A DNA stretch of 64,000 bases from an uncultured Nitrososphaeraceae archaeon (lineage in GTDB: Archaea > Thermoproteota > Nitrososphaeria > Nitrososphaerales > Nitrososphaeraceae), in the NCBI GenBank assembly GCA_963825865.1, contig CAWGVG010000003.1:64001-128000 (forward strand). Reading direction: 5' to 3'. A program made the translations under genes and the position numbers. This document shows, piece by piece, positions 1 through 64,000 of this stretch. The stretch's first letter is position 1, and each line of letters opens with the position of its first letter. The notes under the pieces were generated by a model. The model saw nothing but the letters and a program-made list of their open reading frames with translations. It was not told where the DNA came from and made no database searches.

Positions 1-57
1 CTATCTTCAACTAGAATTTACTATTGCATTTTTAATTAAAAAATAGGATCGATTATA

Positions 58-378
58 TTGTCTTCATCCCCATCTCCTGACAAAAAAGGGTTAAACGATA
101 ACAAAAAAATTAGAGCACACCTGTTCGTACGAGGAAAAGTACAAGGTGTGTATTTTAGACAGAATACAATGATGGTGGCTGCCCGATATGGAGTTACAGG
201 CTGGGTACGAAATCTAAAAGATGGACGGGTCGAAGTGATAGTAGAAGGAAGTGAAATGGATGTTGGCAATGTAATTGAATGGTGTCATGTAGGCCCAGCA
301 GAGGCTACTGTTAATGATGTTGCTATAAGATATGAAAATTATACGGGCGAATTTCAAGAATTTAAAGTCAGTTATTGA
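58..378 (+). CDS. acyP: Acylphosphatase
   Basis: Signature V-R-G-K-V-Q-G-V-Y-F-R and GWVRN-x2-DGRVE; typical length. Confidence 0.92.
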   Translation: MSSSPSPDKKGLNDNKKIRAHLFVRGKVQGVYFRQNTMMVAARYGVTGWVRNLKDGRVEVIVEGSEMDVGNVIEWCHVGPAEATVNDVAIRYENYTGEFQEFKVSY

Positions 379-628
379 TTATTCAGATATGCCTCCAATA
401 TTTGCTTTTTTTGATACTTTTGCCTAGTATAGAGTAAATGTAAAAGACTGCCTATTGCTATTGTATGATTGTATTGACATTATTAAATAATCGTTTGCTG
501 GTTCATATCAGGAAAGGTTCTGAATGTCAAGGTTTTTCATGGTTGTCTTTTATATGGTTGTACTTTAGATTATTCTTCAAAAATGCACTGCTAGCCATAT
601 TAGCATCTTTAAAGACATAGTAATAGGA

Positions 629-1180
629 TTAGAGTATTTTTTCTGCTTCGCTTAACGAATTTACTCTAACTGACCAATCAAAGCTTTTGTTCCATGGTTG
701 GTTGAACAATATCCCCGATTTTGGAGAAACTATATCTACTAAATTCTTTGGGGCATCGTCAATCAATATATCAAATGGATAATCTGCTTTAGAAGTAGCA
801 TCATATATGAACATTAAGTCGTCAGAATATACATTATAAAGATCAAGCCATTTTGCAACATATGCTACAGTCGCTCTCTCTCTTTTTGTTAATATAGAAA
901 TTCTGTAACCTTTATAGTGGATCCGCCTTGCAATCTCACCTATCTGTGGTTCCGTTGGGGGAATTTCCCGCCACCGATATTTCCAGGCATAGCTGAATAT
1001 TCTATAAACCTCGTTTACAGAAATAGGAAGGACTTGGGGAATATCCCATACAGTAATTTCATTTTTGGTTATTTTTGAATGCTTGCGTTTGTTATATTCG
1101 TTTGTCCACACTAGCATGACGTCTGCAAGGACTGAATCCACATCAATTGCAACAGTTTTACTTGCTCCAACACCAGACAT
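629..1180 (-). CDS. HAD-superfamily 5'(3')-deoxyribonucleotidase-like phosphatase
   Basis: HAD motif I DVDSVLAD and motif IV LIDDAP, C-terminal ILFNQPWN typical of NT5C-like proteins. Confidence 0.72.
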   Translation of the reverse strand: MSGVGASKTVAIDVDSVLADVMLVWTNEYNKRKHSKITKNEITVWDIPQVLPISVNEVYRIFSYAWKYRWREIPPTEPQIGEIARRIHYKGYRISILTKRERATVAYVAKWLDLYNVYSDDLMFIYDATSKADYPFDILIDDAPKNLVDIVSPKSGILFNQPWNKSFDWSVRVNSLSEAEKIL

Positions 1181-1401
1181 AAATTATATATCAATAGTTC
1201 ACTGAAAAAATGATAAGTTTATCTTTCAAAGGAATATGGATGAGACTTTAGACTACATCTTCGTTTGTAAGCCTATCTTTAATCCAAAAAATAGATGACT
1301 GATTATTGATTATAATTCAGCTAGAAAGAAAAAAATATGATTAAAAAAATGAAGTAGGTCGATCGTCGAATTTATCACAAACGACTGTTCTTATTGGGTT
1401 A

Positions 1402-1637
1402 TTATCCGCCTGGGCTGCTCGTGTTGCCGCCTGCGCTGCTCATGTTGCCCGCCTGCGCTGCTCATGTTGCCGCCTGCGCTGCTCGATGTTGCCGCCTGCG
1501 CTGCTCATGTTGCCGCCTGCGCTGCTCATGTTGCCGCCTTGTGCAGCAGCCAGATTAGTTGCTGCTATCATATAAAGTGCTAGCACTGTTGCCAGTAAAC
1601 CGACACCAATGACCGCAAAGTTTAGACTTTTGTTCAT
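1402..1637 (-). CDS. Small secreted protein made of GNMSSAG heptad repeats (indels in the repeat tract)
   Basis: Signal peptide ending AAAQ followed by (GGNMSSA)n; removing two 1-bp insertions gives ...NTSSPGG-stop at 1402. Confidence 0.55.
1414..1538. repeat. 21-bp GC-rich coding tandem repeat, ~6 copies (gctgctcatgttgccgcctgc)
   Basis: Copies start at 1414, 1435, 1457, 1478, 1500 and 1521; no unique spacers. Confidence 0.92.
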
Positions 1638-2124
1638 CGGAACCAGGTTGAATGCATTTTATATAAATGTTTTGTAGAATTTATGTATAGTTGCAAGCCA
1701 GAATATAATGTTCTAGGTGAGTACAATGAGTAAATCGAAGGCCACAAAGAACTAAAATACTTGTTGCTTATTTAAATAACGTATAAAATATAATAGTCAA
1801 AAATGGAATAATTGATCGATGATCTGGTGGGGAGCGTTTATTTATTTACTAGCATCCAACACAAAACAACAGAGCCTATACTTAGAGTAATTATATAATA
1901 AGATAACTTACCTCAAGGACCTCATTTAATTTAGTTATATTTTACAGCGTCAGTGGGACTTTAGTAGAACAACACGCACCCATACGAGTAGATATTTACA
2001 TTTGATAAAACACAGACAAAGTCACATTTAAAATATATTATAATGATCATCAGTACAAATAATGATTCTATGTAAATAGCGGGTCATCTTGGGTTTTTCT
2101 GACTAAAGGAGCAATTGTGATACA

Positions 2125-4863
2125 ATGCATACCAGAATGATATTAACGACTACCTCAATTTTATTATTAATTATTGGACTTGTTGAAAATACAACACTGC
2201 TTGCCGCTGCCGAATCATTGGATCCATATCGGCTGAATATAAAGTCGACTGCAAGAGATCCTTCGATAAAAGAGATACATACCGAACTTACTCCAACTGA
2301 CGACAGTACCAGTGCTATAAAAACGAGTACTGTAGGGCCTGTTCATAAAATGCGGCTCAAACAATCAGATGCCCCTCCAATACTCACTCCAGAAAAGAAA
2401 TATCAATTAGAAGAAGAGGTAAAGGACGATATTCCACGTGGCCCACCACTAAAATTATCAAATGATTCTATTCAGGGCCCGAATCCTGGATCCGATGTAC
2501 AAGGGATATCAATTCCAAACCAGAGTATCATCCAATCCAATAATAACAATAATGATTTTAATAGTCGAGCCGGTCCAAGTATTCAACAAACTAATATTAT
2601 AAGTAACAAATGCCAAAGCTTGACACTAAATGCTGTCACATCTAACGGTGATGGTGGTAGCCATATGCCTGTAAATGCTATAGACCATAATGTTAGTACT
2701 ACATGGTCAAATTCTGGTTCTGGTTCGTGGATACAGGCTGATTTAGGCGAGATGAAAGTTGTTTGCAGCGTAGATATTATTTGGTATAGGGGTAATCTAA
2801 GACAAAATAACTTTGTAATATCTGCTTCAACTGATGGCTCTACCTTTAGAACTGTCTACATAGGGAAAAGTAGCGGAAAAACACTATCTGCTGAAAGATA
2901 TGACTTTCCAGAAATTGTTCCTAGATATATAAGAATAACAGTCAATGGAAATACAGAAAACAACTATACAAGCATAACAGAAATTAATGTTAATGGGTAT
3001 AATGGCTTTACAACAACAACACCCCAATTGCGATCTACTTCACTTTCACATTTGCCACTTCAAGTTTCTATTAATCGCATAGTTTCCCCAGCATCCTCTT
3101 CTCGTTCTATAGTAAATGAACCAAGCGTGGCCAATAATGGCAAGCTAGTATTTTACACAGGCAATTGGTATGCCAGTCGGTCTGTTGATGGAGGTTTAAC
3201 TTGGACATATATAGATCCGACTAATGATATGAATGACTTTTGTTGTGATCAAGATGTTATCTATGATCCACATCATCAAATATTCATATGGTATAGGCAG
3301 GGGATAGAAACAGCAAATGGACAAAATCGCTTCAGATTGGGTGTTTCTGCTGATGCATTGAACTGGTGGTTTTACAATATATCACCAAAGGACTTCAACA
3401 GCCAATGGACAAATCAATCTTGGGATTATCCTCAACTTGCACTTAGCAATAAATACCTGTATATCTCTTCGAATGTCTTTAAACCAGACGGTAGCTTTCT
3501 TCGGACTGTAATTTCTCGTTGGTCTCTTGATGACTTGGGAAATGCGAGCAACTAATGTCTCGTTCAATTACTACGATGATGAAACAGTATTCACTTTTAC
3601 TCCTGTTCAAGGAGTGACAGATACAATGGTACTGGGCAGCCCACCTTTCAAATAGCCGCATGAGAATATATGAATGGCCTGAAATTCTCTCAAGTAATAA
3701 TGCAAGTGTTAGAGCTTTTGATCGTGATATTCCTGCTTGGACTACTGATTCAAGGGGTGCAATGTCCTGTAATAATGGTCCGGATGGTAAAGACTGGTGT
3801 GGACGTGCAGACACAAGAATATTGAATGGCTGGATCTCAAAAGATACTATTGGTTTCATCTGGATTGCAGATAAGGGAAATGGTTTTCCTTGGCCATATC
3901 TGAATGCTGCAGACTTTAAAATAAGTGATGGTGCTATGACATATTTTGGAAGACCTTATCTCTGGAGTTCAGATAAAGCATGGATGTATGGTTTTGTTTC
4001 GCCTAATGTGCAAGGAGATTTAGCGTATAGTGGCTTCTGTCGGAGGCAGAGATTTGTATCCAAGCGTGGCAGTAGGGACAAATGACAACTCCAATGGATC
4101 TCACTCACCATGGGATATGAAAATACTGATAAATGGAACAAACGGGCCTTCAGACAATAGGTGGGGAGATTATTTTAGGATAAGGCCATTTAGCGGTTCA
4201 GGTCTCACATGGGCAGCTTCTGGATATACTCTCCAAGGAGGTAGCAGAGGAGATTCCGTAGAACCTCGCTACCTTGTATTTGGCCGCCAGAATGAGGTTA
4301 CAAGTCTAGATTCACCTCTGGAAAAAAACGCCATAAAAATTAGCCCGACTTCTAATGAAGACATGAATCAAAATGGAACAGCAACAGATCGGACCGGAAA
4401 AAATAGCATAGATGTACAAAACAAAACAATGATAACATTTGATGCAACTGTTACAGCTAACTTGACAAATCCAGACACCAATGCAAATAGTGTCTTTGGA
4501 AATAACAATCAATCATTTAAATCGCAATCTCAATCAAACTCAAGATCAGGTAGTCTAGAAGGCAGAGCATATTTCAAGGGATTGCCTTGCAATCCTAAGA
4601 CCAATATCAAAGTTCCACCATGTGATGGCCTATACCCAAATTATGAAATTGTCATATATACTACTGATGGTAAATCCATAGTATCTAAAACTAAAACTGA
4701 TAAGAATGGGAATTATACCATGCTATTAACTCCAGGGAATTATGTCATATATACCAAAGCAGGTATATCTTCATCGGGTCTGAATACAAGGACTAATAAT
4801 TTTATGGTGGAAGTTGGTAAAACGACTAAACTGATTTTACTCATTGATACCGGTATAAGATAA
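2125..4863 (+). CDS. Large secreted multidomain protein: signal peptide, Pro-rich pro-region, discoidin (F5/8 type C) domain, propeller-like domain, C-terminal carboxypeptidase-regulatory-like beta-sandwich; split by frameshifts
   Basis: Three consecutive ORFs (2125-3555, 3660-4085, 4030-4863); discoidin motifs NAID..W..GSWIQADLG and RYIRITV; Asp-box SVDGGLTW; RWGDY motif; KTDKNGNYTMLLTPGNY. Confidence 0.7.
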
Positions 4864-5356
4864 GAATATTGGTTGTAGTAAAATCTATTTACAATGTCAA
4901 ATCATTTAGCTGAAGAAAAAACCTATCTTCATGGTCCATCACTGACATCATCAAATCAACACCTATTCAAGACCCCTCACCGACAACTAAAAACATAATT
5001 AACAAAAGGTAGCCGTATTAGGATAGGCAAATACATCACAAGAACATCAGTGTGTGCGCCGACGAGAATGACTTTTGTTCGTATGATGGAAAACAATCCC
5101 GTTTTTAAATGAGGTTTTTTATGCTCATCGCCTCTGTACATTTATTGAACCAGATATATTATTAAGAATGCAAATCGGAGTGGTCAACTAGGCGTAATCT
5201 ATACCGTATATAGTGAGTGGTAATTTGGCCAAGCAGACTAAGAATAAGAGAGCAGTTCCTACCGTACAGATGCACTCTGTCAATCTATCTTTGTACTGGA
5301 GTTAGGGCAGCATATGATAAAATATAATAATTTGTACTCTATCTCATCTTGATGAA

Positions 5357-6147
5357 TTGAGCAAAAGTAAAGGCAAGTTATACGTTGTAGGTGTTGGTCC
5401 TGGCCATCATGACCATATGACCTATAGAGCAAAACAGGCGATTGAAGAGAGTGAAATTATTATTGGTTATGACACATATGTCTCCCTAGTTGAAGATTTG
5501 ATAGCTGGTAAAGAAGTTTATCGTTATGCCATGACACAGGAGGTCGAGAGAGCAAACCAGGCGATCCATTTTGCTGAAAAAAACAAGATTGTATCGCTAG
5601 TTTCTTCAGGGGATCCCGGTATTTATGGCATGATTGGTTTAATTTATGAAATCCTTGCTGACAAAGGATGGGACAGAGAAGATGGGATATATATTGAATG
5701 CATTCCTGGAATTTCTTCATTGAACTCATGTGCTGCTTTGGTTGGCTCTCCATTAATGACTGACTTTGCCGTAGTTAGCATGAGCGATCTGCTCGTTCCA
5801 TGGGAAATAATTGTGAAACGAGTTGAGGCAGGCAGCATTAGGCGATTATGTTACTGTAATTTACAATCCTGCAAGTAAGAAACGAGTACATCAATTGAGG
5901 GACACCAGAGACATTTTTCTGAAGTATAGAAAACCAGAATCTCCAGTGGCAATAGTAAAGGGTGCATATAGAGAGAGCCAAGTCTATAGTTATGACTACA
6001 CTAGATAAAATGCTCGAACACCAAGACATGCTTGGAATGATTACAACAATAATTATTGGCAACTCATCTACTTTCAACTACAATGGTATGATGATAAACC
6101 CAAGGGGATATAGGTCGAAATATGAATTAGTCAAGGAAGTTATATAA
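5357..6147 (+). CDS. cbiH: Precorrin-3B C17-methyltransferase (cobalamin synthesis), frameshifted
   Basis: KLYVVGVGPG, VSSGDPGIYG, SMSDLLVPW, IYNPASKKR, IIIGNSST and INPRGY motifs across three frames. Confidence 0.9.
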
Positions 6148-6307
6148 CTCAGCAACTACAACCTTGATTGCTATATTTTTTAATGAACGTATAAAGGATC
6201 TTGTCTAACGGGTTATATTTATGGCAGTATTCATAGTGGTAATATAGTGCCGGTGTTTTTTAATTATTTACTAATCTTTCGAATTAATAACTACATTAGA
6301 TTTAACC

Positions 6308-7649
6308 TTAAGAAAGGTTAGTGTTGACTCCGATTTGTTTTGGATTTGTAGTATAAATGAACTTCCCAATAATATCAAGCAACTTTCTGGCTATATCTTT
6401 TTTATTTTGCAATGGTAAATGAATGACTTTTTTTTGTCTATCTATTATAAACACTTCATTATTATCCGAACCAGCTTCAGACCCTTTTCTGCCAATATCA
6501 TTGGCAACTACTAAATTACCGTTACATTCCTTTAATTTCCGATATGCCTTTTCTATCATGTACGAGTTCGAAACACTGTGCTCTGCCTTGAATGCAACTA
6601 GGAATATATCATTTTTGCTGGCATGTTTGACCTGATCTATAATCTTTTTCGTAGGTGATAGTGACAACAATAATTTTCCTGCTCTAGTATCCATTTTTTT
6701 TGTGAATTTTTTTCCTGCAGGTGTGAAATCAGTTACTGCTCGCAGCAAAAATAGCAATGTCATATCTTTTTGAATATAGTTCTGCTATGACTGCGTCATA
6801 CATTTGCTCATTCGTGTTTACTTTAATAACATTGAGGTCTAATGAGTCTAAATGGGGATATGATCCATGTCCACATACAATTGTAACATTTGCACCCATC
6901 TTCTTTGCTTCGTTGGCAATTGCGCTTCCCATTTTACCTGAGCTTAAGTTGGTAATTATGCGGATTGGATCTATATGCTCAATTGTGCTACCTGCGGTAA
7001 CTAATATATTCTTACCAGAAAGTGAAAAGACAGTTCTTGTGGGATTATTGAATTTATTTATAACTGATATAAGAACTTGTTCTATTGGCGCAACTTTGGC
7101 CTTTCCTTCACAGACCGAAGGCTCCAAAAATTCTACACCTTGGTCTTTCAATCTAGAAATATTTTTTTTGATAAAATAATTGTCATACATTGACTCATGC
7201 ATAGCAGGCGCAACCATTATTGGGATTTTTGATCCAAGAGCAACACTTAAAACAGATGTAACAGGTGTGTCGTCAATTCCATTAGCCATTTTTCCTATTG
7301 TATTGGCGGTGCATGGGTAAACAAGAATTAGAGATGACATATTATAATCAGCCAGAACGATGTGTTCAAGATCTCCTGTCAACTTTGTTACAACATCATT
7401 ACCTGTAGCCCATTTCATCATGTCTGACGTAATAAATGCGGATTCTACCCTTTCTGACATTACTGAATAAACATCAGCACCATGCCGCATAAGCAGACGG
7501 GCTAAATCGATTGCTCTATATGCAGCTATGCTACCAGTTATGCACAAAACTATTTTTTTCCCTGTTATCTCGTTACCTTCTAAACCTGTAATATCTTTTG
7601 ATGGATGGTTTGTAGTGCTGCTACTATCTTTTCTTTTCTTTGTATCCAT
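6308..7649 (-). CDS. coaBC: Bifunctional phosphopantothenoylcysteine decarboxylase/synthetase, frameshifted near 6740
   Basis: CITGSIAAY, PCTANTIGK, PAMHESM, VTAGSTIEHIDPIR, SSGKMG, AFKAE and VVANDI motifs. Confidence 0.93.
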
Positions 7650-8535
7650 TTTTATTACACACTTTTTTTTCTTTTAGAGCCTTACTCAATTCATGGAGTT
7701 GATCTGGATCCATATGAAAGATGTTTTGTTCTTCTGGAAATCTACTAGACTTGACATCATTAGTGTATCGTAAAATAGCTTCGAAAATTAAGTTAGAAAC
7801 ATCTGCGTAGCGTTTTACAAATTTCGGTTTAATGTCTTCATAAATTCCGAGCATATCATGAAGGACAAGTACCTGACCATCACAACCGCAGCCAGAACCT
7901 ATTCCAATAGTTGGGATAGATAGATTTTTAGAAATGATCTCTGCTACTTCACTTGTAACCATCTCTAATACAATACTAAATACCCCAGCTCTTTCTAATG
8001 CTTTAGCAGCTGCAATTAGGTTCAATGCTAAATCCTTTGTCTTCCCTTGTAATCTATAGCCCTCCCACAAGACAGAAGTTTGAGGTTTTAAACCGATATG
8101 CCCCATAACTGGTACCCCTGCATTAACTATCCCTTTAACTGTGTCAACTACTTCAAACCCACCTTCAAGCTTTACGGCGTCAGATCCCACTTTGATAAAT
8201 CGAATAGCATTTTCTATTGCATCACTGATATTATGCTGGTATGATCCAAAGGGCATATCAGCTATGATCATTGCTCTCTTTGTCCCTCGAGATACACCTT
8301 TGCAAAATAATAGCATTTCTTCCATGCTCACTGGGATTGTATTTGGATAACCAAGCATTATCATTCCTGCGCTGTCCCCAACGAGTACAATGTCGATACT
8401 TGCTTTATCACAGATCGATGCGGTAGAATAGTCGTAGGCAGTAAGCGCAGAAATTTTCTCTTTTCGCTTCATTGCCATAATATCGTTTACGCTTAACTTT
8501 TTTCTTCTTTTGCTATTATTATCTTCTCCTTGCAT
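7624..8535 (-). CDS. panB: 3-methyl-2-oxobutanoate hydroxymethyltransferase
   Basis: LTAYDY, LVGDS, ADMPFGSY, VKLEGG, GHIGLKPQ and DGQVLV motifs. Confidence 0.96.
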   Translation of the reverse strand: MQGEDNNSKRRKKLSVNDIMAMKRKEKISALTAYDYSTASICDKASIDIVLVGDSAGMIMLGYPNTIPVSMEEMLLFCKGVSRGTKRAMIIADMPFGSYQHNISDAIENAIRFIKVGSDAVKLEGGFEVVDTVKGIVNAGVPVMGHIGLKPQTSVLWEGYRLQGKTKDLALNLIAAAKALERAGVFSIVLEMVTSEVAEIISKNLSIPTIGIGSGCGCDGQVLVLHDMLGIYEDIKPKFVKRYADVSNLIFEAILRYTNDVKSSRFPEEQNIFHMDPDQLHELSKALKEKKVCNKNGYKEKKR

Positions 8536-8556
8536 CTAATCTATGTCGCCACCAAC

Positions 8557-9299
8557 TTAACGTTGAATAATTTTGAGAGACTCTGCAAGATTCAATTTGT
8601 TATCAAATTCTTTTATAACCCTCTTCATTATTGATTCATTTGTCCCTTTCATATTATTTGCAGCACTAATCATTTCAGGAATGGCCCTGACAATATTATC
8701 AACAATTGTAATATGTGCTCGCTTTTGCCGTCCTCGATAATGGATTAAGATCAATTGTGATAACTGTTTTACCCATGTTTACAAGAGCTTCTGTCCGGTC
8801 ACCATCTTCCAGTGGCACAAGCAATGTATCGGCTTTATAGATACCATCAGGATCTACCCGTCTCCGCTCACTTTGTAATTCAGGAATTCTCGCAGAAGCC
8901 CGCGAGCCTATTCCAAGAACTTTTTTTAAGCCATTCTTTTTGAGCTCCTCTTGAATTACTCGTTCCCGCTCCGGAGTTCGGTAAAAGAGATTGATTTCTA
9001 TTGCTCCACCTGTAACATCACTTAACTCTACAATTTCTTTTGCACAAAGTGCTCCAACATTACCATTAATTGAAATTACTGGATATTTTGCAAGTAAAAG
9101 TGCATAACAAGCAGACCTTTATTGCTAGGCGCGCAACTTTGGTGGTCTGCTCACCCAAAAGATAATCAAAAGCTTCTCCTCTTCCATGAGCAATCAAACC
9201 CTCAGGAGCTACTAGCCCATTTCTAAAGCCATTGACAAGCAATTCTCTTGTGTAAAGAGATTTTGCCCGTGGATGGTTTGATGGAATATTCATATGCAT
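8557..9299 (-). CDS. Archaeal phosphopantothenate synthetase (4-phosphopantoate--beta-alanine ligase), frameshifted
   Basis: [34 protein letters not shown] (alternative frame ~8790-8820) and [10 protein letters not shown]; lies within the CoA cluster. Confidence 0.88.
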
Positions 9300-9316
9300 G
9301 TATATTATTATTGTTA

Positions 9317-10225
9317 TTACAGTGCTCTTGCTCCCTCATTGTCAATATTGCATACAATCAAAGTACCACCAAAACCCTTAAGACACTCTTTTGCTTCCTT
9401 TGTTTGTTTGCTGGGAACCAGCGTGAATACTGTCTCTCCAAATAAAGCTACCCCACAATCAAAACCTCGAGATTTTAGACTTTGAATCGGAGATTTGCAC
9501 TTGCCTTCAGTCAAGCCAAGATTGTATGAAAACTCATATGACATCTTTAAAAAGTCATTAATCTCTCTTGTTATTTTTAACCTCCTTAACATCTTTTCGA
9601 CAGGCCCATCTACCAAGTCAATATGGCTATTAAGGTATGATTTTGTAGAGATTGGAGAGATGCACAAAATGATCGCTCATAGTCTCTAAGGTCTATTTTT
9701 TCTAAAGTGCCAATGCCCGGAGCACCGATACTAGTTCGCATTTCAAATCCTCCTACAGATTCTGCAATTACAGTGCCTAGGCCTGTCTTGCAAGCAATGT
9801 CTCCGTGATGTGCAATTTGTGCTGTCTGATTTCTGCCGAGACCTATATTAAGAGCATCATTAAGTGCGTAAGATAAACTCAGAAGCTGCCGCTCCGCTAG
9901 AACCAAGTCCAAAACCAATGGGAATACTAATTCTGTGTTTAATATTGACATAACATGGTCGATTAATAAGATTAAGATACTCTTCTGTAATCCACTTTGA
10001 CACTTCTGCATCTTCAGCTCTGATTCCATTAATTGAAATCTGGTAATTTGTTGTTGTAGAGTCATAGACTTCAACGGTAGTTGAGATCCCACGGTCAATT
10101 GAAAAACCAGCACCCTTGGATCCAAGATATAGATAATTGCTACTACTAATAGTAGCGGGTTTCTGTACAAAAACCCGTAATATGACCTGGACTGAACGCA
10201 TTAGATACAGCAATGGGTATCGCAA
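9317..10225 (-). CDS. Pantoate kinase (GHMP family), frameshifted
   Basis: GSKGAGF, GHMP motif [20 protein letters not shown] and GAPGIG; adjacent to PPS and panB. Confidence 0.85.
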
Positions 10226-10302
10226 CCATTGATGCCATATTAGGTTTATAGATATTAAAAAATATAAAAATAGCGTTTAATTAGTATAAATCAGTATAAA
10301 CA

Positions 10303-11314
10303 TTGTCTATGGACAGATACGCTAGAAGGCTGCAAAAAATAGGTAGCAGTATACTAATTTCTTTACCAAGTGAATGGGTCAAGAGCAACAATTTGAAAAA
10401 AGGGAATATGCTATTAATTGAAGTAAATAGAGATAATTCAATTTCTTTGTTTCCTTCGGATGTAGGTAGTGAAGATGTAAAAGAAGTAACAATCCCTTAT
10501 CCTAGGATATCAATGGATAGTCTTGTTAATCAAATATATGGTGCTTATCTTCTTGGCTATAATATTATACGTATAAGAGGCAAATTGCAGATATCTTTTG
10601 ATGATCGGGAGCTTATTAAGCATGCAATGCGAAAGCTTGTCGGCTTAGAAATAGTTGATGAAGACGGATATAACATCATCTCACAATTCTTGCTTGACGC
10701 AAATGCATTGGACGCTGAGAAGATTCTTAGAAGAATGAGCTCAATAGTAGCAGGAATGTATAGAGATATATTGGATGGATTAAGAATCAAACAAAGTGGT
10801 ATTGAGAAACTTATTGCGAGTAGAGACGATGAAGTAGATCGGCAATACTTTTTACTCGTGAGATTGATAAGAAGTGCCATGATGGATCGGAAACTGGCAA
10901 GCAAACTCAATTTGAGCAATATTGACATCTTGGATTACAGGATTGCTGCCTAATCATCTAGAAAGTGCTGGCGATTACATTGTAGATTTTGCATCTGATA
11001 TTTCTCGTACAAAACTCGTTGATTGCATTACCGAGCCCAGCATAATAATTGAGAAAATGCAGGAAAGATCCGTTGCTGCTTTTACTAACAAGAATAGATC
11101 AGAATCCATTGAAGTTGTGAAAATGTACAATAAATTTAATGAACTTATGAATTCAATAAAGGAATTATCTGCAAAGACAGAATCAAAGAATTCGGAATCA
11201 ACTATCGCAGTTCTTAATTCGATTTATTCAATGGATAAAATTGCAAGATGCTGGGTTGATGTAGCTGATTTAGTAAAACCAGTTTATTTGATAGCTCAAT
11301 TGAGAAGTGTATAA
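10303..11314 (+). CDS. phoU: Phosphate uptake regulator, AbrB plus PhoU domains, frameshifted near 10945
   Basis: N-terminal RRLQKIGSSILISLPSEW (AbrB); PhoU motifs RDDEVDRQYF and LESAGD. Confidence 0.85.
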
Positions 11315-11356
11315 TAGAATTACAGGCTCCAGATTCTATCCTTATTGTAATATCCC

Positions 11357-11390
11357 TGCAGAGATATAGAAGTCGTGCTATATCTCTGCA
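11357..11390. other. Perfect 13-bp inverted repeat (hairpin or operator) between phoU and the next gene
   Basis: TGCAGAGATATAG (11357-11369), 8-nt loop, CTATATCTCTGCA (11378-11390). Confidence 0.8.
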
Positions 11391-11473
11391 AACAGTAAAA
11401 TCCTGTATGCTAGGTTTTCGAAATCGACTTATAATTTTTTTATATATGTCATACTAATTATAAACAGGTTAAA

Positions 11474-11800
11474 ATGGATAATAGACTCAAACCAGTTCTG
11501 AAACGACAACTATTGTTTGTAGGAGCAAGCCTCGGAATCAGTTTAGTATCGACTTATTTCTTCGGCTTTCTAATAGGTTTTACATTAAATATAGCATTAT
11601 TTATAGCGGTAATCTTTTACATCAGAAGAAAGCAAATGAAAGCCTTAGGATTATTTGGTTTTGGGGACGAAAAAGTGGGAGGACCTAGTTTTACTGGAGG
11701 CTACAGAAAATTGAATTATCTTTGTTTATTGTGTGGTACAAAAGTATCGGGTAAAAAATGCGGTAAATGTGGTTCACATATGAAGAAACCAGTGTTCTAA
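11474..11800 (+). CDS. Small membrane protein with C-terminal zinc ribbon
   Basis: Two hydrophobic helices then CLLC...CGKCG. Confidence 0.7.
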   Translation: MDNRLKPVLKRQLLFVGASLGISLVSTYFFGFLIGFTLNIALFIAVIFYIRRKQMKALGLFGFGDEKVGGPSFTGGYRKLNYLCLLCGTKVSGKKCGKCGSHMKKPVF

Positions 11801-12039
11801 AAATCGGTTTATAGTCTGTCGCGTGTGGGTGCAAACAGACGAAGATTGAAGTATAAAAACAACCAAACTTTTAAGCATTTGGATTATTTCAATACGCTAT
11901 AAGAAATAATAGGAATCTAGCAAGAATTTGAAAGTTATTAAACGAAATTGATACTCAATTTTGATCTATTGGAGTCACTTATTGTAGATTAATAAAATAC
12001 AAACTCTTTTTAATTTTATTGTATTGGTAATCCCTACAC

Positions 12040-12300
12040 ATGACAGAATCATCATCAACAACAACAAAGCATGAAACCACTAGACTAGAAAATTCTACCT
12101 TTAATATTCTAATAGCACTTGGAAAAGAAGCCAAATTTTTGTATTCTACTATTGATACCTACACAAGTGATGCTCAAAAGGCTAACAGATTAGACTTGGT
12201 AAATATGTGGAATACAATAAAACAGGATAGACAAAAGCATATGCAGATGTTAAGACAGGCTCTGGAAAAAGAAGCAAAGGAAGAAAAGCTGAGTAAATAA
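12040..12300 (+). CDS. Small ferritin-like helical hypothetical protein
   Basis: YTSDAQK...W..IKQDRQKH pattern; intact ORF with AT-rich upstream region. Confidence 0.65.
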   Translation: MTESSSTTTKHETTRLENSTFNILIALGKEAKFLYSTIDTYTSDAQKANRLDLVNMWNTIKQDRQKHMQMLRQALEKEAKEEKLSK

Positions 12301-12710
12301 TAAATAATATAAACACTCAGCATCATGCAAACAAGAGAATAAAAAGTAAAAATATTCCACTATTTTTGCCTGTTAGTAAAACATATAGAGAATGTACTTC
12401 CAATACCTGTTCTATTTCTGTTCTATACCACATGTTCATATTTTCCTTCGGTGTTCAAGCGTTTCAATCTCTGACCTAACTGTCAGCTGAATCTTTTGAA
12501 AAGTCATTATTGTTTATCATTGCCCTTCTAAGTATCCTTTGTTGAGATTACCCTTTAGAGATAGAAAATTGTCTATAGTCTGTCTTCTTTCTGGACAGCG
12601 CAGTTAGATTTCATGTGAAGAAATCAAGCATTAATTATTGCGATAATCCATATAATATCTTTGTGGATAGTTATTTCTCAAGATTTATTGAATATAAATT
12701 ACTAATGTTG

Positions 12711-12974
12711 TTATTTCTTTCCTATTGTAGCAATCATTTCATTAATCTTATAATAGGTGTTTAAGAAATGCCTTCCCTTCTCTGTTGTTATAAAGGAAGT
12801 TCGTTCACTTCCTTGATACTTTATCAACTCCTTTTCCTGTAGAATTGATAGATATTCTTTCAACTGCATATATGATAGAAATGCTTCATACATGATTTTT
12901 GTTTTTCTAGCTTCGCCTTTACTAGTAACTTCTAGAATCGATGCAATCAGATCGGTTCTGCTTCTATTTTTCAT
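12711..12974 (-). CDS. Winged-helix transcriptional regulator (archaeal HTH_45/ArnR1-like)
   Basis: RSRTDLIASIL..KTKIMY.A.LSY.QLKEYL..TTEKG; paralogue of 25185-25460. Confidence 0.88.
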   Translation of the reverse strand: MKNRSRTDLIASILEVTSKGEARKTKIMYEAFLSYMQLKEYLSILQEKELIKYQGSERTSFITTEKGRHFLNTYYKINEMIATIGKK

Positions 12975-13768
12975 AACGGTGTATCTCTGTGATGGTAGAG
13001 ATATGCAATAATAAAAACCGACTGGATACTTACGATAGCAGATTGTTTTACTATATTCTTTTTATGCCGTTTTAACAGTCTAGGAAATGACTTTTAAGTT
13101 TAGTATACAAGAGATAAGGCCTTGGGGGAGAGTTTAAAGGGGTTACGTGTAATCAACAAAATCAACAGCAATACGAAATAATGTCATACGAAAGGTAGGA
13201 TATGTATACATATACACGTGCAATTTTTTTGGCTAAATTTCTTTCCTAACCCGTTTCCGTTATCAATATTAGTTATTCTATATATGAAGAGTGTAAATCA
13301 ATTAACAATACAAGACACAAGACTTGAATATGATATTTCCGTGACTGTAAAGGCCGAGTAGTGGTAAAAATAGTCAAGATAGATATAGAAAATTAGAATT
13401 CTATATCGTAAATAGGAGTTTGGATTACCTTTACAAGTGACTTTTATTCGAATTGCCGTTTTTCTTGATTATATTGCATGATTGGTATAAATAAATAATA
13501 AATTATTATAAAATATATTATTATAAATTATTATTATAAAACCAATTTGACTCAAATTCGTTGGTTTGGATCTTATCACGCAACAGAAATATAAATCCGT
13601 TATAGTATAAAACTCCTTTGATTTTAAACATGAACCAATGGTTTTAATTTTGTTATTTTCTGAAGTCCGTCTTGATTTGATATCGCTTGATTTATCTTTT
13701 ATACGTTCAGATATAATATTATCATGTAGGATATATTTTCATTCTGTCTTTCAAATGAAAGGCCTAAT

Positions 13769-13987
13769 TTATTTCTTCTTTTGCTTGTTATTTCTCAACG
13801 GCTTTAACTTGCTATTGTTTGCTTTAGTTATTATTATTTTATTATGTGTTTTTTTATCTATTTCCAACTGAAGAGTATCGCCTTGTTTGAATGGGAATAA
13901 TCCATCATTTACAAGTTGACTTGCAAAATAAACAAAGAACCTTTGCTTACCACTTGAGTACAATTTTGAGAGCACTGTAGTTACCAT
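13769..13987 (-). CDS. Small AbrB-like DNA-binding protein
   Basis: FPFKQGDTLQLEID..KIIITK swapped-hairpin-like pattern. Confidence 0.5.
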   Translation of the reverse strand: MVTTVLSKLYSSGKQRFFVYFASQLVNDGLFPFKQGDTLQLEIDKKTHNKIIITKANNSKLKPLRNNKQKKK

Positions 13988-14754
13988 TTTGTTGATCCTC
14001 TGCTAATACTGTTGTTAAAACCTGGCTTTATAATACTTAGTTAACTATGTTCCTGGTTCTAGGATAGACACTAGTAATAGATAGAACTAGTAAGGCCTTA
14101 ATCATCCATCATTAAGCAGATTGGCCATAGACCTGCTCACTCAATAATCAATAAATGCAACATAAAGATCTCAGTAGAGAACACATGAATTATTAATTTC
14201 TTCACCTAAAAGTTTCATTTGTTCTAATATTTTTCTTATCTACAAAAGAAAATATGATAACAAGGTTAGTAGACTATTGCTTGCAATCATCACAGTTGTG
14301 ATCCTTGTATCATCAGCTACTGTTGCAAAACCTGCGTTAGTTAGTAACTCAGTTTCAAAATCAAATACCCGGGACGTTAGTAAGTTCCTAAAATGTATTG
14401 CAGGTATAGGAGAAAATGACATATCAAAAGTAAAGCTAAAAAGTGCGTTGATAATTGCTTAGGTCTGCAACAACAATAGCGGTAGGAACAACAAGAATGA
14501 TTTAGTGCTACAATAGCCTGAAGAGATAACATATTTCTACGTGTTTTTATATTTTGCTACTATTCTAAATGAGGTTTCTAAAGATGGAATCAGTCTTAAT
14601 TCAATAGCAGCAGATCAAATTTTAAAAGAAGAGAGAATATTCAGATTGCCGAAAAGATCATGCTGTCTATGTTAAATTCCTTTTTTGTGTGTTGTGCATA
14701 AAGGAAAAATGAATCTAATCAAGTTGGTCAAAAAAAAGAAGTAATGGTAGTATA

Positions 14755-15241
14755 TTATTTAGTGACTACTTCGATTGTTCCTTTCATTGTATAGGGATGA
14801 TAGGCACAATGATATGTGAATGTCCCTACCATGTTTGGATTAAAAGATAGCTGGCCTGAACCATTCGGAGCTATATCATCAGTTGATGGAAGTGACATCT
14901 GCTCCTGTATCTAGGATTAATTCATGTTTTGTATCGGTAGGGTTTTGAATCTTTATGACGTTATTGGTATTTGTAAAAGCCTTTAACGTTGGGTTGTCTG
15001 CGCCATTACTACCATTTATCCATCTGTAAACACCAGATGTTACTTCCTTTACAGATAATTGAATTGCGTTGTTTATAGTTTTGCTTGGAGAAGTAGTAGT
15101 ATTAGTAGTAGTGGTAATAGCATTCTCCTTTCCTTCTGCAGCTGCTGGTACCAATTGTATATGGGATATCATGCCAAACAGCAATGCTGATATGAGTACC
15201 GATGTCAGTACAACAACATATTGACGAGCCATTTTCTTCAT
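14755..15241 (-). CDS. Secreted cupredoxin (blue copper) domain protein, frameshifted near 14885
   Basis: Signal peptide and TKHEL; the continuation in another frame reads GTFTYHCAYHPYTMKGTIEV, the type-1 copper Cys/His/Met ligands. Confidence 0.85.
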
Positions 15242-15769
15242 TGTACTTCTATATAACTAAGTTATAAATTTAAATATATATTATTATTTTTATAAATATA
15301 TTACTGCTTTCTGACTAAAATTCTCGATGAATATTTTATTGTATCAAGACAAGAATAAAATAAAACTAAGCATATAGTTACCTCAGTAAAAGAAAGACTG
15401 CATTTCCTTCTTGTATACATAATTTAAAATTGGATTTCTCCTAAAGAGATGTTTTACAGACTAAAAGAAATACAAGTATTATTGTATGTATTGACAGGAT
15501 TCTTTACTCTCGGATTTTTGTTATTACTTATATCATATCCTATTTCTGGGAGGTATTTCAAGGTTAATTTATATACTAATTCATCATCTTATTCCAGGTT
15601 TGGAAGAATAATATCAAATCAGCCAGTATCAGCAGGATGGCAACGTAATTCAGTGTGTGAAAGATATTATTAATCGGATTGTAGATAGTTGGTGAAGTCC
15701 TTCGACTATTGCGAAGTAGAAAAAAGAACTTTTTGTTTTTCTTAAAGGCATGTTTATTCCACTCGTTTG

Positions 15770-16926
15770 CTATTTACCAATGGCAACAAATTCGGCTATG
15801 CTAGGTTGTTCTGATACACTGCTAGTAAGTTCTGCACTGCTAGTAAGTCCAGAAACCAAGTTTCCCAGGTTTGTGAGTCTGAGATATCTCGTTGTATATG
15901 GCATTTCTGGGAATACGAACAAAGATCCACCGGTTTTTATTGGACTACTTTGAGCGGTTCCTAGATCGTTAAAGTGTACTCCATCTGAAGATGCCTGTAT
16001 TGTGAAAAAGTTCACATTATTCTCTGCATTGTTAAATGCAAGACCGATATTACACACTACTTTATTTGTCCCGAGGTCTAACTGAAGCCAGGGATTTTCG
16101 TTAATTGAAGTTGCTTCTTTGTGAGGTAACCCCTGTATAAAGGACATCACATCAATTCCTTTTACTGACCACATCGTGTTCATTCTATTGTCTAAAACAC
16201 TTCCTGGTACGTTTAGTTTATTAACAGGTACCTAGATGAGACTCCATCTATGCGAAGCCTAACTTGTTTATCGCAACCTTGACTAACATCAGTTGATTGC
16301 CCAATATTGCTAATGTTATCTTCTTTTGTTGTCGCAAACTGTCTTTGTTTACCGGCTGATAGTTGATTATCTATGTTTGTACCTTTGACATTAACTAAAA
16401 GAGTATAGGTAGTGTACTCATTGTCTGGAAAAAATGCATGTACCTCTAAGTTTAATGTTCCTTTTATTCCTTCAACTTTAAATGAATTTAAGCTTACCTT
16501 CTTGAGTAAATTTAGTGTAGGTACGTCTCCATCATAATCAGACATGTATGCATCCACTCGTATTGGTTGTTTGCTAAACTGAAAACTTACTAAATCACCA
16601 TTTTTTAATTCCACATTAGTGTTACTGCTCACTTCATCGCCTGGAAGGCCTGGAAATGAGATTTTATTTAATTGCCCACCATTTATAAAAACAAAAGGAG
16701 ACATATCATAGCGATTATTATTATAGATTAATTTAACTTGGGGTATATCTGAATGAGTTGAGGGAGTTGCTTGATCTACTCTTTGAGCCAAAGCTGAAAT
16801 AGCCATATGACCAAATAAAAGTAAGGTAACTAGCGATGACACAAAAATAATGAACATATATTGTTTATTCAAGATCGCATGATCTGCGATCCCTTTTGTG
16901 ACACTTGTTTTTATCATTGTAACCAC
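15770..16926 (-). CDS. Secreted protein with C-terminal discoidin (F5/8 type C) domain, frameshifted near 16210
   Basis: Signal/TM segment; PWLQLDLG, FTIQASSDG and TRYLRL motifs. Confidence 0.72.
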
Positions 16927-17657
16927 CTTTATGTCTTTAAATAAATGCTCTAGTATTTACGCAATATTCAATAAACTAACAAAATAATATTACTATAAAC
17001 TAATGAAACAGATTGGTTGGTTAGAGTAATATTACATATCAACTCGGTACTTTATGTTCACAACCGTTGCAATCATGTTAAAGAATTGGAACAGTGAACC
17101 TTGCAAAGATTTAGGTCGAATATTATTTATATTTATATGGAGAAAGAATTAGGATATAAAATTTCATTTGTGTATGTGCATTTTATGATGGCAAGTGGAT
17201 ACAACATTTAAGTAAACATTTTGTCTTCATTGACTATATATATATAATCTATATATTTATAATAACTAGCTATGACTAGTATTGGTCCCAATTAAAATAA
17301 AATTAAATTTAGATAACTTCCCTATAACTCATAAAGTGCAGAAGAGTTTGTCTTAATAGCAAAATTAAGCTCGGCAGCAGCTGATGCTGATGCTGATACC
17401 ATTGCTTCATAATGATTTCTATCATCCTTGGCTCTAGTTATTTCACCTAAAAGATCTTCCCTAATATTCCATAGAACATCTTCTGAAATTCTATAATAAA
17501 CTCTACGTATTTCTTCGAGATATATATTTTATCAATAATTAACTTGTCGATGATCCGAGCAAAGCCAATAAAAATTTTTTATCTTTACACTAGTATATGG
17601 TCAATATTCAGTAATTTATCGAAAACTTTAATAATAATAATATAAAAATATATATAC

Positions 17658-18254
17658 GTGAATTCTAAAGTAATATCAACAACACTATTACTGACGGTTT
17701 CTTCAATGATACTGTTTGCTCCTACTGTTTTTGCAAATATTTCATACGCACAATTACTACAGCCAACAAGACCATCACAATCAAGTCCACAAACACCGTC
17801 ACCAGCAGTGCCATCCTCATCATCATCAACAACAACAACAACAACAACATTACCTGATGAGGCTATAACAATAACATCACCCCAAGACGGTCAAAAAATA
17901 CCCATTGGACAAGATCTTGAAGTAACAGGTACGTCCATAGCCAACGCTGTTTCTGATTGCAAAATCACTGTTAATTTAAATCGTATAAAACCATATCAAC
18001 CAGCAGTGGCAGATGGACCTGGTGGAGCCAATGATTACTCACAGTGGAGTTTTACAATCACTTCCCAATATGCTCCAATTCAAGAAGGACAAAACAGGGT
18101 AGCTGCAAAAATCGGTTGTGGCAGTGACCCTAACTCAAACTCTACAAAACAATTTGCCCATGTAAATGTCACAGGGGTAGCAGGCGGAACTAGTGGAAAT
18201 ATTGGAAATACCGCGCCCGAGTCGAATTTTGGGATTCCAGGAATACCATCGTAA
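17658..18254 (+). CDS. Secreted Ser/Thr/Pro-rich protein with Ig-like domain
   Basis: Signal peptide, S/T linker, ITITSP.DGQ, GPGG.NDYS.W and EGQNRVAAKIGC. Confidence 0.75.
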   Translation: MNSKVISTTLLLTVSSMILFAPTVFANISYAQLLQPTRPSQSSPQTPSPAVPSSSSSTTTTTTTLPDEAITITSPQDGQKIPIGQDLEVTGTSIANAVSDCKITVNLNRIKPYQPAVADGPGGANDYSQWSFTITSQYAPIQEGQNRVAAKIGCGSDPNSNSTKQFAHVNVTGVAGGTSGNIGNTAPESNFGIPGIPS

Positions 18255-18322
18255 TATGAGTATATAATATCTAGAGGTAGACTACTGCTATGATTGCTAT
18301 GATTGCATAGTCGCAGTAGATA

Positions 18323-18919
18323 TTATTTATGCTTTATGCATAAACAATCGTACAATTGTTTAAGAATTCTGGCAGTAGCTCCCCATATTACTTCATTTTC
18401 ACATGTAAATTTGTATACCTCCTTAACTGATAGAGCATAATGGTCAATATCTGGAGCCATAGTTTCTAACACATCCATAAGGGGTACATCAATGACCTTT
18501 TCTATTTCATCGACATATATTTTTGGCACAGAGATCCGGTCTTGCAAAGTAACAAATGGCATTATAATAAACTTTGAAGTCAAAGTCCTAACCCTTGCAA
18601 GCCTTCCGATGATATCTCCTCGCATGATATCAATTCCTATTTCCTCTTTTGTTTCTCGAATCGCGGTTTCAATCAAGGATTTATCTTCTTTGACATATTT
18701 TCCGCCAGGAAAGGATATCTCGCTAGCATGACATCTTAAGTTCGAGCTTTTCTTAGTTAAAATTATATGCGGAATTATTTGATTATAATGAATTATTACC
18801 AGTACGGATGCTGCACGAAAAATAGAAAAATCTGAAGAAAATATCGTTGGCTGAATCAATAAAGGTGCAAGGCGTAATAACATATCTTTCTTACTTAACA
18901 TTTTATATTGTACAATCAT
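18323..18919 (-). CDS. Nudix hydrolase, CoA pyrophosphatase type
   Basis: ISFPGG...AIRETKEEIG Nudix box; C-terminal IWGATARIL. Confidence 0.9.
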   Translation of the reverse strand: MIVQYKMLSKKDMLLRLAPLLIQPTIFSSDFSIFRAASVLVIIHYNQIIPHIILTKKSSNLRCHASEISFPGGKYVKEDKSLIETAIRETKEEIGIDIMRGDIIGRLARVRTLTSKFIIMPFVTLQDRISVPKIYVDEIEKVIDVPLMDVLETMAPDIDHYALSVKEVYKFTCENEVIWGATARILKQLYDCLCIKHK

Positions 18920-19185
18920 TATATTGATTAAAGTTTATGCGTTTTAAGTTGAAGTGTATGAATTATTGATTGATATTCCTAATACCATACCATCGAATAG
19001 AAATATAGTTTCATCATTACAATATGGGGGAAACGTTAAAACTATTGAAATCCAAAAATATATCATCATTGGTTTGATTTCTTTGCAACAGAATCTCCAG
19101 AAGTGGAGGATCTATTAATCACCACTATCAATAAACCTCGGGTTTAATAAGGTCAAAAACGAATCAGAATGTCACAGCCATAATA

Positions 19186-19950
19186 ATGAAAATATCTTTC
19201 GAATTAAATCCCCCTAAAATTGCAAAAGGAAATTATTTTGACCTTTTATGTCTAATTCAAGAAATGGAAAATCTGGTGAAGCGAGCTTCTTTATTAACTG
19301 AACTTGTTGACGGAATCCATCTAACAGATTCTGTTCTTGGAATTCCTCGTATCTCTAGTGTTACCGCAGCCAGCCATGTAAAAAAATCAGGTAATACATT
19401 AAATCTCAGCTGTAGCATTAGGGTAAGAGATAGAAATTTTACGTCGATTTGTCAGATCGTTGGAGATGCAATTCTTGTTGGAATAGATAGTTTGCTGATT
19501 TTAATAGGAGATGAGCCGTCAGACGGTCCAAAAAAAGATTTAGGATTGAAACCCAGCAATGTTTTGAATATGTTAAAAAATAAAAATTACGATAAAGTAA
19601 TTGATTTGAATTTGTCAGCCCCTAATAAAATTAAAAACAAGTCCTCAATTCAGAAAAAAATAGATGCACGACCCTATGCTTTTGTAACACAATCTATTGT
19701 CTCTTTGTCTGATCTGGGCGAAATTGTAGATATTGCAAAACCCTATGAAATCAAAGTGGTAGCATGTATCATGGCACCTTCCGAAAAAAATAAGTCGTCA
19801 GCAGATATCATAGGACTAGAATGGAAGGAATATGAAAATAACCCTATTGACTTTATAAAACAGGCAGGTAAAGTAGCAAACGAAATACTTCTTACTTCAC
19901 CAAATAGTTTTAGAACAGGACTAGAATTGCTCAGAGAGATCAGAAAATGA
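19186..19950 (+). CDS. Methylenetetrahydrofolate reductase-like protein
   Basis: SFELNPPK, HLTDS, IRVRDRN, LIGD and FVTQ, typical of the MetF fold. Confidence 0.75.
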   Translation: MKISFELNPPKIAKGNYFDLLCLIQEMENLVKRASLLTELVDGIHLTDSVLGIPRISSVTAASHVKKSGNTLNLSCSIRVRDRNFTSICQIVGDAILVGIDSLLILIGDEPSDGPKKDLGLKPSNVLNMLKNKNYDKVIDLNLSAPNKIKNKSSIQKKIDARPYAFVTQSIVSLSDLGEIVDIAKPYEIKVVACIMAPSEKNKSSADIIGLEWKEYENNPIDFIKQAGKVANEILLTSPNSFRTGLELLREIRK

Positions 19951-19961
19951 CTAAGACGAAA

Positions 19962-20753
19962 TTAAACTCTTTCTTCCGTTTTTCGAGCAGAGATTATTTC
20001 GGTTTTAAGTTCATCCAAAACCTTTCTCTGATATTCATGCAAATTGCTATCTTCACTCAGTCTTGGTCTTCTGTAATCAACTTCGATTTCTTTTTTAACT
20101 TTACCCGGTCTACTTGTAAATACTACGATTTTGTCTCCAAGACATACCGATTCTATTATATTATGGGTAACGAAGACAATAGTCTTTCTGGTTCTAGCCC
20201 AAATTAGCTGTAATTCTACTACAAGCAAATCCCTCGTTTGAGAATCCAATGCAGCGAAAGGCTCATCCATCAATAATACTTCTGGGTCCATTACAAGAGC
20301 TCTAGCAATTGCAACTCTCTGCTTCATTCCTCCTGATAATTGGTACGTAAAGGCTTGGGCAAATTTTGTCAATTCCATCATGTCAAGGTAATGCATAGCT
20401 ATTTCGCGCCTTTTTCTTCCTTCTATCCCAACCATTTTCAAACCAAATTCTACATTATCAATAACTTTGAGCCAGGGAAATAACGCATTTTCTTGAAATA
20501 CCATAATTCTATCAGGTCCTGTTTCTTTTACGGGTTGACCATTTAGAATTACCTCGCCTTCTGTAGGCTTATCTAATCCTGCCAAGATGTTAAGCAGTGT
20601 AGATTTTCCACATCCAGAAGGTCCAACGAGACATACGAACTCACCTTCTTCAATCGAAAGATTTACATTTTCAATTGCTGTAATAAGATTTGTACCAGCC
20701 ATCACTGTTGCTTTAAACCGTTTTGTAACATTTTTAACTTCAAGTTTGGTCAA
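19962..20753 (-). CDS. ABC transporter ATP-binding protein (NrtD/SsuB/TauB type)
   Basis: Walker A GPSGCGKST, signature LSGGMKQR, DEPFAALD and VTH. Confidence 0.93.
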   Translation of the reverse strand: MTKLEVKNVTKRFKATVMAGTNLITAIENVNLSIEEGEFVCLVGPSGCGKSTLLNILAGLDKPTEGEVILNGQPVKETGPDRIMVFQENALFPWLKVIDNVEFGLKMVGIEGRKRREIAMHYLDMMELTKFAQAFTYQLSGGMKQRVAIARALVMDPEVLLMDEPFAALDSQTRDLLVVELQLIWARTRKTIVFVTHNIIESVCLGDKIVVFTSRPGKVKKEIEVDYRRPRLSEDSNLHEYQRKVLDELKTEIISARKTEERV

Positions 20754-20976
20754 TTGGTTAGACTCCTAAAGATATTGTTCAGATATAGCATGTAGAATTT
20801 ATCCTTATAGTAAATCTCTTTTGGTCTTTCTGTGGGTTTGTATCCTTGTTCCTTGTGACAATTCGAATCCAACAATAAAATAAATATAATAATAATAATA
20901 ATAAATAATTACTTACTGTTATTAGAGCATCGAAGATACAATCCAGTCCATTTTTATTATTTACATAGAAACTATT

Positions 20977-21276
20977 CTAATGAATGCAATTTGATATTTC
21001 GCCGTAGGATCCAAAAGTTTGCTTCGCTTCTGGAATGTGCTTTTCGATAGCTTTGAAGGCAGAATCTACGAACACTTTTGCAGGTTCTTGCTTTTTGATT
21101 AATTTAAAAAGTTTCTTTGTAGGTGACTTTAATCTTTCAAAATAAATAACTGAACTCTCCTCGATGATCATGTCGGCATCAGAACATGCGACACCATATT
21201 TAAGGAGATTAGCCTCTAACTTGGCTGCAAACCGAGCAAAATGCACTGAGTATGTGTCATCATCATATTGAGTCAT
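20977..21276 (-). CDS. Hypothetical protein
   Basis: Intact 99-aa ORF with protein-like composition. Confidence 0.6.
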   Translation of the reverse strand: MTQYDDDTYSVHFARFAAKLEANLLKYGVACSDADMIIEESSVIYFERLKSPTKKLFKLIKKQEPAKVFVDSAFKAIEKHIPEAKQTFGSYGEISNCIH

Positions 21277-21618
21277 TATTACTAACCATCACTCAAACGA
21301 TATCTAAGATATAGGGTTACCTACTTTTTAATTTTGTAGGGAATTGTAACCTCATTCGTGAGTCACATTCTCAAATAATTTCATAACATTTCATTGACAC
21401 CTAAGCACAGCAATCCTTCCCGCCGGTACGCCCAAAAGTATGCACATAATTATATATCCTCACTCCTTTGACATATAGAATTCTTATTAGCAGTATGTAA
21501 CTATAGCAAAGGTCACTATGAATTCAATTGAAAAGCAATTTTTCGTAATTAAATGTCAAGAGATCCACTTAAAAGGATTTGTAGCTGAATGTTTCATAAA
21601 AATACTAAATACTAATAA

Positions 21619-21880
21619 TTATTTTTTATAATAATACCTGGTACCAAATCTAATTATGAATACTCCTATGGCAATTGCAAGAAGAGCAATTACTAAAAAG
21701 GTTGGTTTAATTATAAATTTTAGAGGCTCAGGGGCTGTTGAAGAAAATTCGCATTTTTCTCCAGTTCTTTGACATTCCTTTAGAACAGGAAACAGAAGCA
21801 AAACCATCGCGAATATGATTAATAGTCCAATTCCTATCGATGAAAAAATAGCCCCTGACTTGACTAGTATCTGTGGCTCC
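21619..21880 (-). CDS. Small two-TM membrane protein
   Basis: 3' part of ORF 21619-22068 has two hydrophobic helices around a Cys pair; its 5' part overlaps the next gene and is probably not translated. Confidence 0.55.
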
Positions 21881-21925
21881 AATTTGAATATAAATGCGGT
21901 ATAGGGACTGATATTTGTTTTCGGA

Positions 21926-22537
21926 TCATAATGGCGTAAGTTGGCTAATATCCACAGTTGTAAAACGGTAGGGACACTCCTGGGATACCCTAGTAAATCG
22001 TTCATTATAGTATGCATAAGGCAAATTCTTGTAGACGTGACGATCCCACAACTCATGAACTGCGTCAAAATATTCCTTTCTCTTTTTTCCCTTCATTCTC
22101 AGAGCTTCATGTGATAACAAATGCGAAACATTCGCGCAATTTGTATCCGCAAAGAATTTGGTACGTTGGTTATCTGAAGTAAGGGTATTATTATCAGGCC
22201 TTTTCCAATAAACCATTCCGAAGTTCTCAGAAGAATATCCTTCCGTATTACAGTCTGTCCAGAATGGCTTGAAGTATGCTAAATAAAAATGGTAAATTGT
22301 ATTTCCTCTTTTATTATGGTCTCTAGCGAGATAACCTACGGACATCCTATCAAACAATTTCCCAGTAACTACGGGCAAAATGTCAGCATCTACACTAAAC
22401 TGTATATCAAAATAGTGTTTAATCCACCAATGATAAAATCTAGACATTGAATAAACATAATTCCAATCCTCTTTCTGTCTCTGTTGCCATTCTTCGTTTT
22501 TCGCAACATAAATGAAGAAAAGCTTCTTAGTTAGCAA
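21926..22537 (-). CDS. Conserved hypothetical protein with zincin-like HLLSHE motif
   Basis: 203-aa ORF with YFKPFWTDC, SHLLSHE and VHELW. Confidence 0.65.
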   Translation of the reverse strand: MLTKKLFFIYVAKNEEWQQRQKEDWNYVYSMSRFYHWWIKHYFDIQFSVDADILPVVTGKLFDRMSVGYLARDHNKRGNTIYHFYLAYFKPFWTDCNTEGYSSENFGMVYWKRPDNNTLTSDNQRTKFFADTNCANVSHLLSHEALRMKGKKRKEYFDAVHELWDRHVYKNLPYAYYNERFTRVSQECPYRFTTVDISQLTPL

Positions 22538-22779
22538 TCTACTAAAATTTTAACTGCAATATATATAATAAAAACCATCCATTAGGCTCATGTACTGTTG
22601 TAATACCAGATAATCATATATGATGATTCAATAAAGTTCCTATCATGTAACAGTTAAGCCTGCATATAGGCAAAAAAACAATCTTACATAGATCTAATTA
22701 AGTTCCAGAGTTATGACATATTCAGATATCATCGATAAGTTCTTAATTTGGCATCTATAAAATTCGAATGGTGTATTGA

Positions 22780-23181
22780 GTGGGATTCAGAAAAGTAGGA
22801 GCAATAATTCTGTTAACAACCAATATGAAAAAATCTATAAAATTTTATAAGGATACCCTTGGTCTACCTATTAAAACTAAATCTGCAGACTGGACCGAAT
22901 TCTTCAGCGATGGTACAAGTCTAGCTCTGCATCCAGCTAAGAAGAAGTATAAATTAAGAGCTGGACCAAACATGTTAATAGGTTTCATGGTCAACGACCT
23001 TGATGATTTAATTAAACAATTAAAGAGAAAGAAAGTAAAGTTTTTCAAGAAGTCGAAAGAGGAATCTTTCGGTAAACATGCTATTATTGTAGACCCTGAT
23101 GGTCACTTGATCTCAATAGTTCAGCTGAAGGCAAAACCTACAGAAGGCTTTGATCTCTTAGGACTAATTGGAACAGAGTAA
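22780..23181 (+). CDS. VOC/glyoxalase family protein
   Basis: SIKFYKDTLGL, FMVNDLD and FGK...DPDGH. Confidence 0.88.
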   Translation: MGFRKVGAIILLTTNMKKSIKFYKDTLGLPIKTKSADWTEFFSDGTSLALHPAKKKYKLRAGPNMLIGFMVNDLDDLIKQLKRKKVKFFKKSKEESFGKHAIIVDPDGHLISIVQLKAKPTEGFDLLGLIGTE

Positions 23182-23256
23182 TTTTTATTATATATTTATT
23201 TAGAGTCAGACGATTCACTCCGAACTATTTTTGCTTTAAGTGCTTATTTATCAAGC

Positions 23257-23895
23257 AATTGTTATATCGGCAAGATGGTGCTAGTCGCTCCAACTGTCGT
23301 ATGCAGAGGAGACGAGGGCACTCCAATATATGTTGGAGACTATTCAAATATTCAAGATGGTGTAATCTTGCACGGTCTTGAGACAACAGAAAATGGTAAG
23401 AACATTGACTGGAGTAGATATTCGGCATCTGGTGAGAAGTTAATGGCAAACAGCTCAGAATTCAGTAAAGGATTCTCTGTGTTTGTTGGTTCTAATACAA
23501 GCCTTGCTCATGATTCAATGGTTCATAGTTCAGCTTGGATTGGAAATAATAATACCTTTTTTGGAATGAAAGCATTGTTTTTAATGCAAAGGATGGTAAT
23601 AATGTAGCCATTGGAATCTCAAGTACTATAGCAAATGGAGTTTCCATTCATGACAACAAGTTTGTACAACCCGGAAATGTAATAACCACTCAAACACAAG
23701 CAGATGCACTACCCTCAAGACAAGGAAGCCCTTATGAAAAGACAAACAAAGCAGTACTTCACGTTAATGAACAATTAGTCTGAAGGATATAGCAAATTAG
23801 ACCTTGGAAAAATAGCCCAAGAAAGACAAAAACAAATGGAAAGAGGAATGCTTGAAATTGGTAGTGGTGGTGGTGGCAGTAGTAGGACCAGATAG
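23257..23895 (+). pseudogene. Gamma-class carbonic anhydrase (Cam-like), 5'-truncated and frameshifted
   Basis: RGDEGTPIYVGDYSNIQDGVILHGLET and AHDSMVH (Cam zinc histidines); the C-terminal VITTQTQADALP...VLHVNEQL lies in another frame; N-terminus absent. Confidence 0.78.
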
Positions 23896-24124
23896 AGAAG
23901 AATGATATATGACGCATATACTCTGCTTTAAGCGATTACTACCGAGAGCATGTAGCATAAGGGTCTATAACGGTCCCTCGTCAAGTGGCGATCTTCATGT
24001 CAATATATTTTAATATATAGAATTTGTATTAAATATTATAAATTATTAAGGTTTTTTAATTATAAATTCAGTTTGACGACATCATAGGAATAATAAGAGA
24101 TAAAAGTAAAAATATTACATTCGC

Positions 24125-24795
24125 GTGTATGTATATATGAGACGGTCAAAGAATCATAATCATATCTTTATCTTTGGTCTAGCACAAGAATGGAAACTTC
24201 GGTTTAGAGTGATAGCTTTTGGATTGATAGCTGGACTGGTATCATCTATCGGAATAAGCGCATTAATTGTGATGGTAGAAAAAGTAACAGCCATTCCTGC
24301 AGGCGCTTTCTATCTTGTACTTATATCATCTATTACTGAATCCCATTTATATTCAATTTATATGATTATGGCTGGATTGCTATTACATTTTGTAGCAGGG
24401 AGCTTTATCGGTCTTGTTATGGCAATACCTTTTGCTATGTATATTAATAACAATAAAACAGATACTAGTAGAACTATAAGTAAATATGCGCCAATTTATG
24501 GCCTGTGTTTTGGCTTTGCCGTCTGGCTATTTTTATTTGTTCCTATAACCTATTCCACGGTGCTTCCAACACTTAATAATATTAAAGAAGGCCAGGTGAT
24601 AACTAGCAAGATCCAACAGGAAGGATTGTATATTTTGTAATAGGTGATATATTATCTATGCAAAACAATATCATAGTTGGCGCTTTAGCTCTTAACATGT
24701 TTTATGGTCTTGTTGCAGCAATAATAATAAATTCACTTTACACCAATTACTTGTACAAGAAAAGCCGATTCAAAGATACTGTCGGGCAAAGTTGA
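24125..24795 (+). CDS. Multi-pass membrane protein, frameshifted near 24620
   Basis: Several TM helices including LLHFVAGSFIGL; hydrophobic continuation FNMFYGLVAA downstream. Confidence 0.6.
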
Positions 24796-25184
24796 CGAAG
24801 AGTCTGATTAGTTGTTTGATTCATTTAAAAAGTTGGCTAAAAATGTTGATTATTGGATTGTATCCTTTTCGACATAAGACATAAGTTGATCCAAATCGAT
24901 GCTAATTAAATTCAAATATATAATAATTTTTCCATACTCAGCTTTGTAGAAACCATGTGATTATAGTAGGGTTAGTTAATCTAGTGTATTATGCTTCTAG
25001 AAAGCTTTGACGGAATCTATCAGAAGCATGTTTTCTACAAAGCCTCCATACTCATAAACTACAATGGATAACATCTATTGAAATTATTATGTTATTGATG
25101 CCTAGAGTTTCCCCCGACTATGCTTCCGGCAGAAGATTAAAATACATTTTGCCAGTAGGCCTAGTTCTGATTGTACCCTATCGT

Positions 25185-25460
25185 TTACCCACTTTGAACT
25201 ACTTTAACCATTTCGTTAATTTTATTCTGTATATCTAAGAAATGCTTTCCTTTTTCTGTTATTACAAAGGAAGGAGAGAACAAATCTTGTTTACTGTTCT
25301 GATCCTCTACAAGTCCAGCTTCAAGTAGAAATGACATGTATTCATTTAACTGAGTGTAAGATAAATAAGCTCCGTACATAATTTTAGTTTTTGTAGATCT
25401 ACCTCCCACTATAGCTTCCAAGATAGATCCAATCAAATCGGTTCTGCTTCGATTTTTCAT
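25185..25460 (-). CDS. Winged-helix transcriptional regulator (archaeal HTH_45/ArnR1-like)
   Basis: MKNRSRTDLI..ILE..TKTKIMYGAYLSYTQL..ITEKG; paralogue of 12711-12974. Confidence 0.88.
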   Translation of the reverse strand: MKNRSRTDLIGSILEAIVGGRSTKTKIMYGAYLSYTQLNEYMSFLLEAGLVEDQNSKQDLFSPSFVITEKGKHFLDIQNKINEMVKVVQSG

Positions 25461-25953
25461 TATGATTTCTTTGTCTATATAGAAGAAGAAGAGATACGAT
25501 AAAAACTGAACGAATGTTCACTAGTATACATTGTTTTGTATATTATACTTCTAATTTCTTATACTATATCTTTAGAAATCATCCTATATTGATTTATAAC
25601 AGATTAGTTTGGATATCATTGAAAGTATTTCTTTTTCAGGACTCAAAACCCCATACACCTATTCCACCAAGAACATGGCGAAGGAGATAGATAACAGTAA
25701 CAGAAGAATTAAAAATTTTTATACATATTCTCACTTACCGACCATATCGATCGATAATAATTGTTAGTATATTAGGTTATACTGTAACTGGTCGTTATGG
25801 CGGATTGTCCATTTCTATTTCAAACATTGTTTTTATGAAATATTCGTGTAGGTCCGCTTCTTACTACGCCATATAGGCTTTTTAGTCCATGATTTTCAAG
25901 GTCATTGTTAACTTTCATATAATCTGAATGGTTAATATATTGCCAGTAAAATA

Positions 25954-27442
25954 ATGATGATACCAATTGCTGATGAGTTAAGATGTATCGCGAAGGGTGA
26001 AATCCTTTCGGATAACTGGAGTAGAGAAATTTACTCTGTAGATGCAAGTCATTATACTATAAAACCATCAGTGGTAGTATGCCCAGTAGATAAGTATGAT
26101 ATAGAGAAAATATGTAAATACAGTTTTTCCAAGAATGTACCTATAACAGCAAGGGGAGCAGGAACTGGCCTTCTTGGCCAGTCTCTTTCAAATAACATCG
26201 TTATTGATTTTACCAAATACATGAACAAGATTATAGAAATTGGAACTGATTATGTTGAAGTCCAGCCAGGTGTAGTTAAAGGTGTTTTAGATAAGGAACT
26301 GAAAAAGAGAGGAAAGTTCCTTCCTCCTGACCCTGCAAGTAGCAATTACTGCACAATTGGAGGAATGATTGCAAATAATTCAAGTGGTGCTCATTGTCTG
26401 GGTTACGGTAGTACGATAGACTTTCTTCAAGAAATCTGCGTTGTTTATTCTGATGGTAATACCGGCTACATTAATGGCAATAATAAAGCTGATGATTGCA
26501 TGATGACAAAGTTGTTTAGATTACTATCACCTTACTCAGATATTATTCAAAACCGATATCCAAAAGTGACCAAAAATTCATGTGGTTATAGGCTTGATGC
26601 GGTAATAAACGACCAAGGTTTTTCACCTCAAAAAATATTTGCTGCTTCTGAAGGCACATTAGGAATACTAACTTCTGCAAGGCTAAAGATCTTGGATATT
26701 CCCCTGTATCGTCATTTGCTAGTGTTAGGTTTTGAGGATTTGTTATCTGCTATATCGGAAGTTCCACTTATTTTACAATTTTCTCCTATTGCCCTTGAAA
26801 TGCTTGATCACACAGTTGTCTCACAAGAGGAGAGGAATACTCCTCAGCAACTATCCACTAAACCTGGTTGTATATTATTTGTAGAATTTGCAGGAGACAA
26901 GATTGGATATGTCGAGAGAAAACTTAATCACTGTAAAGAAAAATTGTCTGGCAAGTGTAACATCATAGAAAGCGTAAGTGATGAACATAGTATGACACGG
27001 ATATGGGAAGCGCGCAAAGGTGCATTAAATCGTATTATGAAATTGACGTATGGAACAAGAAAACCGATTGGCTTAATAGAAGATACAGTGGTTAAACCAA
27101 CTCTATTGCATGCTTACACGCAATATCTCCTACGAACTGTACTTTGATAATAAACTAGACTACGTAGTTTATGGTCATGTAGGAGACGGAAATTTGCATA
27201 CAAGACCGTTAATCGATATGGATTCCAAATCTGAAGTTGAATTAATAGAACGTCTTGCTCAACAAGTTTTCGACAGAGTAATAAGAACCGGTGGAACAAT
27301 AACAGGAGAACACGGAGATGGACTAGCCAGAGTAAAGTATATTCCATATATGTATGGTAACGAGATGTTTTCTATTTTTCTACAGGTAAAAAAAATATTT
27401 GATCCCAAGTTCCTCCTGAATCCTGGCAAGAAGATTGCATAA
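25954..27442 (+). CDS. FAD-linked oxidoreductase (GlcD/D-lactate dehydrogenase family), frameshifted near 27140
   Basis: RGAGTGLLG, PDPASS.CTIGGM, SEGTLG, GHVGDGNLH, GEHGDG and FDP..LNPGK. Confidence 0.9.
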
Positions 27443-28002
27443 TGTTATGGAACTAAATGACTTTTTTAAAAAACCCTAGATTAATCGTACATAATCTACT
27501 ACCGCTAACCAGCTATTTCAAGCTCTCCATACATATAAAGTTAAAAAAGAACTGCGTTCCTATCAAAAAAAACCCTAGAACTGTTTCTATGGCATCAAGT
27601 ATCAGTTCTCCATACTTCTCTGCAATAATCATTCATACTACTGGTGCACCTAAGGTACAACTCTGCAAAGAGGATTTTTTGTTTTGTGAGTTTGTATAGA
27701 TGCAATGAATAGTGGCGCCTTTTGATGAACTTTTACCTACCCTGTATTGCTTAATTGAATGGCACCAGAGACATGAGGAAATCAACTCGTACTTTTTTTT
27801 CAATATTCTGTCTGAGTAATTTAGAGATTACGATCTTGTTGGTGAATCTCTTCACCTGTCATAATTTTAGCCAGTTTTCGTCAGATAGGACTTTCTAGAC
27901 TGTTATCAATTTTTTGTAATGTAGGAGATTTATGATTTGATGTAAATTGTTAAAAAGGAAAACAAAATGAATAAATGATATTGTATAATAGTGGCGCTTG
28001 CC

Positions 28003-28820
28003 TCAGGCTAGCTTTTCAAAGTCTTTATAATTACTCTGCTTTTGATTTAGTAATTTATTAAAATTCTTGTGAATTAAGTCGCTATACTGAAGAGCCTTTT
28101 TGGGCCTCATTGCAGATTCTCTTGGAACTCCTATTGAAAGAAGCAGCTTCTCTCAATATGTGTTTTCGAACAAGATCATCAGTATGCCTGATTTTTTGGT
28201 CAATAGGAATATGCTTGGCAAAAGAAATAAAATTACGCGATAAAAACGGCTGTTTGAAATTTACCCCAAATTCTGTCGTTACCACGTCTACCTCTTTCAT
28301 AAGTATACATTCATTTTCGATTTTTTCAGTCATCAGTTCCATTATGCGTGTTTTGCCATGATTATACATTAATCTGTATATGTTATATCCACAAAATAGT
28401 TCATCGCGAGCCATTTGCAGTTAAAATGAGCCTAGATTCATTTTCGCCAGCAAGGCGGGCTATATATGTATACGCAACGCAATTTTCAATATGAGATATA
28501 TTTTGACAGCCAATTTTTTGACGCACGTACTCTATGCTATCGCGAAAATGATCTTTGTTTAATTTGTGTATCTTATGAGACAAACCCATTTTTGAAGCAA
28601 TTCCCTTCGAAAATTCAATGTCATTGGACTCTGGAAATCCTATCGTCAATAATATAACTTTCAGTCCGAGGTCTTTACATATTTTTGCAAGTAATGAACT
28701 GTCAACTCCGCCAGAAAAAGCGATTGCTAACGAGGCTTCGCCTATTATGGTTTCTGCAACCGCCGCAAAAAGTGCATTTTTTAGATCAGAATAATCAGTT
28801 CCCGTTGATATATGAATCAA
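28003..28820 (-). CDS. Asparagine synthase C-terminal-domain protein, frameshifted
   Basis: PP-loop AFSGGVDSS, DELFCGY, PFL, KHILREAA and KALQYS. Confidence 0.8.
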
Positions 28821-29312
28821 TACATAATTTTACATTATAAAATTAAATCTTTCTATCGGCATCCCATCTAATCAGTTTTAATATAATAATCTTCGATGAC
28901 GATAGAATTAATTAAGTAAAAATAAAAAACATAAATCAGTAAAATACTCGTGTTAACTACCACGAATAATGGGACAAGTTTATAATCGAAATAATTGTGT
29001 AGTCATAGAAGCAATGGATACTCAACAATCAACGTGGTTAGGTTATTCTTATATATTATGAACTACGAATAAAATTATTGACAGATTCTCGCTCCACCAT
29101 TATTTTTCGGTGAACATAAATATGACAGAATGCGTAGCTTGGCTTAAATACTGGTGTCGTTTATGCTCCTTAACCAAATATTATATAATAAGCGAATTTA
29201 AATGCAAATTATTAATGCTTTCATTAATAGTTTAAGGATATTTAATAACCTATTCAATCATAAAGGAATCTTACATACAAAAGGCTAATTAACATAATTA
29301 CACTAAAATAAA

Positions 29313-30996
29313 ATGCAAATTACTAATTCTTTCCTTTGGGGTCCAACGTCCTCTTATCAAGTCGAAGGCGGAATTACAAACAACGATTGGAGCTTTTTTA
29401 CAAAATCAGAGCCTATTAAGAATAGGATATCTTCTCTGACAAAACCAAGTATATTCTATAAAGGTAGGAGTCATGTTCGCTTACAACCATGCAGAAGAAG
29501 CTGTAAGATTTTGGGATCCAAGATTCTATGTAAAAGATTTTGAGATTGCCAGAAGAATAGGAATGAATAGTTTTAGAATTAGTTTGGAATGGTCTCGTAT
29601 TGAACCAGAGAAAGGTGAATGGGACCAAATAGCTATTGATCACTACAAAGAAATGGTAAGATCCATGAGAGACATAGGATTAACTCCTATTGTTACATTG
29701 AACCATTTCACACTCCCATTGTGGGTATTAACACCTCCTAGCAGATTTAAGAAAATAATAGGTCAGCATTTATTACCATCACCATTAAGAGATGCCCCAC
29801 TTGGAGATCCACCATCAACAGATCCCTATTGGAATTCTCTTAGAGGCTGGGAGAATTATAGCACTGTTGAAGAATTTATTAAATATGTGGTAAGGGTTGT
29901 TTCAGAATTAAAAGATCAGGTTGACTATTGGATAACGATGAACGAACCCGTTGCATCCGTTGTAGGTGTAGGCTATATAGCAGGATTATCGCCTCCTGGT
30001 TTTTTGCTTGATGGCAAACGAGCGAAAATAGTATTACATAATCTCATCGAGGCACATGTTCAAGCATATAATAAAATAAATGCTCTTGATGATATCGATG
30101 CTGATGGAGACGGCTTTCCGAGCAGAGTTGGCTTTGCACATTTAATGATGGCTGTCAGTCCAGCCAAACCCACCAAAATATTTGGAGTGACTATAAAGAA
30201 TAACATTGAAGCTACCAAAAATTTTGATTATTTTATAAATGACTACTTTATTAATGCTGTTACATATGGTGAAGAGGATCTAAACTACCTGAATACTCTT
30301 CAAATACAAAACAAAGATAGTAAGGATTTTATCGTACATGATGACTGGAAGGATAAGGTCGACTTTATTGGCATTGATTACTATCGGCGAGTGTATATTT
30401 ACTACAGCCCTATAGTTGCGTTATCTCCAGCAAGGTTTGTCGGAGGAGCGTTAGTAAATGATCTACATATACAGGATAAAAAAAACTACCGTCATTGTCA
30501 TACCCGCCATATACTAAACGATTTAGGATGGGAAATCTATCCAGAAGGATTATACCATTTGATTATGCATATAAAAAATCAATGGAATAAACCTGTATTT
30601 ATTACTGAAAACGGTGTTGCCGACAAATCTGATGAATATCGTGCCCCATTTATTGTAGCACACCTTCAACAGTTCAAACGAGCTATAGATGAGGGTGCAG
30701 ATGCCGTGGGATACTTGCATTGGTCTCTTATGGATAATTATGAGTGGCATGAAGGATATACACCTGAAGCAAAGTTTGGATTATTTAGAATTGATCGCGG
30801 TGGAAATGATGGACAACAACAACCACAGCAGCCAGATTTCACTAGACATATAACTAAAGGTGCAGAAGCATTCAAAATCATTATAGAAGAATCACTTAAT
30901 CGGAACAAAAGTGGAGTAATCTCAAATTCCGCCATTCTAAAAGCAAAGGAGAAATTTGGAATTGTTATTGCCGATGGCTCAAATATTACTTATTAA
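29313..30996 (+). CDS. Glycoside hydrolase family 1 (beta-glycosidase), frameshifted near 29480
   Basis: FLWG..SSYQVEG, FRISLEWSRIEP, TLNHFTLP, acid/base TMNEP, nucleophile ITENG, WSLMDNYEW and FGLF. Confidence 0.93.
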
Positions 30997-31569
30997 GAGC
31001 GGAAGAAGTGGTATAATAAAATATTTTGTTTAGACGAATCAAGTATTCCATAGCGAAAAGATGATAATTCACAGCTTGTTGTTTACTTCTAACATTTGCA
31101 TACATGGTATAATGTTACCAATCAATGTTAACAATAATCCTAAGAAGTAGTAGATCTGGCTGAGAAGCAGCTCTTAGATATTCAGAACTTTCTGTTGTTT
31201 GTTCTTACATTGTTATCTTTTAATTCCACTAGAATTAAATTTAAATCGTCACTCGTCTACATGAATTACTAATCCTGCTTCAGAATATTAGAATGATATA
31301 TGTTACTTTATTCTTTCAGGTCACGGATAGCCACAATGCTATGCTATACTAAGATATCTATATATGGAACACATAATACTTGATATAGATATATAGTTGG
31401 AATCGCAATAGTAGCAAGTATCATGATTGTTAGTTCTAATGGTGCTGTTTCTGGACATCTATCAAATGTATCTTTTTAGATGATACTGTATATACGCGAT
31501 TGTTTCAATCTTGTACGAGAACGTATTACTATTATATAATGAAAACATGCTCTATATAGATATGTGCAG

Positions 31570-31718
31570 ATGGATATAAATATATCCAATCTAGATATTG
31601 CATTTTCAAGTCACCTTCCTGCTGGGTCTTAAAACCCTCTGCTACCATTATCCCTTCCGACACATCCTTACTTTAATGATGAATTTCACTAAATTTAGAA
31701 AAAATAGGCTTTAAAAAG
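31570..31718 (+). repeat. ~150-bp imperfect direct repeat, copy 1
   Basis: atggatataaatatat..tagatat..ttttcaagtca..ccctctgcta..acacatccttactt..aaatttagaaaaa..taggctttaaaaag is shared with 32257-32406. Confidence 0.88.
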
Positions 31719-31864
31719 TAATTCAATAGACCTATTGTCAGCTGTATAATCACTTTGTTAGTATGATATATTGCAATAACAGTACTTGCTCGAAACCTGT
31801 TATTGTCACATGTGTCAGAAACAATATTCTACTGTCTACTGGGTGTCCAAGCTTCCTCCTTCTG

Positions 31865-32168
31865 CTACTGTTCAAATCTATAAAACTTCATAGCTAGACG
31901 AAAAAGCATGAATTTTATCGTTATGTGATGTTGCTTCCTTGTCTAGAGTTCGTTCATTATCCACAGCTGTTCTTAAGGAAGTTATCAGCTTGTCAGACCT
32001 TTTTGGATGTATTGCAACAAGTCCATCATACAGCAGCATTTTGCAGTGTGCAATCATATCTTTATGCTATCTAGCGAAAGATACTGGAATTGCTGTCATA
32101 TACTGCTCCCAATCAGTAAACACCTCTGACTTTTGGTATTTCTGTATTTGCTCTTTATAGTAGTACAT
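31865..32168 (-). pseudogene. C-terminal fragment of a terminase large-subunit-like protein
   Basis: Manual translation IPVSFAR*HKDMIAHCKMLL..VAIHPKRSDKLITSLRTAVDNERTLDKEATSHNDKIHAF, resembling the terminal D-x2-D-A-x-R nuclease motif region; assignment is from recalled similarity. Confidence 0.5.
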
Positions 32169-32256
32169 GGCGCTCACCTATTTGGATCTTCGAGGACCTG
32201 ATAAAGGATCGATATTGACAGTTTAAATTATATCATGAAAGCATGCCCTTCTTGAT

Positions 32257-32406
32257 ATGGATATAAATATATCAAACTTAGATATCGCAATTTTTCAAGT
32301 CATCTTCGTGATACCTCTTAAGGCCCTCTGCTATCAAATAACCTTCTAACACATCCTTACTTATTTTGAATATTAAAGTAAATTTAGAAAAATAGGCTTT
32401 AAAAAG
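32257..32406 (+). repeat. ~150-bp imperfect direct repeat, copy 2
   Basis: Aligns by eye with 31570-31718. Confidence 0.88.
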
Positions 32407-33040
32407 AATCGTCATTAGCCGTGTTATCCCTTTGTCAATACGATATGGTACAATAGAAGTATAGCTTAGGGTATCGACCCCGTCTTACGCAATTTCTAAC
32501 AAAGTGAGTAGGTATTTGTCAAATGCAAAAGTACTCCTAAGATACGCACTTCTGTCTGTAACTGAATCAGCAAGAAATAACCCAGAAAGATATAGATTCA
32601 CAAGAAAACCCATCACAGGATGATGCTGAAGATGTTCTACTATCTTACTATCGACGATACGGTCTATGTGAACCTCCAACAACACAGTACAACGAATCAA
32701 AGATTATACAACAAAAGAAGAAGAAGTAGATGAAATTAGTCTCAAGCATCTTAGGCAAATATGGCCGTATTCACATATCAAACATCTACATAATAGGTAT
32801 GGTCGTAGGATTAGCTCTTGTTAACAGTCTATTTGTAATTCCGCTGCATGAACACTGTAGATTAGTCCAGACACTAATTTTTCACAAAATTGAAGATTAT
32901 ATCAATAATACGAATATCTTATGGGCAGGCCAGCATCAAACATTCTACTGAAAGCAGATCCAAAAGGACCCTTATATAAAATCCAGAGTAACGCCGTTAC
33001 TCGTAAGAGCTGGAATTAATGCCTTCTGCAAAGTGTCTAC

Positions 33041-33367
33041 GTGAACGATAAAGACAGGGTTCAGTACCATGACTTATTATTATCTACCTCAAATACCCGT
33101 AAACTCCGACGTCTTAGCTCCCATTTATCGGATATACAGGATTTCTTTTACGATACCCCAAATGAACCATACAAACCATTACTACCGACAATCCCCATGT
33201 TATCCCATCATAGGGACAAAGGAAGAATACAACAACAATACTTACTAATTTGCAATTGCTTAATAATTAAGAAGAAGTTGGCTGAAGAATACGGCTTAGA
33301 TTTACCATCCAGTGTTGTCCTCGAACGAAGGGGCGAAGGAATACTCATCAGGAAACTCGAAATCTAA
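33041..33367 (+). CDS. ORF ending in an AbrB/MazE-like domain (true start probably internal)
   Basis: C-terminal CLIIKKKLAEEYGLDLPSSVVLERRGEGILIRKLEI. Confidence 0.55.
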   Translation: MNDKDRVQYHDLLLSTSNTRKLRRLSSHLSDIQDFFYDTPNEPYKPLLPTIPMLSHHRDKGRIQQQYLLICNCLIIKKKLAEEYGLDLPSSVVLERRGEGILIRKLEI

Positions 33368-33507
33368 TGACATGCCTGATCACAGTGACAGGTATTGTGG
33401 TACTGAAAGTAACTAGTAGCAGGTGAAAACAAAGAGGGAGCAGAGTAGTAGCAGGTAATAGGCAGCTTTTGTTTTTATTTTTATATCGTATTTATTAAAC
33501 AAGTTAG

Positions 33508-33810
33508 ATGATCTTAACAACACAGCAAAGGGAAAGACTTGTTTTAGACCTTTACAATCAATGTAAAAACACACGCGGGATAGCTGAAGAAGACAGAATG
33601 TCATTTAGTGCTATAGGCGCTATTCTGAAAAAAGCAGATAAAGAAAAGGAGGCACAGGCAGAGCAAGAACGAAAGCTATCTCTAGCCTCCCAGACTTACA
33701 AATTATTTTCAGAAGGTAAAACTTCACTACGAGTGGCCATTGCATTAAACCTAAGAAACGCGCGAGTAACTGAATTATACAAGACGAACACCTTCATTTA
33801 TTCAAATTAG
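33508..33810 (+). CDS. HTH protein, probably truncated
   Basis: RERLVLDLYNQ..NTRGIAEE.RMSFSAIGAIL helix-turn-helix, followed by a second HTH-like YKLFSEGK..VAIALNL. Confidence 0.65.
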   Translation: MILTTQQRERLVLDLYNQCKNTRGIAEEDRMSFSAIGAILKKADKEKEAQAEQERKLSLASQTYKLFSEGKTSLRVAIALNLRNARVTELYKTNTFIYSN

Positions 33811-33836
33811 AAAAAAGAAAGAGGAGGTAGTAATTT

Positions 33837-36700
33837 ATGTTCGAAAACAAGAATCATGATAATCCAACTATAAAAGTAGTAGCAGATCAAGAAATAGAAA
33901 TAGGGGGGTCAAAGTCCAAACAATCTAGACCGCCAACTTTACCCCCCTCTTCGGCAGATAGTCAAGAAGATACTACAGCAGTAGTATTCTCAAGTCAGAG
34001 AAGCCAGTTTGCAGATTACACAACTTGGAAAGGCATCGAGAATAAGACCGGTATTGAGCGTGAACATGCCTATGATTTTGTTCTGAAGGAACTACTAGAC
34101 AACGCTGTGGACTATTTAGAAACTCAACATAACACAGTGCTGCTACTACTGCTGCTAACATACCACCACTAGAAATTCATATCACCATCAAGAAAACTAG
34201 ACCCGCATGAGAAGTTAATTCGTATAGTGGTCAGTAATTCCAACTATGATACTACTACTAGCAGAGTAGTAGTATAGCAAAGCCACGTTTTCCAAACAGA
34301 CGCTAAAATCTATCTTCGATTTTGATAGATACCATAGCAGTAAACGCAATCAGTTCAAAATAACAAAAGGTGCATTAGGCGATGCTTTGAAGGAAGTCCT
34401 GTGCATTCCTCACGTTCTAGCACATGACAATGAAATAAACAACTGGGATTATCCATTAAAGATATATTCAGCACAAAAAGTATTCCAGATTCACCTTGCT
34501 ATAGACAGAATCAATCAACTCATTCATTCACGAATACATGATGAAGTCGATGATGACGTAGAGGTTACATACTACGATAATACGAAAATAGAAGTCACTC
34601 TGCCGATAGTTATTGTTGAAGGCCAAAATAAAGACTATCTGATAACCGGACTATCAAACTATCTATGTAATTACGCAATCTTTGCAACCCACATAGGATT
34701 TTCATTTGAGGATGAAAGTGATAAAGAGAAAGGAGTCTTTATAGAATTCCCACAACTCCAGACGATCAATCCAAAATGGAAGAATCAAAGCAGCATTCAT
34801 TATTACAAGCGAAAGCAGTTCCATGATTTTATTTTAGGACTGGAAAATAATGACTCGATAATCTATAGCGTATTATATAAAACATTCAGAGAAGCAAGCA
34901 ACATGCGTAAAACCGAACTTACACAGATGACTGTTAGCCAGCTAAAACACTCTCCTGACTCACATAGATAGATTATATGATGAATTGCGAAACAGCATGA
35001 GTGCACCTACTGCTCTAACATTACCATTTGATATCACTAAGAAAGATGTTAGAGCACAGGCGTTAAAGCAAAGAGTTGAGCAGACACTATGGACATTTTC
35101 CAGAAATGAAATACAGATCAGCAACTGGCACTTATGTAGAAAGCGGTGGTGATCAATCTCAATTCCCCTTCTTCTTTGAAATTGCAATATTTCATGACGT
35201 ACAATATCTGCGTGGTAATCTGGCATTCAAACAGGCCTTAAATTGTTCAGCTATACCAAATACTGGCTGGACTGTGTTTGGTGGAGATGAATTGTTTGAA
35301 TGGGTTACTCCAGGCAGCAAATATATACATACATCAAACACAATTCAAGATATTTTTCGACATTACGGCTACTCATATGATAATAAAAAATGCAAAAAGC
35401 CACACAGTCTGATAATTGCAAACCTGATATCTCCAAAGATAGATTATCAAAGTTACGGGAAATCCAGAATAAATTTCAGGCCATTTGCTGATGTTGTAGC
35501 GAAAACTACTGTATTAGCTTGTATGGGCGGTGGAGCGTGCTTCAGATGGTAAACCAAAGAAAAAAGATGTTTTATTGGAAGTCTTGGAAAAAAGAAAACA
35601 GAAATGGGAATCAATGGATGCTGCTATCAAGATTAAAACATTGGTGGACTCAATCCGATGTATTCTATGCAACCCGTAAGATGCTAATAATAGAGTATCA
35701 TTACGCAAATGAAGAGATTGACAGGGATTACATAACCGGATTAATTAAAGAAATGTGTGAAGATAAATTAGGTGTAAAGCGTGAAGACATTGGAATTTTA
35801 GCTGCTGACAGAGCACAGCTATACTTTAAAGGTAAATGGATGGATGTCGGTCTCAAAGAGATTGAAGAGCAAAGTCTCTATGGTATAGACATGCTAATTA
35901 TCGAAAAAGAAGGTATTGCAGAACAGTTAGCAATATTTCCAGATCAGAAAGGAATTGCATTACTTAATACAAGAGGATTTTTGACAGAATATGCTGAAGT
36001 TCTATCTAAGAAATCCGAGAAAGAGGGATGCAACATTGCTATCTTAACTGATTTTGATGTTTCAGGTTTGATTTTGGCAACTAAAGTCCCTGGAGCTTAT
36101 AGAATAGGAATTGACTTTGAAACATTAGATAACCTTGGACTGGATATCGAAGATGTAGAGGAGGAATACAAGCCTAAGGAAATCATTTAAAACCATTACA
36201 AGAAGGCGGAGAACTTGCTGATGTGTATCCACAAGATTGGGTGGATTATGTTGAGAATAGACGTGTAGAGATTAATAGCGTCGTAACTGAACTAGATGAT
36301 AATGCTAAATTCTGGGAATGGATTGTTCAAAAACTACGAGACCGATTTGATACACGAAATTACAACCGTGCAGTTGATATTCCTGAATATATGATGCCTA
36401 AATGTCTTGAATCTCTTAACGAAAAGATTAGAGAAGATAGGATAGTCGCAATACTGAAAGAACAGCGTTTGAAAAATTACAGGACCGTCTCTCTGATATT
36501 GGCCCTGGATTTCTATTTGACCGAACTGATAAGGTATTATTGAATAAAGGCGAGAGATGACATTATGACAATCAGTAAATACGAGCAAACGCTGGCTGAT
36601 CAGTCACGACATATTATTGAATCCGATAAGACCATGAAACCAATCTTGGATAAAATTGAAGATTTGGATAGACTACATGTAGGACAGCTTAGGTCTCTTG
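33837..36700 (+). CDS. Fused type IIB topoisomerase-like protein (GHKL, transducer, 5Y-CAP, TOPRIM; Topo VIII-like), multiply frameshifted
   Basis: In order: LKELLDNAVD (N-box), YHSSKR..TKGALGDALK (G2-like), ANLISPKIDYQSYGKS (transducer lysine motif), TQSDVFYA (CAP tyrosine), IIEKEG and LTDFDVSG (TOPRIM), RRVEINS. Confidence 0.72.
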
Positions 36701-37239
36701 TAATGCTGTGCATTAGGCATAGCTGCTCGACTGATCAGCATTTAGCTCTTTGGCTATCTCGTAGCCTTTCACTAAAGTACCTCCTCATAGCATGCATATT
36801 TTCAGATATTATTGTATATACTCAATCGTTTCAATCCTATCCTAAACAAAAGAAGGCTATCATATGAAGAAATGATTGGAATAGGAGTAGTAGCTTCGAA
36901 ATGGGAGGAAAGGTCGTACTCACTCCATAGTGAGGATGAAATACAATATAAGCTGAGTGTCCCTCTGTTTATCGAAGAAATTAGTAATATATTTTATAAT
37001 CTCTTATTTCTGGTAATGTATAGCCTTCTCTAGCGAGAAGTATAATTTTAGCTCTACTTTGTGTCAGGATTATTATCTAGAAGTTCGTACAACTCTCTCT
37101 TTCTTTTCCTCCGATATCCTTCTGACAGGTGTATATCTCACACAACTGACTAGACTCTAGCAAGCTAACGCTATAACGATAAGATAGAATTTGTCAAAAA
37201 GGCAAGTACTAGTTTACCTTAATTGTCAATTGACTAACT

Positions 37240-37370
37240 TACAATGCTGTTTCATTCATGTATTTTTTGATATTGGCCTGGCTTATTTGCAATATCCTGG
37301 ATATCTCTGAGTGATTATGATCTTTGACTTGCTATCTCTAATACCTTACTTCTACTACATTCCAGAGTAT
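37240..37370 (-). pseudogene. HTH remnant
   Basis: Manual translation across an indel: SRSKVLEIASQ/HNHSEISRILQISQANIKKY. Confidence 0.45.
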
Positions 37371-37502
37371 TATTATTCACACGTGATGACAGAACTATAT
37401 ATGTCAGTCGTAGTACAAACGACTTACATACACACATACATATGACAATTTTTATTTGTCTGGGAATGTAGTATTATCATCACCAGTATATAATATGTCT
37501 AA

Positions 37503-37775
37503 AAACCAATTTTCGATTACCAGGAATTATTGTATGAGGCTCTGCTTACATCAGACTTTTGCAATCCGCTGAACCATGATTTCAAAGACAAGCACCTGTG
37601 GATAAAGAAGGCAACAGGATTAGGGGTAACAGAGTTCTTTCTCAGGTTCATGGCATGGCTTTGCTTGAGAAATAATGATTATAGAAATTGACAGATGTGC
37701 ATTGTAACGGGTCCTAACATAGACATTGCCATCAAGCTAATCAAGAGAATGAAGTGATTATTTGAGCGAACTTGA
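37503..37775 (+). pseudogene. N-terminal ATPase fragment of a terminase large-subunit-like protein
   Basis: Manual translation KPIFDYQELLYEAL..KHLWIKKATGLGVTEFFLRFMAWLCL..*QMCIVTGPNIDIAIKLIKRMK*, with a Q-motif, variant Walker A and two in-frame TGA stops. Confidence 0.62.
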
Positions 37776-37932
37776 TAAAACAAAGACAGAAGCATAATAC
37801 TATTTCAAACAACAATATCTATCTACTTAATCTTTATAGTAGTAAGAATTACTATTAATTTAAGAGAAACTAAGTATAGAAACAATGTTAGAAATGCAAA
37901 TATACTAACAATAATTACTAAGATATCTATAT

Positions 37933-38139
37933 ATGGAATATATAAAAAAAGGAATGAAGCTTGGGATAGCTGCCATCATAATATCCGTTTGTTTATTGTT
38001 ATTAATAGGCAGTTTTATTATAAATACAAAGATGCAAGCGTTAGCACAGCTACCAGACCATTTATACACACCACATACAGGAATTGTACATCAGATTCCA
38101 GGGAGAGTGACTCTTATTCCAGTATCGCCAAATAAGTAG
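37933..38139 (+). CDS. Small secreted protein
   Basis: Signal peptide ending ALAQ and a short mature part. Confidence 0.55.
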   Translation: MEYIKKGMKLGIAAIIISVCLLLLIGSFIINTKMQALAQLPDHLYTPHTGIVHQIPGRVTLIPVSPNK

Positions 38140-38230
38140 AGTCTTCTTCTATGTCTTCAGAACTGAATAAACGAGAATAAAAATCAGGCATCCTCTTCAA
38201 ATACTAAAGAGCACATCAATTTAATGCATT

Positions 38231-38530
38231 ATGGCAACGATAATAGCTTTTGTATTGTCTGTTGTTTTAGTATCATTTTTAGTTGCTGGTTGCTTTGAAA
38301 ATACTGCAAAGATACAACAAGCGAAGGCACAGGATTACAATAATAATGGCACATTGAATGTAGGTTCTCCTCAGAAAATGACTATTTCAGGACTGTCTAA
38401 GCCTCCTGTGCTATCACCCGAAAAGAAGCAAGCGTTAGAACAAGATCAAGCAAAAACTCATCATAGTCCTCAATTGCCATCCTCAGATCAAGCTATTCTT
38501 GGCCCAATACTTGGAACACAGGCACACTAA
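38231..38530 (+). CDS. Small secreted protein carrying a PPVLSPEKK module
   Basis: Signal peptide; paralogous to 53974-54330 and to the N-terminal region of the 2125 protein. Confidence 0.7.
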   Translation: MATIIAFVLSVVLVSFLVAGCFENTAKIQQAKAQDYNNNGTLNVGSPQKMTISGLSKPPVLSPEKKQALEQDQAKTHHSPQLPSSDQAILGPILGTQAH

Positions 38531-39112
38531 AAAGTTTCCTAGTCTTTTTTCATAGGAATAAGGAATAAGTCCATGTGTCATACGTCACCTAGTGATTTTT
38601 CAACTTAATTTAGTTGAAGATATAAGACACCAGATTCAGGTTTTCATTGACACTTATAATATAATAGATAAGTTAAAGGCATTATATTTTAAACCTAACC
38701 TAATGAGATTGACCGACCCATGATCTCTGGTAGTTTTTTAGAAAAACTAAAAGCAAGAGTTCCAGATGTGGAAATGCGGCGATACAAGGATTCTGGCATG
38801 AAGGAAAATGTATGTTGAGTTTCAACTTCTAAAGTCTGTCGCATACAAAAACTACAAAAGGAATTGGAAGAAAAAGCAAGATACTAACGGTAAATGAAAA
38901 AATATTACTAATAGAAACAGAATAATGTGACTCTCCTTCTGCTGATACTGTTGCTGGTAACCTTATAAAGATCATCTATTAGCGAACGTCTTAACCAGGG
39001 CGCCCATATATTAAAGGTATAGGAGTTGAAATCAACCCAAAAAATTTCCTGAGTAAATGCGATAAACCGTTTATATGTGAGAATGCTCAATTTTTTGTGA
39101 GAAAACATTCTA

Positions 39113-39928
39113 ATGGAAAGGATTGTGCTGGACAGCGATATCAGATATATTGATGGAAATGGGAATTTGTTACGTAGTAGAACGGAATTCTCTGTTTCAA
39201 AGATCTTACAATTTATGGAACGAAGCTATGAATATAATACGAAAGTGAACTTTGACGATAAGACTTTTACCACAATCGATTTCAAAACTGGTGACAGATA
39301 TATTGAAGTTATCGATTCCGAGGCTGACGCTGACAAATTGAAACTGATACGAAAGAATCTACCCGAGATTAATATTATTGGTGTTGGTCACTCAAAGTAT
39401 GCGGGTAAAGTGAATGAACTAGACTCATTCTTTTTCTTAAATTCTGATGACGAAAATCAAACTGCCTCTATATTTATAGAAGATCAGTCGCTTGCTTTTG
39501 ATTATGCACATATTTTACCCTTGGTGGAAAAATGTTCTATTCTGCATGGACATACTTCTACTGTTATGGTTGAAATAATAGGTAATCTGAACAATAACAA
39601 TCTTGTCATCGATTTTGGCCATGCCAAGAGGATAATTAAAGAAGCATTAAATATCATTGACCATAAATTCTTTATTAGCAAAAAGTATTTACAGAAAGAA
39701 GATGATTTTCATTATCATATATCATTTGAAGGACCAAAGGGTTATTTCAGTCTGCAATTGCCAAAATTGACAACTTTTCTCCTCTCAGGAGAAGCTACCG
39801 TAGAAAATCTTTCAACAGAAATAATCAAGTTGCTTGCGCCGAAAATGCCACCAAATGTAGAAGCATTAGGTGTGTATGTTTACGAAGGCGTCAACAAAGG
39901 AGCGCACATAATAGCCGAAATAAAATAA
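39113..39928 (+). CDS. queD: 6-carboxytetrahydropterin synthase (QueD/PTPS) with an N-terminal extra domain
   Basis: FDYAH..KCSILHGH, VIDFG..DHK and TVENL; directly upstream of queC. Confidence 0.85.
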   Translation: MERIVLDSDIRYIDGNGNLLRSRTEFSVSKILQFMERSYEYNTKVNFDDKTFTTIDFKTGDRYIEVIDSEADADKLKLIRKNLPEINIIGVGHSKYAGKVNELDSFFFLNSDDENQTASIFIEDQSLAFDYAHILPLVEKCSILHGHTSTVMVEIIGNLNNNNLVIDFGHAKRIIKEALNIIDHKFFISKKYLQKEDDFHYHISFEGPKGYFSLQLPKLTTFLLSGEATVENLSTEIIKLLAPKMPPNVEALGVYVYEGVNKGAHIIAEIK

Positions 39929-39937
39929 GATTGAGTA

Positions 39938-40594
39938 ATGAAAGGATCAAAGGCACTTGTAATGCTGTCTGGAGGGTTAGACTCTGCAACTTGTCTTTTC
40001 TGGGCGAAGAAGAAATTTCAAGACGTTTCTGCCATTACTTTCAATTATTACCAAAGAATTGAAAACGAAAGGAAGGCTACTATAAAATTATCGAATAAAG
40101 TCAATGTCACGAATTTATTAGAGATTGATATTCCTTTTATCAAAGAATCTTCGGAATTTCCTGACGGCCGTCATCTCCAATCGATTCGTGATACCAGAGA
40201 ATCATCATATATTCCTGCAAGGAATCTAATATTTTATTCTATAGGAGCATATTATGCAGAATTTCTTGGTATTAAATGGATCATAGGCGGACATAATAGC
40301 CATGATGGGAAATTTTACAAAGATGCAACAAAAAACTACATACAAAAGATAAATTTCCTATTCAAGCAAGGCCGTATATGTTGCAATGATGAACCATGTG
40401 TAATCGTTCTCCCATTGGTTGAAATGGATAGAAAAAAAATAATCAACCTCGCAATTGAATTAAATGTGCCCCTAGAATTGACCTGGAGTTGCCATAATAA
40501 AGGCCAAAAACATTGTGGACAATGTTACTCGTGCGAACAGAGACTTGAAGCCTTCAATTCATTATGTATAAAGGACCCAGTTTTTTTTACATAG
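39938..40594 (+). CDS. queC: 7-cyano-7-deazaguanine synthase
   Basis: LSGGLDSAT, YIPARNLIF and TWSC..HCGQCYSC..RL. Confidence 0.94.
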   Translation: MKGSKALVMLSGGLDSATCLFWAKKKFQDVSAITFNYYQRIENERKATIKLSNKVNVTNLLEIDIPFIKESSEFPDGRHLQSIRDTRESSYIPARNLIFYSIGAYYAEFLGIKWIIGGHNSHDGKFYKDATKNYIQKINFLFKQGRICCNDEPCVIVLPLVEMDRKKIINLAIELNVPLELTWSCHNKGQKHCGQCYSCEQRLEAFNSLCIKDPVFFT

Positions 40595-40879
40595 CGTACA
40601 TTCAATGCTGCAAGTAGGTGTGGTGGTTTATTTATATAGCTATTGTTTAAATTCGTATCTGTCGAGTGATTTAACAGAGGACTACCCACCTATCAACTAT
40701 ACTTGCACTCCGAAGTATAGCGCAAGGAGATTTTTAGTATTCTACCTGATGTAGATAAAGCAAATCTATTCTTATTCTTTTTTGACAATATCAAAAGAAA
40801 TTATTTAGAAATATTCATCCCGACAAAATTATTCTGACAACTGAATAAAACAACAATAAATTATAACTTAATAGTTTTT

Positions 40880-41155
40880 TTATGATTTAATTATTTTACT
40901 GTCACTGGGAGAATGAAGGAGGGAAATGTATAGTCTATCGTAAAGTCTAGACAGTATTTTTTGCAAAAATATAAAAGTAATGATAGATGGCGCTATCAGA
41001 GCAATCCACATCGAATTCGAGGCATATTCTTTAAACATTTCAGAAGCAAAAAGTAACATTGTCAGGAAAATAGAAATACCCATGCTAAACAAGAAGAACG
41101 ATGCTGCTAATATCAATATCAGAACGTGCAACAACATCAATAATCGATTAGCCAT
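40880..41155 (-). CDS. Small membrane protein
   Basis: Two long hydrophobic segments. Confidence 0.5.
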   Translation of the reverse strand: MANRLLMLLHVLILILAASFFLFSMGISIFLTMLLFASEMFKEYASNSMWIALIAPSIITFIFLQKILSRLYDRLYISLLHSPSDSKIIKS

Positions 41156-41220
41156 TTACAGAATAGTGTAATCATACTAACGTTAATAACCGTATATGTG
41201 CGCAATTAACTAAAATACAA

Positions 41221-43571
41221 ATGGACCCGAAAATTGAGGCAAATCATGGAATCCTATGTTGAGAGACCCTAAAAAGTGGGAAGCGAAGATATTTACGAAT
41301 TTTCAACAATACAGAAACGTGCTTTTGTGATTGATTCGCCACCACCCTACCCCTCTGGGCGACCTTGGCATATTGGGGCTGGGCTCACTACGCACAAATA
41401 GACATGATCGCTCGGTTTGCAAGAATGCAGGATATAATGTTATTTTTCCTATAGGCATAGATAGAAATGGTTTGCCAGTCGAAATTTATACAGAAAAGAA
41501 ACATAAAATCCGAATGCGACAGATGAAGAGGGAAGCGTTCCTTGATCTCTGCAGAGTTGCTCTAGATGACCTGGAAACTGAAATGATTCAGATAATGAAA
41601 AATATGGGTTTGAGTTGCAACTTCAAACAATATTACCGTACCGATTCTGATGAATTTCGGGCTTTAACTCAGAACACATTTATTGATTTATGGAAACGTG
41701 ATCTTGTATACCTGGCAAATAGACCAAACAACTATTGTTCTGACTGCGGTACAACGATTGCTGATGCAGAAATCATCTATGAGGACTTACCTACAAAGCT
41801 TGTTTACATGAATTTTAAGGTAAGGAAACTGATGAGAAAATTGTAATTGCGTCTACCAGGCCTGAGTTATTGTTTGCGTGTCAGTGTATAATTGTAAATC
41901 CCAAAGACGGGCGCTACCTACGATACAAGGAAAACATGTCAGATTCCTATATTCGGAAGGGAGGTGAAGATTTTACCGCATCATTCAGCAAAACCAGAAT
42001 TTGGTTCGGGTGTAGTGATGGTATGCAGTTACGGCGATCAAAATGATGTCCAGCTATTTCGAGAACTAGGTTTGAAAGAAATTGTCGCCATCAATGAGAA
42101 TGGAATTACTACTCCAGCAGCTGGTACCATATTCTAATCTAACGCTAAAAGAAGCAAGGGCTAAAATAATTGAGGATTTGAATACTGCTGGCCTTATCGA
42201 TAGAGTTGAAGATATTGTGCACAGGACTCCATTATGCGAACGGAGTAAAACCCCCATTGAAATTATACCAATGGAAGATTACTATCTAAAACAACTTAAG
42301 TACATTCCAAAATTAAAAGAACTCGCAAGAAAATTACATTCTATCCTCCAATGCATAAACAGATTTTAATTAATTGGCTAAATTCTGTATCAATTGATTG
42401 GCCGATATCAAGACGACGCTTTTACGGCACAGAAATTCCAATCTGGTATTGTAATAACTGTCAAACCCCAAACCTTCCAGAATCAACCATCAGACAAATA
42501 CTATAGGCCATGGAAGGAAAAACCCCCATTTGAAAAATGCATGCAATGCGTCTGTACCGAATTCACAGGTGAGGATAGAATTTTTGACACTTGGATGGAT
42601 TCGAGTATTACCCCACTCTTCATTTCAAAATACAAACGAGGATCAGAAATTATACAACCATCTGTACCCTACAAAAATACGACCCCAGGCCAAAGATATC
42701 ATTAGAACTTGGCTCTACTATAGAATGCTACGTTGTTTCCAGCTGACTGATAAAGTGCCATGGTCAAGTGCGTGGATTATGGGATATGGCGTAGATGAGA
42801 AGGGCGAAAAGATGAGCAAAAGTAAAGGAAATGTTATTGATCCTTTTCCAATCATACATCATTATGGTGCAGATGCTTTCCGATTCTGGTCTGCAAGCGA
42901 AGGTAGTTTGGGCATGATTTCCGGTGTTCCGAGCAGAGAATCGCCGGTTCACAGAAATTCTTATCAAAATTGTGGAATATTGGTAGGTTTATTTCATCGT
43001 TTGATATTATAGCAGAGACTCCTGCGCAACTTTTTGCAACAGACGAGTGGATTATCTCAGAACTGTCAATACTGATAGAGGATTGTAAAAAGGGCTATAA
43101 TGATTTCAATTTTTTTGTACCATCAAATGCAATTAGAGAGTTTACTCGGAATCTATTTGCATCACATTATATAGAGATGGTAAAAGGTCGTGTGTAGGTT
43201 CAACAGATGAATCTGGACATAAGTCAGCCATATTTACCTTGCACAAATGTCTATCCACAATTTTATTATTACTTGCGCCAATTTGTCCCTTTATTACAGA
43301 AGAATTGTGGACAACAATTTATTCTGCCAAGAGTATCCATTTACAGCACGTACCTCAATCACAAATGAACTATAATGAGTCTACAAAACATACTAAACAG
43401 ATTATGGATTTCAACTCGATTGTGTGGAACAAGAAAAAAGAGACTATTTCAAAGGGAACTGGAAAAGCACTTTCTCTGAAAGACTCTATAGATATCGCTG
43501 TTCCTGCTGATTTGGAGCCATTTAAAGAAGATCTTCAGATTATGCATAATTTGAAAAGTGAAAGTAGATGA
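41221..43571 (+). CDS. valS: Valine--tRNA ligase, many frameshifts
   Basis: PPPYPSGRPWHIG, DRNGLP, TRPELL, FGSGVVM, DWPISR, DTWMDSS, QAKDIIRTW, KMSKSKGNV and PFITEELW. Confidence 0.93.
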
Positions 43572-43730
43572 ATGTACAATTTTTTATGAACATTCTTCAT
43601 TCGATCTTTTTGAAGTGTAAAGAGTTTCGTGATCAAATTGTCGTTAATAAATCTGACAACATTAATGAGTTTTATTCCTGAAACAACCTGAAACAAACAA
43701 CAAAAAAACATCACACTTGGTATAATATGA

Positions 43731-44120
43731 TCATTGAGTCAAGTTTGCTCTATTTAAGAGTTCCAGCGTATCCTCAGCGATATCTATTGCGGTGTGTGAA
43801 TCAACATTCGGTTCCAAAGTAACTAAAAATATTTTTTTATGCAGGTAATACGTAATTATAGAAATCTTTTCACGCTCTACATATGCAAACCTTGCTTTAC
43901 CCATACTGTCATCAAATCTTTGCCTCATTGATTTTCGAAGAGCCGTTTGAGCTAAATATAATTCCTCGTTGGTCTGATCTACAACTGAATCAATGCCGTT
44001 ACGCATGCCTCCAGCAATTAGTAATCCTGTATCATCTATGACTCCTGCATAACGTATATCATCGTGTAAAGCAAAGATTGCTTCACATAGTTTTTCGTAA
44101 TCCACAATATAAGTAAGCAA
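43731..44120 (-). CDS. Roadblock/profilin-like thaumarchaeal protein (DUF6659-like)
   Basis: IRYAGVID..G.LIAGGMR..FD..MG..YVEREK pattern. Confidence 0.72.
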   Translation of the reverse strand: MLTYIVDYEKLCEAIFALHDDIRYAGVIDDTGLLIAGGMRNGIDSVVDQTNEELYLAQTALRKSMRQRFDDSMGKARFAYVEREKISIITYYLHKKIFLVTLEPNVDSHTAIDIAEDTLELLNRANLTQ

Positions 44121-44220
44121 AATCTATCTATTGAATGTTGAGTCAATGTTTGCTTATTATAGATTATAACTTGTTAATTCTTTTTTCATCCAACATATTA
44201 AAGTTAGAAATTGACTCTAA

Positions 44221-45355
44221 GGTATGTGGGAGAGGGAGATAAAAGTAAATGTTATTTGAAATAAGTAAAGTGAGAATAAATGATTATTGTAAGAGGAGAG
44301 GTGTATGTAGGAAGAATGGTATATAGCCAATATAAAAGTATGAATAAGAGAATGATAGAAAGCAATATATGTAATAGTTAGAACTATAGGTAAGTGATAT
44401 TGTTAGAATAATTAGATAAGAAGATTAATGATATGATTGATAGAAGTAGATGTTAATTGTAGAGAATAGTAAAAAGATTAAGAGAAGAAGGTATAAAAAG
44501 TATAAGAATTGAATGTAAAAAGATATATAATATTTTAAAAAAAACAAGTATAGAGATAGAGAAAAAGGATAATGAAAGTAAGAAAAGTTAAGGGTTTTGG
44601 TTATGAATAGTTAGTAAATATAGTTAATGAGAGTTTGAATGTAGAATATAAATATAATAGGTATATTAGTAAGAAAATAGTTTAGAATATTATAGTTAGA
44701 TAAGAATTGGTTGATGTAGAGAAAAAGATGGTAAAAGAATAAGAATTATTTGAGAGAGATAAGAATGATGAATTAATATAGGTTGATATTATAAGATTTA
44801 ATGGATTAATAATATTAACAATGGAAGAAGAATATTATAGAAAGTTATGGGCTAAAAGACAGGATAATGAAAGAGATGATAAAGTGATAGAGACTATGAA
44901 GAAAATATATGGATAGAAATAAGATTATTTTTTGATTGATAATGGTAGTTAATTCAGTAGAAGAAATTATGTTATGAAAAGATATTGTAAATAGTATATG
45001 AGTGAGAAATATATCTGGATATAGGTATATCACAATTAAATAATGGGTAAACTATTAAAAGCTTAGAAAGGATAGAAAAGATTAATTATCGAAAGAACTA
45101 GGATGGAGTAAAGATTAAAAGTAGGTAGATGAAAGTATATCAATATATATTGAATAAGTTTAAAAATGGTAAGAAAATATTAAATAATGGTTAATATAAA
45201 GAAGAAAGATAATAAGAAAAGGAGATAATGAATGTTATAAAAGAATAGTAAAAGTAATTAAGATTGATAAAATAAGAAAAATAAAAGTGAAGTAGTGGGA
45301 TAAAAAGTGTAAAGGTAAAAGGGGAGAGGGAGAGCAGGGAGAAATGAAAAAATAC
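44221..45355 (+). mobile_element. Degenerate IS481-like insertion sequence in a cytosine-depleted tract
   Basis: About 20 C in 44221-45360 by manual count, with G abundant; contains a decayed DDE transposase; 12-bp direct repeat GGGAGAGGGAGA at 44228 and 45322. Confidence 0.75.
44340..45295 (+). pseudogene. IS481/rve-family transposase pseudogene with coding-strand C lost
   Basis: Manual translation: HTH SRC*L*RIVKRLREEGI, then FERDKNDELI*VDI, TMEEEYYRK, LIDNGS*F and YHN*IMGK. These match R.E..P.EL.Q.D, DDHSR, TDNG.QF and HPQT.GK in order and spacing once C>T/A is reverted. Confidence 0.8.
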
Positions 45356-45449
45356 AGGAAGACAGTCTCGAGGTAGGATAGAGTATATCCTGTTCTATAA
45401 TAAGAGATAAGGCAGAGGTCTTAAATTATATTTAACAATATTTAGCACG

Positions 45450-46347
45450 TCAAAATTTAACTATATTACGGTACATTTGATATCTTTCCTGAACATCTTC
45501 GTTATTAATCGCAAGCAATTTTCTTACTCCGAAATCTTCTACAGCAAATGCACCCATAACATTCCCATAAATCATTGCCTCTTTCATCCTATTGGCATTT
45601 GTGCCATTTTGCTTAGCGATATATCCTATGAACCCTCCAGCAAAAGAATCTCCTGCACCCGTAGGATCCATAATTTCTTCCAAAGGGTACGCTGGAGCTG
45701 GAAAAATCGTATCACTAGTGAGGAGCAGACGCACCATGCTCGCCTTTCTTGATTATTGCAAACTGTGGTCCCCAAGACATTATCATTTTTGCACATTTGA
45801 TTAAGTTGTTAGTCTTGCATAAAAGCCGAGCCTCTTCATCATTAATCACCACTCCATTAACCTTGCTCATCATTTTTATAATATCCTCGCGTTTGTTCAA
45901 GATCCAATATTCTATAGTATCACATACTATGAGTTTTGGATTTGAAAAGTATTCGAGTATCTTCAGGTTTTGGATTGGGTCATTGTTTGCAAGGTACACA
46001 TATTCAGAATTGACATATTCGTCAGGGATGATAGGTTCGAAATTTGCTATTACATTTAACTCAGTTTTATTGGAAATTCTATGGGAAAGGTCATATTCAA
46101 ACGAAGAATCATAATGGAATGTTTTATCCCCTTGTTTGGTAATAATGCCTCTGGTATCAAGTCGGTTGTCAAGGATCTTTCGATATTCAGATGGAAAATC
46201 TGAACCTACAACCCCGACTATAGAAGTATCTGTAAATAGGCTAGAGGAAAGTGAAGCATACGTGGCTGCCCCTCCCATAATCTTTGTTTCGGTCTTAAAA
46301 GGAGTTCGAGTTGTATCTAGTGCAATAGTTCCAAAGACTGTTAACAT
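45450..46347 (-). CDS. PfkB-family carbohydrate/nucleoside kinase, frameshifted near 45725
   Basis: MGGAATYA, VGVVGSDF, INDEEA, KKGEHG and DPTGAGDSFAGG. Confidence 0.92.
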
Positions 46348-46443
46348 AGTTGAATTAATTTTCTCTATGAATAATAAATGCTTGCCAAACCTATTTTATC
46401 AGCATGATTAAATAACTACTAAGAGAAGACTGCTATTGAATTA

Positions 46444-47007
46444 ATGCAATTAATAGTGGCAATAACTGGAGGTTCAGGTGTCGTATATGGGATTAAAACA
46501 CTTGAGATCCTTAGGGATCTAAAAATGGAAACCCACCTCATTATCAGTGAATGGGGCGAGAAGAACATTAAGATTGAAACTGACAAGTCCATTGATTATG
46601 TCAAATCCCTTGCCACAAAATTCTACGACAAGGATAACATGGCTGCTGCAATTTCAAGTGGTTCTTTTAAGACAGACGGTATGATAGTCGTTCCATGTAG
46701 CATGAAAACATTATCAAGTATTGCAAATGGCTATGATGAGAATCTAATTTCAAGGGCAGCAGGAGTATGCATTAAAGAATCTCGAAAAATAGTTATTGTT
46801 CCAAGAGAAACTCCTCTTTCAAAGATTCATCTTCAAAATATGATAAAGCTGGTTGAAATAGGGGTTATTGTATTGCCAGCGATGCCTGGTTTTTATCACA
46901 AACCAAAAACTATAGATGATTTAATAATTCATATTGTAGGAAAGATTTTGGATCAATTTGGGATTGAACACCATACTTTCAAAAGATGGGGAGGAGGAAA
47001 TTATTGA
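46444..47007 (+). CDS. ubiX: Flavin prenyltransferase
   Basis: AITGGSG, ISSGSF, PCSMKTL, PRETPL and PAMPGFY. Confidence 0.94.
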   Translation: MQLIVAITGGSGVVYGIKTLEILRDLKMETHLIISEWGEKNIKIETDKSIDYVKSLATKFYDKDNMAAAISSGSFKTDGMIVVPCSMKTLSSIANGYDENLISRAAGVCIKESRKIVIVPRETPLSKIHLQNMIKLVEIGVIVLPAMPGFYHKPKTIDDLIIHIVGKILDQFGIEHHTFKRWGGGNY

Positions 47008-47712
47008 TTATACCGAGTATTAGTGCTATTTTTGAAGCAAGTCATTTGGAACATCGACTATTATACAAATGGGGTTTCAGTCCTAAAGTAAAGAATGAGA
47101 TTTGTTAATGCTACATCAAAGGAAGAAAAAGGCAAATTTAGAAAAAAGCTAAAAGGATAATCTCGCATATACCTAAAGGATTCACTGTCGCTGTTGCTGC
47201 TGATTAATCCATCTTTACAATACTCATTGAGAAGCCCCCATTGCAAGTTAACCATATGTGAACAAGATATAATCAACCGAATGAGATGGTAACGTATAAT
47301 ATTTTGCAATCTCGAAACAAAAGAATTATGTCATTTGAGTGAAAATATTGTAATGCAAACCTGACGTAGCATCTTTAGCCAAAATAATTCTAAAGTCTCT
47401 TTCGCTTGCCTCATATATGGTTGTTCTCGGGCAGTTAGGAAAGTTACAACCGTATACTACGACCGTCTAACATTCAGCTCATGTAAATGCTTTTCCAATA
47501 ACGTATTGTAAAATGCTCCCCACCTGGACTTGTACATTATCCATTCCATATGACCGATCTGTTGAAGGTGACCAGAAAGGAGCAGGTCTGAATCCAATCT
47601 ATTGACAGAAGAGGGCTTGAGCTCTCGTGGATGGCCTAATGAGCTGGTGATTCTGTCATTTTTGCCAGTAACCCTGTTGAGGTTGGGTCTGCATTTGCTC
47701 TGCAATTTGCTT

Positions 47713-47904
47713 TTACTGTTGCTCCAATTGTAGAAACTGGTTACACAGAACGTTAAGCGCTACCTTGGTTAAAGCTGCAGGCTTGGGCGATTTTATCTGG
47801 CCCTGGGCAAATAATTTTTTAGCGATATCCTCTATAACGGGGTAATCCTCATTCCTTACCCGCATAGATATGATGACTCCATGTAGTTGTTTTTCTTTAG
47901 ACAA
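47713..47904 (-). CDS. Small ribbon-helix-helix-like DNA-binding protein
   Basis: Alternating beta strand VIISMRV followed by two amphipathic helices (EDYPVIEDIAKKL, PAALTKVAL). Confidence 0.5.
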   Translation of the reverse strand: MSKEKQLHGVIISMRVRNEDYPVIEDIAKKLFAQGQIKSPKPAALTKVALNVLCNQFLQLEQQ

Positions 47905-47956
47905 TATAATACTTATACAGATATTTTATATATAAAAATCTATCGAAAAATGTTTC

Positions 47957-48223
47957 TGGAAAAAACTGCAAAAGGCCTTGGAATGAAGTGCATTCCAATG
48001 GAAAAGCCCTTGGAAAACTTTTGTCTGGAAAAATTAATGACATTTACCTCATGTTACCTTGTCACTTATTCCAAAGCGTTTTACACGTCTTTTTCCACAC
48101 TTTTCCAATGGAAAAAATACTTTTCCACGAGTTTGTATTACAAATGTAAACAATTGTAAACAACGGGAGTAAATTGTAAACAATTGTATACAGCTGTAAA
48201 CAGAATCAGTCTACATGTTTACA
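47957..48223. promoter_or_regulatory. Array of short iterated motifs (TGGAAAA/TTTTCCA x8; TGTAAACA-like x6)
   Basis: TGGAAAA at 47957, 47999, 48011, 48026, 48109; TTTTCCA at 48091, 48101, 48121; TGTAAACA at 48145, 48155, 48175, 48195; TGTATACA at 48185; inverted TGTTTACA at 48216. Confidence 0.65.
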
Positions 48224-48936
48224 ATAGCAAAAGCAGAAAAAAAAGAAAGTGCTTTTGCCATTATTCTTTCAAGCAAATGCTATTGTAGATGGCATATTTG
48301 TTGTATGCTGTTCCTTTCCGCTCGACATCCTTCAAGCACCGCTCCCAATTTTTAAAACTCCATTTCTTTCGGCATTTTTTAGGGAATCACCTTAATCTTT
48401 TATTTTCTTGGAATTGTTTGAGCTGGAGATATTTATGATTCACAAGAATAAAAAATAATAATAAAATAAATAACAATCTACTATCTAGAGAATTTAATTT
48501 ATAGGAAATTCTAATCTACTAAAAAAGGAAAAGCGACGTCTTTAGGCTCGGCTATTATATAAGACATAATTTGGGTTTACCGCCTAGAATAGAGATTTAT
48601 TACAACAGTATCTAAACGTAGTTTATAAAGTAAAATTTTCATACCAAATATGAACTATCGATATCACATTCCAACCTAAGAAGATCGTTGATATCATAGT
48701 ATCATTCTCCTTCAGAAGATGCAGCATCCATAGTCTTTACGATTCCCTGAAGGTGTTTCTCCATCATCTTCCCCTTTTTTGTAGATACTGGCTAGAATAT
48801 ACTACTTCTTTGGAGGATTTATTTTTACAATATAATATACCAAAAAAAACCACTTAATTCTTTCTATCCTACAATAATACTTATTATCAAAACAACTTGC
48901 CAGTCCTTTTTTTGCACATAATGACGGTTATTTTAC

Positions 48937-50331
48937 TTATTGTTGCTCCTTCTTTTTAAAAGCTCTTTTCCTTTTAGCACTTGTTCCAGTTTCCCTTGTG
49001 TCAGCAGAAACAATTTCGATAAGTTTCGCTTTTCTATTTGAGTCTCGTTTGGGTCTTAGCAGCCTGCCAAGCCTTTGAATAAACTCCCTACTACTTCCGG
49101 TTCCACTTAGAATTATACCTAATTCCGCATCTGGAACGTCCACTCCCTCGTCTAAGACTTTAGAAGTAACTATTGCGGTATATCTTCCGTCTCTAAATCC
49201 CTGTAAAGTATCCTGTCTTTCTATCTTGCTTGATTTGTGAGTTATACAAGGGATTAGAAACCTGTCTGATATCTCATATACCAATTTGTTATGTTGGGTA
49301 AATATTATTAATTTTATTCCTTTATTATCTGAAAGGATTTGCTTTAGCTCTTCTAATTTGGATTTGCTATTTAGCGCTATGTCCATGGCTTTGTTTCTTG
49401 CAAGTATAGCCTGTCTTGCAATAGGGCTTCTCCCGGACATCATTATTAATTTATGAAAGGCGATAGGTAGGTTCATTCTTAATCCTAACTTCAGCAAAGA
49501 AGTCTGGTAGATACCAAAGCTCCTTTTGTACTCTTCAAGTTCTTCTGGCCACATATTTACCTGTCTTCTTTCAATTTCATAAGAAGCAAGATGTTTTGCT
49601 TTGGCAAGATCACTACTCTGAGCTTCAAATACTACACCACCAACAAGCCTTGGAAATTCTTTATGCATGTTATCCTCTCTTTCGATTGTGGCTGTTAATC
49701 CTAGTCTGAATGGAGATGCTAACTGTTCTGCTATCGATCTATAGCCTGGTGCTCCTAAATGATGTACTTCGTCAAATATTATAAAAGCAAATTTGTTACC
49801 TATGTTTGCTGCTCGTATGTATGCGGAGTCATACGTAGATACAGTAATTGCTTGAATGTCATCTGTTCCTCCACCCAAATTTCCAATTTTTATATTTGTA
49901 AAATATTTTGATAGAACTGAATTCCATTGATCCATAAGATCAATAGTTGGTACTATGACTAGTGATGCAGAGTTTACTATTTCTATTGCCTTGACTCCTA
50001 TGACTGTCTTACCTGAACCTGTGGGTAATACTATACAGCCTTTCTTACCTGCTTTAACCCAGCTGTCAAGTGCTTTTTGTTGGTAATCTCTTAGAGAGAG
50101 ACTGCTATGGTTGTTATCTATTAAAATATTTGGACAAGGCACAAGATCTAAAACATGATTATCGTCATATTCTATTTCGCTCTGTTTTAAATACTCTATA
50201 ATATTTTGATAATACAATGCCTGTGCTCTTAGATGATTTGTCCTTGGATCAACTGTAGCAAAAGGTATGTGAGCAATACCGCCTGTTATTAGTATTGTAC
50301 CATTATCATACCTTAAAACTGCTTTGAGCAT
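48937..50331 (-). CDS. xpb: XPB/Rad25 superfamily 2 helicase
   Basis: LRDYQ, LPTGSGKT, DEVHH, LTATIERED (RED motif), LDEGVDVP and QRLGRLLR. Confidence 0.92.
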   Translation of the reverse strand: MLKAVLRYDNGTILITGGIAHIPFATVDPRTNHLRAQALYYQNIIEYLKQSEIEYDDNHVLDLVPCPNILIDNNHSSLSLRDYQQKALDSWVKAGKKGCIVLPTGSGKTVIGVKAIEIVNSASLVIVPTIDLMDQWNSVLSKYFTNIKIGNLGGGTDDIQAITVSTYDSAYIRAANIGNKFAFIIFDEVHHLGAPGYRSIAEQLASPFRLGLTATIEREDNMHKEFPRLVGGVVFEAQSSDLAKAKHLASYEIERRQVNMWPEELEEYKRSFGIYQTSLLKLGLRMNLPIAFHKLIMMSGRSPIARQAILARNKAMDIALNSKSKLEELKQILSDNKGIKLIIFTQHNKLVYEISDRFLIPCITHKSSKIERQDTLQGFRDGRYTAIVTSKVLDEGVDVPDAELGIILSGTGSSREFIQRLGRLLRPKRDSNRKAKLIEIVSADTRETGTSAKRKRAFKKKEQQ

Positions 50332-50474
50332 TCTTTTCTTTACAATATTATATACAGAGAACAGATTAAAAGCCTTGAGCTTTGGTTGTTGCTCAAATAT
50401 TAATTAAATTAAATTTACAAATAGTGGGCATTACCCGGCCTTTTTGCTAATACATGTATGAATTACAATTGGTT

Positions 50475-51059
50475 TTAGATGTGTGAAATGTCTTCGTCTT
50501 CCCATAATCTCATCCTATCCAGTTTATCCTTCCTTCTGGCCTCTTCTAGCATCTTGTAAACATTTTTGTGCGACCTTCCTTTTGAAAGCATAGTTACTGC
50601 ATCTGTAGCAAGTTTAATTTCTTTGAATGTTCCTATTAGTCCAACAGTATGACCATATACTGAAATATAGGCACCAGTTAGGTCTTCAATGTTTTTCCTA
50701 GATTTACCTTCTTCTCCGATTATCCTTCCTTTAATTCTCTCCATTGAATTACGTGATTTTCCAGCATAGTCTCTTAAATCTATTAATTGAAAGGTCTCTT
50801 CTTCTTCCTCAAGTAGTCTATATGCGCGTCGGGGTGAAAATCCCTTTGAAATAGCAGAGATTATCTCTACTGCCTTGAACGGTTCAATTTTCGTGGATGG
50901 TTCCTGAGGTCCCGAGGAAATTATAGCATCACCAGTTTCACTATCTATTTCAACCATGACATTACATTTTTCTTGAATTTCTTCCTTTACTTTACCATTT
51001 TTGCCAATTATCACACCTATTCTATCCATAGGAATTCTTACTCCTTGTTGGAAACTCAT
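50475..51059 (-). CDS. KH-domain rRNA processing protein (Dim2/Pno1)
   Basis: IGVIIGKNG and RIKGRIIGEEGK KH loops; adjacent to RIO1. Confidence 0.92.
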   Translation of the reverse strand: MSFQQGVRIPMDRIGVIIGKNGKVKEEIQEKCNVMVEIDSETGDAIISSGPQEPSTKIEPFKAVEIISAISKGFSPRRAYRLLEEEEETFQLIDLRDYAGKSRNSMERIKGRIIGEEGKSRKNIEDLTGAYISVYGHTVGLIGTFKEIKLATDAVTMLSKGRSHKNVYKMLEEARRKDKLDRMRLWEDEDISHI

Positions 51060-51060
51060 T

Positions 51061-51909
51061 TTATTTTCCTCCTATAATTTCCTGAATTGCTAAATCATTA
51101 TTCAAAACTTGAATACCTCGCTTTTCAAAAAATCCATTAATGTTAATTATGTCGCGGATCAAAAATTGTTTTGAATTGGGATGTCTGATGTTTACCGAAG
51201 ACCCAAAATCAAAGAACATAATTCGCCCGTCTCTACACTTGAATATATTGTATTCAGATAAATCGGCATGGACTAATTCTGCTTTTTGATATAGTTTTGA
51301 TGCCTGTAGAATGATTTCATCATAGTCTTTAGAGGTGACCGATTCCGAATATAGCAAATTGGAACAAGGGTTGCCTTCGTCATCACCTATAAAGTCCATT
51401 ACTAAAACATTTCGCCGGACCTCATATGGAGCAGGAACATTTACTCCATTATTATATGCAGTTTTCAAATTTTTGAATTCTTTCTTGGCCCAAGTCGCTA
51501 TTAAATTACGAGTGCCTTTCTTAATATGAGAAAATCGTGGATCGCCATCTATATATTGCATTCGTTTCTTAAATTCGGTGTTTGCCTGAAGGTATATTTT
51601 TACTGCTAGAAAATTGTGACTATCGTCTACCGCTAGATATACCTTAGACTCCTTGCCTGATGCAATAGAACTTTTGATAGTTTTTATTATCTTATCGTTA
51701 ATCAATTTGTTAATTACCATAAGAGTGGGCATATCAAATACATCGCCAACAACACTGTAATCTTCAGATCTCTTCCAAAGGAATCTGTTTTCACGCTCAT
51801 GTCGATATAACCTCCTGTCTACTTTATTGATTACTTTTTGCTTTTCTTCATCAAACTCATTTTCTCCTATTCCTTCTTTTTCTTGTATTTCTTCTATTTC
51901 CTCAAACAA
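51061..51909 (-). CDS. rio1: RIO1 serine/threonine kinase
   Basis: SGKESKVY, AVKIY, WAKKEFKNL, LVHADLSEYNI and FDFG. Confidence 0.94.
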   Translation of the reverse strand: MFEEIEEIQEKEGIGENEFDEEKQKVINKVDRRLYRHERENRFLWKRSEDYSVVGDVFDMPTLMVINKLINDKIIKTIKSSIASGKESKVYLAVDDSHNFLAVKIYLQANTEFKKRMQYIDGDPRFSHIKKGTRNLIATWAKKEFKNLKTAYNNGVNVPAPYEVRRNVLVMDFIGDDEGNPCSNLLYSESVTSKDYDEIILQASKLYQKAELVHADLSEYNIFKCRDGRIMFFDFGSSVNIRHPNSKQFLIRDIININGFFEKRGIQVLNNDLAIQEIIGGK

Positions 51910-51958
51910 TATAATATATATTATTATGATGCAGTCTTTATTATTTAACTCTTGGTCA

Positions 51959-52291
51959 TCAATATTTATTATGAAATTTAAAAATCATCAGGAACGGTAC
52001 TCCTGAGATTCTCTTTATGGTCACTTCTTTTGCATATCGCAAATCCAAAGCCATTTTCACAATTCTTTCTCCAACTAAATTGGCAATAGAACAAGATCTC
52101 AATAGCCTTTCAGCCTGAGAATCTTCAATTATCTCTTGCTGAAAGTATTCTTTTGACAGATCGACTATCAGTTCTCCTTGCTCTAATTTTAACCCTATCA
52201 ACTCAATATCACATATATTAATCATGGTTGAACCTTGATATTTCATCGTTCTTAGCCCATATCTCTGGCTGCCTTTTTCTTTTTCATACAA
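51959..52291 (-). CDS. DUF424 family protein
   Basis: ICD.ELIG, IANLVGE and ISGVP. Confidence 0.85.
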   Translation of the reverse strand: MYEKEKGSQRYGLRTMKYQGSTMINICDIELIGLKLEQGELIVDLSKEYFQQEIIEDSQAERLLRSCSIANLVGERIVKMALDLRYAKEVTIKRISGVPFLMIFKFHNKY

Positions 52292-53369
52292 ACTATAGCA
52301 GTAGTTTTAATGATCGAAATATAATTAAATAAATATATTGGACGTGCATTAATTACTAAAAATACGATATAATTTGTTCTTGACGGTACTCCATAGTCTA
52401 AATTGTGGTTTATATAACGACAATAAATATACCTGTAGATAAGTCCTAATGTTGTACAATAAATGGATCGAACGTAGATATTCATTTCGAAGATTGATAG
52501 AGAAATGAAACTAAAAATAAAATAATAGAAAAATAAATAATGATAACTTCTTTTTATTGAACTCTAGAAAACTCTGCTCTATATGTATAAAGTATATACA
52601 ACATTTGGAATTGTCGCCATACTAGTTGCAGTATATGCAACTTCAAATGCAATCAAATGACATATAGCATTGGCTGTAACTGCTGAAGAAATACAACTAA
52701 AGAACCTTATTCAAGCTCATAAGGATATAAATAGTGAAGGTCCTCAAATGATGGTAGGACATTTCAGCAATGTACCATTTGCAGGAAAAGCACCGGAACA
52801 ACTGTTTATTGTTTTCACCATCTACTCATGTCAGATTCATGCTACCCCCTTTTATTCACATACTGTTAATTAGTCAAAATTGGGAAATCATCCAATGTTC
52901 TTCTTCCTGTGTGTTATTTGTGATATTTAATCAAAAGGGATAATCTCAAATAAGTAATTAATACCTCTATACTGTTGCCCAATAAACAGTGCTGTTAAAC
53001 CATTTCTTTTTCTCAAATAAATGAGGAGATAGAAACAATAAACCCTTGAGATTCCTATATAGAAAAATTCTTGTAGCGTATATTAGGAATAGGCCCTCAG
53101 ATCCAGGGAAGACTTTCTGTTTCCAAAGTTTTAGGAAAACATACAACAACAACGTACATTATATAACCAAAAGTAAGCAATCTACCCGCACAACCAAAAT
53201 ACTGTCTGGCTTAATACTAGAAAAATCGTAAACCCTGCTACAATCGCGCCTCGTACTATAGCAACACTTTTTGTCCAAATACTTTCTCCTACTGTTTCAT
53301 GCTCTCATTTGAATTTTAAAAGTTTGAAAAAGTTTAGCATTTGATTCATAAATTTCGTGTGTTTATTTA

Positions 53370-53573
53370 TTGTCTATTTATTTAGTAGCAGATTCTGTGC
53401 ATGAGTACGTCGCTCCTTTTACTCTAATCTACCATGAATGTATCGATTGTAAGAAGAGAACTCCTCACATTTGTATTACATGTAATTATTGTTATTCGTG
53501 CCATCCAAATATCGAAAGAATAGAAAAAGAACAAGAAAAAAGTGATAAACATGCTAATTTTCTAGATGTATAG
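53370..53573 (+). CDS. Small Cys-rich zinc-binding protein
   Basis: CIDC..PHICITCNYCYSCH. Confidence 0.6.
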   Translation: MSIYLVADSVHEYVAPFTLIYHECIDCKKRTPHICITCNYCYSCHPNIERIEKEQEKSDKHANFLDV

Positions 53574-53973
53574 ACTAGTCTATTTTTTGTAGTAAATCTT
53601 ACAAAAACTAACTAAATAATTCTGCTATCTACCTACTAATATTGGAAGGAGATTTATTTCTGATAAATTATTAGTAATATCGTTTCTGTGCTATTAAACA
53701 TAGAATAACAATTATACAATAATTGGAAAGGATTAATGTAAACAATCTGCAAGTTCATAGGAACATAGCGATATTATAGAAGTAGAAGTAAATAATTCAG
53801 ACTTACTATTAGAAGTGTTGGGTATGAGTTTTAGAATAATTTATTTTTATCTGGACAACCTTTCTAAATCCTCATATACATCTCCATGTTTTTGACCGGC
53901 CCCGCTCTCTCGTTTCTTCTTACCCACGTATTCCCTATTGCTATGGAAAATGACTAATTTACTGAGAAGCGTT

Positions 53974-54428
53974 CTACTGCGCTTGTGTTCCTGGTTTTGG
54001 ACCCTTAATAGCTTGATCTGATATCGGCAATTCAGGGCTATGGTGAGTTTTTGCTTGATCTTGTTGTAACGCCTGCCTCTTTTCAGGTGATAGCACAGGG
54101 GGCTTGGAATGTTCTGTAACGGTTATTTTCTCAGGTGGACCTACGTTCAAAGTGCCGCCATTATGGTTATTATTGTTATTATTGTATTATTTGTTGACTG
54201 CAATGAAGTAAAAGTCCCAGCTATCGCTTGTTGTATCTTCGGCACCATTTTCAAAGAAACCAGCAACTAGCAATGATGATACTACAACAATAGACAATAC
54301 AGAAGCTACTATTATCTTTGGCGTATATGTATCTAGTAATTGATCTGCATTTTAGTATTTGAAAATGATGCCTGTTTTTTATCGTCGTTTATTCATATTT
54401 GAAAATATAGAAGAATACTCGACTACTT
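53974..54428 (-). repeat. Inverted paralogous copy of 38133-38530 (upstream region plus disrupted PPVLSPEK ORF)
   Basis: The reverse complement aligns with 38133-38530 including ~100 bp of non-coding leader; encodes TLNVGPPEKITVTEHSKPPVLSPEKRQALQQDQAKTHHSPELPISDQAIKGPKPGTQAQ*. Confidence 0.85.
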
Positions 54429-55009
54429 AGTAGAGAATATCAAAAACAATACGTCACAAAAGTCAAAAATCTAAATGAAACGTAACAATAACATCCAACA
54501 TTTTTCTTTTAGTTACTGGCTCATTTAGGCTCACATTTATTATTATTATTATTTATGCTTTGTTGCATGATTAATCATCTTGTAAGTGATACTTATTTGA
54601 CCACTCACCATTTAGCAATTATTTAGAGCAATTATTTACAAAGTTATTTTTTGCTATTTTAAACGTTTGTGGATCTCTCAATTCCGGGGTTTTTCAGACA
54701 GCAGTATAAACAAAAGAGGAATTAGGTGGCGGCATTGGGTGCTGGATCATCAAGCTTCTATAGCAGAGATAAGTAGATCAGGTTTTCTAATCTGTCGACC
54801 ATCCTCCCAAACCATTTTTGTAGGACCAGTATACGGCTTTCCTATTAGTTCTTCGTAGATGGTAGAATTAGTAGTACTATTATTGTTCATGATGTAGATA
54901 TCACTAACAATAAGGGGAATATTGTATTTAGCTTTTTTACTTATTTATTCATGGCAAATACATACCGTACACAATCTATTCTGGATCTTTCTTTCGATAG
55001 TAACTTACT

Positions 55010-55243
55010 TTAATATGATTTGCAAATGTTTACAGAAGATATTGGCATCCACTTTATTTTGTTATTGTAACATGAAGGACATTTGGAAATAGATACAATT
55101 CTACTATTATGACAAACATATGAAGCACACCAAAGGCACGAATCACAAAGCAGAAAATGTAGTTGTTTGAAAAAAACCTCTTTTTTGTTATTGTAAGAGA
55201 TATTATTATTTGTCCTAATTTCAATGGATTCTACAAGATTCAC
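55010..55243 (-). CDS. Small zinc-ribbon protein
   Basis: FLLCDSCLWCAS...CPSC...MPIS. Confidence 0.65.
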   Translation of the reverse strand: MNLVESIEIRTNNNISYNNKKEVFFKQLHFLLCDSCLWCASYVCHNSRIVSISKCPSCYNNKIKWMPISSVNICKSY

Positions 55244-55533
55244 TCAACTACCTCCTGCGTGTTGCAAAAAGTACCAGTACTTTTCTCTAAAAACATCGAA
55301 TAGTAAATAATGCTATCGAATATATGAGTTGTCATACATTCTATGCCAAATGCCCATACTCGTTTAGTAGTAGCATTCTTGCACCTTTTAGTATTATCTT
55401 CTTCTTTGTACCATTATTTTGTACACGCGTGAAGCTTTTCTGTTCTCCAGACACGAAGTAAGTAGGTTAAATCTCGATACCAAAATGGTAAAAAGAGCTA
55501 TATATATAATAGCAGTCACTGTTTGAGTGAGAA

Positions 55534-55687
55534 ATGTCTGATTCTAGCCCTTCATCACCATCATCTGCCGATCCAAACGGTGGCTACGTATGTAAAACAT
55601 GTGGCCTTGCTTTCACAACCGAACAAGCTCTAGGCAGCACATATAGATTCTGAACATCCAGAGTCACAACACGCCGAGGTATTCTAA
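55534..55687 (+). CDS. C2H2 zinc-finger microprotein (1-bp indel; missed by the ORF track)
   Basis: MSDSSPSSPSSADPNGGYVCKTCGLAFTTEQAL/HIDSEHPESQHAEVF* gives C-x2-C-x3-F-x5-L-x2-H-x4-H. Confidence 0.65.
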
Positions 55688-56342
55688 TCTAATGCAGAAT
55701 GGCAATATGTGGATACTAAAAGTATAGAATGATGGTAAGAGTATCACAAGTTCATAAGTAGTAATGAAGATGGTAACTAGCTTTTCATGGTCATTTAGAT
55801 ATAACAATAGTTCAGCTACTCTTAGAACATATGATTTGGACATTAGTAGTATATTTGAGAAAAACCTAACTGTTAAAAAAGAGAACAACAATTTGTATGT
55901 ATATACATATGTAAAGACATGGAATGATCAATGAATATTTATTGAGATTGTAATGATCCTTTTTTAAGTATTCCAGAGTCAAACAATGTCTTAGAATTCA
56001 TTAACTTGATTTTGGTTTTTTATGTTCCCAAGTGCTGTTATTAAAGCCTGCAGTTGATTGTTTTGTATCTCGATTTGTTTGATGATGACGATGTTGATAA
56101 TGAATGCCTGGACATCTTCTTTCTTTTTACATATAGAGTATTAGTTAATAATATTTTGTATGAGCAAATATTATATCCAGATAATGTTTTTCTTAGTTCT
56201 ATCTCGAGCTAGAATATGTCTTCTGTTGAATAACAGGAGACGATATAATCTTTACAGTAATAGCACACACATGCACATGACATATTGGAGGAAGCTGTAA
56301 TAACCCAGAGAAATACAGACAATAATAATACATGTTGAGGTT

Positions 56343-56987
56343 TTAAGGATGATAGTTTGGGTTTAACCATTCAATGAATGGCGCGCAGTTTAATGAACGG
56401 CTATCATGGAGGTATTGTGGAATTATTTTTATATATTTGAATCCATTCTTTAACTGAAATGACAAAACTGGGTCATGCATTTCACCTCTTTCCACTTTAC
56501 CTGCATATTCATCTGCAGACATCTTATCTGCATATTCACAGTAGTTGTATAACCTACCCCCACCTATTATTCTTTTTAAATTGAATTTTATGGCCAATTT
56601 CTTTCTAGCATTAAAGAGCATCGTTGCAATTCCAAGCCCACGAAAATCAGGATGAGTGCAGATATCATCTGCATAAAGACTATCGCCATTAGGATTGTGG
56701 CTTTTAAAACGGTTCCGATTCCCAGCAATATCATACCAAGTATGATCACGATATTCAGGATATAATAATACAATTAAGCTGGTTGCAGACGCAACTATTC
56801 TTCCATCTAATTCTGCACAAAACTGTCCTTCGGGAAATAGATTAATATGATCTTCAAGAAATGATGGTTCATATATAATTCCAGCAGCAACATCTGGAAA
56901 TGATTCTCTCTGTATTGCAACTATTTGGGAAATGTCCTTTTTATAAGTATTTCTAAGTATCATGTTATTAGATTTCATATCACACAT
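56343..56987 (-). CDS. GNAT-family N-acetyltransferase
   Basis: FPEGQF, HNPNGDSLY, HPDFRGLGIA, GGRL, DPVLSFQL.NGF and EWLNP. Confidence 0.88.
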   Translation of the reverse strand: MCDMKSNNMILRNTYKKDISQIVAIQRESFPDVAAGIIYEPSFLEDHINLFPEGQFCAELDGRIVASATSLIVLLYPEYRDHTWYDIAGNRNRFKSHNPNGDSLYADDICTHPDFRGLGIATMLFNARKKLAIKFNLKRIIGGGRLYNYCEYADKMSADEYAGKVERGEMHDPVLSFQLKNGFKYIKIIPQYLHDSRSLNCAPFIEWLNPNYHP

Positions 56988-57246
56988 CTACCAAAGAAGA
57001 GTCTCTTTATTTACTCATCTGGATTTTAATAAAATCATCTTACTTCAGTATCTGGAAATCTGAGGATTATTTATGCAGAATCCAATTATTGATTCTTCCT
57101 TTCGAAGTTTGTACCTAAAACTATTATGAAAAGAGGAACTCGCTTCCACAAGGTGATTATAAGATGATTGAACTAAATAACATACATCCTTCTTCATCTT
57201 ATTCTTTTATCATATTCAAAATAATTAATTTTCAATTTTTTTATTA

Positions 57247-58101
57247 TTAACCATATGTTTCGATTTTGATATCAAAGGATCCATCTTTTCTTTTGTTTCT
57301 ATTGGTGACAAATCCTAATGGAGTTAGTAACGAAATGACTGCGTTAATTGTTCCCTGATATCCACAAATGTAAAAGAATGAATTTTGCGGTGTAATATTT
57401 TCGCCTACAAGTCGTTCTACTTCTGAATTTTTATTACCATTTTTTCTCATAAGCAATGTCTCTACCCTCCCAGTGTTTCCTTTCCAATTTTTAGACAAAG
57501 GATGGTCGGGCCTGCTAACAGTCGATACATATCTAAAATTCCAATCACTATCTGGATTGACTACGAGATTTTCTAAAATGTCTTTATAGCCAAGCTCTGC
57601 TGCATATCTTGCACCATGGAGCAACATTATTTCTTTAGACGTTCCTATTTTTCTTAAATGAATAATATAACTGATGAATGGCGCAAGGCCAGTTCCTGAA
57701 GCAACCAAGACCAACCTCCTAGATTCGGGCGTATTATCTTTTTTATTTTCTTCAATTGTAAAAGCACCTGCAGGTTTCCGCCAGAAAATAGTATCGCCTA
57801 CCTTTAATTTAAATATCATACTCGTAATTTTCCCTGGAATGGGTTCAGTTGCCCACTTGATATAAAATTCAAAATATTTCTTTTCTTCGGGCGGAGATGC
57901 GATAGAATATGCTCTATTTGTTATTTTACCATCATCAGATAATCTTACCCCCAATGTAACAAATTGCCCTGGTTTGAACTCTGGAATTTCACTGCCATCT
58001 TCTGGTTGAATCCTTATTATTGCCAAATCATCTGTCAAATGTTTTTTATAAATAATTTTTCCTAGCAGGGGTTGTGCTTGGCTACTCCTAGCCAACGTCA
58101 T
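57247..58101 (-). CDS. Ferredoxin--NADP+ reductase-like flavoprotein
   Basis: FKPGQF, RAYSIAS, ASGTGLAPF, LHGAR, YICG and terminal ETY. Confidence 0.9.
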   Translation of the reverse strand: MTLARSSQAQPLLGKIIYKKHLTDDLAIIRIQPEDGSEIPEFKPGQFVTLGVRLSDDGKITNRAYSIASPPEEKKYFEFYIKWATEPIPGKITSMIFKLKVGDTIFWRKPAGAFTIEENKKDNTPESRRLVLVASGTGLAPFISYIIHLRKIGTSKEIMLLHGARYAAELGYKDILENLVVNPDSDWNFRYVSTVSRPDHPLSKNWKGNTGRVETLLMRKNGNKNSEVERLVGENITPQNSFFYICGYQGTINAVISLLTPLGFVTNRNKRKDGSFDIKIETYG

Positions 58102-58548
58102 AGATGAGTAGTCTAATGGGCTTCCGTATAAATTATTATCCTAGTTACCTTAATGACTAAAATAGTATATCTGCTAACCGAAGCCGATATAGCTCTGTAA
58201 TTGTCGCAAGCTTTGGCAAAAGGGCTCAATAATAATTTTAGAGCAGCGTCAAAAAAACTCGGTGAAAATTTTTTTGTACCTTATGATATATGAGTATTGT
58301 GTCCCTAACTGCTACAATATTATTTTCTGCGTGTAAGGAAGGATAACGGCCTTTATTCTCTATTCTTGGGGTTCTGGACATCACAAGGAATAATACGTTA
58401 GTAAGGGATAAATTTTCTTCATGCTTTTATTGCCGTAGTATCTATAGAATAGATAATATTCTTATATTAGATTATTCTATAATATAATATATGTTTTGCA
58501 TAGCGTTACACTGCGAAGCTCTGTTGTCAGTAGGAGAAATTCAGCCCT

Positions 58549-59532
58549 ATGACTAAGCCCAATTGGGCCTGTGCCGATTGCGGTATGCATTCTTCGAGAA
58601 AGTATAGCATAAAGCGTCATATTCAAAACCTACATAATGGAAACGGGCAAATTATTTCGTTTGTCAATTACATAGCTGGCAGTCAAACTGGAATATATCC
58701 CCAGGGCCTACCTTCTACTTATGTAAAGAAGAGCAGTTTTACTACTATTCCAAAAACTAGGCCTATGGATATCCTGCAAAATGAACTCTTGAAAGCAATT
58801 GCTTGGAAGTCGGTAAATAAAAAGACCTCGTATCATCTGCCTCACCAAACGCCATTACCAAATCATCAGCAAATCTTCGCTAATCAATTTCAAGCATCCC
58901 CAACGCCAAGTTATTATCAGTCTCCTCCCGTTCCACTCTTCTCCTCCCAAGGCTTTGTTTTCAAATTAGAAGATATCTTTGGATTTGAAGTGCGCGTATG
59001 CGATAAATGCTCGACGATAAAACCAATCATGATTTGTTATGCGAATGAGGGTGAAGTCGGACAAGTAAGAATAGGGATGACTTGCTGTAATTCAATAGAA
59101 CTACCTTATAATTGCAAAAAGGTAAACGAGAATGGCCAGCAAAAATTCCTCAGGATATTAAAGAACCTTGCTGACCGATGGACAAAAATAAATAATGATA
59201 ATAATAAAAAAACATGTGCAGTGGCACTTAAACTATCATTAGATGAAATAATAACAGGTAATCACAGAATTAAGGTAAAATGCGGAATTCCAGCGAGATC
59301 CATTACTTTGCAGTGTTCAGAAGAGAAATACATCGAATTAACAAGCCTTGCAGACGAAAGTTGCTGGGTAAGAAGAGTTATTGAAGAAAAACAAACTATG
59401 TTGAACGATCATGAACTGATCGATTTCCTGCATAAAGTAGGAAATGCGACTTTTGGATTCTTTAAACTTGATACACAACTATATTTAATAGTGATCACTA
59501 ATAACAATAATATCAGCATAAAATCCCATTAG
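58549..59532 (+). CDS. Hypothetical protein with N-terminal C2H2 zinc finger
   Basis: WACADCGMHSSRKYSIKRHIQNLH; internal CDKC..CC. Confidence 0.7.
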   Translation: MTKPNWACADCGMHSSRKYSIKRHIQNLHNGNGQIISFVNYIAGSQTGIYPQGLPSTYVKKSSFTTIPKTRPMDILQNELLKAIAWKSVNKKTSYHLPHQTPLPNHQQIFANQFQASPTPSYYQSPPVPLFSSQGFVFKLEDIFGFEVRVCDKCSTIKPIMICYANEGEVGQVRIGMTCCNSIELPYNCKKVNENGQQKFLRILKNLADRWTKINNDNNKKTCAVALKLSLDEIITGNHRIKVKCGIPARSITLQCSEEKYIELTSLADESCWVRRVIEEKQTMLNDHELIDFLHKVGNATFGFFKLDTQLYLIVITNNNNISIKSH

Positions 59533-60089
59533 ACACAAATAGAATATCTTATCGGTCAATATTCTAATAGCTTACTTAATCAGTATAATTATTCTTTGTT
59601 AATGAAAACTCTTAACTTGCCTAGCCCTATTTAATTCAAAAAATAAGAAGAAAGCAGCCAAAAATTCTGGAGGGGTCAGTATTCTAAAGAATGAAAAATC
59701 TTATTTCAATTCCGCAAGCATTGTAAGTTGTTTCTATGACATCTTCAATCCCGTAGATCAACATCAGAATATCTTTACCTGAGAATATGCCCTTTTTCTT
59801 CTAATGTGTGTCTACTTCTGCACCAAACAAATCTGCTTGGATATTTATTACCTTCAGAAAATGTGTTTACATTTTCTGAATATCCTCGTTCTGATAGAAA
59901 GCGATGACTAGTCCACAAATCAATTGTCTGTCACTTTCATCTTATCTTGAAGAATGTGTGTGTCATTATTAGATATTTGAATGGAGCATATGACAATTGT
60001 TATCTGATCCTCTAGTTTTCGACTATCCTCTTAAATAAGTGAGAATCCCTGCCTGCCTCTCCCTCTAACATTATAATAGATAAGCTACC

Positions 60090-61696
60090 TTAACCTAAGG
60101 AACTTAAGGTAGAGGCAGCAGGGGATTTGATTTCTCTTGCACTGAAATATTTTACATCTACGTCTGGAGCGTTATCCCATCTATAAACCGAAGTTGGACC
60201 TCCCCAAGTTATTATTTGGTCAGGGTCTCCACCACATGTTTTACCGTCTTGTCCGAATCCTCCAGAATCTATGAACTCATTTAATTTTACCCAGTTTCCA
60301 TCATTATTGCCATCAAGCCAGGACTCCATCTTTACAGCCGTCTTCCCATTTAGCGGAATGCTATATATAATAGTCTTAAAACCTATCCACTTGCCAAAAA
60401 GAGAAGCAAATGGAGTATTTTTATAGGGACTATATGCATAAGATACATGCCACTGTTCCTTTGCAAATCGGGTTTGCAGGGGACTCCCGCCAAAATTAAT
60501 CCATCCTTTATACGCGGTTCCTAAACATCCTTCAGGTCCATCAGACCCTGTATTCCTTGCATTTCGTGAATACCAGGTATAATGGCCACCTACTAAGTTC
60601 CCGGATGCACCTGTGACACTTCCTCCTACTTTATTCAATTTAACATATCCTGTTATCTCTACATCACGCCAATCGTTAGGCGTTTGCATGTATCCTTTGG
60701 CCGCTAGTTGTTTTTGATTAGTAGTAGTGATGAGTTCTGGATGATATCCTTTGGACGTATATGCACGAAACCTCACTGCATCACTCTTTATCTTCCAACT
60801 GCCATCTGAATTTTTTGTGAGTGTTGTCTGTGGCTCAGTTCTAGGATCATGGTTAGGATCATTCATATTCATGAACCATTCTTCATTTGTACGTCCTGTA
60901 GGATAGATCTCTTTTATTCCAAATGGATCTTTACCTATTGGTGGTTGAGTAACATGATTTACTGCAATATGGGCTGTGGCGCTACCAGTTAAATGATCTG
61001 GAGTAGTGGTTGTAACTGTCAATGTAAAGGACATTAACGTATTATTAGTCGAAACAGAGGGAGCTGTAAATGTAGCTATGGCTGAATTGGGATTACTTAG
61101 CGCAACAGGAGGACCAGCAGTCTGTGTCCATGCATATGTTAGTGGACCACTCTGTGGGTTAGGTACTTAAATGTCCATCAAGTGTAACATTAGTGCCCTC
61201 GTTGACCGTTTGGTCAGGCCCAACAATAGCAGTTGGTGGTAGAGGATTTGTAGTACCCCTGTTAACAGTTATACTTACTAATGCCTTGGTACGAGCAAAT
61301 CCATGATTATCTGTTGCCGTATATGTAAAAGCATCAGGTCCACCATATCCTGTCATTGGCGTATATCTGATGCTGTTGGGAGTAGAACCGACAGAAATAG
61401 TTCCATGGAATGGCCTATCTAATATGGTAAATGTTATAGTATCTCCAGGATCGGGGTAAGTGCCTGTTAAAGTGATCTCAGTTGGGGTATTTTCATTTGT
61501 TGTAACCGTCTTGGGATTAGGCAAAGGAGGATGATTAACAGAGAATAGAGAACCAAGTGACGATGGTAATACACTGTGCGATCGAGCAGATGCAAATTTA
61601 CCACCAGCAGCACCACCACCAACAACAATAACGATAGATGTTAAAAGCGAGCGTAATTGCAAAAAAGGTTGAAAGCGGTTTTATTAGTCTAGACAT
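60090..61696 (-). CDS. Secreted protein with cadherin/Ig-like and PKD domains and a C-terminal Trp-rich carbohydrate-active-like domain; frameshifted
   Basis: ORFs 61159-61662 and 60090-61034 are joined by TYAWTQTAGP; motifs DAFTYTATD and VGPDQTVNEGTNVTLDG; aromatic-rich C-terminal domain. Confidence 0.7.
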
Positions 61697-62472
61697 AATC
61701 TGTCACCTCATTTTTTAGCTCGCTATTATGAGCAAATGTAAAACATTTTAATTTTGATGTCTTCAGTATTCTCTTGGATTTTCGTAGCTCTGCTAATAAC
61801 ATCTGTCCTGATTTCACAAGGCAACACTCGGGGAATTAATATTTAATATGTGCTTTACCTTGTACTCGATATTGTATTAATTGTTATTCGATATAAAAAA
61901 AAACACTTACTAATGGCTATAACTATTCCATCGTATAAGCGATTGTTTTGAGGGTAAAGTAATATATGACAATGTTAGAATGTTAAATCGCGATTAAAAT
62001 ATTAACAAGCGAATCAATATACCGAATCGCCCTCATCTCCCTCCTTACTGTTTTTTTGCAATCCCAATTTTCTAAGTATTAAACTGAAAGTAAATTATGA
62101 GTTAAATTAATGAATAGAATAAGTTTGTTATAACCTCATTTGTCAATATATTTTTTAAAATCCCCATGTCATATGATCTTCTGGCCTCATCGAATCTCGT
62201 AATAGCGTTGTCGCATATGATCATTTTCGTAGTTTGAAACGTTGTATATATGAATCCGTATATGAGAAATCTCTACAACAGAGTAGTGGTGCCTGCCTGA
62301 AACCTTGATGTAAAGCCTCTTTCTATTATTCTTTGTTCCTACGTAATCCTGATTGTGATGATTTCAAAACTTCCCTTGCCAGGATGAAAAGCATATCCTC
62401 CTACTTGCAAGAGCAATTGTGTTTAATATGATGTTTCACTGAATTGTCTTTCTTCCAATTAACTTTGGTTGC

Positions 62473-63829
62473 TTATCCTGGAGGAGAAGTGTCGGTGGGG
62501 GAAGAAGACGTGTCTGGAGGAGAAGTGTCTGGAGGAGGAGAATTATTATTAGGAGTGCTACTATTTTCTATTCTATTAGCATAAAGCGTATTGACTTGAT
62601 CAAGACCAGGATCAATCCTCAAGGGATTTTTGGCATTTATGATATTGTTATCATGCACCTTATTGGCAGAAGAGTTGCTAATCAAAACAATACCCGATTT
62701 GCCATTTGAAATTGTATTATTGTATATCTCATTATTGTGTGACTGAGAAACGTGAATAGCTCTGGACTGACCGTAGATGTTATTGTCCCTAGCAATAGAA
62801 TTAGTCACATTTCTGCTAAATGCTATTCCAGACCCTGTATTATTATAAACTACATTTTTTTCAAAAAGTATGTTATAGCAATCTTGCGAACAGATTATAG
62901 CTGTACCATTATTGCCATATACAGTGTTATTTCTAATTACCATATCATGGGTTCCTGTATGTGGATCTATGCCATAATGACCCATATCATGAACTTTATT
63001 GTTTTCAATCACCATATTTCCTACGCCGACTGAATAAAACCCAAAATATAGATGGTGTATATCATTATTTCTTATTACACTACCATCCCCAGCCAAATGA
63101 TAATGGATGCCAGATGTTCCTGTACCCATCCTCCTTCATATCCTAAATATGCAATCTCTGAGTTTGTAATATTTAGTGTGCCCGTTCCATAGTCGTTCTA
63201 TTCTAAAATATGGCCTTGGGGCTCCTACATGAACTATTTTTCCAGAAGTTTCTCTTGATCCATGACTTTCAACATACATCATTTGTTTGTGGATTCCAGG
63301 AAGTTACTTTTACTGAATCTATCTTCATACTACCATAGACATGTATGCCATATGCAAGAGTGTTGCCATCTGAAATTATTTTTAGCCATTTGGTATCTTT
63401 GGAATCGATATTTAATGTAGATCCAGGTTGTATGGTCACATTTGCATTTAACAACCATACTCCATTATTATTATTATCGGGATCTTTGTACAAAGCCTTA
63501 TTTTCAGCTCCTCCAAGCTGTTCATATATATCAGTTAGGCTTACAGGAGATTTGCATGACACCGTGATTGTGAGAGTTGCTGCATCATAGGCTATACACC
63601 CTGATTCCGGTAATGCATAGGCTGTTTGTATTTGCTCATTTGATGGTATTGAAAAACTTGGAAAGGCAAATGTCGAAAGTATCAGTACAATAGCAGTAGT
63701 AATACCTGCGTATAGTACCTTAGTCGAATACTTGGCAATACAACATGTGTGATGTAGTTTTTTTTTACTTCTATCCATAATCGGCTGAATAGTGTTACAT
63801 CTTGAAACAATATAATTGAGATGAAACAA
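62473..63829 (-). CDS. Secreted right-handed parallel beta-helix protein (AlgG/NosD-like), frameshifted near 63270
   Basis: PbH1 repeats (IENNKVHD, IRNNTVYGN), YGIDPH motif, WLLNANVTI, ITNSEIAYLGY linker frame and a Pro/Ser tail. Confidence 0.8.
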
Positions 63830-64000
63830 ATTTTACGTTGATAAGTGTATAACACGTATATTTACACTTTACTGCATTTTTGAAGTTTTTATATATTATT
63901 ATGCTATGTTATGTCATATCAAATAAAGCAATTACCTTAGCAAGCAGCATACGGAGCATTATTAGGTTTGTTAGAGAGAAAAGATAAGAACAGCAGTAAA

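Follow-up and report, generated by a model that had tools for sequence, protein, structure and literature searches.

The window, by which we mean the whole 64,000-nt stretch analysed here, corresponds to positions 64001-128000 of contig C3 in an assembly of 62 contigs (4.98 Mb, 82% complete). Between the genes for a DUF6659 protein and a PfkB-family sugar kinase, it carries an IS481-like insertion element whose plus strand, as deposited, is almost devoid of cytosine (Table 1). A small insertion of the assembly near 45727-45729 breaks the kinase gene into two frames, and the base present in the window at 45728/45729 is missing from the short-read contigs of the metagenome runs X15, X1 and X2. 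Further neighbours encode a flavoprotein, a class I tRNA synthetase and an XPB-type helicase, and no neighbouring gene of the locus suggests a targeting system.

Table 1. Features of the locus, in positions of the window
Feature	Position	Strand	Basis and remarks
DUF6659 protein, left neighbour	43734-44120	-	PF20364, E 1e-10; C content normal
Left direct-repeat copy, ATGTGGGAGAGGGAGAG in the intact allele	44225-44240	+	Alignment to the C50 repeat
C-stripped body of the IS481-like element	44241-45320	+	Alignment to the C50 allele; 16 nt shorter than the intact element
Degenerate transposase frames (helix-turn-helix part, then DDE/rve core)	44433-45099	+	Match to the C50 protein; stops and frame slips
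Right direct-repeat copy	45321-45334	+	Alignment; initial bases altered
PfkB-family sugar kinase, right neighbour	45453-46347	-	PfkB match on both pieces

The original prediction, made from the letters of the window, had described about 20 C over some 1140 nt with normal C content on both sides, and the count agrees with it. Positions 44221-45355 (1135 nt) hold 547 A, 316 T, 252 G and 20 C, where approximately 200 C are expected; at the genome C frequency of 0.178 the binomial probability of 20 or fewer C is 8.5e-68. Adenine and guanine together make up 70% of the plus strand of the tract, its longest C-free runs measure 160, 273 and 193 nt, and the GC skew lies at 0.64-1.00 across 200-nt intervals starting at 44200-45200 and is negative on either side. 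By the threshold of at most 12 C per 300 nt the tract is the sole case in the window and in all 62 contigs, and by a GC skew above 0.6 it is the sole non-repetitive stretch of the 4.98 Mb assembly, the remaining intervals of extreme composition being tandem-repeat coding sequence. The scan of the 4.98 Mb returned no further non-repetitive interval stripped of C or of G. The boundaries of the tract match the ends of the element within approximately 24 nt on the left and 12 nt on the right, where the next C retained after the repeat copy is at 45335. Multi-base gaps garble both ends of the stripped body in the alignment to the intact allele, and the left repeat copy, consisting of A, G and T only, cannot reveal whether the stripping extends into the repeat.

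A BLAST search of the stretch against its own genome returned a second copy on contig C50 with 83% identity. All 19,179 nt of C50 represent an allelic version of C3:95346-114483, with a divergence per 500-nt bin that ranges from zero to approximately 24%, and C50 carries the identical element at the identical site with a normal C content. There the element measures 1093 nt and is flanked on each side by a perfect direct repeat of 17 nt, whose copies the repeat search placed at L002:1448-1464 and 2558-2574, with a spacing of 1110 nt. Eight inverted pairs were found in L002:1430-2600, none of them terminal, and the motif ACATGTG is present at both ends by eye. The 264-aa protein encoded by the C50 element combines a helix-turn-helix with an rve/DDE core. 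It matches NCBIfam transpos_IS481 over positions 26-274 of 284 (E 2e-33, 116.1 bits), Pfam rve (E 1.5e-7, 32.1 bits with a cut-off of 32.6) and Pfam HTH_32 (E 1.1e-6). Since the score against the IS481 model is under the equivalog cut-off of 224 bits, the protein is a distant member of IS481 and not an equivalog. Upstream of the transposase, a 50-aa frame lies in another reading frame. The locus is an ordinary IS481-like insertion of approximately 1.09 kb with a 17-nt direct repeat, and the insertion is polymorphic in the population.

In the stripped copy, the transposase persists as a remnant in two overlapping matches to the C50 protein. C3:108433-108600 aligns to residues 1-56 with 63% identity (one TAG, two TAA) and C3:108515-109099 to residues 29-222 with 64% identity (10 TAG, six TAA). 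Together with the matches of the C50 allele to rve, HTH_32 and IS481, these identities bear out the collinear helix-turn-helix and DDE transposase of IS481 type that had earlier been translated by hand. The stripped copy by itself matched none of the Pfam families in its three forward frames and reached only E 0.0019 with the IS481 model, so that the identification as a transposase rests on the intact C50 allele. The further claim that all 13 in-frame stops between 44581 and 45075 are TAA or TAG agrees with the two matches (11 TAG, 8 TAA, 0 TGA). TGA is present when the frames are read straight through, and the three forward frames contain 46, 51 and 50 stops.

With the intact C50 allele as the reference for all base changes, pairwise alignment yielded approximately 186 substitutions inside the element, distributed very unevenly over the four bases (Table 2). 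Among aligned positions, 149 of 167 C were changed versus 10 of 222 G (Fisher P 5e-73), which agrees with the predicted loss mostly by C>T and C>A without a matching loss of G. The tract is bounded by the element, in line with the earlier description of the changes as strand-specific and confined to the locus. Bases other than C were changed at 37 of 906 positions, 27 of these changes leading to A and none to C.

Table 2. Fate of each base of the intact C50 element in the stripped copy
Base in C50	Number	Kept	Changed or lost
C	173	18	T 72, A 72, G 5, gap 6
G	225	212	A 10, gap 3
A	428	421	G 5, T 2
T	263	236	A 17, G 3, gap 7

The replacement of C depended on the following base. The 84 CpA sites gave T in 55 and A in 20 cases, CpG gave A in 15 of 17, CpT gave A 23 and T 11 times, and CpC gave A 14 and T 5 times. 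At the right end of the element, pyrimidine runs are read as runs of A. Two candidate explanations for details of this pattern were rejected. A k-mer effect that clusters the non-C changes beside C was not seen (11 of 37 within 1 nt, 30% expected, P = 1.0), and misincorporation by template dislocation, in which the neighbouring base is copied, predicts the opposite of the observed CpA to TpA and CpT to ApT. Gap events numbered 13 in 44241-45322 (15 with both junctions), i.e. 12.0 per kb, which is approximately 5-10 times the density of 1.0-2.9 per kb in the shared flanks.

These flanks are nearly identical between the two contigs, with one difference in approximately 140 positions to the left of the element and two in approximately 90 to the right. 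Changes of C are spread evenly over the codon positions (34/38, 35/41 and 42/46), as are the few non-C changes in the three positions (5, 4 and 3). The near-identity of the flanks and the missing codon-position effect point to a single recent event, or to none at all, and the even spread leaves no trace of selection or elapsed time. This also decides against the proposal that selection turned a dead copy of the element into a structural or RNA element rich in purines and free of C. Only the composition (70% A+G) speaks for such an exaptation; codon position is ignored, no second copy or relative of such composition was found, and near-identical flanks leave no time for approximately 186 independent substitutions, which excludes it in practice and leaves it a negligible probability.

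Approximately 1 kb to the left of the element, the tRNA-synthetase allele is specific to the C3 haplotype and has normal C content, and its changes fall on the third (254), first (92) and second (53) codon positions. The 15-20% divergence of C3 from C50 at 41256-43238 was considered as a second bad stretch and rejected as natural, third-position-biased allelic divergence. This naturally diverged allele with its normal C content indicates that the reads of the C3 haplotype are not bad in general. To the right of the element, C3 and C50 are separated at 46700-48700 by 20 substitutions; 14 of them are C>A or C>G changes, and the reciprocal G>T or G>C changes are absent. At position 46769 the letter in C3 encodes a Cys found in most homologues, and broken frames occur in both contigs. 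Either contig may carry the wrong letters here, and the asymmetry, considered as a sign of a bad read, was dropped as evidence. Among JGI metagenome contigs, the best three of 37 loci comprised two from a related species (L036 and L037, 80-92% identity) and one of 98.6% identity that covers only 45393-46599 (L071); none of these three extends to 46700-48700.

Several properties of the assembly bear on how its letters are to be read. Essential genes are broken in it, with the reading frames of both the class I tRNA synthetase and the PfkB kinase falling into several pieces, single-base indels between C3 and C50 are located in homopolymers, and the ends of contigs overlap in dozens of cases, at 95-99% identity and with numerous gaps. 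A run of 111 A occupies C15:196548-196658, where approximately 230 nt of complex sequence stand on the allelic contig C60. Gap events amount to 9.1-12.0 per kb in two haplotype-specific stretches, compared with 1.0-2.9 in stretches of low divergence. The assembly behaves like noisy, thinly covered long-read metagenome work (the platform as we infer it) that keeps read-level artefacts in haplotype-specific places. A base-specific loss was found in none of the 25 other haplotig pairs of at least 2.5 kb in this assembly.

Independent sequences show the element in its normal form. Parts of the 3.6 kb around the locus are contained in 19 soil or rhizosphere runs from 10 studies, with a share of the 3.6-kb words of at most 0.43 in every listed run, the flanks alone accounting for approximately 70% of the stretch. 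Four runs from four studies, represented by Logan contigs and derived from samples other than the source, were compared with the stretch at a likeness of 80%. In all four, C is read at full depth at every stripped position listed, as in a normal element, and no listed piece in these four soil metagenomes carries the stripped letters; uncovered parts of the stretch in run X3 were not counted as evidence of absence. The empty site is seen in three of these runs, where contigs pass directly from 44239 to 45334 and their flanks hardly differ from the window, and the depth of the element in run X1 is approximately ten times that of the flanks (74 vs 7). The stripped form is not widespread, as judged from runs of other samples, from which the source DNA may differ.

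The same picture was obtained with relatives of the element. The C fraction ranges from 0.143 to 0.173 at the 23 loci with transposase relatives that come from other genomes of Nitrososphaerales or Nitrosocosmicus, and none of these loci is stripped. A search of 238 genomes belonging to the same archaeal family gave matches in 12, and among the 30 loci retrieved, C depletion is confined to the window's own. The genome itself contains at least 12 intact transposase genes of a distant family elsewhere. With one locus in 4.98 Mb and none among the relatives, a system, if there is any, acted once. In titles and the openings of abstracts, a literature search found no C-specific stripping of unique sequence and no IS-bounded hypermutation in archaea.

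Candidate machinery of the kind named in the original prediction (deaminases, methyltransferases or Argonautes) was sought in the 82% complete genome. Neither a C5 DNA methylase nor a Piwi protein was found in that search, and the one PF00383 match, a 175-aa frame of the ordinary CMP/dCMP-deaminase family, lies on contig C28, far from the locus. N6/N4 DNA methyltransferases are represented by 12 PF01555 matches, five of them spanning nearly the whole domain.

Taken together, the C-free letters are probably a long-read misread that was left unpolished and not heritable sequence, a reading to which we assign a probability of about 0.68. This reading is supported by the normal C50 allele, the absence of the stripped form from the metagenomes, the spectrum of changes, the uniqueness of the tract and the noise of the assembly. 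The original prediction had itself named a low-quality-read artefact as the outcome that would speak against a biological process, and what the evidence favours lies close to that outcome. The tract probably stems from a single long read, or from a very small number of reads that all represent one strand, in which C positions were called as A or T. At the level of the signal, the cause may be a pure failure of basecalling, or modified or damaged cytosines on that one molecule. Coverage by a single strand would have been thin, and the misread tract would then have been kept in the consensus for want of polishing reads. Reads from empty sites cannot cover an insertion, and good reads go to the allelic contig that fits better. 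Empty-site reads would thus end at the ends of the element, and reads of the normal element would align better to C50. The error tract would stop at the ends of the element and leave clean flanks because the polishing support stops there. It should be added that a tract bounded by the element fits biology as well as it fits this argument from polishing.

The equality of C>A and C>T, the 27 of 37 other changes that lead to A and the dense gaps make the profile look like that of a misread and not of an enzyme. A different weight attaches to the strict base-specificity (A kept at 421 of 428, G at 212 of 225 and T at 236 of 263 positions), which a chemical difference or true substitution fits better; a global fault of the signal would be expected to hit all k-mers, so that the specificity for C counts against a pure misread. 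The naturally diverged tRNA-synthetase allele of the C3 haplotype, with its normal C content, also speaks against this reading. Of the earlier proposal of dense cytosine modification that the basecaller misread, the part concerning the basecaller is favoured here, and nothing shows a modification aimed at the element.

Two explanations in which the cytosines themselves were altered have to be weighed against the misread. The letters could record real hypermutation in one step, with nearly every plus-strand C of the element replaced in one lineage or cell and then fixed. Conceivable routes are an error-prone single-strand synthesis in copy-out transposition, with no dCTP or with damaged template guanines, and deamination followed by abasic-site bypass on a displaced strand. 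Such an event would account for the coincidence of the stripped tract with the element, for the strand-specificity (149/167 C vs 10/222 G changed), for the collinear alignment in which the non-C bases are largely kept, and for the dependence on the next base (CpA: T 55, A 20; CpG: A 15/17). The complete absence of changes to C among the 37 non-C changes is also as expected if C could not be incorporated. However, no enzyme is known to yield C>A and C>T equally at approximately 90% of sites, some T and G became A, T runs became A runs, and gaps are dense. The stripped form appeared in 0 of 4 runs and in none of the 23 and 29 related loci other than the window's own, it is a single case despite at least 12 other intact transposase genes of the distant family, and the 82% complete genome offers one ordinary CMP/dCMP-deaminase gene elsewhere, no Piwi and no C5-methylase. 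We regard real hypermutation as quite unlikely. The archaeal RIP- or APOBEC-like system of transposon inactivation put forward in the original prediction is not upheld by an equal share of C>A and C>T, a drift of other bases to A, one instance and normal metagenomes.

Alternatively, modified or lesioned cytosines, on that strand or on a whole molecule read on one strand, may have been misread as A or T, either through a silencing aimed at the element or, for example, on a strand with substituted dC from a virus-infected cell. In the latter variant, the modification could extend over a long new strand and show up just at places that polishing did not correct. A neural basecaller facing altered C signals would suit both the base-specificity and the influence of the next base, and errors on one strand induced by modification are documented for nanopore R10.4.1 (PMC11610603). 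The genome moreover encodes N6/N4 methyltransferases (12 PF01555 matches). Against this stand the binding of known prokaryotic methylation to motifs and not to every C, the lack of a C5-methylase among the genes found in the genome, and the normal calling of the C50 allele and the related copies, several of which come from long-read assemblies. Only the boundaries of the tract tie a modification to the element, and the polishing argument explains these boundaries too. Modified cytosines are in our view very unlikely, and together with real hypermutation they retain a small chance. It is unlikely that the element underwent a single event, bounded by its ends, in which approximately 90% of the C of one strand was rewritten or marked by C>A and C>T in a way unlike any described deaminase, RIP or diversity-generating retroelement. 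A link of such rewriting to the step of copy-out transposition in which a single strand is synthesised is conceivable.

The stripping of C is most likely not a real feature of the genome, and the proposed defence system is unsupported. If the letters were real, they would be the first archaeal case of a strand-specific erasure of cytosine bounded by a transposon, and would amount to a novel form of genome defence or of mutagenic transposition. As an unpolished misread, they call for caution: genomes from noisy long-read metagenomes that serve as species representatives may carry base-specific misreads on the scale of a kilobase at polymorphic insertions, and scans based on composition will surface such misreads as apparent new biology. 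Independently of the stripped letters, the locus shows that an IS481-like element is active and polymorphic in ammonia-oxidising archaea of soil, with filled sites, empty sites and an approximately tenfold excess of element depth seen across several soils.

The intact element resembles the IS481 family in its DDE/rve transposase with N-terminal helix-turn-helix, its length of approximately 1.09 kb, its flanking repeats and the empty site found elsewhere. It differs in that the C50 match is below the curated cut-off and its 17-nt duplication is unusually long for this family, and the repeat search returned no terminal inverted repeat. With regard to the known mutational systems, diversity-generating retroelements introduce adenine-specific changes, whereas A is kept here at 421 of 428 positions. 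In fungal RIP, duplicated DNA acquires C>T and G>A changes on its two strands. The stripped copy shares with it the appearance of a transposon riddled with stops, many of them created at CpA, but here 212 of 225 G are retained, transversions are as frequent as transitions, and the second copy is no paralogue but the allele carried by a haplotig. APOBEC and AID give transitions, or C>G through REV1. The clustered, strand-coordinated loss of C and the change of CpA to TpA at 55 of 84 CpA sites are reminiscent of their hypermutation and of kataegis. In contrast, half of the changes here are C>A (C>T 72, C>A 72 and C>G 5 of 173), approximately 90% of the sites are hit, bases other than C change as well (37 of 906), and there is neither a second target nor a candidate enzyme nearby.

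The stripping also resembles strand-specific errors of nanopore sequencing. The published cases concern tandem repeats or short methylation motifs and are mostly C>T or G>A, unlike the 1.1 kb of unique sequence here that lost approximately 90% of its C to A and T equally. What the element has in common with these errors is the restriction to one strand, the dominance of substitutions, the collinearity, the shift towards A and the absence from data of another platform. DNA modification causes one-strand mismatches with R10.4.1 (PMC11610603), and similar current profiles lead nanopore sequencing to call TTAGGG as TTAAAA (PMC9414165).

The flanks of the IS481-like insertion sequence in the window, at 44239 and 45334, are joined without the element in contigs from three soil metagenome runs, and its insertion is therefore polymorphic. 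In run X1, the normal form of the element reached a depth of 74 compared to about 7 for its flanks. This roughly tenfold difference indicates that the element is present in multiple copies in those communities. The surrounding intergenic region (44104-45452) is a rearrangement hotspot. A variant found in runs X15 and X2 has this region exchanged for 462 different letters, and two JGI metagenome contigs from a related species (L036 and L037, 80-92% identity) also differ here, with approximately 210 nt separating the matching flanks.

To the right of the element, a PfkB kinase gene is broken at 45727-45729 into frames of 95 and 210 aa. The extra bases at this site are missing from C50, the contig carrying the intact allele of the element, and from short-read contigs of X15, X1 and X2; the split is an assembly indel and not a pseudogene. 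To the left, the class I tRNA-synthetase gene (41256-43238) diverges by 15-20% from its C50 allele, while the sequence around the gene is nearly identical between both contigs. The changes fall mostly on the third codon position (254 versus 92 and 53 at the other two), and the reading frame of the copy in the window is broken at least six times. This copy is a naturally diverged allele that has probably recombined.

Many contig ends and entire small contigs of the assembly (GCA_963825865.1) are repeated on other contigs with 95-99% identity (examples in the table), so that its size of 4.98 Mb is inflated by haplotigs and overlaps. Outside the window, contig C15 contains 111 consecutive A (196548-196658) and a second run of 34 A (192841-192874), both bordering a stretch allelic to contig C60. 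Opposite the longer run, the sequence of C60 is complex and unremarkable over about 230 nt. The 111-A run has the appearance of a poly(A) artefact at the level of reads that was retained in the consensus.

Decayed relatives of the element and duplicated contig pairs
Feature	Location	Remark
Decayed relative L086	G233:C113:14537-15334	base composition normal
Decayed relative L079	G060:C340:12867-13613	base composition normal
Duplicated pair	C43/C56	9.9 kb
Duplicated pair	C28/C61	9.5 kb
Duplicated pair	C20/C22	8.8 kb

The two relatives from other genomes, L086 and L079, carry 11 and 14 stops, respectively, with all three stop kinds present. They are ordinary decayed copies and show the normal decay of the element. 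On C50, where the element is intact, a frame of 50 aa (L002:1521-1673) lies immediately upstream of the transposase gene, in another reading frame and overlapping the transposase start. Both frames together could represent a two-frame transposase arrangement, or else a further indel error.
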